DNA of 36,899 bases, from positions 1 through 36,899 of the IMG/VR virus record IMGVR_UViG_3300024581_001758, one strand, 5' to 3'. Below, in pieces: positions 1 to 36,899 of this stretch. The translations under genes were made by a program, and so were the position numbers. The notes beneath the pieces are model-generated. The model saw only the letters and a program-made list of their open reading frames with translations. It was not told where the DNA came from and ran no database searches. Within the stretch, counting starts at the first letter, position 1. Each line of letters opens with the position of its first letter. This stretch comes from a virus.

Positions 1-99
1 CTCGGCGTGATTACCAGTAAATCGGCTTCACGTACCGCTGCGGCTTCGATGGTTTCCACTAATTCTCGGTCCGTCCACTGCTCGATATTCAGGTTATAT
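1..99. repeat. Assembly overlap: bases 1-99 are identical to 36801-36899. The contig is a closed circle with a 36,800-bp unit length.
   Basis: The first and last 99 nt (ctcggcgtgattaccagtaa...aggttatat) match exactly. The repeat lies inside an open reading frame. Confidence 0.95.
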
Positions 100-2597
100 A
101 GGCCATCATCATCGAAAGCATGGCGGCGAGCTTGGCTTCTTGCTCTAGTCAGCAAATCACCATCTAGGCCGATTTGCTTCAACTTCGCAGTATCTTCGGC
201 GTTCGTACCGCGCAATGCGCGCGCAACCCTATCGCTGAACAAGTGGCCTACGATGGTTTTGGTGACTGAGTTCCAATGCTTAGAACCGCTGGCCGTAAGG
301 ACCATATCCGCTGCTTTGTGGGCGTATTTATCGCCGCGCGTGTAGACCACGCCGTCTTCGACCTCAGTCAAGTTCGACAGGCGATAAGCCGACGCGCGTT
401 CCATGGCCGATGCCATTTTAGCTAATTGGTTTCTAGGCAGATTGGAACGGCGGATTTCGCGGCTCAACGCTGAACGGGTGAATGCCTTTGCGAATTTACC
501 TGCGCCGTTGTACGTTATGATGCGTGCCATGTCTGGGATGGATGAAATGAGCATGTTAGACAAGCTAGTAACAATGTTCCACGAACGGGCGGCGCGCAAT
601 GCAGACAGGATGCCACGATTCTCGGGATTTACTAGGCTCGGTTCTTGCGGAACGTTTAGGATTCGGTCACGCATGATTTCCAAGTCCCTGATTTCCGATT
701 GCATCTTGTCGGTCAGCTTGCCTTTCTCTCTGACCAGCTTGTTGCGTTCAGAGCCCTCGGCCTGCTCGATGCGGCGGTCTAAATTGGAAATCGCTAGTGA
801 GTACTCATCTTGAATGGCATCCAACTGTTCTTTCATTCTAAAATCGCCGAACTGCTCTTGCATGCGGACGCGCGGCGAAAGTGACTTGGTATATCCCTCG
901 AACAACGCTTCCCAATCTTTGACTAGATAGTCTTCCAAGAATGAATCCTTGACGTCCACACGCTGTTTAGTCTCGGCTGCGCCTGACGGGCCGATGTTGT
1001 AGTGCAAATCGCCGTTTCTAAAATTGATGATTTTCTCGTAGATGTCGCTCGCGATTTCATAGGCATCGGTCGGGTCGATTGGGTTTTCGCCATTGCGGAA
1101 TCGTTGGTCGTTAAGGCCATTAATCCACGCGCGCTTGAATCCCTCGGGGTCGTTTCGGACCACATTTAGGTCGTATCGACGTGTCATGTACGATTCACTA
1201 GTGGTCGAGCGAATGGGCTCGGGAACACCGTCGACCTCTCTAAATGTTCCCTCTACGCGCGCCGCCGCCGCATTTTCCCATAGTTTGTCCATATCACGGC
1301 GGAGTAATGCCGCTGCTTGTTCCACTTCTGGGAATTGCGACCTATCGCCTCGGCGCATGGCGTTCACGAGTTCAGTGTTGAACGTAATTTCACTTAGGCC
1401 ATGCGATTTGATGAACTTGTTCTGCAGGTCGCGGACGTTGATGGTAGTCTCAGCTGCCTTGGCGTAGTCCAATTTGACTAGCGATTCCACCGATGTCGGG
1501 GCGGCGTCGCCTTGCAGCCTGATGCCTGACTCAGCCAACTTTTGTACAGTTTGGCGTACTTTAGTGTTTGCTGATTGAAGTGTGCGGCCCAGAGGCGTAA
1601 CCTTAGACATAGTAGCCGCTAAGCGACTCAATGGATTGGTTTTGCTTATTTCAGCACCCGTGGGTTCGGTCACTGCGGCCGCGCCTGCTGGTCTGTGGCC
1701 GCCCATTACTTCCTCAGCCAATGCTTCGCGCTGTGGTTTGGTCAGGCTCTGAGCAATGCCGCCTAATACGCCATCTAACACTGCGCCGCCGATGATGTTG
1801 GCAGCAGACTCACCAGCAGTTCTGGTGATTTGGGTGGAGTGCAACAGCGTCTCGGCCGCTGAATTAGCTGCAATGCCCGTGTACACAAAATCGGCCACTT
1901 GGCCGCCCTTGGCAACAGGGAACATCATGGCAGCTAGATTGATTGGGTCGGTCACGCCCGCAGCCATTGAAGCGATGAAGCCCTCAAATCCGCCTTGTGC
2001 CAGAATTTGGCGATTCGCCATTTCGTCATCTATTCGAGACTTCAACAGCGCTGTTTCTTCTGGACTGCGGCTAGCTGCAAATGCTTGGTAGAATTGCTCA
2101 TATCCGTCGATATCAGTAGTGCCATCCTCGCGCTTGTCAAATGGGTTGTAGCCCTCAACGGCTGGGAATTGATCGCGGCCCAATTGGGTCATTATCGAGC
2201 CTGCCGTGTTTTCGGTAACAAAAGCCGCACCCCATATCGCGGATGAACTAGCGTTCGACGACTGCGCAAATCGGCGTGCTTTGTCATCACGTAGCTTCAT
2301 ATCCGCCATAGTCTGGTACTGGGTCTGGATATAGTCGCTCTCGCGTTCGAGGTAGGACTTCTCTGGTGCGGGGGCGGGCTCTGGCGCGGGGGTCGGTACA
2401 TCGGCCGCACTCTCGGGAGCGAGGGCCGTCGGGGCGACGGGAGAAGCCGTCACAGATGGCTCGTCAGACCCGAATCGGTCCAACAACTTGTTCAGTTGGT
2501 CTTGGTTGATTGGCAACTCGGCTGCTTCGTCCTCAATCATCCTGCGCGTATATCCGCGGTTTTTAAGGTCATCAGCTATTTCGTTGATATCAGCCAT
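1..2597 (-). CDS. Large internal virion / DNA-ejection protein (T7 gp16 position), 5' part. The ORF runs through base 1 and continues at 36800..36245 across the circular junction (3,153 nt, 1,050 aa in total).
   Basis: The ATG at 2597-2595 (MADINEIADDLKNRGY...) overlaps the TAA of the upstream gene (TAATG). The frame appears open down to base 1, inferred because the complete-ORF track lists no ORF in this frame here and from spot translation. The frame (coordinate mod 3) matches ORF 36245..36859 through the 99-nt overlap. It is the third of three genes following the nozzle gene. Confidence 0.7.
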   Translation of the reverse strand, partial: MADINEIADDLKNRGYTRRMIEDEAAELPINQDQLNKLLDRFGSDEPSVTASPVAPTALAPESAADVPTPAPEPAPAPEKSYLERESDYIQTQYQTMADMKLRDDKARRFAQSSNASSSAIWGAAFVTENTAGSIMTQLGRDQFPAVEGYNPFDKREDGTTDIDGYEQFYQAFAASRSPEETALLKSRIDDEMANRQILAQGGFEGFIASMAAGVTDPINLAAMMFPVAKGGQVADFVYTGIAANSAAETLLHSTQITRTAGESAANIIGGAVLDGVLGGIAQSLTKPQREALAEEVMGGHRPAGAAAVTEPTGAEISKTNPLSRLAATMSKVTPLGRTLQSANTKVRQTVQKLAESGIRLQGDAAPTSVESLVKLDYAKAAETTINVRDLQNKFIKSHGLSEITFNTELVNAMRRGDRSQFPEVEQAAALLRRDMDKLWENAAAARVEGTFREVDGVPEPIRSTTSESYMTRRYDLNVVRNDPEGFKRAWINGLNDQRFRNGENPIDPTDAYEIASDIYEKIINFRNGDLHYNIGPSGAAETKQRVDVKDSFLEDYLVKDWEALFEGYTKSLSPRVRMQEQFGDFRMKEQLDAIQDEYSLAISNLDRRIEQAEGSERNKLVREKGKLTDKMQSEIRDLEIMRDRILNVPQEPSLVNPENRGILSALRAARSWNIVTSLSNMLISSIPDMARIITYNGAGKFAKAFTRSALSREIRRSNLPRNQLAKMASAMERASAYRLSNLTEVEDGVVYTRGDKYAHKAADMVLTASGSKHWNSVTKTIVGHLFSDRVARALRGTNAEDTAKLKQIGLDGDLLTRARSQARRHAFDDDGLYNLNIEQWTDRELVETIEAAAVREADLLVITP

Positions 2598-4654
2598 TAG
2601 AATGTGCTCCCGCCTATTTCGCCTCGGGCGATTCTTGCTCTCTGCTCAAGTGCCGATTCACGGGCCGTTTGAGCTTCTTTTAAGATTTTGTCCCTGCGTT
2701 GATTAGCTGCAGACTCGGCATCCCACTCGAATCGGCCCAGACGTTCAATGGTCTGGGTTTCTTCGTCGGTCACAACGTAGGCCATGTATGTCGGCTTCTG
2801 GCCTCGGCGCAATTGGATTTCAGTTAACGAGTCAGAACGAATTACCACGTCGCTGGCAGTAAATTCTCGGCCGTAGTGCTCCGAGAATTGCTTCAATGGC
2901 TCGGCGTACGTCGTGCGGATACTACTGCGCACCTGTTTGGTCGGACCAACAGGCGGATTTTTCATCAGTTCATAATCGCCGTTGATGTCGGTTAAAGACC
3001 ATTTGCGCGACAAAGTGTTGAATGCCGTGCGTCTCGACGCTTCGACGTTGAAGCCATTGGTCGGCATGTTCTTTTGCACTAGAGCATCGAATTCAGATTG
3101 CATGAACGCTGGCACTTCTGGCGTAAACACTGACCAAGGAATGTCGTAGCTTGGCTGGTCGGACACCATATCAGCCAATGAATCAACGTTCGCAGTAGAT
3201 ATTTCAGTTGATTGTTGACGCAGTGCCGTACGCTGGGTCGGCGATAGGGCGTCGTAATTAACAACCGTCTCGACTGCCGATGGCAAATCCATACCCAATT
3301 GGAGGTTAGCTGCTACTTTCTCTACGAAATCAACATCGCCCTCTTTGAAATCTGCCAGTGCGCGCGGCGCTGTCTCTTGCGCCACGATAAATAGCTCAGC
3401 CGCTTCCTGCAGGTTCGGTGCGTCGGCCCTGTTGGCCGAGCGGAACATGCTGGCAATCGGCTTCGGCACGACTTGAAATTCGGTCATGATTTGCTTAGCC
3501 GCGTCGAATGGCGGCATTGTGCGCGCGTATTCTTCAAATCGTGCGTCCACTGCTTTTCGCGCGTCTTTGTCCTTAGGGTCGATGCCATAGCCCTGTTTGG
3601 CAATGCGGTCCAAATCGACCATTGTGGCCGTCTGCTTTTCACGGTCCGCCTGCGCTCTGTTGATTGCGGTCATCATGCGGGTACGTTCGTTGCCGTCGAT
3701 GAGCTTGCGGTCGAACATATCTTGGACATGAGAGCCGTCGATAGTCGGATTGCCTGCGTTAATCTCTGTCCAAGTCATCGAAACAGCTAACTGTTTAGCG
3801 CGCTCTTCTTCTTCTAGCGCGGCTGTGTTAGCCTGTCGAATAGCGGATTCGAGAGACGTCGCTTTGGCTAAACGCTGAGTGTTAGACAGGTTAGATTGGG
3901 CATCAGTATCGCGGAGGGTCTTGACTGCCTCTTGCATCTCGTCTATCATAGTTGGGTCATTAGAACCCTCTAGGATAAGACCATCGTAATAAGTGTTCTC
4001 TTGCGCAGTCTGCAGGCCGCTAATCGTTCTTTGTCTAAGTTCAGGGTCGTCGATTTCGCGCGCTAATTCAATACCAACGCCGAATTGGCCATTGTCCGCT
4101 GCCGTTTGGATTTCGGCTTGCAACTGTTTGGCTACGTAGCGTTCTTGCTCTGCGCGCGACTGCTTCAGCCTAGAGACGTAAGATTGGTTGATTTGCATTT
4201 CCGCGTTCTGCAGGAAAGCTTTCTTGGCTTCAGGGTCGTCAATGCCTGAAGCCGCAGACTCAGCAAAATTACTGGCGAATCTGCGATACAATTCTGGCGC
4301 TACTTCATATGATGGGATTTCAGCGCGCTCAACGTCCATCATTTGGCCGTCGTCACCCGTTACGCGTTCGGTGCGGCGAATATCGATGCTCTGGGGTAAC
4401 TCTTCGGCCGAGTAAGAATCTCGGCCGCCGTATTGCTCTTCGAATCGAACCATTGCGCGGTTCATCTGCAGGCCCGCTTCGCGTTCTTGCTGTCGGGTTC
4501 TCTCTCTCTGGAGTTCGCCCATTATTTCAGTGACGCCGCCGATGGCTTGATTGGCAAGCGCGGTTATCTGTTGCGCCTCGCGCACTGGAGCGTTCGGGTC
4601 TTGCAGGGCCAGTCTTTGGACCGACCCTCTTCCTATTCTAGGTAATTGGGGCAT
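2597..4654 (-). CDS. Internal virion protein (T7 gp15 position), 685 aa
   Basis: Long alpha-helical, Gln/Glu/Ala-rich ORF. Its start and stop are coupled to both neighbours. The call rests on position between the gp14-like and gp16-like genes, not on a recognised catalytic motif. Confidence 0.6.
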   Translation of the reverse strand: MPQLPRIGRGSVQRLALQDPNAPVREAQQITALANQAIGGVTEIMGELQRERTRQQEREAGLQMNRAMVRFEEQYGGRDSYSAEELPQSIDIRRTERVTGDDGQMMDVERAEIPSYEVAPELYRRFASNFAESAASGIDDPEAKKAFLQNAEMQINQSYVSRLKQSRAEQERYVAKQLQAEIQTAADNGQFGVGIELAREIDDPELRQRTISGLQTAQENTYYDGLILEGSNDPTMIDEMQEAVKTLRDTDAQSNLSNTQRLAKATSLESAIRQANTAALEEEERAKQLAVSMTWTEINAGNPTIDGSHVQDMFDRKLIDGNERTRMMTAINRAQADREKQTATMVDLDRIAKQGYGIDPKDKDARKAVDARFEEYARTMPPFDAAKQIMTEFQVVPKPIASMFRSANRADAPNLQEAAELFIVAQETAPRALADFKEGDVDFVEKVAANLQLGMDLPSAVETVVNYDALSPTQRTALRQQSTEISTANVDSLADMVSDQPSYDIPWSVFTPEVPAFMQSEFDALVQKNMPTNGFNVEASRRTAFNTLSRKWSLTDINGDYELMKNPPVGPTKQVRSSIRTTYAEPLKQFSEHYGREFTASDVVIRSDSLTEIQLRRGQKPTYMAYVVTDEETQTIERLGRFEWDAESAANQRRDKILKEAQTARESALEQRARIARGEIGGSTF

Positions 4655-5079
4655 TACGTGCCTCCAAATATCGATTTAGCCGCACTCTGAGCGCCGCCGA
4701 TGAAACTTTGGATGCCGCCGATAGTGGCAGTGCGGGAGGCCGAACTAGCGCCCTCTCTAGCTAAATCTTTACGTGTTTCGGCTGCGCGTCTGATGAAAGC
4801 CATTTGCTTGTTGGCCTCTGCCTGCTGCTCGGCCATAAATGTTTGGAACGAGCCCGATTGGGCTGACACTCCGCTTGCGCCCCGTGCCGCGCGCGCCATA
4901 TCGAGGGTCGCTTCGGTCTCGCGGCCGAATCTGCGCAAGTCTTCGTCCGTCTCTTCGTTGATTAGGCTGACGTTTAGCCTGCCGATTTTTCTAGCGCTGC
5001 TGGCAGCCTTCAAACCAGAAAACAAGCCAATAGCGCCACTGCCAGCGGCAAGTGCCCCTAATGCTAGACCTAGTGCCAT
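4654..5079 (-). CDS. Small internal virion / membrane-associated protein (T7 gp14 position), 141 aa
   Basis: Gly/Ala-rich hydrophobic N-terminus (MALGLALGALAAGSGAIGLFSGL). The gene lies directly after the nozzle gene and its start/stop codons overlap both neighbours. Confidence 0.5.
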   Translation of the reverse strand: MALGLALGALAAGSGAIGLFSGLKAASSARKIGRLNVSLINEETDEDLRRFGRETEATLDMARAARGASGVSAQSGSFQTFMAEQQAEANKQMAFIRRAAETRKDLAREGASSASRTATIGGIQSFIGGAQSAAKSIFGGT

Positions 5080-7241
5080 TACACATTCTCCTGATTTAAT
5101 TCGCCGAATATGCCCGAAATTCGAGTCTTAATCGGCAGTGTTTGGGTAATCGTAATCTTACCGTCGCCCCAGCCCACGTTGCGGACCGTGACGTCAAAAT
5201 CTCTATACGGCTCAGGTGCATCCATAGGCGTTTCAGTACTGCGCTCTGGTGCGGCTAGGCCGTTGATAAGTGGAGACAAACTAGAGAACAATCTCAGCGT
5301 TATCTTGTTCCAACGTTTTGTATGCCCCATGGCTGAGCCTCTCATTGAACCGTAGTCGGGAGCTAGTGTAACTAGCGTTGCCTCAATAGGCAGTCCCACC
5401 TGAATCTCTGTACCCTCCCATTGTACCACACCAGACCCATTTTCGTCAAGTATTAAGTCAGGATGGACAGCACCGTCGACAACTACCGAAACAGTGCGGC
5501 CAGCTAGGTGCGAAAGGTCGGTAATTGCAGTACTAGGCGATGGGTGCAGGATGGTAGAGGATGCATCGGAAACTGCGGAGTCGTCTAGGATTTCAAGACG
5601 CACTGTGTTGTTTCTTCGGACCAGTAGGTACAATTTGCTGCCCTCACTGGTCTCAAGGACGGCGGTACTAAGTACCGTGCCGTCGGTGATGTGACGATGC
5701 CAGCCCAATAATTCACTGTATGGCTCGAAAGTACAACCCAACACAGCGCCGTCAGATGTGGTGCACCAGATGATTGATTCAGGGTCTTTGGCATATGATA
5801 TCTCAACGATTCGATCCTGTTCCGTCAGATGTTCGGCCGAGAAAGTCAAATCTCTTGAAACCCAAGACTGCTCGTTCCAGCGATAGCTCGTGGAACGCAA
5901 TTTGCGACCGTCGATAGATGAATATAGCACCATATTACCTATTGGTTCGCTCGAAACGCGCGCGCCGCCATTGGCCGACTGTTGCTCAACCAAGATGTCA
6001 CTGGGTGTTATCACGCCGCCGCTGGCAGTAACGATATACTCACCATTGGTAGTGCCGATGATCAAATTGCGTAGCCCCTCCATCCATTGGATTCGGCCTC
6101 GACGGGACAATATGAATGAGAGGGCATCGTCTGCGTTAGCGCCTGTGGTCAAGTCCTCGTAAGAACCCGTCTTGGAGGCAACAAAAGCGGCGGGCGTCCC
6201 TGCTGCGCCACCCCACCAACTACGGTCTTGGAAAAATGTTAATGCCGTGGGCCAGCTGCCATCAACCCATTCAGCGGGTGCGGCAGTGAACGCCACTGGG
6301 CCGAAATCCCAACTAGCAGTACCGACGTCGTACTCCAGCTTCTGCGGCGCAATGTCACCACTAAGTATGTACATGACATTACCACTCGGTGACATCACTG
6401 CGGATAGCGATTTGACCGCAGAAACGGACCACGGGTGGGTAAATTGGACCTGCTCCGACGACAGCGAATCAAAGCGAACGGTAACTTGCTCGATGTCTCG
6501 GGTGTCGGTTACTGTGAACAGCGGCTGCCCCGTTTCATCATCAACAATCTCTTCGTAATCCCCCGCTTCTAGTAAGACATTGACCCACACCGTTGAATTA
6601 GTGCCAGAATCGAACGCCACGGAAAGCGAAGATGTCGGAGCAAGTATGTCGCTAGCGCCCTGAGTCGTGCCGACGGAAATCAAGACATTCGGCGAGATAT
6701 TGAAATCGGAGGGTCTAGGACTGACGACTTGAATGAGGTGATCGGTGTTCTGTTCCACGGTTAATTGCTGAGACACTCCCGTGTCGACGGTTTCGTCAGC
6801 CGTAATTCTGGCCGAATCCCCGTTAAAACTAACGTTGCCCGCTGCGCCAACGATGCTCCATCCCGCACTGCCAGAATCGAACGACGGATTAGAAACAACA
6901 TTCTGGCCCTGAGCGGCGCTAGTCGTACCGAATACGGTCAGGTCAGCACCGTCAATGACCACGGGGAATCCCTCGCCTAAGTCGGAATCGGGCGACAATT
7001 GGAACGAGAATAGTTTGCCTGCTGATTGGCTGCCGAACGATTGAACATGGCGGAATCCACCACGGATTTCCATGGGGCCGTGGCGCAGGGCTACGAAGTT
7101 CACGGCATCGGCGACGCCAGATTTGTACTCGGCCACATCGGACCGAGAATGCAAACGCGGGGAGAGTATCCCCGCAGTAAAATCGTTCTGAATCGGTAAT
7201 ATCTTAGGCATACCAAATCGCCCACTTGAACGTGCGGCCAT
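5079..7241 (-). CDS. Tail tubular protein B (nozzle, T7 gp12-like), 720 aa
   Basis: N-terminus PKILPIQNDFTAGILSPRLHSRSDVAEYKSGVADAVNFVALRHGPMEIRGGF is typical of podovirus tubular protein B. Size and synteny after the gp11-like gene also fit. An alternative start at 7211 (MPKILP) would reduce the overlap with the upstream gene. Confidence 0.75.
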   Translation of the reverse strand: MAARSSGRFGMPKILPIQNDFTAGILSPRLHSRSDVAEYKSGVADAVNFVALRHGPMEIRGGFRHVQSFGSQSAGKLFSFQLSPDSDLGEGFPVVIDGADLTVFGTTSAAQGQNVVSNPSFDSGSAGWSIVGAAGNVSFNGDSARITADETVDTGVSQQLTVEQNTDHLIQVVSPRPSDFNISPNVLISVGTTQGASDILAPTSSLSVAFDSGTNSTVWVNVLLEAGDYEEIVDDETGQPLFTVTDTRDIEQVTVRFDSLSSEQVQFTHPWSVSAVKSLSAVMSPSGNVMYILSGDIAPQKLEYDVGTASWDFGPVAFTAAPAEWVDGSWPTALTFFQDRSWWGGAAGTPAAFVASKTGSYEDLTTGANADDALSFILSRRGRIQWMEGLRNLIIGTTNGEYIVTASGGVITPSDILVEQQSANGGARVSSEPIGNMVLYSSIDGRKLRSTSYRWNEQSWVSRDLTFSAEHLTEQDRIVEISYAKDPESIIWCTTSDGAVLGCTFEPYSELLGWHRHITDGTVLSTAVLETSEGSKLYLLVRRNNTVRLEILDDSAVSDASSTILHPSPSTAITDLSHLAGRTVSVVVDGAVHPDLILDENGSGVVQWEGTEIQVGLPIEATLVTLAPDYGSMRGSAMGHTKRWNKITLRLFSSLSPLINGLAAPERSTETPMDAPEPYRDFDVTVRNVGWGDGKITITQTLPIKTRISGIFGELNQENV

Positions 7242-7623
7242 TCAGATTAGAAGCGTCTACGATGCGCACTTGGATGTTGCCGCTGCCGTTGACGTAGTAC
7301 TGGAAATGGAAATTATTAGAGTCAGTGAAATTGGGGGGCATAAACTCGGCATCGTTGTCGGTGCTATACTCAGCGCCGATAGACACGGCATGGATGGTAT
7401 CGGAAGACGACAGCCCCGTGGTGATAACAAAGTCTGCTGCGGGGTCAGCCGCCGTGACAGTGCCTTTCGCAATCTTAAGCCCGCGCGCGTCCGATACCCA
7501 AGAGTCAATACTATCCGTCAAGTCGTTCATCACCTGCCTGAATTCGGCAGCCGTTGCTTGACCGCCGTCGTCAAAAGTGGTGGCAAGGTTGGCTATCCAA
7601 TCTGCTTTTGTACGTACTGTCAT
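7204..7623 (-). CDS. Hypothetical virion-module protein, 139 aa
   Basis: ORF embedded between the adaptor and nozzle genes. Its ATG overlaps the upstream stop (ATGA-type coupling at 7620-7623). Confidence 0.6.
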   Translation of the reverse strand: MTVRTKADWIANLATTFDDGGQATAAEFRQVMNDLTDSIDSWVSDARGLKIAKGTVTAADPAADFVITTGLSSSDTIHAVSIGAEYSTDNDAEFMPPNFTDSNNFHFQYYVNGSGNIQVRIVDASNLNGRTFKWAIWYA

Positions 7624-8015
7624 GCTGTTCTCCAGTCATTGAGTAAAAAATCAGCCGCGGAAAAATCAGTAGGCTGCAACGAGGGCAGCCCAGTTGTCAC
7701 GAAATCGGAAGCTAGAAAATCAGCGGCCAAGAAATCGGTGTTACCTACTCGGGGGTCGCCTAGTCTGAGGAATTCATATCCCATTGTCATGCGCGCGCCC
7801 GTGAGACCCAATTTCCTCAACAAAGCGTTTTTGCGATCGACTAACGAACCTTGCGGTATCAATTCTAGGTCTAGGTACTCATGCCAAGCGTCGTGTAAGC
7901 AAGGAGAGGTCGCGCCGCGCTTGTGTAGCCACTGTAATTCCATATCAGGCTCAGAGCCCGCTATGCCTAATTGGGAGTTGATGTATTTTTGCTTGCGGTC
8001 ATTCAAGGCATCCAT
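7620..8015 (-). CDS. Hypothetical virion-module protein, 131 aa, with a repeated (A)DFL motif near the C-terminus
   Basis: Its start overlaps the stop of the adaptor gene at 8015. It contains the internal repeat DFLAADFLASDFV...DFSAADFLLNDW. Confidence 0.55.
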   Translation of the reverse strand: MDALNDRKQKYINSQLGIAGSEPDMELQWLHKRGATSPCLHDAWHEYLDLELIPQGSLVDRKNALLRKLGLTGARMTMGYEFLRLGDPRVGNTDFLAADFLASDFVTTGLPSLQPTDFSAADFLLNDWRTA

Positions 8016-8602
8016 TACCGTCTCCTAGCAGTGATTAGCCTGCTTTTCCGAATCGTGCTGCTTCGGCCTTGCATGCCATCGGTAGTAGCCGCTTTGGCTA
8101 ATTCCATCTCGTACAGGCTCAGCAGGTCATTGGACATGCCGCGGTTCTGAGTTAAGGGGACACAAATCTTATGTGCGAGGTATGTGGCCACTGCCTCAAT
8201 AAAGCCCGCAGTGAACTTGTTCGGGTCTTCAACACGCGCCAAATAACGACACCACAACTGCTCGGAGTCGGCTACGATAGTTTCGCCCTCTTTATGCCAG
8301 TCGAGGCCATTGATGTCAAGTGCGGTGTAATCAGGACCATCGTAGCAATTCAATACCCGAATCGCATCGGACGGCACTTGGAATTGGGCTGGGTAGCCAA
8401 AATTAGGGGAGCGAGAAACCTGAGCAAGTTCGCGGCGGGTAACTGCAAAGGTCCATTCGCGCTCCCCCAAAACTTTGTCGCGGGCGAATTGGTAGTGCAG
8501 CGAACATTGTGCCGCCTCTTCTGTCGAGTCGTTTAGACTCACTATACGCCCGCCGCCTACGTGGGAAAGAGCGATGTTGCATATGTCTACTACACTAGCC
8601 AT
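8015..8602 (-). CDS. Tail tubular protein A / head-tail adaptor (T7 gp11-like), 195 aa
   Basis: N-terminal pattern ICNIALSHVGGGRIVSLNDSTEEAAQCSLHYQFARDKVLGEREWTFA parallels T7 gp11 (VNDILASIGEPPVSTLE...[20 protein letters not shown]). The length is about that of gp11. Confidence 0.7.
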   Translation of the reverse strand: MASVVDICNIALSHVGGGRIVSLNDSTEEAAQCSLHYQFARDKVLGEREWTFAVTRRELAQVSRSPNFGYPAQFQVPSDAIRVLNCYDGPDYTALDINGLDWHKEGETIVADSEQLWCRYLARVEDPNKFTAGFIEAVATYLAHKICVPLTQNRGMSNDLLSLYEMELAKAATTDGMQGRSSTIRKSRLITARRR

Positions 8603-8609
8603 GTATCAC

Positions 8610-8924
8610 CTACTTATTGACCTTTGGCGCTGCGGTTGTTTTAGCTGGAGAAGCTTTCATTTCGGCTTCAATTTCCGCACGGATTTCAGCACGTAGTTTA
8701 GCTTCGGCCTCAGCTTTTGCCGCTGCTGCTGCTGCTTCTGCAGCTTTTGCCTGCTTGGCTGCGTTGGCTTTGTCTGCTTTATCTTCGTCTAGGAAGTGCT
8801 TAGCCCACGATTCTACGGATTCTTTCTGGATTAGTAGCGCGCGCGAGATTTCTTCTGGACTATGGCCAGCAAGAGTCATGCGCTTGATTTCATTTCTGTC
8901 TGATGGGTTCGGTGCGAATTTCAT
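8610..8924 (-). CDS. Hypothetical protein, 104 aa: HTH-like N-terminus plus an Ala/Lys/Glu-rich tail
   Basis: GHSPEEISRALLIQKESVESWAKHF is followed by AKQAKAAEAAAAAAKAEAEAKLRAEIRAEIEAEMK. The gene lies between the capsid and adaptor genes. Confidence 0.55.
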   Translation of the reverse strand: MKFAPNPSDRNEIKRMTLAGHSPEEISRALLIQKESVESWAKHFLDEDKADKANAAKQAKAAEAAAAAAKAEAEAKLRAEIRAEIEAEMKASPAKTTAAPKVNK

Positions 8925-8935
8925 GGCCGCCTCAC

Positions 8936-8959
8936 AAAATTGTGGGGGCTAATGCCCCC
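8936..8959 (-). terminator. Hairpin (possible attenuator/terminator) immediately downstream of the major capsid gene
   Basis: The minus strand reads GGGGGC-atta-GCCCCC followed by acaATTTTg. It lies in the 42-nt gap between the capsid stop (8967) and the next ATG (8924). Confidence 0.5.
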
Positions 8960-8966
8960 GTTAATA

Positions 8967-9830
8967 TTACGCGATCGCGTCTTTCAAGTGGATACGTACT
9001 ACGTGTTCATCTTCAACGCGTACTGCGCCAAGAGTCATCATCGTGTACAGACGCATTAAGAATGACTTAGTTGGGTCTTCACCAGCTTTGGCAGTGATGT
9101 CACGGTTCATCTGCATGCCGATACCTCGGCGAGTGAACGATAAACAATCAATCTGGCCTGCAGATGGTGCTTGTAGTCGAGTAGACACGACCCAATCGAA
9201 GCCCATCCAGTTAGGCAGTACGCCCGTTGCTAGAGCTTTCGAATTTTGGTAATCACCCGATGTAACTTCCATCAACTGCATTAGCTTGCGCTGCTGAGTC
9301 GGACCGATAACCATGATAGGACGCTCGTCCATGTGGATATCGTTTGAGTAGTACTTTTCTTGAGTCTCAAGAACCGTATCAATCGAGATTACGCCCGTAC
9401 CGTCGCCTACGACTTGCGAAGCAGGAAGAGTAGAAGTAGTACCGTCGCCATTAAGCGCAGTACCAGTAGCTGCAGCGATGATGATATCGTCTTGTTTACG
9501 ACGCATAGACATCGCTAAGTTTTGAGCGTAGTTTGAATTAGGGTCTACCAACATTTGCACGAGGTCTTCAGGCTCAACAGTATCGCCGTTGTGGAACGTG
9601 CTAGCCTGCGATACGCGGCGTGACCACGGGGTGTCAGCTTCTGGTGTTGCTGTACGCGCAGACGTTTTTTCCACTGCATCTGATGCGCCTAAGCGTTCCC
9701 AGTTGTGGGCAGCTGATTGAGTTGAGATTTCGGTTACGTATGGACGTAGGCGAGCAACTGATTGCTGCGCAAGGTGGCGCACATTTCGCTCGAACGTCTC
9801 GATATAGGCTTGGTCAATTGTAATAGCCAT
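8967..9830 (-). CDS. Major capsid protein, 287 aa
   Basis: Synteny is portal-scaffold-capsid. The N-terminal pattern MAITIDQAYIETFERNVRHLAQQSVARLRPYV...DPNSNYAQNLAMSMRRKQDDIIIAAATG is typical of podovirus HK97-fold capsid proteins. The gene has its own strong promoter and a downstream hairpin. Confidence 0.85.
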   Translation of the reverse strand: MAITIDQAYIETFERNVRHLAQQSVARLRPYVTEISTQSAAHNWERLGASDAVEKTSARTATPEADTPWSRRVSQASTFHNGDTVEPEDLVQMLVDPNSNYAQNLAMSMRRKQDDIIIAAATGTALNGDGTTSTLPASQVVGDGTGVISIDTVLETQEKYYSNDIHMDERPIMVIGPTQQRKLMQLMEVTSGDYQNSKALATGVLPNWMGFDWVVSTRLQAPSAGQIDCLSFTRRGIGMQMNRDITAKAGEDPTKSFLMRLYTMMTLGAVRVEDEHVVRIHLKDAIA

Positions 9831-9922
9831 GAGAATTTCCTAGTTAAGTTAGATTGTTGTTTCATCGGACCATTTGGCTACCCGAATCTAGAATCGTGGA
9901 CCGAGCGGCTACCCACAAAAAA

Positions 9923-9951
9923 AGTATAGCACACTCGGACGTTCGTGTCAA
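9923..9951 (-). promoter_or_regulatory. Sigma70-type promoter for the capsid gene
   Basis: The minus strand reads TTGACA (9951-9946), a 17-nt spacer ending in TGc, then TATACT (9928-9923). A leader of about 90 nt follows before the ATG at 9830. Confidence 0.75.
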
Positions 9952-9961
9952 TACCCGCGTG

Positions 9962-10867
9962 TTACTGCGGCGGCTTTCGGCCATTTGAATACGCCATTAA
10001 CTGCACGACTTTCTTCTTAGCTGCTTCATGGCTCGGATGGCTCGGATTGAAGAACGGGTGTTCGCGGTTAGCGTAAATCTCGTCCACCATTTGGCGCGCT
10101 TCATCAGGAGTCATGGCGCGTGAATCGCCTTGGCTCGCCACCATTTCATTGCCTTCATTGCCGAGACGTTGGACCATAGAGTGCATCCATTTAGCCACGT
10201 CCGCGTCTAGCGCGCCCTCTTTGGCGGCTGCGACAATGGCCTCAGGAGCGCCTGTCTGTTCTGCTAAACGTGCGACTGTTTGGATGTTCTGCTCGAACGC
10301 CTGCCCCCACTCTTGGCGCAAAGCGGCAATGCTCTGCTCGTGGGCTTGTTTGGCCTGCTCCTGTGCCACAGTTTCTTGCTCCGCCATCTTGCTGACTAGG
10401 GACTTGAACTGAGTATTGGTCAGACCAGCTTCGTGGGCGTATTTGGTCAAATCACCTACTTGTTCCGCGTTGAGGCCCTCAGGCAATTGGTACTCAGCCG
10501 CGTCGGCTGGTCGGCCCAACTGCGACCAAAGTGCGTCCATCGCTGCTTGGTCATCCGCATCGGGGCGCGGAATCAAATCAGGCGCGTGCTTTTGGATTTT
10601 TTCGTAGAACGCCTTGCGGTCTTCTTCACCCGCCTCTTGGCTCGGCACACGGATTGAAGAGCCAATATATGATTGGGCGTCGGCCCACTGCTTGGCTAAG
10701 CCCGCAGCGTCCGAAATCCCTGCCTTTTCAAGCGAAGTGCGGACTTCTGGTTCGAAAGTATCGAGAAACGACGGTGTTGACACTTCACCGCCGCCACCGC
10801 CCGTTTGCTCTTCGCCACCTGCTTGGTCCATTAATCGTCTAAATAGTAGTGTTCGTGTGTTCATCAT
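9962..10867 (-). CDS. Scaffolding protein, 301 aa
   Basis: Acidic, Ala/Gln/Glu-rich helical protein located between the portal and the major capsid gene. Confidence 0.7.
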   Translation of the reverse strand: MMNTRTLLFRRLMDQAGGEEQTGGGGGEVSTPSFLDTFEPEVRTSLEKAGISDAAGLAKQWADAQSYIGSSIRVPSQEAGEEDRKAFYEKIQKHAPDLIPRPDADDQAAMDALWSQLGRPADAAEYQLPEGLNAEQVGDLTKYAHEAGLTNTQFKSLVSKMAEQETVAQEQAKQAHEQSIAALRQEWGQAFEQNIQTVARLAEQTGAPEAIVAAAKEGALDADVAKWMHSMVQRLGNEGNEMVASQGDSRAMTPDEARQMVDEIYANREHPFFNPSHPSHEAAKKKVVQLMAYSNGRKPPQ

Positions 10868-11087
10868 GTACCCTCATCATTTCTTTAATGTACTGTACCA
10901 CGTCCCGCCGCCCCGCGTTGTACGAGGTCCGATGTGGATTATCGCTAAAAATTGCCGTCGGCTCGAATTCATGCTCTAATGCAGCTAGGATTTCTTTGCC
11001 GTTCGGTGTGTTGAATAAGTCATGGAATTTGGCCGCTTTGGCCAACAAGTCCCGTTTCGCTTCTTCGACTTTAGACTGGTTACGCAT
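10839..11087 (-). CDS. Small conserved head-module protein, 82 aa (possibly Bbp19-like)
   Basis: LFNTPNGKEILAALEHEF...NPHRTSYNAGRRDVVQYIKEMM resembles a small protein family commonly found next to portal genes. The family assignment is from memory only. Confidence 0.5.
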   Translation of the reverse strand: MRNQSKVEEAKRDLLAKAAKFHDLFNTPNGKEILAALEHEFEPTAIFSDNPHRTSYNAGRRDVVQYIKEMMRVHDEHTNTTI

Positions 11088-12702
11088 CGCCGCCTCCCAT
11101 TGCCTGCTCGCCTTTGCCTACTGCCTGCGCTGCTTTGCCTTGTTCTTGGGCTAGTTGTGCCGCCTGCATCTGTGCCTGCTGCTGCGCGCGCGCTCGACGC
11201 ACGGCTTCGATTTGTTCTTTAGACTTGGTGTACTTAGCAGGGACGTTAAGCGTATCAGCCATGTCGCGCGCGATTTCATCTTCGTCGATGATGTCTAACG
11301 CTTCTGGTTTAATCTCAGCTAACGCACCTACTGTGCCTAACCAGCGCTCTACTGCGGCCGCTTGGTCCACACGCTGCGAACGCGCTAATGGCCCTGTATA
11401 GCGAATGTCCCAGCCCTCGCCGCTATCCGCTAACTTCTCAGGTAGTGGCATCAACTTGTCGTCGCGGAACAAGATATTAAACGTACGTTCAATCAACGGA
11501 CTTAAGAAGTCGTTCTCTAGTCGGCCAAGTGTCGGACCGAGCAAACGTTGCATCAATTCGTAACGTACCGATACCTCGGTCGCTGTCATTGCTGGGCTGT
11601 TTTTGAGTTCCAACTGGTCAACGAAGAACGCAGAGCGGATTGACTCGCGCAAGTCCGCGATGCTCATTTGCGTCACGTCGAACCGTGCTCTTGACTCGAA
11701 CGGCACTAAATCGTTGACGTCACGGACTACCGTTAAGCCGCCCGCACTTAAGTCTAGGTCACTCAATAGGCCACGCTCTGTGGTCAACGTCGCTGGGTCG
11801 ACTACTTTTTCAAGCGCGCGAATGAACATTTCATATAGCTCGTTTAGCGTCAGTACATCTGGGAGTGCAATCATCGACGGACTATTGCCGAACTTTGATT
11901 CGCTCGTCGAGCGCCAACGCGGCACGAATGCTGGCATTTCATAGTAGCCCTGCGGGTCGCCGATGTCTTCTGCGCGCTGCAATAAGATGTACTTCGCTTC
12001 GTACGGGCGATTTTCCGCAGCGACAGGGCCGTCATATTCGTATTTCGCACCTAAGTCACGCTTGGTGATGGCGTAGATGACTTCAATTCGCTCGGCATCG
12101 TTAGGCTTCTCGGCTTTTTCAACGATGTCCTCGGGGACGTTATCTTTGCCGAACTTCTCAACGATTTGGATTGGTGTATAACGGAATCGGCGATATAGGT
12201 TGCAAATGCCGCCTCGCGAGTCCATCTCGAAGTACGCTTCTTTGACTGGGATTGCCTTGAACACAATCTCACCATCGTCGATTTCCTCGACAATGATCGA
12301 AGTCCCGAAATGGACCAAATCCAAATAGCACTCGTTGGCCTCTAAGTTGAAATTAGACTGCTGCAGTGCGGTGAAGATACGGTTTTCGGTGTCCTCAAGC
12401 CACGCTTTGGCCTCTTTGTCCGAGTTTAGATTATCGTTGCGGAAACGTAGTGAGAACCATTTGTATGCTGGCGAGGTTAGCGAACCATGTAGCGATGAAG
12501 CTAAGGTGTTACTAGCTTTGATGGCCGTCGAGTCGTATAGCTCACGTGTTTTCCAATCAACGCTATCTTCGCCCGTGTTTTCGTCGAAGAACTCGCCACG
12601 GTATGGCGCAAAGAAGCGTTCAATTAGCTCCCACGTACTTTCGATGTTGTTGCGCTCACTGGCCAGTTTTCGGTATCGCCTCGCGATTTCTTTAGCGTCC
12701 AC
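11080..12702 (-). CDS. Portal (head-to-tail connector) protein, 540 aa
   Basis: N-terminus AKEIARRYRKLASERNNIESTWELIERFFAPYRGEFF is typical of T7-type portals. It lies directly downstream of terL. The GTG start follows a canonical AGGAGG Shine-Dalgarno sequence. Confidence 0.9.
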   Translation of the reverse strand: MDAKEIARRYRKLASERNNIESTWELIERFFAPYRGEFFDENTGEDSVDWKTRELYDSTAIKASNTLASSLHGSLTSPAYKWFSLRFRNDNLNSDKEAKAWLEDTENRIFTALQQSNFNLEANECYLDLVHFGTSIIVEEIDDGEIVFKAIPVKEAYFEMDSRGGICNLYRRFRYTPIQIVEKFGKDNVPEDIVEKAEKPNDAERIEVIYAITKRDLGAKYEYDGPVAAENRPYEAKYILLQRAEDIGDPQGYYEMPAFVPRWRSTSESKFGNSPSMIALPDVLTLNELYEMFIRALEKVVDPATLTTERGLLSDLDLSAGGLTVVRDVNDLVPFESRARFDVTQMSIADLRESIRSAFFVDQLELKNSPAMTATEVSVRYELMQRLLGPTLGRLENDFLSPLIERTFNILFRDDKLMPLPEKLADSGEGWDIRYTGPLARSQRVDQAAAVERWLGTVGALAEIKPEALDIIDEDEIARDMADTLNVPAKYTKSKEQIEAVRRARAQQQAQMQAAQLAQEQGKAAQAVGKGEQAMGGGDA

Positions 12703-14047
12703 GTCTTCCTCCTACTGCGCGCTTGACTTTATATCTACGCGCAACGTCAATTTTTGCTCCGCCTGACGAGTAACGGTCAACCCGCCACCCTACAGACAAG
12801 TATCTCATCGAATCCGCAATGTCCGATGCCCAATCGTGCAACGGCTTATCGCGGAATCTCTGCATTTTATCGTCGTACTCGCGTCTATACGAACGCAAGC
12901 CGTCTAGTAATTTGTCGCATTTAGCTTCGTTGATGCGGCATTTACGAAGCATCGCTCTGGTCGCTTCGATGCCGTCTTCGACACTCAGCTTGTCGATAAT
13001 CTCGACCTTGAGGCCTAAATTCTCGGCTATTTCGCGTCTCGTTTTGCCCGTCACCCAATCCGTGTTTTCGAAATCATGCGGACCCCAATGTTCGTCGAAT
13101 ATGTAGCCTGTTTCTTTAAGCGCACGGACGTAAAAGTCCAATGGTTTGTTGCGGTCTACTATATGGTCGATTACGATCGGGTTTCCGTCTTCTCCGCGTT
13201 GGGTGATTAGGATACTGGTTTGGTCTCGGTAGCCGATGTCCCAGAATGTTTGGCACGGCTTCATCGGGTCGTGAGGGAAATGGCCAATACGGCCCTCTTG
13301 GTTAGCTAGTTTGAGCTCGTTCGTGTAGAACGCACCCTCCATACCGCCGTCCCAAGAGCAATAGAATTCCTGCTGGATTTTCTCTTCTGAATAGCCAGCC
13401 GTTCGCTCCGCGTCGATTACGTCTGGCGCTACTATGTGGCGGCCGCGTTCATCAAAAGTATCGTCGACAGTAAGCAGAGAAGCAAACCAATCTTCACTTT
13501 TTTGGGCAGCGTCGAATAGCTTATAGCCATGGTTATTCCCACGTGGAGTATAAATAAACATAGCCCAACCGCCATTTTCGGCCAAAATTGGGCGGATGTA
13601 GTCCCATGCCATAGGGTCAGCAATGGAGTACTCAGACATAATAACACCGACAGGGTTAGCACCAACCAAGGCATCATAGTTATCACTTCCGACCACTTGC
13701 CAGATAGAGCCGTTCTTAAGCTTGATTTGCATTTCTGAGTCATTTTTACTCGCCCTTATTTCTGGCGGGAATGCTTGGTCAATCATGCGGCGGCCGAACT
13801 TGTCGATACCGTCCCAGATAACCTTGCGCCCCTGTTTCAGTGTAGGCAGCATGTGCCATATCGTGCCCACGCGCATTTGGCTAGCTACCGCCCCTAAGTT
13901 TAGGCAGCAGCTGTCTTTACCCGCACGTCGATGCCACACGCACGCTGCGCGTTTGCGGTCCAGTCCGCCCATGAACATGTAACGAAACAGGTCCTGTTGA
14001 TATGGGCGCGCGGCCCAATTGTTAGGGAGCGACAGCTCGTTGCTCAT
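12692..14047 (-). CDS. terL: Terminase large subunit, 451 aa
   Basis: ARPYQQDLFRYMF...AACVWHRRAGKDSCC is a Walker A-like ATPase segment. A nuclease half lies C-terminally. The gene sits immediately upstream of the portal gene. Confidence 0.9.
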   Translation of the reverse strand: MSNELSLPNNWAARPYQQDLFRYMFMGGLDRKRAACVWHRRAGKDSCCLNLGAVASQMRVGTIWHMLPTLKQGRKVIWDGIDKFGRRMIDQAFPPEIRASKNDSEMQIKLKNGSIWQVVGSDNYDALVGANPVGVIMSEYSIADPMAWDYIRPILAENGGWAMFIYTPRGNNHGYKLFDAAQKSEDWFASLLTVDDTFDERGRHIVAPDVIDAERTAGYSEEKIQQEFYCSWDGGMEGAFYTNELKLANQEGRIGHFPHDPMKPCQTFWDIGYRDQTSILITQRGEDGNPIVIDHIVDRNKPLDFYVRALKETGYIFDEHWGPHDFENTDWVTGKTRREIAENLGLKVEIIDKLSVEDGIEATRAMLRKCRINEAKCDKLLDGLRSYRREYDDKMQRFRDKPLHDWASDIADSMRYLSVGWRVDRYSSGGAKIDVARRYKVKRAVGGRRGR

Positions 14048-14493
14048 TTGCGCGCTCCCGTTAGCATCTGGGTGAAGAAGTAGAAGCCGAGGACAATCAT
14101 CATCGGTTCTTTTTGTTCTTTTACCATGGCCAATAAATCGTTCTGCAGACTGACCAATGGCTTAACTTTGATTTCGGCTAGGTTCTGAGAAGCGGCTACT
14201 TCCGCAAGGGTTTCGCCGTTTGTGGCCCAGAACACGTAAAAGGACTCGAATATGGCAGTGAAAGAGTATAGCGCGCCGTAGAACATCAGGCCGCCGACCA
14301 CTGCAAGGGCTATGACTCTACGTACGGTGGATTGGTGTTTAGTGTTCTTGATGTAATCCAACACCCAATCGAGTTTTTCTTTGGCCGTAACACCGTCAAC
14401 GCCTGCTACTTTTTCTACGATTTTCATCGCAGTGTCGCTTGCCTTGCTGCTACTGAACATGCCTAACAAAACAGTGCCTAGTTTAGCTAACAT
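14044..14493 (-). CDS. Membrane protein (2-3 predicted TM segments) between terS and terL; possible holin-like function
   Basis: Hydrophobic stretches VIALAVVGGLMFYGALYSFTAIF and PMMIVLGFYFFTQML. The ATG at 14493 is preferred because it follows GAGGGAGAGG. The track's TTG start at 14511 is the alternative. Confidence 0.55.
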   Translation of the reverse strand: MLAKLGTVLLGMFSSSKASDTAMKIVEKVAGVDGVTAKEKLDWVLDYIKNTKHQSTVRRVIALAVVGGLMFYGALYSFTAIFESFYVFWATNGETLAEVAASQNLAEIKVKPLVSLQNDLLAMVKEQKEPMMIVLGFYFFTQMLTGARK

Positions 14494-15019
14494 CTTTAGC
14501 CTCTCCCTCAATTGTCACCGCTTCGTCGATGCCTAAAGCGTCTAAGTTGATATTGATGTTTACGTTCGCGTTGCCAGTACCACCAGCGTAGAAGTTGGTT
14601 GATTTAGATAATTCGGTCAGGGCTCGGGTGGCTTCGCCAGCATGGAATTTATAGCCCTCCACTTGAATGCCGTCTTTGTCTACGCCCAGCATCACTTCTT
14701 CTTCGCCCATTAACTTAGGCAGGATTTTCATCCACTGCACGTTGATGAAATCTCTGGTGATTATTGAACGTTCGCCCATTACTTCTTGGACGTCGTTTAG
14801 GAAAGCGGCCACCAATGGGTCGCGCAGCAAACTAAGGCCTTGGGAGCGAGAGAAGCCCGCAGCCTTAGCCGCCGCACAGTGGTCGTAAGTCTCGATATAC
14901 GAATAGACGAACTTTTTGCGTTTAGGGTCTAAGCTGGCCCATTTGTCTTTACGCAGGGACTCCACTTGCTTGTTGGAGTCTAGCACCTGTTCGTCTATTT
15001 TCGATGTCAATTCGTTCAT
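14483..15019 (-). CDS. terS: Terminase small subunit, 178 aa
   Basis: KRKKFVYSYIETYDHCAAAKAAGFSRSQGLSLLRDPLVAAFL matches the HTH pattern of the Terminase_2-type small subunit. It lies at the head of the packaging operon. Confidence 0.8.
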   Translation of the reverse strand: MNELTSKIDEQVLDSNKQVESLRKDKWASLDPKRKKFVYSYIETYDHCAAAKAAGFSRSQGLSLLRDPLVAAFLNDVQEVMGERSIITRDFINVQWMKILPKLMGEEEVMLGVDKDGIQVEGYKFHAGEATRALTELSKSTNFYAGGTGNANVNININLDALGIDEAVTIEGEAKDVS

Positions 15020-15131
15020 AAGCCGCGTCTATAAGTCGTTGATTGAGTTCGAAAATTCGAACGTCCAAATCTTCGTCTGATTTGAGAGAGGCCCGTGTTA
15101 CTGGACCGATTTTTCTGTCCCATGGTTTCAT
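14949..15131 (-). CDS. Possible small leader gene, 60 aa (uncertain)
   Basis: The ATG at 15131 follows AGGGGG by 7 nt and is the first start after the late promoter. The ORF overlaps the terS start by 71 nt in another frame. Confidence 0.35.
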   Translation of the reverse strand: MKPWDRKIGPVTRASLKSDEDLDVRIFELNQRLIDAAYERIDIENRRTGARLQQASGVPA

Positions 15132-15150
15132 ACGTCACCCCCTAACCCAA

Positions 15151-15179
15151 AGTATAGCACAGCCGTGCGCGCGTGTCAA
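15151..15179 (-). promoter_or_regulatory. Sigma70-type promoter of the minus-strand packaging/structural unit
   Basis: The minus strand reads TTGACA (15179-15174), a 17-nt spacer ending in TGc, then TATACT (15156-15151). Confidence 0.75.
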
Positions 15180-15383
15180 CCCATGGATGAATCAGAGCTA
15201 AACCCCCGCGCGTGTACGTAAAAAGAGGAACAGGGGTGATGGCTGTCAATATATGTGAAATCCCCGATGGTCGGAGGGTCCGGAACGCGGTGGAAATAAA
15301 CCACGGGTCCCTCGCTCGCTCGGCCATGCACCCCCCTACCCCTATGTGCGCTCAAGCATACCCCCCTGCGCTCGCGTTGCGCG

Positions 15384-15529
15384 GCGCTCGGATGCCCGCT
15401 CACGTGTGGGCGTGTGGGCGCGGATGTGCGCGCGTACTCGGATGCGTGCTCGTGCGAACGGGCGTGCCCGCCCTCGCCCTCGGACGGGCGGATGGGGGCG
15501 CATGTACGTGGTCGCGCTCGGATGCCCGC
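15384..15529. repeat. G+C-rich non-coding repeat block
   Basis: An exact 16-nt direct repeat gcgctcggatgcccgc occurs at 15384-15399 and 15514-15529. CGGATG occurs five times (15389, 15421, 15439, 15489, 15519). A tandem cgtgtggg x2 sits at 15403-15418. In 15421-15480, 44 of 60 bases are G/C. Confidence 0.8.
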
Positions 15530-15620
15530 GGAGACGCTCCCGTGCGTTCGCAATCGCGCGTGTTTCGCGTCCCGTGTCACGGTGCGCGTTAGCGCGTAGC
15601 AATCCTCGTGCCAAACCGCC

Positions 15621-15659
15621 ATTCACGCCGCTTATTTTCGACATTCACGAGGCTTATTT
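15621..15659. repeat. Two 17-nt direct repeats ATTCACGnnGCTTATTT abutting the -35 element of the first plus-strand promoter
   Basis: The copies at 15621-15637 and 15643-15659 share 15 of 17 positions and are 22 nt apart. The second copy overlaps the TTGCAA -35 element by 2 nt. Confidence 0.7.
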
Positions 15660-15686
15660 GCAAGGCTGGGCTCGGGGTGCTAGACT
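15658..15686 (+). promoter_or_regulatory. Weaker sigma70-type promoter for the two small G+C-rich genes
   Basis: TTGCAA (15658-15663), a 17-nt spacer ending in TGc, then TAGACT (15681-15686). Confidence 0.5.
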
Positions 15687-15735
15687 TTAGGTATCGGGGC
15701 AATCCAGCCCTATTGAGCGACACAGGAGACGCACC

Positions 15736-15912
15736 ATGAACACACTGACACTAACGACGAGAGAAGCAGAGCTGCTACGAGAAGCGCTAAACAACGCGAT
15801 AGAAGCAGAGCACGACGCGGCTTGTGAATGCGAGCTGAGCGAAGAGGAGCGCAAGGCGGCAGAGCGCACAATGCTGGCGCTGGGCCTGATAGCAGAGCGA
15901 CTAGGAGAATAG
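15736..15912 (+). CDS. Small acidic hypothetical protein, 58 aa (below the ORF-track cutoff)
   Basis: An AGGAG sequence lies 7 nt upstream of the ATG. The translation is MNTLTLTTREAELLREALNNAIEAEHDAACECELSEEERKAAERTMLALGLIAERLGE, with a TAG stop at 15910-15912. Confidence 0.6.
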   Translation: MNTLTLTTREAELLREALNNAIEAEHDAACECELSEEERKAAERTMLALGLIAERLGE

Positions 15913-15914
15913 CC

Positions 15915-16211
15915 ATGACCGCACTATGGACCGTAATCGAGACCAATGCCGACTTTGGCGCACACGACGCTACGCCTTTCGCCAAGCTCTACCAGAGCAA
16001 GGAGGCCGCAATGGCCGCCATCCACGGGCAGCTGCTGCAGGTAGCGAAAGACGACTGGGACGGCCTTTGCCTAGCCGAGCATTTCGCCGACGTCCAAGAG
16101 GCCAGCGGCGCAGTTGAGGCGGTAGACCACGGGGATCGTGTGTTCGCCACCTGCGAGTGGTACGACGCACAGGCCCAATGGCTGATCGCAGAGCTGGAGG
16201 TGGCGGGCTGA
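15915..16211 (+). CDS. Hypothetical protein, 98 aa
   Basis: The internal ATG at 15915 (MTALWTVIETN...) is preferred over the track start at 15828 because AGGAG lies 7 nt upstream and the upstream extension is Arg/Gly/Ala-rich low-complexity sequence. Confidence 0.65.
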   Translation: MTALWTVIETNADFGAHDATPFAKLYQSKEAAMAAIHGQLLQVAKDDWDGLCLAEHFADVQEASGAVEAVDHGDRVFATCEWYDAQAQWLIAELEVAG

Positions 16212-16297
16212 TGGGCGGCCTACCGAGTATGCACAGAGCGTGCCAGATGTGCGCTCGGATTGTGACTCGATGGCCAGAGGGCACGCATAATAGGCCA

Positions 16298-16544
16298 TGG
16301 GCACGGCATGGGTACGAGGGGCACACCTCCAGAGGCCGCGTCGGACGCGGAGGGCACGAGGGCACGAGGGGAACGGGTTCGAGAGGGGTCGTCGGGACAT
16401 ACCCCCCCGAGGGGACTGTATCTCTTCCACCATCCCCCAATAAAAAAGAAAAGAAGTACCCCTCGTACCCATGGCTCTGGGCCGTGTCGGACGGGGGCTC
16501 TGGAGGCACCTCCACTCGTACCCATGGGTCGTACCCTCGTGCCC
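16298..16544. repeat. Imperfect palindrome of about 250 bp, studded with GGGYACGAGGG iteron-like repeats around an A-rich core
   Basis: Forward copies lie at 16310-16321, 16352-16362 and 16360-16371. Reverse copies lie at 16459-16470, 16515-16523 and 16534-16544. Perfectly complementary arm segments are 16307-16318/16515-16526 and 16326-16334/16498-16506. The A-rich tract ccaataaaaaagaaaagaag sits at 16437-16456. Confidence 0.8.
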
Positions 16545-16577
16545 ACACCAGAGCTGCAGGTTTAGGACATAAGCTAC

Positions 16578-16606
16578 TTGACACAGGTGTCTTAGTGTGC
16601 TATACT
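16578..16606 (+). promoter_or_regulatory. Sigma70-type promoter
   Basis: TTGACA (16578-16583), a 17-nt spacer ending in TGc, then TATACT (16601-16606). The ATG at 16634 follows a 27-nt leader. Confidence 0.8.
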
Positions 16607-16633
16607 TGAATTTTCAACAACGGAGCGAGAGCT

Positions 16634-17233
16634 ATGAACAACGAAGCAACAACCAACGAGAACAACCCTGAATCGATCATCGGCTTGCCGTGCGAGCACA
16701 ATGGCTTCCTGTGGACCGTGGCGGCACACGCAAAAGGCTGGTATACCCTGACATCATCGGATGGCCAAGAGGTGAAACGCCGTCGCAAGGATTTTGAGCT
16801 ACTGGAAGACGAGGACGAGGCAAACGCGTCGAAGCAGATGTCCGACACGCTCAAGAAGTACCGCGAAAAGTACGTGCCGTCACTGGCCCACAGCGGCAAA
16901 AAATCTCTGAATTGTGGCGACCGATTGGCGCAAGTGCTAGAGGGCATGTCCTACGAAGACGTCTTCGCACTGGCCGAGTATTGGTGCGAGCTAGCCTCGG
17001 GCAGCCTATGGGCGAAATACGCTCACCTAAAGAACGACGGAATGCGCCGCATGAATGCTGGTAATCGCCTGCGCAGATTGGTCCGCATTGGCCAAGAAGA
17101 AATCCCCGAAGATGGCGAGGACGGCTCAAAGGCTTACCAGTTCTGTGAGTGGCTGCAGGACGACGACGCAATCGCGGCCTCTAAAATCGAGGACGGCACG
17201 TTCTACCGCATTTACGAGGCGAACGAAGCATAG
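16634..17233 (+). CDS. Early hypothetical protein, 199 aa; paralogue of 20165..20692
   Basis: An AGCGAGAG box lies 2 nt upstream of the ATG. The protein shares the segment SG..S..GD.LA..LEG.S.E.V..LA...L.AKY.HL..GM.RMN.GNRLR with the 20165 gene. Confidence 0.8.
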   Translation: MNNEATTNENNPESIIGLPCEHNGFLWTVAAHAKGWYTLTSSDGQEVKRRRKDFELLEDEDEANASKQMSDTLKKYREKYVPSLAHSGKKSLNCGDRLAQVLEGMSYEDVFALAEYWCELASGSLWAKYAHLKNDGMRRMNAGNRLRRLVRIGQEEIPEDGEDGSKAYQFCEWLQDDDAIAASKIEDGTFYRIYEANEA

Positions 17234-17237
17234 CGAA

Positions 17238-17258
17238 ACGCCCAGACTTTTTGGGCGT
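17238..17258 (+). terminator. Hairpin after gene 16634..17233 (weak terminator candidate; no U-tract follows)
   Basis: ACGCCCA-gactttt-TGGGCGT has a 7-bp stem but is followed by ctgcgg rather than a T-run. Confidence 0.3.
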
Positions 17259-17359
17259 CTGCGGGACGTGGGCTACCCGCACTGATGAGCTAGCCCCCTG
17301 AGTCTAGGCTTTAGTCTAGCTAAGACTCTTTTGAATTTGAATTAGATAGCGAGAGAAAC

Positions 17360-17692
17360 ATGAAAGACATCACCACCAACGAGCGTTACGAAGCAGTAGC
17401 CGACTCAATCGAGCATTGGGACAATGGCCTATTGGCCGATGACCCGAGTTACAGCCTCCCACTGGAAAACCGCGCTTGTGAGCTAGCGCTACTAGCGACC
17501 GACAACGTACGAGTCCGCTGGGCTAGGCAGCTGGGCTTCGGCAGGGGCATGTTAATGGCCGAATTGGCGCACCACATCGCAGCCCACACTATCACCATCG
17601 CAATCGACCGCCGTTTAGACGGTGCGGGAGCGTGGCAGCTAGTCATCAGTGGCTATATCAGCGCGCTCAGCGAGAGCGGACGTGCGGCCTAA
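17360..17692 (+). CDS. Early hypothetical protein, 110 aa
   Basis: An AGCGAGAG box at 17348-17355 lies 4 nt upstream of the ATG. No recognisable domain. Confidence 0.75.
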   Translation: MKDITTNERYEAVADSIEHWDNGLLADDPSYSLPLENRACELALLATDNVRVRWARQLGFGRGMLMAELAHHIAAHTITIAIDRRLDGAGAWQLVISGYISALSESGRAA

Positions 17693-17729
17693 ACAGCCGC
17701 GTATTTAGGTCTAAACATAGGAGAAACAC

Positions 17730-18236
17730 ATGAGTATTTTATGTCAAAATGAATCAGCGTTTAAGAATGCGAGAGCATGTTTATTGGCCACGTTCGAATC
17801 CGACGACTTCAAAGAAAGAATCGATTACTCGCCGTGGGGGATCTGCCGCAGCGTCGATATGCTGGCGGACCATCTGCCCAATCTGCTGTTCGCCGCAATG
17901 AGAAAACACGCATTTGCGAATTGGGGGCGTTTCAGCGGCAATGAATCCTACCCAATCCCGCATCCGCGGGGCGAAGAGCGTTTTGTGAAATGGGCCGAGG
18001 AACATGACGAGGCGCAAAATCACGGTACGCTAGACTCGGCCGTGCTTGCCTACGACGACTACCGCAGCCCCAACGCACATTCGGCCCATAGTTTTATGGA
18101 CCATGAAGCTATGGACCACGACGGCGCGGTGCAGTACCTTGAATGGCGATGGGAGCTAGTAGAACATTTAAAGCAATGGTTTACCGACCTGACCCACGAA
18201 CAGTACAAGGCCTATTGCGGTGTGAAGTCACAATAG
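17730..18236 (+). CDS. Early hypothetical protein, 168 aa
   Basis: An AGGAGA Shine-Dalgarno sequence lies 6 nt upstream of the ATG. No recognisable domain. Confidence 0.75.
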   Translation: MSILCQNESAFKNARACLLATFESDDFKERIDYSPWGICRSVDMLADHLPNLLFAAMRKHAFANWGRFSGNESYPIPHPRGEERFVKWAEEHDEAQNHGTLDSAVLAYDDYRSPNAHSAHSFMDHEAMDHDGAVQYLEWRWELVEHLKQWFTDLTHEQYKAYCGVKSQ

Positions 18237-18240
18237 GCGA

Positions 18241-18269
18241 TTGACAGGCAGCCCACGGGCTGCTATAAT
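18241..18269 (+). promoter_or_regulatory. Consensus sigma70 promoter
   Basis: TTGACA (18241-18246), a 17-nt spacer containing the dyad GCAGCCC-ac-GGGCTGC, then TGcTATAAT (-10 hexamer at 18264-18269). Confidence 0.85.
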
Positions 18270-18321
18270 GTACATAGACACTAACGGGCCGATAGGCCCA
18301 CAATTGAAAAGCGAGAGCAAA

Positions 18322-18918
18322 ATGAAAACAATCAAAAGAGAACTAATCAACACCCAAGGCCTAAACGCGTCAAAACCACTAGGGGACGCGGAATTGCCTA
18401 AGCATGTGGTTTATGCGGAATCAGGCCACAATGGCGAAACCACCGATGGCGAACAAGCGTTGGTGCAAGCACTCGTACAGGACCAAGAGTTCGGCCATAT
18501 TGAATTCGTAGGCGCAAACGAAGCATTGACGCGCCTAGGGACGCTGGGCGGCCCAGTACTGATGATAATGCGCGGTGACAAGTTAGCGGTATTCGCGCTG
18601 GACCTGACGGAATTATTGGGCGACCTAAAAGACGTGGCGACGCACGCTAGGAGTGGCCTGAATAACATGTATGATAAAGACAAGATTGTCGCCACCTTGC
18701 GCGAAATCGGCACTGAATCGGCACTAGCTGAAATCGAAAAAATCGAGCAGGAGGCTAAAGAATTCCAGTGGATAGCTCCGAAAAGTCAAGAGTCAGACGA
18801 GGCCGACCTTGCTATCTGGGAAGCATGGGCCGATGCGCAGACGGCTAGCCTCTGCTGCCCCGTCTTCCGCCCAGAAAAAATAGTGGCGCGCCATGCGCCG
18901 TCGAAACTAGACTCATAG
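18322..18918 (+). CDS. Hypothetical protein, 198 aa
   Basis: The true start is taken as the ATG at 18322 (MKTIKRELIN...), 4 nt after the AGCGAGAG box at 18310-18317. The track's TTG start at 18241 is the promoter -35 hexamer itself. Confidence 0.75.
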   Translation: MKTIKRELINTQGLNASKPLGDAELPKHVVYAESGHNGETTDGEQALVQALVQDQEFGHIEFVGANEALTRLGTLGGPVLMIMRGDKLAVFALDLTELLGDLKDVATHARSGLNNMYDKDKIVATLREIGTESALAEIEKIEQEAKEFQWIAPKSQESDEADLAIWEAWADAQTASLCCPVFRPEKIVARHAPSKLDS

Positions 18919-18943
18919 CATAACCAAACAGTAGGAGACAGCC

Positions 18944-19162
18944 ATGTCACGTTTTAATTTACTAGTAGACGGCCGAGTGTTCGCCCATGGGGTAACGCTG
19001 GACCAAGTGGAGGACCAAATGGTCGCCCAAAAATTGAGCCCTGAAATCGCGCGCCAAATGGTGGAATCACTAGCGAAGTCAGACGAACCTTTAATGAGTG
19101 GCGTACGTTTTGCGCGCCGTGTTTACATAGCGAGAACATGCAATGAAAGCGAAAAGAACTAA
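18944..19162 (+). CDS. Hypothetical protein, 72 aa
   Basis: An AGGAGA Shine-Dalgarno sequence lies 5 nt upstream of the ATG. Confidence 0.65.
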   Translation: MSRFNLLVDGRVFAHGVTLDQVEDQMVAQKLSPEIARQMVESLAKSDEPLMSGVRFARRVYIARTCNESEKN

Positions 19163-19550
19163 AAGAGATGCGCGCTTCCGCGCGTCTCCTATCCTAGCAC
19201 TGCGTTGGGGTAAAGCCCTGACGATATCAGTAATCGCGGCCTCTACCGTTTGGTACGCCACCGACCCGAACAAGTGGCCAGTGTTCCTGCTCACTGTGGG
19301 CATCATGGTCATAATCCTGTGCATGCTGACCGAGCTACATAACGTGCGTCGAGACAGCGACGCCCTGTGGTGCATGATTTGGGAAGACAGCAAAGGCGCT
19401 GAGCGTTCAATGTACTGCTGGTCGCACCGAGCACACGACGTGGCAATGTCGATGTTTAAAGACATGCCGAACGTTGACATCATCGTCGCTACCGACATAA
19501 ACGGCGTAGCGTGCCAATGGGAGCGCGCCCAATGGAGCAAAGAACTATGA
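19143..19550 (+). CDS. Membrane protein, 135 aa (two predicted TM segments)
   Basis: Hydrophobic segments ALTISVIAASTVWYA and WPVFLLTVGIMVIILCML. Its stop overlaps the next ATG (ATGA). Confidence 0.65.
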   Translation: MKAKRTKRDARFRASPILALRWGKALTISVIAASTVWYATDPNKWPVFLLTVGIMVIILCMLTELHNVRRDSDALWCMIWEDSKGAERSMYCWSHRAHDVAMSMFKDMPNVDIIVATDINGVACQWERAQWSKEL

Positions 19551-20074
19551 ACCACATAATGATAGATTTAGAAACTATGGGCAACGCGCACAACGCGGCA
19601 ATAGTAGCCATCGGCGCTTGCGAATTTGACCCGATGACGGGCGAAATAGGTCGCTGTTTCCACGAGCGCGTCAGTCTTGAGGCTTCTGTTGCCGCAGGCC
19701 TCAAGATGGACGTATCCACTGTACTATGGTGGATGCAGCAAAGCGACGCCGCGCGTTCCATTTTCGGGTGCGGAGGTGGTACTTTATCTCGCGTCTTAGA
19801 GCAATTTAGTGTGTTTTGTGACAGCGACGCCCAAGTATGGGGCAACGGCGCGACTTTCGACATCACCATTCTCGAAAGTGCATACTCAGCAGTAGGCCTG
19901 CGCGCCCCGTGGAAGTTCTGGAATGTCCGCGACGTGCGTACTGTGGTAGAATTGGGCCGCATGTTGGGCCTGCCATACCACAAGGCCACGCCGTTCGATG
20001 GTATAGCGCACAATGCACTGGATGATGCCAAACACCAAGCGAAATATGTGTCGCAGTATATAGCGTCGATGTAG
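19547..20074 (+). CDS. DEDDh-type 3'-5' exonuclease, 175 aa
   Basis: Motifs IMIDLETMG, WGNGATFDITIL and HNALDDAKHQ. The ATG at 19547 overlaps the upstream stop. Confidence 0.8.
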   Translation: MNHIMIDLETMGNAHNAAIVAIGACEFDPMTGEIGRCFHERVSLEASVAAGLKMDVSTVLWWMQQSDAARSIFGCGGGTLSRVLEQFSVFCDSDAQVWGNGATFDITILESAYSAVGLRAPWKFWNVRDVRTVVELGRMLGLPYHKATPFDGIAHNALDDAKHQAKYVSQYIASM

Positions 20075-20097
20075 ACTAGCGGATTCGAAATAGGGGG

Positions 20098-20126
20098 TTG
20101 ACAGACCCCCTCTACCGTGTTATAAT
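20098..20126 (+). promoter_or_regulatory. Consensus sigma70 promoter
   Basis: TTGACA (20098-20103), a 17-nt spacer, then TGtTATAAT (-10 hexamer at 20121-20126). The -35 element is enclosed by the dyad AGGGGG/CCCCCT (20092-20111). Confidence 0.85.
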
Positions 20127-20164
20127 GATAATTCAACCACCAACGACGACATTAGGATATTGAC

Positions 20165-20692
20165 ATGACTAACGAAACATTAGCAGTAGAAACAGAAGAC
20201 AAAACAGTAATCAAGGCGGGCGATAGCTACCAGACGGCTAAATCTGCGAGCGGCGCGGTGTCTAAACACTCGGGCGACGCGATCGCAACGGCGCTTGAAG
20301 GCCTGACGCTTGAAGAAGTATACCAACTGGCGAGCGAAGCACTAGACCTACCGATGGCCGAGCTTGAAGCGAAGTACGAACACCTAAATGGCGGCATGCA
20401 ACGCATGAACCTAGGCAACCGTTTACGTGGCGTTGTTACTAAGATTGACAAGAACAACGAAAAAGCGGCGAAAGAAGACGGCGATGTGGGTATTTCAGGC
20501 GATGAATACATCCGCACATTAGCTGAACCGTTCCAATTACTGCGTGCCGAGCGTGAAGAAGCGGAAGCCGCTGAAAAGCAACGCATCGCCGACGAAAAAG
20601 CGGCAGCTAAAGCTGAGAAAGAACGCATCGCGGCTGAGAAGAAAGCAGCTAAAAAAGCGGAAGAAGACGAAACGGACTCAGAAGAAGAGTAA
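20165..20692 (+). CDS. Hypothetical protein, 175 aa, paralogue of 16634..17233, with a Lys/Glu/Ala-rich C-terminus
   Basis: Shares the AKYEHLNGGMQRMNLGNRLRGVV segment with the 16634 gene. It is the first gene after a promoter. Confidence 0.8.
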   Translation: MTNETLAVETEDKTVIKAGDSYQTAKSASGAVSKHSGDAIATALEGLTLEEVYQLASEALDLPMAELEAKYEHLNGGMQRMNLGNRLRGVVTKIDKNNEKAAKEDGDVGISGDEYIRTLAEPFQLLRAEREEAEAAEKQRIADEKAAAKAEKERIAAEKKAAKKAEEDETDSEEE

Positions 20693-20719
20693 CGCGTATA
20701 CTCCTGTGTTACCAACCTT

Positions 20720-20742
20720 GGCCCGCTAGTCGGGCCTTTTTT
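20720..20742 (+). terminator. Rho-independent terminator
   Basis: GGCCCG-ctagt-CGGGCC followed by TTTTTT. Confidence 0.8.
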
Positions 20743-20767
20743 ATATTTAACGTAAGCGAGAGATAAA

Positions 20768-21154
20768 ATGTCATCCACTAGCAGATTTACTCCCGAGCAA
20801 GATGCACTAATCCTGTCCGATAGAAAGCCGCGCGAAGTGGCCGAAATCCTAGACATGACTTCAGATGAAGTGTCGCGGCGCAGATACAGACTGCGCCAAA
20901 AGATGGGCGAAGAAATCGTACCGCACAGGGCGTACACCCAAGCCGAAAAAGAAGTCATCATGCAAGACAGGCCGATAGCCGACATCGCCCGCGAATTGGG
21001 CTTGACATCGAGACAAGTGTACAGTGCCCGTGCTCGAATCCGCCACAAAGAAGCTGATGGCGTATTGGTCCTAGGCACGATTGAAGAACGAATAGCGAAC
21101 GTAAAGCCGCTGTTCCCGACTCCGAAGAAAGGAGATAGCAATGCCATGTCCTAA
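20768..21154 (+). CDS. DNA-binding protein with two tandem HTH-like repeats, 128 aa
   Basis: Internal duplication: FTPEQDALILSDRKPREVAEILDMTSDEVSRRRYRL versus YTQAEKEVIMQDRPIADIARELGLTSRQVYSARARI. An AGCGAGAG box lies 5 nt upstream of the ATG. Confidence 0.65.
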   Translation: MSSTSRFTPEQDALILSDRKPREVAEILDMTSDEVSRRRYRLRQKMGEEIVPHRAYTQAEKEVIMQDRPIADIARELGLTSRQVYSARARIRHKEADGVLVLGTIEERIANVKPLFPTPKKGDSNAMS

Positions 21155-22664
21155 TTGTAAAGAGGGCCTGTGCCAGCAGAAATGCGCGCCAGTAGGCCCA
21201 GCCAAAAAACGTCCGTTCCCTTATCGATTCCCGCCGATGCCCCACCAGCGAACTGCACTGGCGCGCGCGGTGAAAGCAGGCCCAGCATTTGGATTTTTCC
21301 ATGCGATGGGCGCGGGTAAAACATTCACTGTAATCAACCTGCTCTATTTCCTGCACGGAAAGGGCAAAATCAGCGGCGCTATAGTCATATGCCCTACTGC
21401 AATCAAGAATGTGTGGGGAGTGGAACTCGACAAGTGTGCGCCAAATGATGCGGAGTTTAGCCCGCATATCCTCGTCTCGGGCGGGAACAAAGCGGCCCAG
21501 CGATGGACCGAGAAAGAGACCGACGCGCTCCAAATACTAGTTGTCGGTATCGAGGCCCTATCCCAAGGTACGGCAAAGGAAATCATGATGGACTTCGCCC
21601 GCAAGCACCGAGGCGCACTAGCCGCAGTGGTGGACGAGTCATCCAAGATGAAGAACGCGCAGGCCGCGCGCACTAAGACCATCATCAAATTAGGCGCTAT
21701 GGCCGATTACCGCTATGTGATGACGGGTACGCCAGTAACGCAAGGCCTGCATGATTTGTGGCCGCAGATGCAATTCCTCGACCCTGACATTTTGGGCTGC
21801 AGGTCGTATGTCCTGTTCCGCAACATGTACTGCATTATGGGCGGGTACGAGGGACGCAAAATCATCGGCTACCAGCGACAGGATGAATTGATGGAGAAAA
21901 TCGCCCCGTACGTCGATACTGTGACTAAAGAACAGGCGCTCCCTGACCTGCCGCCTAAGATTTATCAGACCGTCGAAGTGGAGCTGACCAAGCAGCAGCG
22001 CGCCGCTATGGCCGAGCTAGAACAGGACATGAAAGCTCAACAGGGCGAACTTGAATTGACGGTGCAGACGGTGATGGACCGATTGACCCGATACCAACAG
22101 ATTATAGGCGGACATTTCCCGCACGAAGACGAGGACGGCAACTATGAAACAACGCCGATTGCGGGCACGAACCCGAAACTTGCGGCTCTGGTATCGCTAC
22201 TTGAACTCGACGCCGAAGTTGGAGTCAAAACCATCATCTGGGCGCGATTCACTGCGGAACGAAACGCCATCGTGGACGCAGTTGCTAAGGCACGGGGAAG
22301 AGAAGCGGTTAGACTGTTTGACGGGCAAGTGTCAGATTCCGACCGAGCACGTTTTACCGAAGATTTCCAGAACGACCCTGACGTAACAGTGATGGTAGCC
22401 AATGTGGTCGTGGGCGGAATGGGTCAGACATGGACTGCAGCTACCCACGAAATCTACTATTCCAACGACTTTTCCTATGAGAACCGCATGCAATCCGAGG
22501 ACCGCGCCCATCGCAAGGGACAAAAGAACAGCGTTAAGTACACCGACATCATCGCCAATGTGAAAGCCGACCAAATGATAGTGCATGCACTGGCCCGTAA
22601 AGGCGATGTTGCGGATTACGTTAAAGACTCATTGACAGATGACCTAGGAGCGAAGTCACAATAG
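21141..22664 (+). CDS. SNF2-family (SF2) helicase/ATPase, 507 aa
   Basis: Motifs GAGKTF (I), VVDESSKM (II), MTGTPVTQGLHDLWPQMQFLDP (III) and QSEDRAHRKGQ (VI). The N-terminus has a Cys-rich CPNC...C..KC segment. Confidence 0.85.
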   Translation: MPCPNCKEGLCQQKCAPVGPAKKRPFPYRFPPMPHQRTALARAVKAGPAFGFFHAMGAGKTFTVINLLYFLHGKGKISGAIVICPTAIKNVWGVELDKCAPNDAEFSPHILVSGGNKAAQRWTEKETDALQILVVGIEALSQGTAKEIMMDFARKHRGALAAVVDESSKMKNAQAARTKTIIKLGAMADYRYVMTGTPVTQGLHDLWPQMQFLDPDILGCRSYVLFRNMYCIMGGYEGRKIIGYQRQDELMEKIAPYVDTVTKEQALPDLPPKIYQTVEVELTKQQRAAMAELEQDMKAQQGELELTVQTVMDRLTRYQQIIGGHFPHEDEDGNYETTPIAGTNPKLAALVSLLELDAEVGVKTIIWARFTAERNAIVDAVAKARGREAVRLFDGQVSDSDRARFTEDFQNDPDVTVMVANVVVGGMGQTWTAATHEIYYSNDFSYENRMQSEDRAHRKGQKNSVKYTDIIANVKADQMIVHALARKGDVADYVKDSLTDDLGAKSQ

Positions 22665-22668
22665 TAGC

Positions 22669-22697
22669 TTGACGGGCGGGCCGACCCGTGCTATAAT
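22669..22697 (+). promoter_or_regulatory. Sigma70 promoter
   Basis: TTGACG (22669-22674), a 17-nt G+C-rich dyad spacer, then TGcTATAAT (-10 hexamer at 22692-22697). Confidence 0.8.
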
Positions 22698-22757
22698 AAG
22701 TATATAGTCCACAGGGGGCTATGACCGCTACGGCGGATTAATCCTGATACCGCGACA

Positions 22758-22779
22758 GCGGGGGGCTTCGGCCTCCCGC
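22758..22779 (+). other. Leader RNA hairpin with a UUCG tetraloop in the 5' UTR
   Basis: GCGGGGGGC-ttcg-GCCTCCCGC forms 9 bp including one G-U pair. No U-tract follows. It is immediately followed by the CACAATT box and the AGCGAGAG box. Confidence 0.65.
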
Positions 22780-22804
22780 CCACAATTAAGATAGCGAGAG
22801 ACAA

Positions 22805-23221
22805 ATGAACAATTTGACCAAGAATTCCTCATTCAAAGAGTTAGCCGAGGCCGTCCGCGACCTTAAGGCTGAAATCAAATCACGCGAAGCCGCGACCAAA
22901 AAGCTAAAAGCCACACTTGAAGAAATCCAAACGGAAATCCTACCTGCCAAGATGGAGGCCGAGGGGATGCAAACCGTGACGGTGGCTGGCGTTGGTCGTC
23001 TATCGAATGCGCCGCAATTCCGCGCGTCGGTGAAAGCCGAACACAAGATGGACATGCAAGAATGGCTTCGTATCAACGGTTTTGGGGAGATGATTCAAGA
23101 AACGCTGAACTCATCTACTCTGAAAGCATGGGTCAAAGAGCAGATGGAAGAGGGTAATGAAGTCCCAACCGATTACCTCAACCTACACTCATTCGACCTA
23201 GTAACATTAACTAAAGCATAG
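22805..23221 (+). CDS. Hypothetical protein, 138 aa, with an N-terminal coiled coil
   Basis: An AGCGAGAG box lies 4 nt upstream of the ATG. The gene directly precedes the SSB-like gene. Confidence 0.7.
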   Translation: MNNLTKNSSFKELAEAVRDLKAEIKSREAATKKLKATLEEIQTEILPAKMEAEGMQTVTVAGVGRLSNAPQFRASVKAEHKMDMQEWLRINGFGEMIQETLNSSTLKAWVKEQMEEGNEVPTDYLNLHSFDLVTLTKA

Positions 23222-23231
23222 AGAAACGAAA

Positions 23232-24023
23232 ATGACTAAATCGACTCAAGTAACTAAGAAAGAAAGTACCGAAGTAGCAGTAGACAATCGCCCTGATTGG
23301 ATGAAAGCCGATGATAACATGGGTAATGAAAACGTCAGCACCAATGACCTAATCATCCCTCGCCTGCAGATTATCCAAGACTTGTCGCCGCAGGGCAAAA
23401 AGAACAAGCCTGAGTACATCGATGGTGCGGAAGTGGGCATGGTGTTCAACACAGTAAGCAACGTCCTGTACGATACCCCGATGCAGTTCATCCCTGTGCA
23501 CTTCGCCGTGGAGTACAACGTGTGGAAAGACCAGAAATCTGGCGGCGGATTCTTCGGTTCATTCGAATCGCAAGCAGACGCAGAAGCAGAAGTAGTCAAG
23601 CAAGTCAACAGCGGCGAAGTACGCAACGGCGAGCTTGAAGTGGTCGACACATACGTCCATTACGTGCTAATCAAGACGCCTAGCGGCTTTGAAGAAGCGG
23701 TGATTTCAATGTCGAAGTCTCAGGCCAAGGTATCACGCCAGTTCAATACGATGGTCAAGATGGCGGGCGGCGCAAGATTCTCTCGCGTCTATGCGCTGAG
23801 CGTAGTCGAAGACCAGAACAAAGCTGGCCAAGAATACTACAACTGGAAAATCAATCCAGTGGGATTCGTTGGCAGCGAAGCCGAGTACGAACACGCGAAG
23901 TCAGTGTACGAGGCGATTAACTCGGGCATGCGCTCGGTTGACCGCACCGAGACACGCGGCAATGCGGCCAGTGCAGGCAATCAGGCTAAGCCTGATGCTG
24001 AAGATTACGAAGACGAATTTTAA
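23232..24023 (+). CDS. Probable phage single-stranded DNA-binding protein, 263 aa
   Basis: The acidic C-terminus ends in an aromatic residue (PDAEDYEDEF), as in T7 gp2.5-type SSBs. The gene sits in the replication module. The fold could not be verified. Confidence 0.5.
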   Translation: MTKSTQVTKKESTEVAVDNRPDWMKADDNMGNENVSTNDLIIPRLQIIQDLSPQGKKNKPEYIDGAEVGMVFNTVSNVLYDTPMQFIPVHFAVEYNVWKDQKSGGGFFGSFESQADAEAEVVKQVNSGEVRNGELEVVDTYVHYVLIKTPSGFEEAVISMSKSQAKVSRQFNTMVKMAGGARFSRVYALSVVEDQNKAGQEYYNWKINPVGFVGSEAEYEHAKSVYEAINSGMRSVDRTETRGNAASAGNQAKPDAEDYEDEF

Positions 24024-24042
24024 TTCCCATAACTGAGAGACC

Positions 24043-24063
24043 GAGGGCCGAAAGGCCCTTTTT
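24043..24063 (+). terminator. Rho-independent terminator
   Basis: GGGCC-gaaa-GGCCC followed by TTTTT. Confidence 0.8.
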
Positions 24064-24077
24064 CATTGGAGGCAATA

Positions 24078-24350
24078 ATGGCTAACAACTACGATAACAC
24101 GAACGACGGGGCAGTTTTCCCGAATGAGAATAGAACAGGGCCTAACTCACCTAACGCGAAAGGCAGCGCCTGTATCCAGTGTCCGCACTGCGGAGCGAAA
24201 GCAAACTTTTGGGTCAGCACGTGGACCAAAGTCTCGAAAGCTGGCAAGAAGTACATGTCACTAGCATTCAACCCTAAAGAGGAAAGACCGCAGCAGTCGG
24301 GGCAGCTGAACCAAGAGCCGATTGATTTCGACGACGACTTGCCATTTTAA
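24078..24350 (+). CDS. Small protein, 90 aa, with a bacterial-SSB-like C-terminal tip and a CxxC motif
   Basis: A GGAGG sequence lies 5 nt upstream of the ATG at 24078. The protein ends in IDFDDDLPF (compare E. coli SSB ...DFDDDIPF). The core GAVFPNE...CIQCPHCG...KYMSLAFNPKE may be OB-like. Confidence 0.6.
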   Translation: MANNYDNTNDGAVFPNENRTGPNSPNAKGSACIQCPHCGAKANFWVSTWTKVSKAGKKYMSLAFNPKEERPQQSGQLNQEPIDFDDDLPF

Positions 24351-24376
24351 TGTTAGATAGAGATAGCGAGAGATAA

Positions 24377-26257
24377 ATGTACAGTCCAATCCCAAACCTA
24401 GAGCGCGAACCGTTCATCAGCCTTGATACCGAGGGCGATGGCCTATACTACCCGCGCAACAAAGCCTTTGGTGTGTCGATTTCGACCCGCGACCACGATT
24501 ACTATTGGGACTTGCGCGACGAGCCACACATGGTAGCCGAGCTGCAACGTCTATTGAACGACTACAAGGGCGACATCGCTTGCCACAATGCGTCGTTCGA
24601 TGCGAAGATGTGCAAAGTAGCGGGAATCAGCATCCCACTGGAAAAATTAGTGTGCACCTGCGTTAACGCTTGCCTAATCAACGAACATGAGTCCACGGTT
24701 TTCCCTTGGACGCGCGGCAAAGCTGGCGATTATTCATTGGATTATCTGGCCCAGAAATACCTAGGCCTGACCAAGGACCATAGCTTTTACGACAAGGCGC
24801 GCGAACACTTCGGCAAGCCGAAGATGACCAAAAACCAAATCATGTCCCGCATTGCTGAGCTGCCGCGCCATATCGTCGAGCCGTACGCCAAGCAGGATAC
24901 CCGAGTTACGTACCAGCTGCATGCGCGCCAACAGGAGATAATCTGGGAAGACGGCCTGCAGCAAATCGTGGCGTTTGAGCGCGACACCATGCCTAGGCTT
25001 ATCAGGGCCGAAATGAGGGGCGTTGACGTTGACGTGGAAGAAACCGAACGTGCGATGCCTAAGTTAACCGAAATCATCGACCAGAAACAGGCCGAACTTA
25101 ACAAGCTAGCGGGGAAAGAAGTCAATGTCAACTCTACGCCACAGATTAGAGAGCTTTTCGCTCCAACCGAGACCGACAACGGATGGGTCGCTAAAGATGG
25201 CACTCCATTACAGTCAACCAAGTCAGGCGCGGCCTCTTTTGGAGGCAATGCACTTCGAGACATCAGCCTACCTGAGGCTCGCATCATTGTGGATATCCGC
25301 TCCCTCATTAAGACGAGAGATACATTCCTTGGCTCGCACATACTTAAACATGAAGTCAACGGAAAGGTATACCCTAATATCAACCAGTGCAAAGGCGAGG
25401 ACGGCGGTACTGGCACTGGTCGCCTCTCGTATACTGGACCCGCGTTGCAACAAATCCCTGCCCGTAATAAGCAGGTCGCTTCAATCGTTAAGCCTTGCTT
25501 TCTCCCGCCACAAGGGATGAAGTGGGTAGAGCCAGATTTAGCATCGTTCGAAGTGCGCGTGTTCGCTCACTTAGTGGCCGCATATAACGACACGCTAGTC
25601 CAAGCGTACGCTAAAAACCCATCGATGGACTTCCACCAGTGGGTGGGCGACATGACTAATCTGCCTCGCAACGCGACGTATAGTGGCCAAGCGAACGCAA
25701 AGCAGCTCAACCTATCGATGATTTTCAACCAAGGTAACGGTACGACTGCCGAGACTATGGGCATGGATTGGGAGTGGGCCGAGTTCACCGACAAAGAGGG
25801 CAAATTGGTCCGCTATAAGAAAGCTGGCCCTAACGCTATGAGCGTAATCAATAACTACCATAGCCAAATACAGGGCGTTAAGACTCTGGCCACTCGATGT
25901 AAAATGGTGGCGGAAGAAAGGGGATACATAAAAACCAAAATGGGGCGCAGACTCCGATTCCCGTATAAATTCAAATCTTACAAAGCGTCTGGACTGTTGA
26001 TACAGGCCACGTCGGCGGACTTCAACAAGCGTAATTGGCGCAGAATTGAAGAGGCTCTGGGCAACGACGGACACCTTATTCTAAACACCCACGATAGTTA
26101 CAGCCTCGCCACTCCTGAGAATTGGAGACCCCACTTCGCCCGAGTCAAAGAAGCAATCGAAGATGTTAGCGACATCGGGATGCGAGTCCCATTGATTCTG
26201 GATTTGGATGGCGCGGGGGACAATTGGTGGCAAGCTAAGTGCGGACAGGAGAAATAA
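24377..26257 (+). CDS. dpoZ: Family A DNA polymerase with a 3'-5' exonuclease domain, 626 aa; candidate DpoZ-type enzyme
   Basis: Exo motifs SLDTEGDGL, HNASFDAKM and YAKQDTRV. Pol motifs DLASFEVRVFAHL (A), NAKQLNLSMIFNQG (B) and LNTHDSY (C). The DpoZ subtype is inferred only from linkage to purZ. Confidence 0.85.
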   Translation: MYSPIPNLEREPFISLDTEGDGLYYPRNKAFGVSISTRDHDYYWDLRDEPHMVAELQRLLNDYKGDIACHNASFDAKMCKVAGISIPLEKLVCTCVNACLINEHESTVFPWTRGKAGDYSLDYLAQKYLGLTKDHSFYDKAREHFGKPKMTKNQIMSRIAELPRHIVEPYAKQDTRVTYQLHARQQEIIWEDGLQQIVAFERDTMPRLIRAEMRGVDVDVEETERAMPKLTEIIDQKQAELNKLAGKEVNVNSTPQIRELFAPTETDNGWVAKDGTPLQSTKSGAASFGGNALRDISLPEARIIVDIRSLIKTRDTFLGSHILKHEVNGKVYPNINQCKGEDGGTGTGRLSYTGPALQQIPARNKQVASIVKPCFLPPQGMKWVEPDLASFEVRVFAHLVAAYNDTLVQAYAKNPSMDFHQWVGDMTNLPRNATYSGQANAKQLNLSMIFNQGNGTTAETMGMDWEWAEFTDKEGKLVRYKKAGPNAMSVINNYHSQIQGVKTLATRCKMVAEERGYIKTKMGRRLRFPYKFKSYKASGLLIQATSADFNKRNWRRIEEALGNDGHLILNTHDSYSLATPENWRPHFARVKEAIEDVSDIGMRVPLILDLDGAGDNWWQAKCGQEK

Positions 26258-26258
26258 A

Positions 26259-28559
26259 GTGCAGCTGCAATATGAAGAAATAAAAGAGATAATCGAGATT
26301 GACGATTTTGCGGAGCGGGTACATGCCGCCGCCGTAATGTACGCACGTCAAGGGTTTTACGTCATTCCGATTCGCCGAAACCAAAAAGCAATACCGCCGT
26401 CGGCAATGCGCGTGTCGTATAGTAACGCGACCACCAACTTGGATACAATCGAACGTTGGTATGGTCCTGAAGGCAAATTCCGAGGCTGGAACATCGGCCT
26501 TGCCTGCGGTGCTGAGAACGGCATTTTCGTCGTCGATGTGGACGTGAAGCAAGACAAAGACGGCCGAGTGGCCATCGATGCTATAGAAGAGGACCATGGG
26601 CCTATCGGCGGATTGGTCCAACGCACGGCAAGCGGGTCGTACCATCGCGTCTTCCGTTGGTTCAACGGCGGCACGTCGTCCACTGACAAAATCGGGCGCG
26701 GCGTCGATACCCGAGGCGGGAAGGGCAGGTGTTCATCACACATCGTCGCTTGGCCGAGTGAGATAGACGGGAACGCCTACCAATGGGAGACCATAGGGGA
26801 CGTGCCTGAATGCCCTGATTTTTTGGTCGAGTTGATGGGTACGCCATGGGACGTACCTGACGAAGACTACGGCAATGAAAATGTGACTGATGCCGAGCTT
26901 GAGACTAAGTTCACCAAACGTCAAATTTGGGATATGTTGGTCAAAATAGACCCCAATAGCCTGACTTATGACGAATGGTTGAACATCGGCATGGCAATTC
27001 ACAGCCAACACCCCGAGGACGGTTTGCGATTGTGGGATGCTTGGTCGCGTGGGGGCGAAAAATACGAAGACGGCGAGTGCCACAAGCGCTGGGCTGGATT
27101 CAAGCCATATGGGCCAGTGCGTGTCGGGTCGTTGATTCACTTCGCCAAGATGGGTGGCTGGATTCCGACCCCGCAAATTGCAGATGAAGCCCTGCGCCAA
27201 GAAATGGCCGAGGCCGAGGACGAGTACAGCCAAATCATCGAAGAAATGAATAAAGAGTACGGTGTAGTTCTGGTCGGCGGCAAGATTCGAATCATGGCGA
27301 ATGCCATTAACAAAGACCCTGACCGAGATTTGACCCTCCTATCGATGGAAGATTTCAAGGTCATGTGCATGAACAACAAAATCATGGTGACGGGGGCGCA
27401 AGGCCAACCCAAGATGGTCAGCAAAGCCACCATGTGGATGGGCGACGAGCGACGCAAGGATTTCATGGGCGGGATAGACTTCGACCCATCAAAACCTGCT
27501 GAATTCGACACACCTAACGGGCTGGCCATGAATTTGTGGCGTGGCTGGGCCAAACAACCGAAGCAAGGCGATTGGTCGAAGCTGCGCGCCCACATCGAAC
27601 AGGTCGTGTGCAGTGGCAAGAAAGAGCACTACACGTGGGTACTGGACTGGATGGCCGATTTGTTCCAAGACCCAGCGAATCCCAAGGGCTGCGCTCTAGT
27701 AATGCACGGCCTAGAGGGCTGCGGTAAGGGTACGCTAGTCGAAGCCTTGGGCCGCACAATGGGCCGCCACTACAAACACTTAGTCCATGAAAAGCACCTA
27801 ACTGGCGAATTCAACGGCCACCTGCAAGACGCACTATTGGTATTTGCGGATGAATTGGTGTATGGCGGCAGTAAGAAGACTGCGGGCGCGTTGAAAGCCA
27901 TGGTAACAGAATCAATGTTAATGACCGAGCGAAAGGGCGTCGATGCCCAGCGTAGTCGCAACTGCGTCCACTTGTGTATCGCGTCTAACGAAGCATGGTT
28001 TATACCAGCAGGCCCAGAATCTCGCCGTTGGTTTGTGCTTGAAGTAGCGCCGACCCACTGCAAGAATCCTGATTGGTTCGATGCCATCTACGAGGAAATG
28101 GACAACGGCGGGATAGAAGCCATGATGTACGACCTATTGCAGCGTAAAATCACGTCCAACTTGAAGCGCGCGCCTGAGACAGAATCGCTCGCCATGCAAC
28201 GTGCCATGTATAGTGACTCGGTTCGTGATTCCGTGTACGATTGGTGGCAGACCTGCATCGAGCGCGGTGCGGTGGAAGTGTCGTGCCTAGAAAACGACTC
28301 GACCGAGCAAGGCTGGCCGTCACTGGTCATCAAGCCCGACTTATATGACGCCTACGACAGATGGTGCGCCGAGAAACGGATACCATCACATCAAGTGACG
28401 GGCAAAGACCTATTCTATAAGAAGATGAATAAATTGGGCCTCGATGAAAAGATGCCTAAAGCTAAGGACGTGATTCGCAAAGCGGGCGGCCGCAAGCGTT
28501 GTTTTGTTATCCCAGAACACGAACAGGCCATAAAAGCTGTTATGAATTACGTGAAGTAG
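26259..28559 (+). CDS. Primase-polymerase (PrimPol) / SF3 (D5-like) helicase fusion, about 766 aa
   Basis: PrimPol N-terminus YARQGFYVIPIRRNQKAIP...FVVDVDVK. PriCT-like segment YDEWLNIGMAIHSQHPEDGLRLWDAWS. P-loop VMHGLEGCGKGT and LLVFADE. A GTG start at 26259 is proposed, 9 nt after AGGAGA and 1 nt after the polymerase stop. The track's ATG at 26208 would overlap the polymerase gene by 50 nt. Confidence 0.8.
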   Translation: MQLQYEEIKEIIEIDDFAERVHAAAVMYARQGFYVIPIRRNQKAIPPSAMRVSYSNATTNLDTIERWYGPEGKFRGWNIGLACGAENGIFVVDVDVKQDKDGRVAIDAIEEDHGPIGGLVQRTASGSYHRVFRWFNGGTSSTDKIGRGVDTRGGKGRCSSHIVAWPSEIDGNAYQWETIGDVPECPDFLVELMGTPWDVPDEDYGNENVTDAELETKFTKRQIWDMLVKIDPNSLTYDEWLNIGMAIHSQHPEDGLRLWDAWSRGGEKYEDGECHKRWAGFKPYGPVRVGSLIHFAKMGGWIPTPQIADEALRQEMAEAEDEYSQIIEEMNKEYGVVLVGGKIRIMANAINKDPDRDLTLLSMEDFKVMCMNNKIMVTGAQGQPKMVSKATMWMGDERRKDFMGGIDFDPSKPAEFDTPNGLAMNLWRGWAKQPKQGDWSKLRAHIEQVVCSGKKEHYTWVLDWMADLFQDPANPKGCALVMHGLEGCGKGTLVEALGRTMGRHYKHLVHEKHLTGEFNGHLQDALLVFADELVYGGSKKTAGALKAMVTESMLMTERKGVDAQRSRNCVHLCIASNEAWFIPAGPESRRWFVLEVAPTHCKNPDWFDAIYEEMDNGGIEAMMYDLLQRKITSNLKRAPETESLAMQRAMYSDSVRDSVYDWWQTCIERGAVEVSCLENDSTEQGWPSLVIKPDLYDAYDRWCAEKRIPSHQVTGKDLFYKKMNKLGLDEKMPKAKDVIRKAGGRKRCFVIPEHEQAIKAVMNYVK

Positions 28560-28574
28560 AATCACAATAGGCGG

Positions 28575-28603
28575 TTGACAGGACCGCCACAGGATGCTAT
28601 AAT
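28575..28603 (+). promoter_or_regulatory. Consensus sigma70 promoter of the purZ operon
   Basis: TTGACA (28575-28580), a 17-nt spacer, then TGcTATAAT (-10 hexamer at 28598-28603). The dyad GGCGGT/ACCGCC (28570-28588) encloses the -35 element. Confidence 0.85.
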
Positions 28604-28634
28604 GAACTTATCAACCAACAGAAGCGAGAGCAAA

Positions 28635-29666
28635 ATGAAAAAAGTAGACTTAATCATCGATTTACAGTTCGGTTCAACAGGCAAAGGCCTAATCGCGGGC
28701 TACCTAGCTGAGAAAAACCAACCAGATGTAGTAGTAACGGCCAACATGCCGAACGCGGGCCACACCTACATCAACGCCGAGGGCCGTACTTGGATTCACA
28801 AAGTCCTGCCTAACGGTATCGTATCGCCGAAATTGAAGTATGTACTAATCGGCGCAGGTGCGGTGTTCGACCCTGAACGATTGAAAAAAGAAATCACGGA
28901 ATCAGCCGACTGTTTAGCTAGCGCGGACGTTCTCGTCCATGAGAACACGGGGGTGCTAGCCCCCCGTCACAGCGAGGAAGAACGCGCTAAACTATCGGGT
29001 ATTTCGTCGACCATGCAGGGCTCAGGTGCTGCGCTAATGGAGAAGATGGAGCGCGACGGCAGCAAGCCAATCTTAGCGCGCGACGCACTGCCTGAGTCGT
29101 TTGATGTCGCTGGCGTTACGGTCCGAGTAGTTACCCACCAAGAGTACATGAACGTGCTTTACGCGGCGGAACACGTATTGGCCGAGGGCGCGCAGGGCTA
29201 CAGCCTATCGCTCAATGGCCGATTCTGGCCGTTCTGCACTAGTCGTGATTGTACGCCTGCTCGATTCCTAGCCGACATGGGCATTCCACACAAGATGCTA
29301 CGCAAGGTCATCGGTACGGCACGTTGCCATCCAATCCGCGTTGGCAGTACGGCGGATGGCTATAGCGGCGACTACTACCCAGACCAAAAAGAACTGCAGT
29401 GGGCGGACGTTGGCCAGAAGCCTGAGACAACCACTGTTACGGGCCGAGTACGCCGTATTTTCTCATTCAGCCGCCAGCAAATCGCAGAGGCACTGGCGCA
29501 CTGCCAGCCTGACGAGATATTCTTGAACTTCTGCAACTACACTGAGACCTACATGGACATCGTGAACGCCATTGAAGTAGAGAACCGCTGCGCTAACGAT
29601 GGCAAGCCACTGGTCAAGTACCTAGGCCACGGCGCTACTAAACTAGATGTAAAGGAGCGTTTCTAA
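28635..29666 (+). CDS. purZ: PurZ-like N6-succino-2-amino-2'-deoxyadenylate synthase (divergent adenylosuccinate synthetase homologue), 343 aa
   Basis: PurA-family blocks are recognisable: DLQFGSTGKGL (versus PurA QWGDEGKGK, with the catalytic Asp replaced by Ser), NAGHT, AEGAQG and TVTGRVRR (versus ATTGRRRR). The ATG at 28635 lies 4 nt after an AGCGAGAG box. The track's TTG start is the -35 hexamer. MazG-like and HD genes follow directly. Confidence 0.8.
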   Translation: MKKVDLIIDLQFGSTGKGLIAGYLAEKNQPDVVVTANMPNAGHTYINAEGRTWIHKVLPNGIVSPKLKYVLIGAGAVFDPERLKKEITESADCLASADVLVHENTGVLAPRHSEEERAKLSGISSTMQGSGAALMEKMERDGSKPILARDALPESFDVAGVTVRVVTHQEYMNVLYAAEHVLAEGAQGYSLSLNGRFWPFCTSRDCTPARFLADMGIPHKMLRKVIGTARCHPIRVGSTADGYSGDYYPDQKELQWADVGQKPETTTVTGRVRRIFSFSRQQIAEALAHCQPDEIFLNFCNYTETYMDIVNAIEVENRCANDGKPLVKYLGHGATKLDVKERF

Positions 29667-29923
29667 TGGGCGATTATTCAGAAGCACAGGCCATCATCAA
29701 CAAGATGGCCGAGGCGAAAATGGTGATGAACGCCCATAAGGGCAACATCGAAGACGTCCATGTCAGCCGACTGTTGAAATGCATCAGAGATGAAGTGAAT
29801 GAACTTGATGCGGCGACGGACGCCGACAATATAATGCACATCATTGAGGAGGCGGCAGATGTCCAAAACTTCCTATTGGCCTTGGTACAACAACAACTTA
29901 ACGCGTATAGGAGTCGCAAATGA
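29666..29923 (+). CDS. mazZ: MazG-like all-alpha nucleoside triphosphate pyrophosphohydrolase, 85 aa (MazZ position)
   Basis: The EVNE...EEAAD metal-binding pattern (ExxE...ExxD). The start overlaps the purZ stop (TAATG), and an AAGGAG sequence lies upstream. Confidence 0.65.
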   Translation: MGDYSEAQAIINKMAEAKMVMNAHKGNIEDVHVSRLLKCIRDEVNELDAATDADNIMHIIEEAADVQNFLLALVQQQLNAYRSRK

Positions 29924-30360
29924 ACATCAACACCCAATTACTAGCAGCAGGCGTCACGCGTTGGCACATCGTCGAGACAACGCGCCAGCAAAATCTGGCC
30001 GAGCACCAATTCAACGTGGCGATTATCGCCCGTTGGATTGCCCAGCGTCTGGGCCTAAACGCCCAAGATACGTCTACCGTAGTTGAATCGGCGCTACTGC
30101 ACGACCAGCACGAAATTATGGATGGCGATACGCCGTCGACAGCCAAGCGCGAAAAGACGGTAAATTCAATCCTCATTCCGCGTATCGTTCAAGTAGCAGA
30201 CAAAGTGGAGGCTCTATGGTTCATCCATGCGAGACACATCAACCGACCAGACGTAGTGGAGGACGTACGTCAACGTCTGAGCAATCTAATGGTCCAGCTA
30301 AACGAAGACGAGGCAGCGGTTATTTACGCTCTAATCAGAGAGCTAGGGATAGACAAATGA
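29920..30360 (+). CDS. datZ: HD-domain (YfbR-like) deoxynucleotide phosphohydrolase, 146 aa (DatZ position, predicted dATPase)
   Basis: RWH...LAEHQF...ALLHDQHEIMDGDTPS gives the H..HD..D metal ligands. The start has an ATGA overlap with the upstream gene. Confidence 0.7.
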   Translation: MNINTQLLAAGVTRWHIVETTRQQNLAEHQFNVAIIARWIAQRLGLNAQDTSTVVESALLHDQHEIMDGDTPSTAKREKTVNSILIPRIVQVADKVEALWFIHARHINRPDVVEDVRQRLSNLMVQLNEDEAAVIYALIRELGIDK

Positions 30361-30776
30361 GCGGAGAAAAGACACTACGCAAATACGCGGCTGGACTGTT
30401 GAAGCCGTTCGGCCACATCAGCCAATTGGAGTCGGGCGCTACTGCAGCAGGCGTCCCAGATACCAATTTTTTCGATAAAGAAACGGGCCGCGACATTTGG
30501 GTTGAGCTGAAATACGGCGCGCCCAGAAAGCCATGGGAACTGAGAAAGACGCAGGTCGCGTGGATTCGAGCAAGAATCCGCAAAGGGGGCAAGGTCTTTC
30601 TGCTGCTCAAGTACGGGGGCGAAGAATGTACATACACCTTAATAAACGTAGACAGCGAAGAGAAGCTGGATGCCTTGAATCACAGCCAGAATGTGTTGCA
30701 TTGGGCGATGCAAAGCCAAAAAGAATGGACGAAGAGAATTCCGCAAGACGAACTAGTACAGGAGCTAAGAAAATGA
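30357..30776 (+). CDS. PD-(D/E)xK nuclease, VRR-NUC-like, 139 aa
   Basis: GVPDTNFF...GRDIWVELKYG...KTQVAWI. The ATG at 30357 has an ATGA overlap with datZ. The track's upstream extension is Arg/Ser/Gly-rich low-complexity sequence. Confidence 0.65.
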   Translation: MSGEKTLRKYAAGLLKPFGHISQLESGATAAGVPDTNFFDKETGRDIWVELKYGAPRKPWELRKTQVAWIRARIRKGGKVFLLLKYGGEECTYTLINVDSEEKLDALNHSQNVLHWAMQSQKEWTKRIPQDELVQELRK

Positions 30777-31093
30777 ACGATTTAGATAATATCCTTGAAC
30801 AACGCGGCCAGCAAAACGGCGATTACGGTCTGATGTGCGATATCATCCAATCGCTGAAAGAGACGATGTACTCGACCAATCGCGCGGCAAACATGACGCC
30901 GTATCAAAGAGAAACCATCGACATGATTTGCCACAAACTGGGTCGAATCGCCACTGGCGACACTTGGCACGAAGACCACTGGCGCGACATCGCAGGGTAC
31001 GCCACACTAACGGCGGACCGAGTGAAGCAGCGCAATTCCGCAAACCAGCCTCCTGCTGCCGCTCCCCTCGCTCCTGCGGGAGCTGGGTCATGA
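30773..31093 (+). CDS. Conserved phage protein, 106 aa (DUF6378-like; possibly nucleotide-associated)
   Basis: EQRGQQNGDYG...ICHKLGRIATGD..HEDHWRDIAGYATL pattern. ATGA overlaps occur at both ends. The functional assignment is weak. Confidence 0.55.
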   Translation: MNDLDNILEQRGQQNGDYGLMCDIIQSLKETMYSTNRAANMTPYQRETIDMICHKLGRIATGDTWHEDHWRDIAGYATLTADRVKQRNSANQPPAAAPLAPAGAGS

Positions 31094-31557
31094 GTGCCGC
31101 GCAGATAGTTGGTGCTGAACTCGGCCAACTTAAAATAGACGAGGGATTCAGCGAGATTGCGTACGTCGACACCGAGGGTTATCTCACTATCGGTTATGGT
31201 ACTTGTGTCGCGTATGTGGGTGATATCGAAATTAGGCCGATATGGCGAATCAGCCAAGAACACGCAGTCCAATTACTGCGCCAATCAGCAGTCGATGTTT
31301 ACATGGAAATGGACCGCACTTGGCCGTGGTTCGACCATATGCCATTGGGTGTGAAAACGGTACTGCTGAACATGGCGTACAACATGGGTGTGCCGCGATT
31401 GAGCGGGTTCAAGAAAACATTGGCATTTATCAAAAACCACCAGTACGAAAAGGCCGCAGACGAAATGCTCCGCGACTCTACTGGCACTGGCCGTTCCCTG
31501 TGGTATCAACAGGTCGGCCATCGAGCCAAACGCCTCTCCGACAGACTCCGCGCATAA
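31090..31557 (+). CDS. Endolysin, T4-type lysozyme (GH24 muramidase), 155 aa
   Basis: KIDEGFSEIAYVDTEGYLTIGYGT carries the catalytic Glu/Asp/Thr signature. It is the last gene of the plus-strand unit. Confidence 0.85.
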   Translation: MSAAQIVGAELGQLKIDEGFSEIAYVDTEGYLTIGYGTCVAYVGDIEIRPIWRISQEHAVQLLRQSAVDVYMEMDRTWPWFDHMPLGVKTVLLNMAYNMGVPRLSGFKKTLAFIKNHQYEKAADEMLRDSTGTGRSLWYQQVGHRAKRLSDRLRA

Positions 31558-31586
31558 AACAAAGCCCCGATTAAGGGGCTTTTCGT
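31557..31586. terminator. Bidirectional rho-independent terminator at the convergence of the two transcription units
   Basis: The AGCCCC-gattaa-GGGGCT stem is flanked by an A-run on the left and a T-run on the right (aaaacaaAGCCCC...GGGGCTtttc). Confidence 0.8.
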
Positions 31587-31624
31587 TAAGAGTTCTTAGT
31601 GGCCTGTTACTCGATCAAAGCATG

Positions 31625-33553
31625 TTAGATAACCTTGACGCCAGCGAAACCTGCCCAAGAACCTGTGCTTGCTTCGATAAACAATCTGCCTTCTTCCCAA
31701 TTGCCTAGTCCAGATTGGAAATAACCAGCACCAGCGCCTGTCAAGTACGCATCCGTGAAGTTAATTTCAAACTCCATATAACCTGTTCTAGTTGTTAAAG
31801 CTCCAGTTGTTGCTATTTCAATTGCATCAGTAGCTTTATCGAATGATGCAGGGTTTGCCCAATCCGCATTATCTTTAACTAAGTATAGCTTAATCTCTTG
31901 CGCAATACCTCTGTTACTTGAATGTCTGAATAACACAAACTTAGTTGGAGTAGCTAAGTACGGCACGGTAATCTTAGCTGAAGTGAATCCGCTGTTAGGG
32001 CTGTCTACGTTGTACAACACAGGGCGCTCTAAGCCTATTGTCATACCAGCACCACGCTGCTGGATTGTTGGGCTTCTCAACTTCTGCCAACCTTGTGCAT
32101 CTACGATGACATTACCAGCCGCTTGCCCGACTCTGTTCTCGATAGTTACTGGGGTTGTTGCCGACTCATTGTAAGTACCGAAAGCACTATCTATTCTTTT
32201 CTCATAGAATACATTTGGACTATCTTTGATTGACACTGAACCTAGTGATTGCCAGCCGTTGCTTCCGCTAAATGTCGCAGAGACGTTAAGCGTTGGCGAC
32301 TCTCTAACAGTAAGCGTACCAGACAAGGTGTTACAGTTATTAACTATCACACTTACACGCCCAGCGTACTCCAAGAGGTTTAGATGTTGTGTGAAGCATA
32401 AGAACTGACAGTTGTCGAATTGCACTAAAGCTTCTGTCTGGAAAGCAGCTTGTGGAAGTCTTACTAGATTGCCTATATGACCATCACGTAGCTCGAATCT
32501 AGTTTCACTGAACACAAGTTTAGACGCTTGCCATAGTGAAGTACTGGAACCCGATTGCACACCATCAAGTAACAACCCTTTACCGACAAATGAACCACCG
32601 TATATCTTGTACTCACCACCTACTTCATCACGGATGAATGTATATTGCTCACCAGCATCATCATTCTCAACATCGGTTGCGATCATAGTGAAATCTACGG
32701 CTTGGATATTTCTCTGCAGTAAGAATGTACGACAGTTACGAACACGACTGTGGAACATGACAAACTCTGAGCAAAACGCCATTGTATTGCCGTCGTTAAC
32801 ATCACCGCCAGAAATCTCCCAAGCTATATTGAAGTCAGATATACGGCACTCGAAGAAGCCGTTCTGATAGTTTGAAATACCGTCTAGGTCTGGTCGATTA
32901 TCACGACTTCTTGCGCAGATGCCTTTACCTTTGAATGCTCCCTCACACTTGAAGTGTATTCCGTGGAAACGTACTCTTGAGTTCCTTGGGTGGAGTTCGT
33001 GCATAACAACATTGTCCCCACTAGGCTCGTGCGTTATCTGTGAGTTATACTCGCCGTGTCCTCTCACGTTAAAGGCTAAGCCGTCGATGTAAGTAATGGT
33101 CTTTGTTATACGCATTGTCGAGTTATTAGGTAGCCACAAATCTACTTTGTTAGCTTGAGCTAAAACAACCGCCGCTTGGTAAGCGTCAGAGTCGTCATTT
33201 ACTCCATCCCCTACCACACCTAAATGTTTAGCTTGAACGTCGTTCTCTATCACATATTCAAGTGACGTGCCGTTGGGTAGGCCGATAATACTAAAGCCGT
33301 CTGCCACTAGACTAACAGGTTGTACTTTCCAGAGACCGCCTCTGTCGGTCAGTCTAACGTACTTCCCGACCTGAGGGAGACTCTCTTGCGCTTCTGCTAG
33401 CGTATAGTGCAACACCGCATGGTCTTCTAGTTCTTCAATCCTGCGTCCATGATTCCCATGCGTCAGGTTCTTCCACTTTGTACCATCCCACTGCACACGT
33501 GTACCGTTAATGGTTCTTATTTCGTTTAATGCTGGATTTGTGTATGTGCTCAT
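31625..33553 (-). CDS. Tailspike with a pectate-lyase-type right-handed beta-helix, 642 aa
   Basis: AKHLGVVGDGVNDDSDAYQAAVVLAQANKVDLWLP is the classic N-terminal cap of the pectate_lyase_3 fold. The ATG at 33553 (MSTYTNP) is preferred because it lies 5 nt after AGGAAA. The track start at 33586 overlaps the upstream gene. Confidence 0.8.
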   Translation of the reverse strand: MSTYTNPALNEIRTINGTRVQWDGTKWKNLTHGNHGRRIEELEDHAVLHYTLAEAQESLPQVGKYVRLTDRGGLWKVQPVSLVADGFSIIGLPNGTSLEYVIENDVQAKHLGVVGDGVNDDSDAYQAAVVLAQANKVDLWLPNNSTMRITKTITYIDGLAFNVRGHGEYNSQITHEPSGDNVVMHELHPRNSRVRFHGIHFKCEGAFKGKGICARSRDNRPDLDGISNYQNGFFECRISDFNIAWEISGGDVNDGNTMAFCSEFVMFHSRVRNCRTFLLQRNIQAVDFTMIATDVENDDAGEQYTFIRDEVGGEYKIYGGSFVGKGLLLDGVQSGSSTSLWQASKLVFSETRFELRDGHIGNLVRLPQAAFQTEALVQFDNCQFLCFTQHLNLLEYAGRVSVIVNNCNTLSGTLTVRESPTLNVSATFSGSNGWQSLGSVSIKDSPNVFYEKRIDSAFGTYNESATTPVTIENRVGQAAGNVIVDAQGWQKLRSPTIQQRGAGMTIGLERPVLYNVDSPNSGFTSAKITVPYLATPTKFVLFRHSSNRGIAQEIKLYLVKDNADWANPASFDKATDAIEIATTGALTTRTGYMEFEINFTDAYLTGAGAGYFQSGLGNWEEGRLFIEASTGSWAGFAGVKVI

Positions 33554-33563
33554 AATTAATTTC

Positions 33564-35984
33564 CTAGCTAAATGTCCAGTCGCCATGTAGCGACGTAACT
33601 ATATATGTGTCTGCATTCACAGATTCAAACTCTATAAAGCTACCAACATTGGTAGCCACCGCTTGAGTCTTCGCTCCATTTTCTCCACACAAAAAGTTCT
33701 TTCCTGCTGGGGCTGTAATAGTAAGTGTATAAGGATTATCCAAAAGCTTACTATACGCATAGCCTGTGCAATATCTCGGTGCTGCAAGTGTTACTGACAT
33801 GTTCTGAGTCAACCCTCCCACAAGTTGGATGTTACCAGACTCAACAAATGGCGTTGTCGAGCTTGCCAAGTTAACCGTAGATATTTTGCCTGCATTGTCT
33901 ACTCGGACTCTAGCACTATTTATTTCAAACTTACTCGTGGAATTATCTCTTTCCCAAGAATACATTATCTTACCTGATACCAGCGTGGTATCTGTTGGGA
34001 GGTAGTAACTTGATGTTACACCACTCTCAAACCTATCTGCACCTAAGTCTATAACAAGCTGACTTGACGGCGCGAATAACCAACCATGCGTACCTGTACG
34101 GAACTCATTACCTCCGCCTGAGATATTCCCACCAGTAACGGTGAGTCCGTCAGTCCCTCCGAACTTGTTACCTGTTATCGTTAAGTCGCCGTTGATAGTT
34201 CCCGCTTTTGCAAGTGCCCCGAACTCGCTATTATCTATCGACCCCGTACAGTTGTTTAGCTTAACCCACTCAGTAACACTACCAGTTGCAGCAGTTGACG
34301 GCGCACCCGTGAAATTAGATAGCGTTAATCCGTCTATGTTATCTAAATCTAAAACACGGACACAGCTTGTGGTTATCGGGTTACCGACTACGTTATCAAG
34401 CTTCAGCCCTATAATAGTTCTTGTTCCGTCATTGGATATCATTGTGCCAGTGCAGTCATACATGGTTACGTTTTCAAAGTCCATAGAACTACACCCGAAT
34501 GTATTCCCCTCTATGTCACGGCTATTGTCAAAGACAATAAAGTTAACCGCACCGTTTAGCACGACATTTTTTAAGTTGCCGAATTCAGCGTAGGTGTAAC
34601 CAATTAGAGAGGCTGCTGTGAATAGTCTGTCTTGCGCAGTAACTCCGAAACAACCTATGTACACATTCTCAGCACTAAAACCAACTGCATCGAAGTTATC
34701 TATGAGTCTACCAGTGAATGACGGATTACTATAACATATGTCTAAGTTCTCCAGCTTAAAGTTACGGCCACCATTACCTTTCGAACGTATACCGAATGTT
34801 GTACTAGCTCCGTCTATTAATAGAGTAGTAGCGCCTCGTTTGAAGTTTTGACTTCCCGAATATCCTTGACCTTTGATAGTTAAACCAACGTCCTGTGTTA
34901 TGTCTAGAACTTCTGGACTAACTGCGTAAACACCTCTACCGAGAGAAATAGTACCGCTTGAGTACGCTGTTATTAAAGGCGACCCTGCACCTATACCCTC
35001 TTGTATTTGAGATGGGTTGGCTCGTAACAATTCAATAGCTCTAATAAATATAGTATCTAAGTTTTGTAGAATGCTGCCAGTAGCGCCTAGCCACTCTAGT
35101 TTTATTTCATGACCGAACGGGCGTAATTGTAAAGTGTTGCCGTTTGTCATGTCGTAAAACACCAAATTGTCAGCAGGTACTCGGTTTACAACTTGAAACT
35201 CTGCATTGTACAAGTCGGTTACGATTACGCGCTGTCCAACCTCAAGGTCACTCGCTTGAGCCTGAGCTAGTGTAAGATAACTAGCAGCAGTGATATCTAC
35301 GTCGTCGCCAGTCTGCCCGTCTTCTACCCAGTAACCCTCTTGTAGAGTGTAATACTCTTTAAGGTCTACAATAATCCATTCTTGGCCCTTTGAGTACTCA
35401 TTGACATTAGGCACGCCGTCGGCTTCGTACGTCAGTAGGACGTTGCTGCCTGCGGTCTCCAATAGACGTACTAACTGTTGGAGGTTCACGGCGTCCGTTG
35501 CCGTTTGGGCTTCGGCCAACTGGCGAATGCGATTGCCGCTCATCAGGATATCCTGCTCCATGTTGTTCGGACCATCGGTCCGATTCAGCACTTTGCCTAG
35601 GATTCTTGCGACCTCGGATTCCACGAAATCGCGCTCATTGTTGATTCGCTCAAGTAGTTGTTGGTCGACCATTACGCCCTCGTCCAGCGCGCGTTCGATG
35701 CTTTCCGCTGGGAATCGGCCGAAACGAACTAAATCGAGTGATTGCGTTAGCGGAATTTCGCGGCGGATTACGATTCTAGCGCCGTCGGCGGGTGCGGCCG
35801 AGAACGTTACTCGACCCCCGATGCTGTTGGGATTACGGACCACAGTAAAGCCTGTGGTCTGCTCCACTTCCTCGATTTCGACCTTAACGCTGTCGTCAGA
35901 ATAGGCAACGAACGTATAGTCAAAGGCAACGAGAGAACCGTTGCCCGTGAATTCGTTCCTATTGGTTGATACTGATACGGTCAT
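33564..35984 (-). CDS. Tail fibre/spike with a T7 gp17-like N-terminal adaptor domain and a beta-helix body, 806 aa
   Basis: N-terminus NEFTGNGSLVAFDYTF...VKVEI...ARIVIRREIPLTQSLDLVRFGRFPAESIERALD follows the T7 tail fibre N-domain pattern. The remainder is rich in Gly/Asn/Thr beta-helix-like repeats. Confidence 0.8.
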   Translation of the reverse strand: MTVSVSTNRNEFTGNGSLVAFDYTFVAYSDDSVKVEIEEVEQTTGFTVVRNPNSIGGRVTFSAAPADGARIVIRREIPLTQSLDLVRFGRFPAESIERALDEGVMVDQQLLERINNERDFVESEVARILGKVLNRTDGPNNMEQDILMSGNRIRQLAEAQTATDAVNLQQLVRLLETAGSNVLLTYEADGVPNVNEYSKGQEWIIVDLKEYYTLQEGYWVEDGQTGDDVDITAASYLTLAQAQASDLEVGQRVIVTDLYNAEFQVVNRVPADNLVFYDMTNGNTLQLRPFGHEIKLEWLGATGSILQNLDTIFIRAIELLRANPSQIQEGIGAGSPLITAYSSGTISLGRGVYAVSPEVLDITQDVGLTIKGQGYSGSQNFKRGATTLLIDGASTTFGIRSKGNGGRNFKLENLDICYSNPSFTGRLIDNFDAVGFSAENVYIGCFGVTAQDRLFTAASLIGYTYAEFGNLKNVVLNGAVNFIVFDNSRDIEGNTFGCSSMDFENVTMYDCTGTMISNDGTRTIIGLKLDNVVGNPITTSCVRVLDLDNIDGLTLSNFTGAPSTAATGSVTEWVKLNNCTGSIDNSEFGALAKAGTINGDLTITGNKFGGTDGLTVTGGNISGGGNEFRTGTHGWLFAPSSQLVIDLGADRFESGVTSSYYLPTDTTLVSGKIMYSWERDNSTSKFEINSARVRVDNAGKISTVNLASSTTPFVESGNIQLVGGLTQNMSVTLAAPRYCTGYAYSKLLDNPYTLTITAPAGKNFLCGENGAKTQAVATNVGSFIEFESVNADTYIVTSLHGDWTFS

Positions 35985-36235
35985 TTTTTATTGCCCTCTT
36001 TGATGGCTGCGATTTGCATGTCAAGTAATTTGTCTAGTCTAGCATTCATCTGCGCTATTTGAGTCTCCAATGGTTTCATATAGCGCTCAATGTCTTGATG
36101 CTTGATTAAGTCTGCTCGGTCCTTAGCTACCTGTGATTCTAAAGCAGAAAACCTGCCTAAAATGTATCTGGATAATAGCACGACCATAGTCAACAATGCC
36201 CCCAAAAGCCAGAATACTAGGTTACTGTCACCCAA
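35981..36235 (-). CDS. Small single-pass membrane protein with a coiled-coil tail, 84 aa (holin-like candidate)
   Basis: A TTG start lies 5 nt after AGGAGG. The TM segment is LVFWLLGALLTMVVLL, and the charged C-terminus ends in EGNKK. The stop has an ATGA overlap with the fibre gene. Confidence 0.55.
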   Translation of the reverse strand: MGDSNLVFWLLGALLTMVVLLSRYILGRFSALESQVAKDRADLIKHQDIERYMKPLETQIAQMNARLDKLLDMQIAAIKEGNKK

Positions 36236-36244
36236 TTAGACCTC

Positions 36245-36899
36245 CTAGAACTTAGGATTTTTTGACCCCGCACCCAATAAACGAGCGAGGTCTTCTTCAA
36301 TTTTGTCATAACCGCTACGCAGAATGAAATGATTCTGCATCGGCATGAGTTTCCTTATCGCTTTGGCTCGTGCTTCCCCCGAGTTATTACTATTCGGGAT
36401 GCGCAGCGCTGATTCAGCCGCCGCAGCAGTCGGGCCAAGAATACCAGTAAGGCTAGCGTGTGATTGATAATTGTCCTCGGATTCCAGTGGGCTATAACCA
36501 GTGAGCGTAGCGCCCATCTTGGCGAATTCCACACCATACCCCGCAAGACCTGTGTTTTCGACCGCCTCAGCCACCAGCAACGTCGGGTCGTCTGAGATTT
36601 CACGGTCCGCGATTTTCTGTTTGAGCGCATACACCCCCATCCCTAATCCGACGTGTGTAAGAATTTCGACCCAAGGACGTGCTCCGCCCTCTTGGGTGAT
36701 AGGCAGCGTCAGTCGGTTTGTGGCTGCCAGCATGAATGACTTGAATTGGAAAATCGTTCTACCTACTTCAGTGGTAAAGAAGATTGGCTTATCGCCCGCA
36801 CTCGGCGTGATTACCAGTAAATCGGCTTCACGTACCGCTGCGGCTTCGATGGTTTCCACTAATTCTCGGTCCGTCCACTGCTCGATATTCAGGTTATAT
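36245..36899 (-). CDS. 3' part of the large internal virion protein that starts at 2597 (wraps the circular junction)
   Basis: The frame is open to the right edge of the window (YNLNIEQWTDRELVETIEAAAV...). The track's GTG start at 36859 is internal. The protein ends in ...GAGSKNPKF with the stop at 36245-36247. Confidence 0.7.
   Translation of the reverse strand, partial: YNLNIEQWTDRELVETIEAAAVREADLLVITPSAGDKPIFFTTEVGRTIFQFKSFMLAATNRLTLPITQEGGARPWVEILTHVGLGMGVYALKQKIADREISDDPTLLVAEAVENTGLAGYGVEFAKMGATLTGYSPLESEDNYQSHASLTGILGPTAAAAESALRIPNSNNSGEARAKAIRKLMPMQNHFILRSGYDKIEEDLARLLGAGSKNPKF
36801..36899. repeat. Second copy of the 99-nt assembly overlap (identical to 1-99)
   Basis: Exact identity with bases 1-99. 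Confidence 0.95.

Follow-up and report, generated by a model that had tools for sequence, protein, structure and literature searches.

The stretch analysed here (the window; 36,899 nucleotides) is the complete 36.9-kb genome of an uncultivated, marine-type podophage resembling ZP6 and phiVC8. Its positions 24,377 to 28,559 hold a gene for a family A DNA polymerase of 626 amino acids (24377..26257) followed by one for a primase-helicase of 766 amino acids (26259..28559); these genes, like every feature described below, lie on the plus strand. The closest strong promoter 5' of the unit that contains them is a sigma70-type element at 22669..22697 (TTGACG-17-TATAAT with a TG-extended -10; 11/12 consensus positions), identified by consensus match only. 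A hairpin that resembles a terminator, with a run of T behind it (24043..24060; pattern match only), stands just 5' of a 94-amino-acid ORF (24066..24350), which adjoins the polymerase gene on its 5' side. The product of this ORF resembles single-strand DNA binding proteins (phrog_18154, E 6e-11; phrog_7364, E 8e-10), and it is 56% identical to the product of the ZP6 gene in the equivalent position.

Downstream of the primase-helicase gene is a perfect sigma70 promoter (28575..28603; TTGACA-17-TATAAT with TG; 12/12), and beyond it lies the cassette for synthesis of 2-aminoadenine, the Z base. The first gene of the cassette, purZ (28635..29666), begins 2.4 kb 3' of the polymerase gene and encodes 343 amino acids from the ATG at 28635; its product matches the PurZ structures of phiVC8 (6FM1, E 1.8e-117) and S-2L (7ODX, E 1.4e-67). 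A longer purZ ORF opening at TTG 28575 was rejected because that triplet is part of the -35 box of the 12/12 promoter. The second gene (29666..29923) encodes an 85-residue, MazZ-like small MazG-type pyrophosphohydrolase (PRA-PH, E 1.2e-4; phrog_9860, E 1e-22). A phmmer search of the PDB with this protein returned no match; it is 51% identical to ZP6 gp22 and 44% identical to phiVC8 p26, both of which are encoded at the equivalent position. The third (29920..30360) specifies a 146-residue, DatZ-like HD-domain phosphohydrolase with matches to YfbR-like and HD families and to phrog_7076 (dATP triphosphohydrolase; E 3e-21). This protein aligns with S-2L DatZ (6ZPA, E 9e-10) across the H...HD...D motif.

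The polymerase and primase-helicase genes are separated by a single nucleotide, since the polymerase stop codon (TAA, 26255-26257) is followed by a GTG at 26259 that opens behind an AGGAG (26247-26251). Initiation at this GTG yields the same N-termini as in phiVC8 and in the IMG/VR orthologs. The alternative ATG at 26208 would impose a 50-nt overlap with polA and lacks ortholog support, and it is the GTG at 26259 that has a Shine-Dalgarno sequence; the ATG is probably unused. A prior sequence-only reading of this DNA had proposed just this arrangement, namely a PolA of 626 amino acids with an intact 3'-5' exonuclease, a PrimPol/PriCT/D5-helicase fusion starting 1 nt later and then purZ, and our analysis bears it out.

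The polymerase contains a 3'-5' exonuclease domain (DNA_pol_A_exo1, residues 8-184, E 1.4e-16; approximately nt 24398-24928) and a polymerase domain (DNA_pol_A, residues 223-617, E 1.5e-36; approximately nt 25043-26227). The exonuclease residues D17, E19 and D75 are present, Y170 and D174 are invariant in the ortholog alignment, and the catalytic residues of the polymerase domain (R431 and the HD of motif C) are intact. Its closest match in the PDB by phmmer is the DpoZ of phiVC8 (7PBK, E 4.8e-230); the second is the Klenow fragment (E 2.8e-27). In a tblastn search of phage genomes, all matches of at least 40% identity belong to PurZ-bearing phages (ZP6, 68%; Vibrio phages, 55-56%; Burkholderia, 50%; SH-Ab 15497, 40%), and the remainder do not exceed 26.6%. 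In our trees, the enzyme groups with those of ZP6, L015 and L016 (100/100), and this group is nested in a clade that contains phiVC8 DpoZ (100/100). That clade excludes the non-Z polymerases of a T5-like phage and of Jack, ZCSE2 and Kimi (split support 98/92); the SH-Ab 15497 DpoZ clade forms the neighboring branch. The non-Z relatives sampled for the tree were Jack, ZCSE2 and Kimi; phiJL001 (NC_006938) was left out.

The insertions and residues that characterize phiVC8-like DpoZ enzymes have been catalogued (PMC8599892), and all of them are found in the window polymerase. Insertion 1 (GEDGG) occupies residues 340-344, insertion 2 residues 433-439 and insertion 3 residues 464-482; the signature residues are R431, L446, F450, G539, S574, K152 and M156. 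In phiVC8 numbering, L446, F450 and G539 correspond to L455, F459 and G548, and K152 and M156 to the helix E2 positions R/K161 and M/I/A165; the catalogue permits the change of R161 to K (PMC8599892). Taken together, the best structural match, the tree placement and the signatures offer good support for the identification of this protein as a DpoZ, which the sequence-only reading had put forward as a candidate. The phiVC8 and SH-Ab 15497 enzymes have both been assayed and both prefer Z (PMC8599892). Because it is homologous to them, the window polymerase is predicted to favor dZTP over dATP opposite T.

Clade membership alone is no proof of Z use, because a subclade without PurZ nests inside the DpoZ clade. 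The members of this lineage carry F459M and G548A, whereas the window enzyme retains the F459/G548 states. This lineage is a by-product of the analysis with further potential, as it could guide mutagenesis aimed at DpoZ selectivity. We also observed inserts of about 300 amino acids in some DpoZ-like representatives; their ends, of the form Cys...N followed by S/T/C, are visible by alignment only, and a Pfam search of these inserts gave no intein match.

The primase-helicase comprises, in order, Prim-Pol (PF09250, ORF904-like; E 2.9e-21; 77.0 bits, cut-off 22.8), PriCT_2 (E 6e-21; 75.0 bits, cut-off 22) and DUF5906/VapE domains (DUF5906, E 8e-21, 75.3 bits, cut-off 27.6; VapE-like, 25.8 bits, cut-off 25), all above the Pfam gathering scores; the Pfam matches of this protein and of the polymerase are far beyond chance. 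The archaeo-eukaryotic primase (AEP) Prim-Pol domain spans approximately 26334-26819, PriCT-2 26931-27146 and the SF3/D5-VapE-type helicase 27687-28097, and the whole protein matches phrog_1156 (E 5e-96). The AEP motifs (DxD, sxH and hD) are intact, with D93-x-D95, H129 and D150 invariant across 28 orthologs, and the helicase carries Walker A (GLEGCGKGT) and Walker B (FADE) motifs. An AlphaFold model (pLDDT 89) places pRN1 ORF904 (E 6e-7) and NrS-1 N300 as the best folds for the N-terminal 330 residues, and the helicase portion of the protein resembles that of NrS-1 (6K9E, E 3e-10). Given 44% identity over the full length and the same Pfam architecture, we identify the protein as the ortholog of phiVC8 p28; its identity to ZP6 gp24 is 55%. 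Homologs of this primase also occur with PolA in PurZ-less phages: the non-Z phage Jack encodes the pair, as do four IMG/VR genomes with a completeness of 99% or more. By these comparisons, the primase does not depend on Z.

The order DpoZ-primase-PurZ is not peculiar to this genome. It recurs in phiVC8, in ZP6, in Stenotrophomonas phage BUCT555 and in 55 of the 74 uncut related loci from IMG/VR, which were retrieved with an alignment query (a single-protein query returned none). The identities of the genes in the window, their orthology, the clade placement and signature residues of the polymerase and the conservation of gene order are established. The sequence-only reading had paired purZ with one enzyme or the other, DpoZ or PrimPol, so that the presence of both would be special. 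That view was mistaken; phiVC8 itself encodes p29 (DpoZ), p28 (PrimPol-helicase) and p27 (PurZ) side by side. In podoviral Z-phages, PrimPol-type primase-helicases normally partner DpoZ rather than replace it, and the layout of polymerase, primase-helicase and Z-synthesis genes in the window is normal for the phage group.

We therefore judge, with a probability of roughly 0.88, that this region is the core of a replication module in which a phiVC8-like DpoZ works with an ordinary replicative primase-helicase, with the Z cassette downstream. In the mechanism that we propose, the primase-helicase, translationally coupled to DpoZ and composed of an AEP PrimPol of the pRN1-ORF904/NrS-1 type, a PriCT-2 helix bundle and an SF3 hexameric helicase, would open the fork and prime for DpoZ. 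DpoZ, a proofreading family A polymerase, would then copy the genome, choosing dZTP ahead of dATP where the template has T, while the purZ-mazZ-datZ cassette, under its own consensus sigma70 promoter, would make dZTP and destroy dATP. From these two activities we infer that selection of Z over A would reflect DpoZ kinetics plus the clearing of the dATP pool by DatZ. No contribution of the primase to this selection is proposed; like every primase in the phage group, it would need only to read Z-containing templates; its priming activity and its tolerance of Z are predictions, as is the presence of Z in the virion DNA of this phage.

Exclusion of adenine by DpoZ together with DatZ is the most likely arrangement, but other divisions of labor can be envisioned. 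The PrimPol-helicase could be a second true DNA polymerase, like that of S-2L or NrS-1, responsible for long DNA primers or for a large share of genome synthesis, with adenine excluded there by DatZ instead of DpoZ. Its AEP, PriCT-2 and SF3 helicase architecture equals that described for S-2L PrimPol, and the folds closest to it are those of pRN1 ORF904 and of the NrS-1 enzyme, a self-priming primase-polymerase. Yet a complete, proofreading PolA is always encoded beside it, the same pair occurs in non-Z phages and there is no detectable sequence relation to the S-2L AEP domain, the structure of which (6ZP9) ranks only 46th among the fold matches (E 0.34); we thus consider this role improbable. 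An ordinary replicase without selectivity, with DatZ alone to exclude adenine as in S-2L, is a very improbable reading of the polymerase. The PurZ-less lineage nested in the same clade would be compatible with such an enzyme, as would the failure of any one residue to account for the selectivity of phiVC8 DpoZ (PMC8599892). Against this stand the position of the window enzyme in the phiVC8 DpoZ clade, adjacent to that of SH-Ab 15497, both with Z-preferring members (PMC8599892), and its retention of F450 and G539, exactly the residues altered in the PurZ-less lineage. Finally, the notion that the locus is a novel hybrid of a phiVC8-type DpoZ strategy and an S-2L-type PrimPol strategy finds favor in superficial domain names only. 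The identical arrangement in phiVC8 and in most of the related loci refutes it, and the primase does not belong to the S-2L (All3500-like AEP) type; this reading has almost no chance of being correct and was dropped.

A question that concerns the whole phage group, not the window specifically, is how the primase copes with Z-containing templates and which substrates it takes, NTPs or dNTPs. The primase-polymerases pRN1 ORF904 and NrS-1 extend with dNTPs, and therefore the window primase may lay DNA primers. The A/Z content of such primers would be set by the nucleotide pool instead of by DpoZ. We regard it as unlikely that phiVC8-type PrimPol-helicases, like pRN1 ORF904 and NrS-1, make DNA rather than RNA primers, such that part of each Z genome would be written without DpoZ-type selectivity. 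If they do, priming could not dispense with clearing of the pool by DatZ, unless the primase were itself adapted to Z. Our literature search found no biochemical study of a phiVC8-type primase.

With the window, the phiVC8-type Z-DNA phages gain one further ZP6-like genome that is complete and comes from an uncultivated phage. Among cultured phages, its closest relative is Alteromonas phage ZP6 (Mareflavirus; gp25-gp21): nearly the whole of the two genomes is collinear, the polymerases are sisters in the tree, and the identities are 69% for TerL, 61% for MCP, 68% for PolA, 55% for the primase and 56% for PurZ. The tail and receptor region differs, however, and the window phage is uncultivated. 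Amino acid identities of 35-69% suggest that the two are at least different species, and they probably belong to different genera. In Vibrio phage phiVC8 (Enhodamvirus), the five genes p29 (DpoZ), p28 (primase), p27 (PurZ), p26 and p25 (DatZ) have the same order and orientation as in the window, with identities of 55% for DpoZ, 44% for the primase and 58% for PurZ. All of the DpoZ insertions and signature residues are common to both, and in phiVC8 a promoter and a terminator are annotated as predictions at the primase/purZ junction, where the window promoter also lies. Nevertheless, phiVC8 represents a different phage lineage, as most of its structural genes are 25-50% identical to those of the window or have no match there; further, its E2 helix has R161 where the window has K, and its polymerase and primase genes overlap by 11 nt instead of being separated by 1 nt. 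Cyanophage S-2L, also a Z-genome phage, shares with the window the three-part primase architecture, but its PrimPol has no significant sequence similarity to the window protein (BLASTP E 0.039, confined to the P-loop) and, unlike it, no Pfam Prim-Pol match. This is at odds with the view of the window primase as an S-2L-type counterpart. Because S-2L has no PolA, PrimPol is its sole polymerase, whereas the window encodes DpoZ directly 5' of the primase. The primase-polymerases of pRN1 (ORF904) and phage NrS-1 are the best fold matches to the N-terminal 330 residues of the window primase (E 6e-7 to 8e-4), albeit at sequence identities of 12-16%, and those enzymes work without a separate PolA.

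The polymerase of the window (24377-26257, + strand, 626 aa, stop codon TAA ending at 26257) comprises the Pfam domains DNA_pol_A_exo1 (aa 8-184) and DNA_pol_A (aa 223-617). Among solved structures its best match is the DpoZ of phiVC8 (7PBK, E 4.8e-230), with Klenow second (2.8e-27). Comparison with 50,697 phage records revealed a clean break: the matches of at least 40% identity are all from PurZ-bearing phages, and the next are at or below 26.6%. Identity is 68% to ZP6, 55-56% to the Vibrio phiVC8 group, 50% to Burkholderia, 49% to BUCT555 and ~40% to the SH-Ab 15497/PMBT28 group. Trees combining 71 relatives from IMG/VR with named landmarks and anonymous representatives were inferred with IQ-TREE (LG+G4, quick, 96 rows; LG+C20 PMSF, quick and careful, 45 rows). 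In these, the window polymerase, ZP6 and two IMG/VR loci (L015 and L016) form one group (100/100) nested in a 100/100 clade with phiVC8 DpoZ. Adjoining this clade is the branch of the SH-Ab 15497/PMBT28 group; the non-Z polymerases of Pseudomonas phage Jack, Salmonella ZCSE2, Sphingomonas Kimi and a T5-like phage fall outside, beyond a branch supported at 98/92, and the Wayne-like polymerase is far off.

According to Czernecki et al. (PMC8599892), phiVC8-like DpoZ enzymes are marked by three insertions, by extended helices E1/E2 in the exonuclease that carry R/K161 and M/I/A165, and by four atypical residues, L455, F459, G548 and S583. A MAFFT alignment places every one of these in the window polymerase, with insertions GEDGG at 340-344, insertion 2 at 433-439 and insertion 3 at 464-482, and with signature residues K152, M156, R431, L446, F450, G539 and S574. 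The sequence-only reading had called this protein a candidate DpoZ, an assignment that its position inside the DpoZ clade upholds. By analogy with its assayed relatives, it probably prefers dZTP.

Some DpoZ-like polymerases are ~900-926 aa long and bear inserts of ~300 aa, located after window aa 440-448 in representatives P0005, P0007, P0019 and P0034 and after aa 346 in P0036; these sites fall within motif B (helix O) or insertion 1. The inserts are intein-like, with Cys at the start, N or Q at the end, and then S, C or T; a Pfam search of them gave no intein match.

The window is an entire IMG/VR virus record (36,899 bp) that has direct terminal repeats and is rated 100% complete. The gene layout had been described correctly in every detail: ORFs, 1-nt gap, domains and the adjacent purZ. 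The primase-helicase ORF (766 aa, + strand) runs from GTG 26259, one base after the polymerase stop and with AGGAG 7 nt 5' of it, to 28559; this start is preferred because it reproduces the N-termini of orthologs, and ATG 26208 was set aside. The product matches Pfam Prim-Pol, PriCT_2, DUF5906 and VapE-like, and PHROG 1156 'DNA primase' (E 5e-96). The window PurZ matches the solved structures of phiVC8 PurZ (6FM1, E 1.8e-117) and S-2L PurZ (7ODX, 1.4e-67). Its gene starts at ATG 28635; TTG 28575, the first codon of the long purZ ORF, was rejected, as it belongs to the -35 hexamer of a promoter with perfect consensus (TTGACA-17-TATAAT). A MazG-type gene (85 aa) lies 3' of purZ, and a DatZ-like HD-domain gene occupies 29920-30360 (146 aa; best solved relative S-2L DatZ, E 9e-10). 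The latter product is shorter than the 170-175 aa of phiVC8, ZP6 and S-2L; its HD motifs are intact, its C-terminal part is short and diverged, and its alignments to profiles and PDB entries fall mainly within the first 80-98 residues. Three genes with overlapping stops and starts come after datZ, at 30357-31557; they encode a VRR-NUC-like protein (phrog_2165), a DUF6378 protein and a phage lysozyme. Predicted sigma70 promoters at 20098-20126, 22669-22697 and 28575-28603 (+ strand; two perfect at 12/12 consensus matches, one 11/12; all with a TG extended -10) precede early + replication gene blocks, and the last divides polA-primase from purZ-mazZ-datZ.

The juxtaposition of PolA and PrimPol had been taken as unusual, a view that the relatives contradict. 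In phiVC8, p29 (DpoZ), p28 ('DNA primase', 762 aa), p27 (PurZ), p26 and p25 (dATPase) are ordered exactly as in the window, as are gp25-gp21 of ZP6 and the genes of Stenotrophomonas phage BUCT555, whose primase is mislabelled 'integrase'. We also placed primase, PurZ, MazZ and DatZ by tblastn in 80 IMG/VR loci with a PolA at least 42% identical, and counted arrangements in the 74 that are uncut. Since 55 of these are polA-primase-purZ (2184-2900 nt from polA end to purZ start), the window displays the majority state of the clade; 14 are polA-purZ without an intervening primase homolog, and five have no PurZ. SH-Ab 15497, PMBT28 and Bm1 are of the polA-purZ type. SH-Ab 15497 and PMBT28 are siphoviral Z-phages; in both (L006:6513-9869 and L012:4514-7869), a UvrD/PcrA-type helicase gene lies directly 5' of DpoZ, a small gene for an SSB or DNA-binding protein separates DpoZ from PurZ, and the fetched region yielded no homolog of the PrimPol-helicase. 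On this gene content, the two DpoZ sublineages differ in their replisome partners.

The PrimPol had also been likened to that of S-2L. The likeness holds for architecture: the S-2L PrimPol paper describes AEP (1-190), PriCT-2 (210-300) and SF3-like helicase parts, and the window primase shares this three-part arrangement. It fails for sequence, profile and fold. BLASTP gives E 0.039, over the P-loop surroundings only; S-2L PrimPol has no match to Pfam Prim-Pol; and a phmmer search of the PDB with the window primase did not find 6ZP9 (S-2L). We modeled its N-terminal 330 aa with AlphaFold2 using 28 orthologs (mean pLDDT 89.2), and Foldseek retrieved the pRN1 ORF904 primase-polymerase (9AAM, 3M1M, 1RNI; E 6e-7 to 3e-5) and NrS-1 N300 (E 8e-5 to 1e-3), with 6ZP9 at rank 46 (E 0.34). 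Extension with dNTPs is a trait of these nearest structural relatives. In the helicase part, which resembles the helicase domain of NrS-1 (E 3e-10), the Walker A motif reads GLEGCGKGT and the Walker B motif FADE; the catalytic D93-x-D95, H129 and D150 are invariant among orthologs. The close kin are phiVC8 p28 (44% identity over the full length, identical Pfam architecture) and ZP6 gp24 (55%).

Sequence comparisons further indicate that this type of primase is not tied to Z. Homologs of ~30% identity occur in non-Z siphophages whose hosts are Pseudomonas, Xanthomonas, Stenotrophomonas and Bordetella; that of Pseudomonas phage Jack is encoded 1.5 kb 3' of the related non-Z PolA. Within the clade itself, PurZ is absent throughout four IMG/VR genomes of 99% completeness or more (source of loci L067:7025-11484, L078:6989-11508, L082:6992-11460 and L083) and was likewise not seen in the 55%-complete genome of L079; as a positive control, the search recovered PurZ in four other records. 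MazZ and DatZ were not found in the fetched loci of this subclade. These genomes retain polA, primase and the VRR-NUC-like nuclease, the last directly after the primase, and what is missing between primase and nuclease is exactly purZ-mazZ-datZ. Their polymerases form a 100/100 subclade that nests within phiVC8-like DpoZ and has BUCT555, L055 and L041 as its sister group; they keep insertions 1-3 and L455 with the changes F459M and G548A (phiVC8 numbering), a natural pointer to Z-linked residues. PolA and primase thus constitute the more ancient replication core, and the Z cassette, with its own predicted promoter, forms a module separable from it.

The analysis shows these identities, orthologies, conserved gene orders, intact catalytic motifs and promoter-like sites; the scheme that follows is drawn from assayed homologs. 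MazZ and PurZ would feed dZTP synthesis, DatZ would remove dATP (PMC8065100), and DpoZ would favor dZTP by one to two orders of magnitude (PMC8599892). The PrimPol-helicase would unwind the fork and prime, as suggested by S-2L PrimPol (PMC8065100). By homology, then, selection of Z over A would be enforced by DpoZ together with DatZ.

The authors of the ZP6 paper noted that primase and polymerase are common to ZP6 and the Vibrio phages, and that PurZ, dATPase and polymerase are similarly placed in them (PMC8515928). The genomes of ZP6 and the window are collinear, with 35-69% amino-acid identity. The window genome adds a new ZP6-like phage to the Z-phages of phiVC8 type, and its replication genes show no departure from the known phiVC8-type system.

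Follow-up and report, generated by a model that had tools for sequence, protein, structure and literature searches.

Replacement of adenine by 2-aminoadenine (Z) has been known in principle since 2021 for phages phiVC8, S-2L and SH-Ab 15497, whose DNA is without adenine (PMC8599892). The biochemical and structural reference is cyanophage S-2L, a siphovirus whose purZ-mazZ-datZ trio suffices by itself to put Z into E. coli DNA (PMC8342488). S-2L replicates by a non-selective PrimPol. DatZ and the polymerase DpoZ have been characterized from SH-Ab 15497, also a siphovirus, and DpoZ favours dZTP 10- to 100-fold (PMC8599892). The small pyrophosphohydrolases of the pathway vary: S-2L encodes the (d)GTP-specific MazZ-1, which swaps with MazZ-2 at one position across Z-phages (PMC8342488), and the SH-Ab 15497 type has, instead of MazZ-2, a long DUF5664-DUF550 fusion enzyme that acts on both dATP and dGTP (PMC12884076). 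[quoted passage not shown] In phiVC8 (Enhodamvirus), the counterparts of the genes studied here are p27 (PurZ), p26 (MazZ-2), p25 (DatZ) and p29 (DpoZ).

We analyzed a window of 36,899 nucleotides, positions 1 to 36,899 of IMG/VR record IMGVR_UViG_3300024581_001758. It represents the complete genome, about 36.8 kb, of an uncultivated marine phage of the phiVC8/ZP6 type, and so adds one more to a group that is abundant and well described. The gene content and family assignments of its Z-cluster are established here, and comparison with known systems supports the reading of purZ, mazZ-2 and datZ, together with dpoZ, as the known phiVC8-type gene set for replacing adenine with 2-aminoadenine. We consider it highly probable that this marine podophage builds its DNA with Z in place of adenine. 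Its likely host is a gammaproteobacterium of the sea, for example Alteromonas or Vibrio.

Organization of the Z-cluster

The features of the cluster are as follows.

24377..26257, + strand: dpoZ, Z-preferring family-A DNA polymerase of 626 aa, in the upstream transcription unit
26208..28559, + strand: Prim-Pol/D5-type primase-helicase (Pfam Prim-Pol, PriCT_2, DUF5906), adjoining the purZ promoter on its 5' side
28566..28603, + strand: promoter of the Z unit, CACAATAG-GGCGG-TTGACA-17 nt-(TG)C-TATAAT
28635..29666, + strand: purZ, N6-succino-2-amino-2'-deoxyadenylate synthase of 343 aa, ATG start at 28635
29666..29923, + strand: mazZ-2, three-helix MazG/HisE-type NTP pyrophosphohydrolase of 85 aa, presumed substrate (d)GTP
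29920..30360, + strand: datZ, HD-domain dATP triphosphohydrolase of 146 aa in a short-lid form, assigned from Pfam, PHROG and PDB
30357..30776, + strand: PD-(D/E)xK / VRR-NUC-like nuclease (phrog_2165, 3.6e-13), in ATGA overlap with datZ
30773..31093, + strand: DUF6378-like small protein (phrog_17775, 7e-21), with ATGA overlaps at both ends
31090..31557, + strand: endolysin (phage lysozyme; Pfam Phage_lysozyme 41.4 bits, phrog_7), last gene of the unit, with ATGA overlap
31561..31582, no strand assigned: terminator hairpin, AAAGCCCC-gattaa-GGGGCTTT, between convergent + and - strand units

The layout is collinear with phiVC8, ZP6 and an independent metagenomic relative, L012. phiVC8 shares with the window the order helicase ... 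PolA, primase, purZ, a gene of about 85 aa, datZ, ... nuclease and DUF6378-like gene, and its proteins are 58% (PurZ), 44% (MazZ-2), 33% (DatZ) and 55% (DpoZ) identical to those of the window. It differs in that nucleotide similarity is about 70% and limited to a few genes, and in having the small ORF p24 as well as an SSB and an endonuclease ahead of the polymerase. By DNA, the nearest cultured relative is ZP6 (68.5% over 32% of a 5-kb query), with the same order of purZ, 85-aa gene, HD hydrolase, nuclease and small gene, and identities of 68% for DpoZ, 56% for PurZ and 51% for MazZ-2. S-2L has the same purZ-mazZ-datZ order and overlaps as the window. The nuclease is orthologous to the ZP6 "nuclease" and to phiVC8 p23. 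The DUF6378-like gene, at 24.0 bits below its Pfam cut-off of 27.1, is kept by BLASTP at the same position in phiVC8 (p22) and ZP6.

A preliminary description of this DNA had placed three translationally coupled genes under their own consensus promoter. The promoter at 28575-28603 (TTGACA-17-TATAAT) does match the σ70 consensus at 12 of 12 positions, with a TG-extended -10, but it is not unique to the unit, being one of four near-identical phage copies of AATAG-N4-TTGAC. With at most one mismatch this motif has 8 matches against 1.9 expected, a count reached by 0 of 100 shuffles. A GC hairpin (GGCGGT/ACCGCC, 28570-28588) holds the -35 hexamer in its loop; hairpin and promoter are kept in L012. 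Before purZ, phiVC8 has a plain palindrome and no sigma-70 consensus promoter. The TTG at 28575 was rejected as the start codon of a 363-aa ORF because it is the -35 hexamer; the homologues start at MKKVDL. Coupling of the three genes was likewise correct, through TAATG at the purZ/mazZ-2 junction and ATGA at mazZ-2/datZ, but the unit continues past 30360 with three more genes joined by ATGA overlaps. The strong sigma-70 promoter would thus drive a single coupled mRNA of six overlapping genes, encoding PurZ, MazZ-2, DatZ, the nuclease, the DUF6378-like protein and the endolysin, as far as the terminator at 31561-31582.

PurZ

By profile, phylogeny and pocket residues, the product of 28635-29666 is a bona fide PurZ. 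It had been described as a divergent 343-aa PurA homologue with GSTGKG in place of GDEGKG and with the NAGHT, EGAQG and TGRxRR blocks kept; all of these are present, the last as TGRVRR. The protein passes the curated PurZ model NCBIfam NF038379 (353.7 bits, E = 7e-106, cut-off 300) and fails every PurA model (49-137 bits, cut-offs 368-700). It matches the solved structures of phiVC8 PurZ (PDB 6FM1; 393 bits, 1e-116) and S-2L PurZ (7ODX; 3e-67). The catalytic Asp13 of PurA is Ser in the P-loop, which reads GSTGKG in all 17 PurZ sequences compared, GSEAKG in PurZ0, and GDEGKG in E. coli and megaphage PurA.

In a neighbour-joining tree (300 bootstraps; two PurA outgroups, neither of them archaeal), the homologue lies outside cellular PurA and inside a PurZ clade with 98% support, PurZ and PurZ0 together splitting from PurA at 100%. 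It falls with phiVC8 and ZP6 at 90% and groups at 100% with P0053, P0056 and P0059, a sister clade so far seen only in metagenomes. The PurZ of phage pB23, a stand-in for the SH-Ab 15497 type, shares a clade with that of the window at 97%. PurZ homologues in the databases number more than 2,000; look-ups by exact sequence with the PurZ and the MazZ-2 of the window matched no record.

The alignment with the dGMP/ATP pocket residues listed for S-2L and phiVC8 PurZ (PMC8342488) shows the published pocket kept: S23, N49, A50, T132, R146, Q190, C204, T205, R240, V241, T273-T276, R280, N305 and F306, together with Asn at phiVC8 N297. The only differences are G130 to Ser, Y203 to Phe and P336 to Ala.

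MazZ-2

The 85-aa protein had been called MazG-like with an ExxE...ExxD pattern, and this pattern is found as E43xxE46 and E62xxD65. Its identity of 44% to phiVC8 p26 (E = 8e-20) and 51% to the ZP6 "MazG" identifies it as MazZ-2 of the phiVC8 type, not as MazZ-1 of the S-2L type. Pfam PRA-PH recognizes it at 22.8 bits (cut-off 21.3). Seven residues are invariant in 44 homologues: the four acidic residues E43, E46, E62 and D65, and Y81, R82 and R84, including the C-terminal Arg that is the counterpart of S-2L R83. A search of the PDB with the single sequence gave only chance-level matches (globin, Cmr2), whereas the profile of 44 sequences matches 2P06 (0.0015), 2YXH, 1VMG and 2A7W, aligned on the motif, all of them members of the all-alpha NTP pyrophosphohydrolase (MazG/HisE) superfamily. 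The AlphaFold2 model (pLDDT 89) gives 2P06 as top Foldseek match (TM 0.67), followed by HisIE and MazG, none of them at E<=0.001.

S-2L MazZ (PDB 7ODY) stands apart. Neither phmmer nor the 44-sequence profile matched it at E<=10, and it ranked 43rd in the Foldseek search with a TM of 0.35, so that the window protein lacks a sequence or convincing fold match to it. An automatic MAFFT alignment of the two places the second acidic pair off by seven residues and was used for E35/E38 only. Our literature search, in which just two works used the name MazZ-2, turned up no published assay of such a protein. Given this and the missing link to S-2L MazZ, we infer a supply of dGMP by MazZ-2 only from gene position and superfamily.

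We therefore weighed a reading in which dGMP comes not from the 85-aa protein but from host pools or degraded host DNA. The protein might then be a pyrophosphatase that sanitizes dATP or dUTP, a dual dATP/dGTP enzyme like the DUF550 enzyme of SH-Ab 15497, or, as the ZP6 paper suggests, a (p)ppGpp hydrolase. The missing assay, closest folds of the HisE and AF_0060 type rather than S-2L MazZ, and the hydrolysis of dATP as well as dGTP by the SH-Ab 15497 enzyme speak for such a role. Against it, the gene lies strictly between purZ and datZ and is overlap-coupled to both, an arrangement also present in phiVC8, ZP6 and L012; the metal-binding acidic residues are invariant; and MazZ-1 and MazZ-2 alternate at this one position in Z-phages (PMC8342488). 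We regard this reading as unlikely, though it survives better than the other alternatives, and keep MazZ-2 as the putative source of dGMP. Its conserved MNAHKGxIE motif and modelled HisE-like fold could give it a substrate range unlike that of S-2L MazZ, for example a dual one for dATP and dGTP.

DatZ

The third gene had been described as a YfbR-like HD hydrolase, in agreement with its Pfam match (YfbR-like, 46 bits). It also matches phrog_7076 ("dATP triphosphohydrolase"), and its best PDB match is S-2L DatZ (6ZPA, 9e-10). As in S-2L, the catalytic set is kept: the metal ligands H34, H66, D67 and D119 correspond to H29, H61, D62 and D93 of the window, and the phosphate contacts R19 and K81 to R14 and K76. 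The specificity residues W20, which excludes the 2'-OH, and I22, which excludes the 2-amino group, are kept as W15 and I17. At I22 the window is nearer to S-2L than are phiVC8 (Leu) and ZP6 (Met).

Other positions have changed. The base-stacking P79 is Thr, as in 22 of 160 relatives, and Val in phiVC8. A deletion of about 20 aa follows P79, beside the base-covering loop. The protein is 24 aa shorter than phiVC8 DatZ; ZP6 DatZ is of the long form (171 aa) with K116 kept. In the window a Gln replaces K116, "strictly conserved" according to PMC8065100, and members of its clade have either Gln or His there. In 9 of 11 sequences with Q116, the loss is paired with a new, invariant Lys at +4 (T120 to Lys), so that the gamma-phosphate-binding lysine may have moved by one helical turn. 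Of the 160 DatZ relatives compared, 56 have short lids, and at least 8 clusters keep the short form over its whole length (54 invariant columns, 51-78% identity), on which ground we rejected a truncation or pseudogene.

These changes could mean that the cluster is intact but substitution partial or conditional, with a weakened or altered DatZ (a general dNMP/dNTP nucleotidase like YfbR, for instance) leaving adenine exclusion to DpoZ alone. The loss of K116, the deletion and the Thr at P79 point that way, as does the structural model (pLDDT 82; TM 0.62 to 6ZPA), whose Foldseek E-values are weak and for which AF1432 and YfbR score like S-2L DatZ; built from 8 short-form sequences, this model has a shallow alignment and low confidence in the substrate-binding RW loop. 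However, the metal ligands, R19, K81, W20 and the 2-amino-excluding I22, with its likeness to S-2L, all remain, as do the 54 invariant columns across 8 clusters. The covariation of K116 loss with the +4 Lys suggests compensation rather than decay. Partial substitution thus seems improbable to us, and we take the short-lid protein to be a probably functional DatZ variant.

DpoZ and the upstream primase

The preliminary description did not mention a further component of the gene set, a dpoZ gene 2.4 kb upstream of the Z unit. Its product scores 768 bits against phiVC8 DpoZ (PDB 7PBK) and 98 bits against Klenow. All three insertions of the DpoZ clade (G349-G353, A442-P448 and P473-K491) are present, as in phiVC8, along with the extended exo E1/E2 element. 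The first insertion is identical (GEDGG), the second reads ATYSGQA versus ASYSGQP, and the third DWEWAEFTDKEGKLVRYKK versus PWEWCEFTDKKGELIRYKK. The exonuclease residues D26/E28/D85 are intact (DTE and D), M165 is unchanged, and Lys stands at R161. In encoding DpoZ the window differs from S-2L and its PrimPol. The primase-helicase between dpoZ and the Z unit is 55% identical to the ZP6 primase, and its true start may lie near 26259.

Depletion of CCGG and GATC

CCGG is depleted in the genome, as it is in phiVC8. The site has no A or T and is not protected by dZ; its depletion is compatible with a Z genome and not specific to one. GATC is depleted about ten-fold although it contains A, a feature common to phiVC8 and ZP6. 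Z may therefore not protect every A-containing site, and substitution may leave DNA open to GATC-directed host nucleases. S-2L, at 69% GC, shows no depletion of either CCGG or GATC.

Proposed pathway

We propose a five-step route. MazZ-2 would convert (d)GTP to dGMP, which PurZ would join to aspartate with ATP or dATP as donor, forming N6-succino-2-amino-dAMP; this second step is suggested by 58% identity to the crystallized phiVC8 enzyme and by the kept pocket residues. Host PurB and host kinases would complete dZTP; no phage copies of the PurB or kinase genes for dZTP were found in the genome. DatZ is predicted to destroy dATP, in view of its kept catalytic and adenine-specificity residues. 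Finally, DpoZ probably polymerizes dZTP preferentially opposite T, given its 55% identity to phiVC8 DpoZ and the presence of all clade-specific insertions.

The alternative in which the phage has a normal ATGC genome and carries the PurA homologue as a plain adenylosuccinate synthetase, an auxiliary metabolic gene that boosts AMP synthesis, can draw on the generic Pfam match (Adenylsucc_synt) and on the many database copies named "adenylosuccinate synthetase", but the Asp13 to Ser change, the model scores, the placement apart from PurA at 98-100% support and the presence of DatZ, MazZ-2 and DpoZ alongside leave it almost no probability, and it is effectively refuted already.

The earlier reading of the trio as that of a Z-phage is supported. 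Each computational check put forward with it spoke in its favour, including placement in the PurZ clade; S-2L DatZ is the best structure match of DatZ, and the three genes and their motifs lie where they had been described. That every A of the genome is Z in the virion would follow by analogy with its chemically analyzed relatives (PMC8599892). A joint reading, in which the sister clade runs the Z pathway with two variant enzymes, MazZ-2 and short-lid DatZ, and in which GATC marks a limit of Z-based protection, is offered tentatively; taken as a whole we find it doubtful.

Implications

Our analysis is a modest addition. It puts on record a marine clade, abundant and uncultured, that has DpoZ besides a complete Z-cluster, draws attention to MazZ-2 as an enzyme for which we found no published assay, and describes a DatZ variant with a putatively relocated lysine. 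The joint depletion of CCGG and GATC provides a cheap hypothesis on the limits of Z-based protection; if it is true, GATC-directed nucleases mark a limit of the defence that the Z base provides. In standard sequencing, Z is read out as A. Should our prediction be correct, the virion carries 2-aminoadenine wherever this genome has been deposited with an A, and melting behaviour, restriction sensitivity and the reading of the DNA by promoters and DNA-binding proteins are altered; this would bear in practice on how metagenomes are interpreted and how such DNA is cloned.

Results

The window spans an entire JGI contig and bears an exact 99-bp direct repeat at 1-99 and 36801-36899. The repeat represents either terminal redundancy or circular-assembly overlap, and the contig is therefore a complete genome of ~36.8 kb. 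Gene order runs SNF2 helicase, two Pam3-like genes, PolA, primase-helicase, purZ, mazZ-2, datZ, nuclease, and DUF6378-like gene, and is collinear with both phiVC8 and Alteromonas phage ZP6. An identical layout occurs in a relative present in ~65 sample blocks.

The Z unit includes the following features:

28635-29666, + strand, purZ, 343 aa
29666-29923, + strand, mazZ-2, 85 aa
29920-30360, + strand, datZ, 146 aa
30773-31093, DUF6378-like small protein gene (Pfam match just under cut-off), translationally coupled inside the unit
31561-31582, terminator hairpin after the endolysin gene, end of the unit

The three overlapping open reading frames of the preliminary description are present, as is every motif quoted for them: GSTGKG, NAGHT, EGAQG, and TGRVRR in PurZ, ExxE...ExxD in the 85-aa protein, and HD in DatZ. 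Coupling of the trio also holds, through a TAATG overlap between purZ and mazZ-2 and an ATGA overlap between mazZ-2 and datZ. Its proposed extent of three genes was too short, as four consecutive ATGA overlaps connect datZ with a PD-(D/E)xK-type nuclease, the DUF6378-like gene, and the endolysin. The position of the DUF6378-like gene is kept in phiVC8 (p22), ZP6, and the metagenomic relative L012, and we found no discussion of its product in the Z-genome literature examined. The purZ promoter combines TTGACA at 28575, a 17-nt spacer, TATAAT, and a TG extended -10. A mechanical listing gives a 363-aa reading frame from TTG 28575, which we rejected as purZ because this TTG lies within the -35 TTGACA of a promoter matching consensus at 12/12 positions; purZ homologues start at the MKKVDL methionine.

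Several lines of evidence identify the 343-aa protein as PurZ. It scores 353.7 bits against the NCBIfam PurZ model NF038379 (curated cut-off 300), compared with 49-137 bits against five PurA models with cut-offs of 368-700. The closest solved structures are phiVC8 PurZ (6FM1; E = 1e-116, 58% identity) and S-2L PurZ (7ODX; 3e-67), followed by archaeal PurA (82 bits), PurZ0 (7VF6; 69 bits), and E. coli PurA (46 bits). The P-loop column discriminates the classes cleanly. All PurZ-type proteins compared, that of the window included, carry GSTGKG, except that of Flavobacterium phage MaF61 (GSSGKG; groups with PurZ-type). Actinophage PurZ0 carries GSEAKG, and PurA carries GDEGKG in both E. coli and megaphage. 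In a neighbour-joining tree (300 bootstraps), the window protein and metagenomic proteins form a 100% clade. Together with phiVC8 and ZP6 this makes up a 90% clade, itself inside a 98% PurZ clade apart from PurZ0 (99%) and PurA (100%). Of the dGMP/ATP pocket residues that PMC8342488 gives for PurZ of S-2L and phiVC8, all are invariant in the alignment except for G130S, Y203F, and P336A. Clustering with cellular PurA, which would have counted against the preliminary identification, was looked for and not found in this tree.

Two PurZ proteins 58-59% identical to that of the window (P0073 and P0098) carry the NCBI label adenylosuccinate synthetase. They are assigned to 'Candidatus Babeliales bacterium' and 'Deltaproteobacteria bacterium' MAGs; their contigs (25 kb and 3 kb) are probably phage DNA mis-binned into bacterial MAGs. 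The PurA-like gene of MaF61 (168 kb; 1468-2811, 447 aa, catalytic Asp lost) lies between scaffold and terminase genes with no DatZ or MazZ adjacent, and in the tree its product joins PurZ, with weak internal support, and not PurA.

The window polymerase scores 768 bits against phiVC8 DpoZ (7PBK) versus 98 bits against Klenow, and keeps the exonuclease catalytic residues and, near residue-for-residue, all three insertions of the DpoZ clade (features in PMC8599892). The primase reading frame as listed (start 26208) overlaps the dpoZ end by 50 nt. Its true start is probably 26259, just past the dpoZ stop, because homology to the ZP6 primase begins at residue 18, the codon at that position.

The 85-aa protein shares 44% identity with phiVC8 p26 and 51% with a ZP6 protein annotated MazG. 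The phiVC8-like class is named MazZ-2, and BLAST sees no link between it and S-2L-like MazZ-1 (PMC8342488); in keeping with this, our searches with phmmer and with a profile of 44 sequences both failed to reach S-2L MazZ. Pfam has no MazZ-2 model, so a dedicated HMM was built in a 2026 study (PMC12884076); the window protein falls narrowly above the Pfam PRA-PH cut-off. Against the PDB, our profile matched only 2P06 (E = 0.0015), 2YXH, 1VMG, and 2A7W, all of them all-alpha NTP pyrophosphohydrolases aligned on the EExxEL...EEaADV helices. An AlphaFold2 model gives a three-helix hairpin (pLDDT 89), whose top Foldseek matches are again all-alpha NTP pyrophosphohydrolases (2P06, TM 0.67) with no strong E-value, S-2L MazZ ranking 43. 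All family members share E43, E46, E62, D65, Y81, R82, R84, and an MNAHKGxIE motif. Identity to p26 and ZP6, profile matches, fold, and invariant residues together support membership of this superfamily and MazZ-2 orthology. The putative substrate, (d)GTP, is suggested only by gene position; our literature search found no published assay of any MazZ-2.

DatZ has S-2L DatZ (6ZPA; 9e-10) as its closest solved structure, with YfbR behind, and matches PHROG 7076, 'dATP triphosphohydrolase'. It keeps the metal ligands together with R19 and K81, as well as W20, which excludes the 2'-OH, and I22, which excludes the 2-amino group (S-2L numbering; roles from PMC8065100). Three differences stand out: a ~20-residue deletion directly after the base-covering loop, Thr in place of P79, and Gln in place of K116, a residue described as strictly conserved. 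From the alignments, this short form is not decay, since eight clusters of 145-148 aa (51-78% identity) share all three traits and 54 invariant columns. An exhaustive HMM search returned 2,531 DatZ-like representatives with bimodal K81-D119 spacing; the spacing is short in 56 of 160 aligned relatives, and Gln116 is paired with a new Lys120 in 9 of 11 cases. Within the clade (window Q90 and K94; P0045-P0052, P0173, P0174), K116 changes to Gln or His together with a new invariant Lys at +4. As i and i+4 share one helix face, we infer that the gamma-phosphate contact may have moved to this Lys. R88, R105, H106, and R109 are further invariant basic residues absent from long DatZ forms.

Discussion

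We consider it very probable that this phage makes dZTP from dGMP through PurZ, host PurB, and host kinases, removes dATP by DatZ, and replicates with a Z-preferring DpoZ that would polymerise dZTP. This reading draws on homology with phages for which a chemical analysis of the DNA exists (phiVC8, S-2L, and SH-Ab 15497; PMC8599892) and on the sufficiency of the S-2L purZ-mazZ-datZ trio for Z in E. coli (PMC8342488). Residual doubt concerns the chemistry of the DNA, the activity of MazZ-2, and the variant DatZ. No phage purB or nucleotide kinase was present among the ORFs tested in the window, which fits the dependence on host enzymes described in the literature.

The Z system itself is already known, the ZP6 trio having been published in 2021 (PMC8515928). 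Judged by sequence identity, the phage is a new lineage, because comparison of the window with deposited phages gives at most 60% identity for PurZ and at most ~70% for local nucleotide matches. The protein collection contains >2,000 PurZ homologues; among the best 120, identity never falls below 51%, and most of these lie on 35-45 kb contigs.

A few palindromic sites are extremely depleted. CCGG occurs once against 120 expected, GATC 15 times against 143 (none between 20281 and 31613), and GGCGCC, CTCGAG, GGTACC, and GGGCCC are all absent against 5-13 expected; GGCC, GCGC, and CGCG counts are normal. The same palindromes are depleted in phiVC8 and ZP6, unlike in S-2L. Purging of CCGG makes sense because the site has no A, so that Z cannot protect it, and HpaII cuts dZ-DNA normally (PMC12944874). 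GATC contains A, yet is depleted like CCGG.

The purZ promoter belongs to a family of four near-identical, strong composite promoters:

18232-18270, + strand, composite promoter
20089-20126, + strand, composite promoter
22660-22697, + strand, composite promoter
28566-28603, + strand, composite promoter

Their layout is (T)CACAATAG-N4-TTGAC(A/G)-17 nt-TGnTATAAT, with a 12/12 consensus match in three and 11/12 in one. With ≤1 mismatch allowed, AATAG-N4-TTGAC is found 8 times where 1.9 would be expected, a count reached in 0 of 100 shuffles. Two of the four copies (20089 and 28566) place the -35 hexamer within the loop of a 5-6-bp GC hairpin, an arrangement conserved in L012 (5617-5648); the corresponding spot in phiVC8 holds just a palindrome. 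Z substitution of the genome would require host sigma-70 to read -10 boxes containing Z on incoming DNA.
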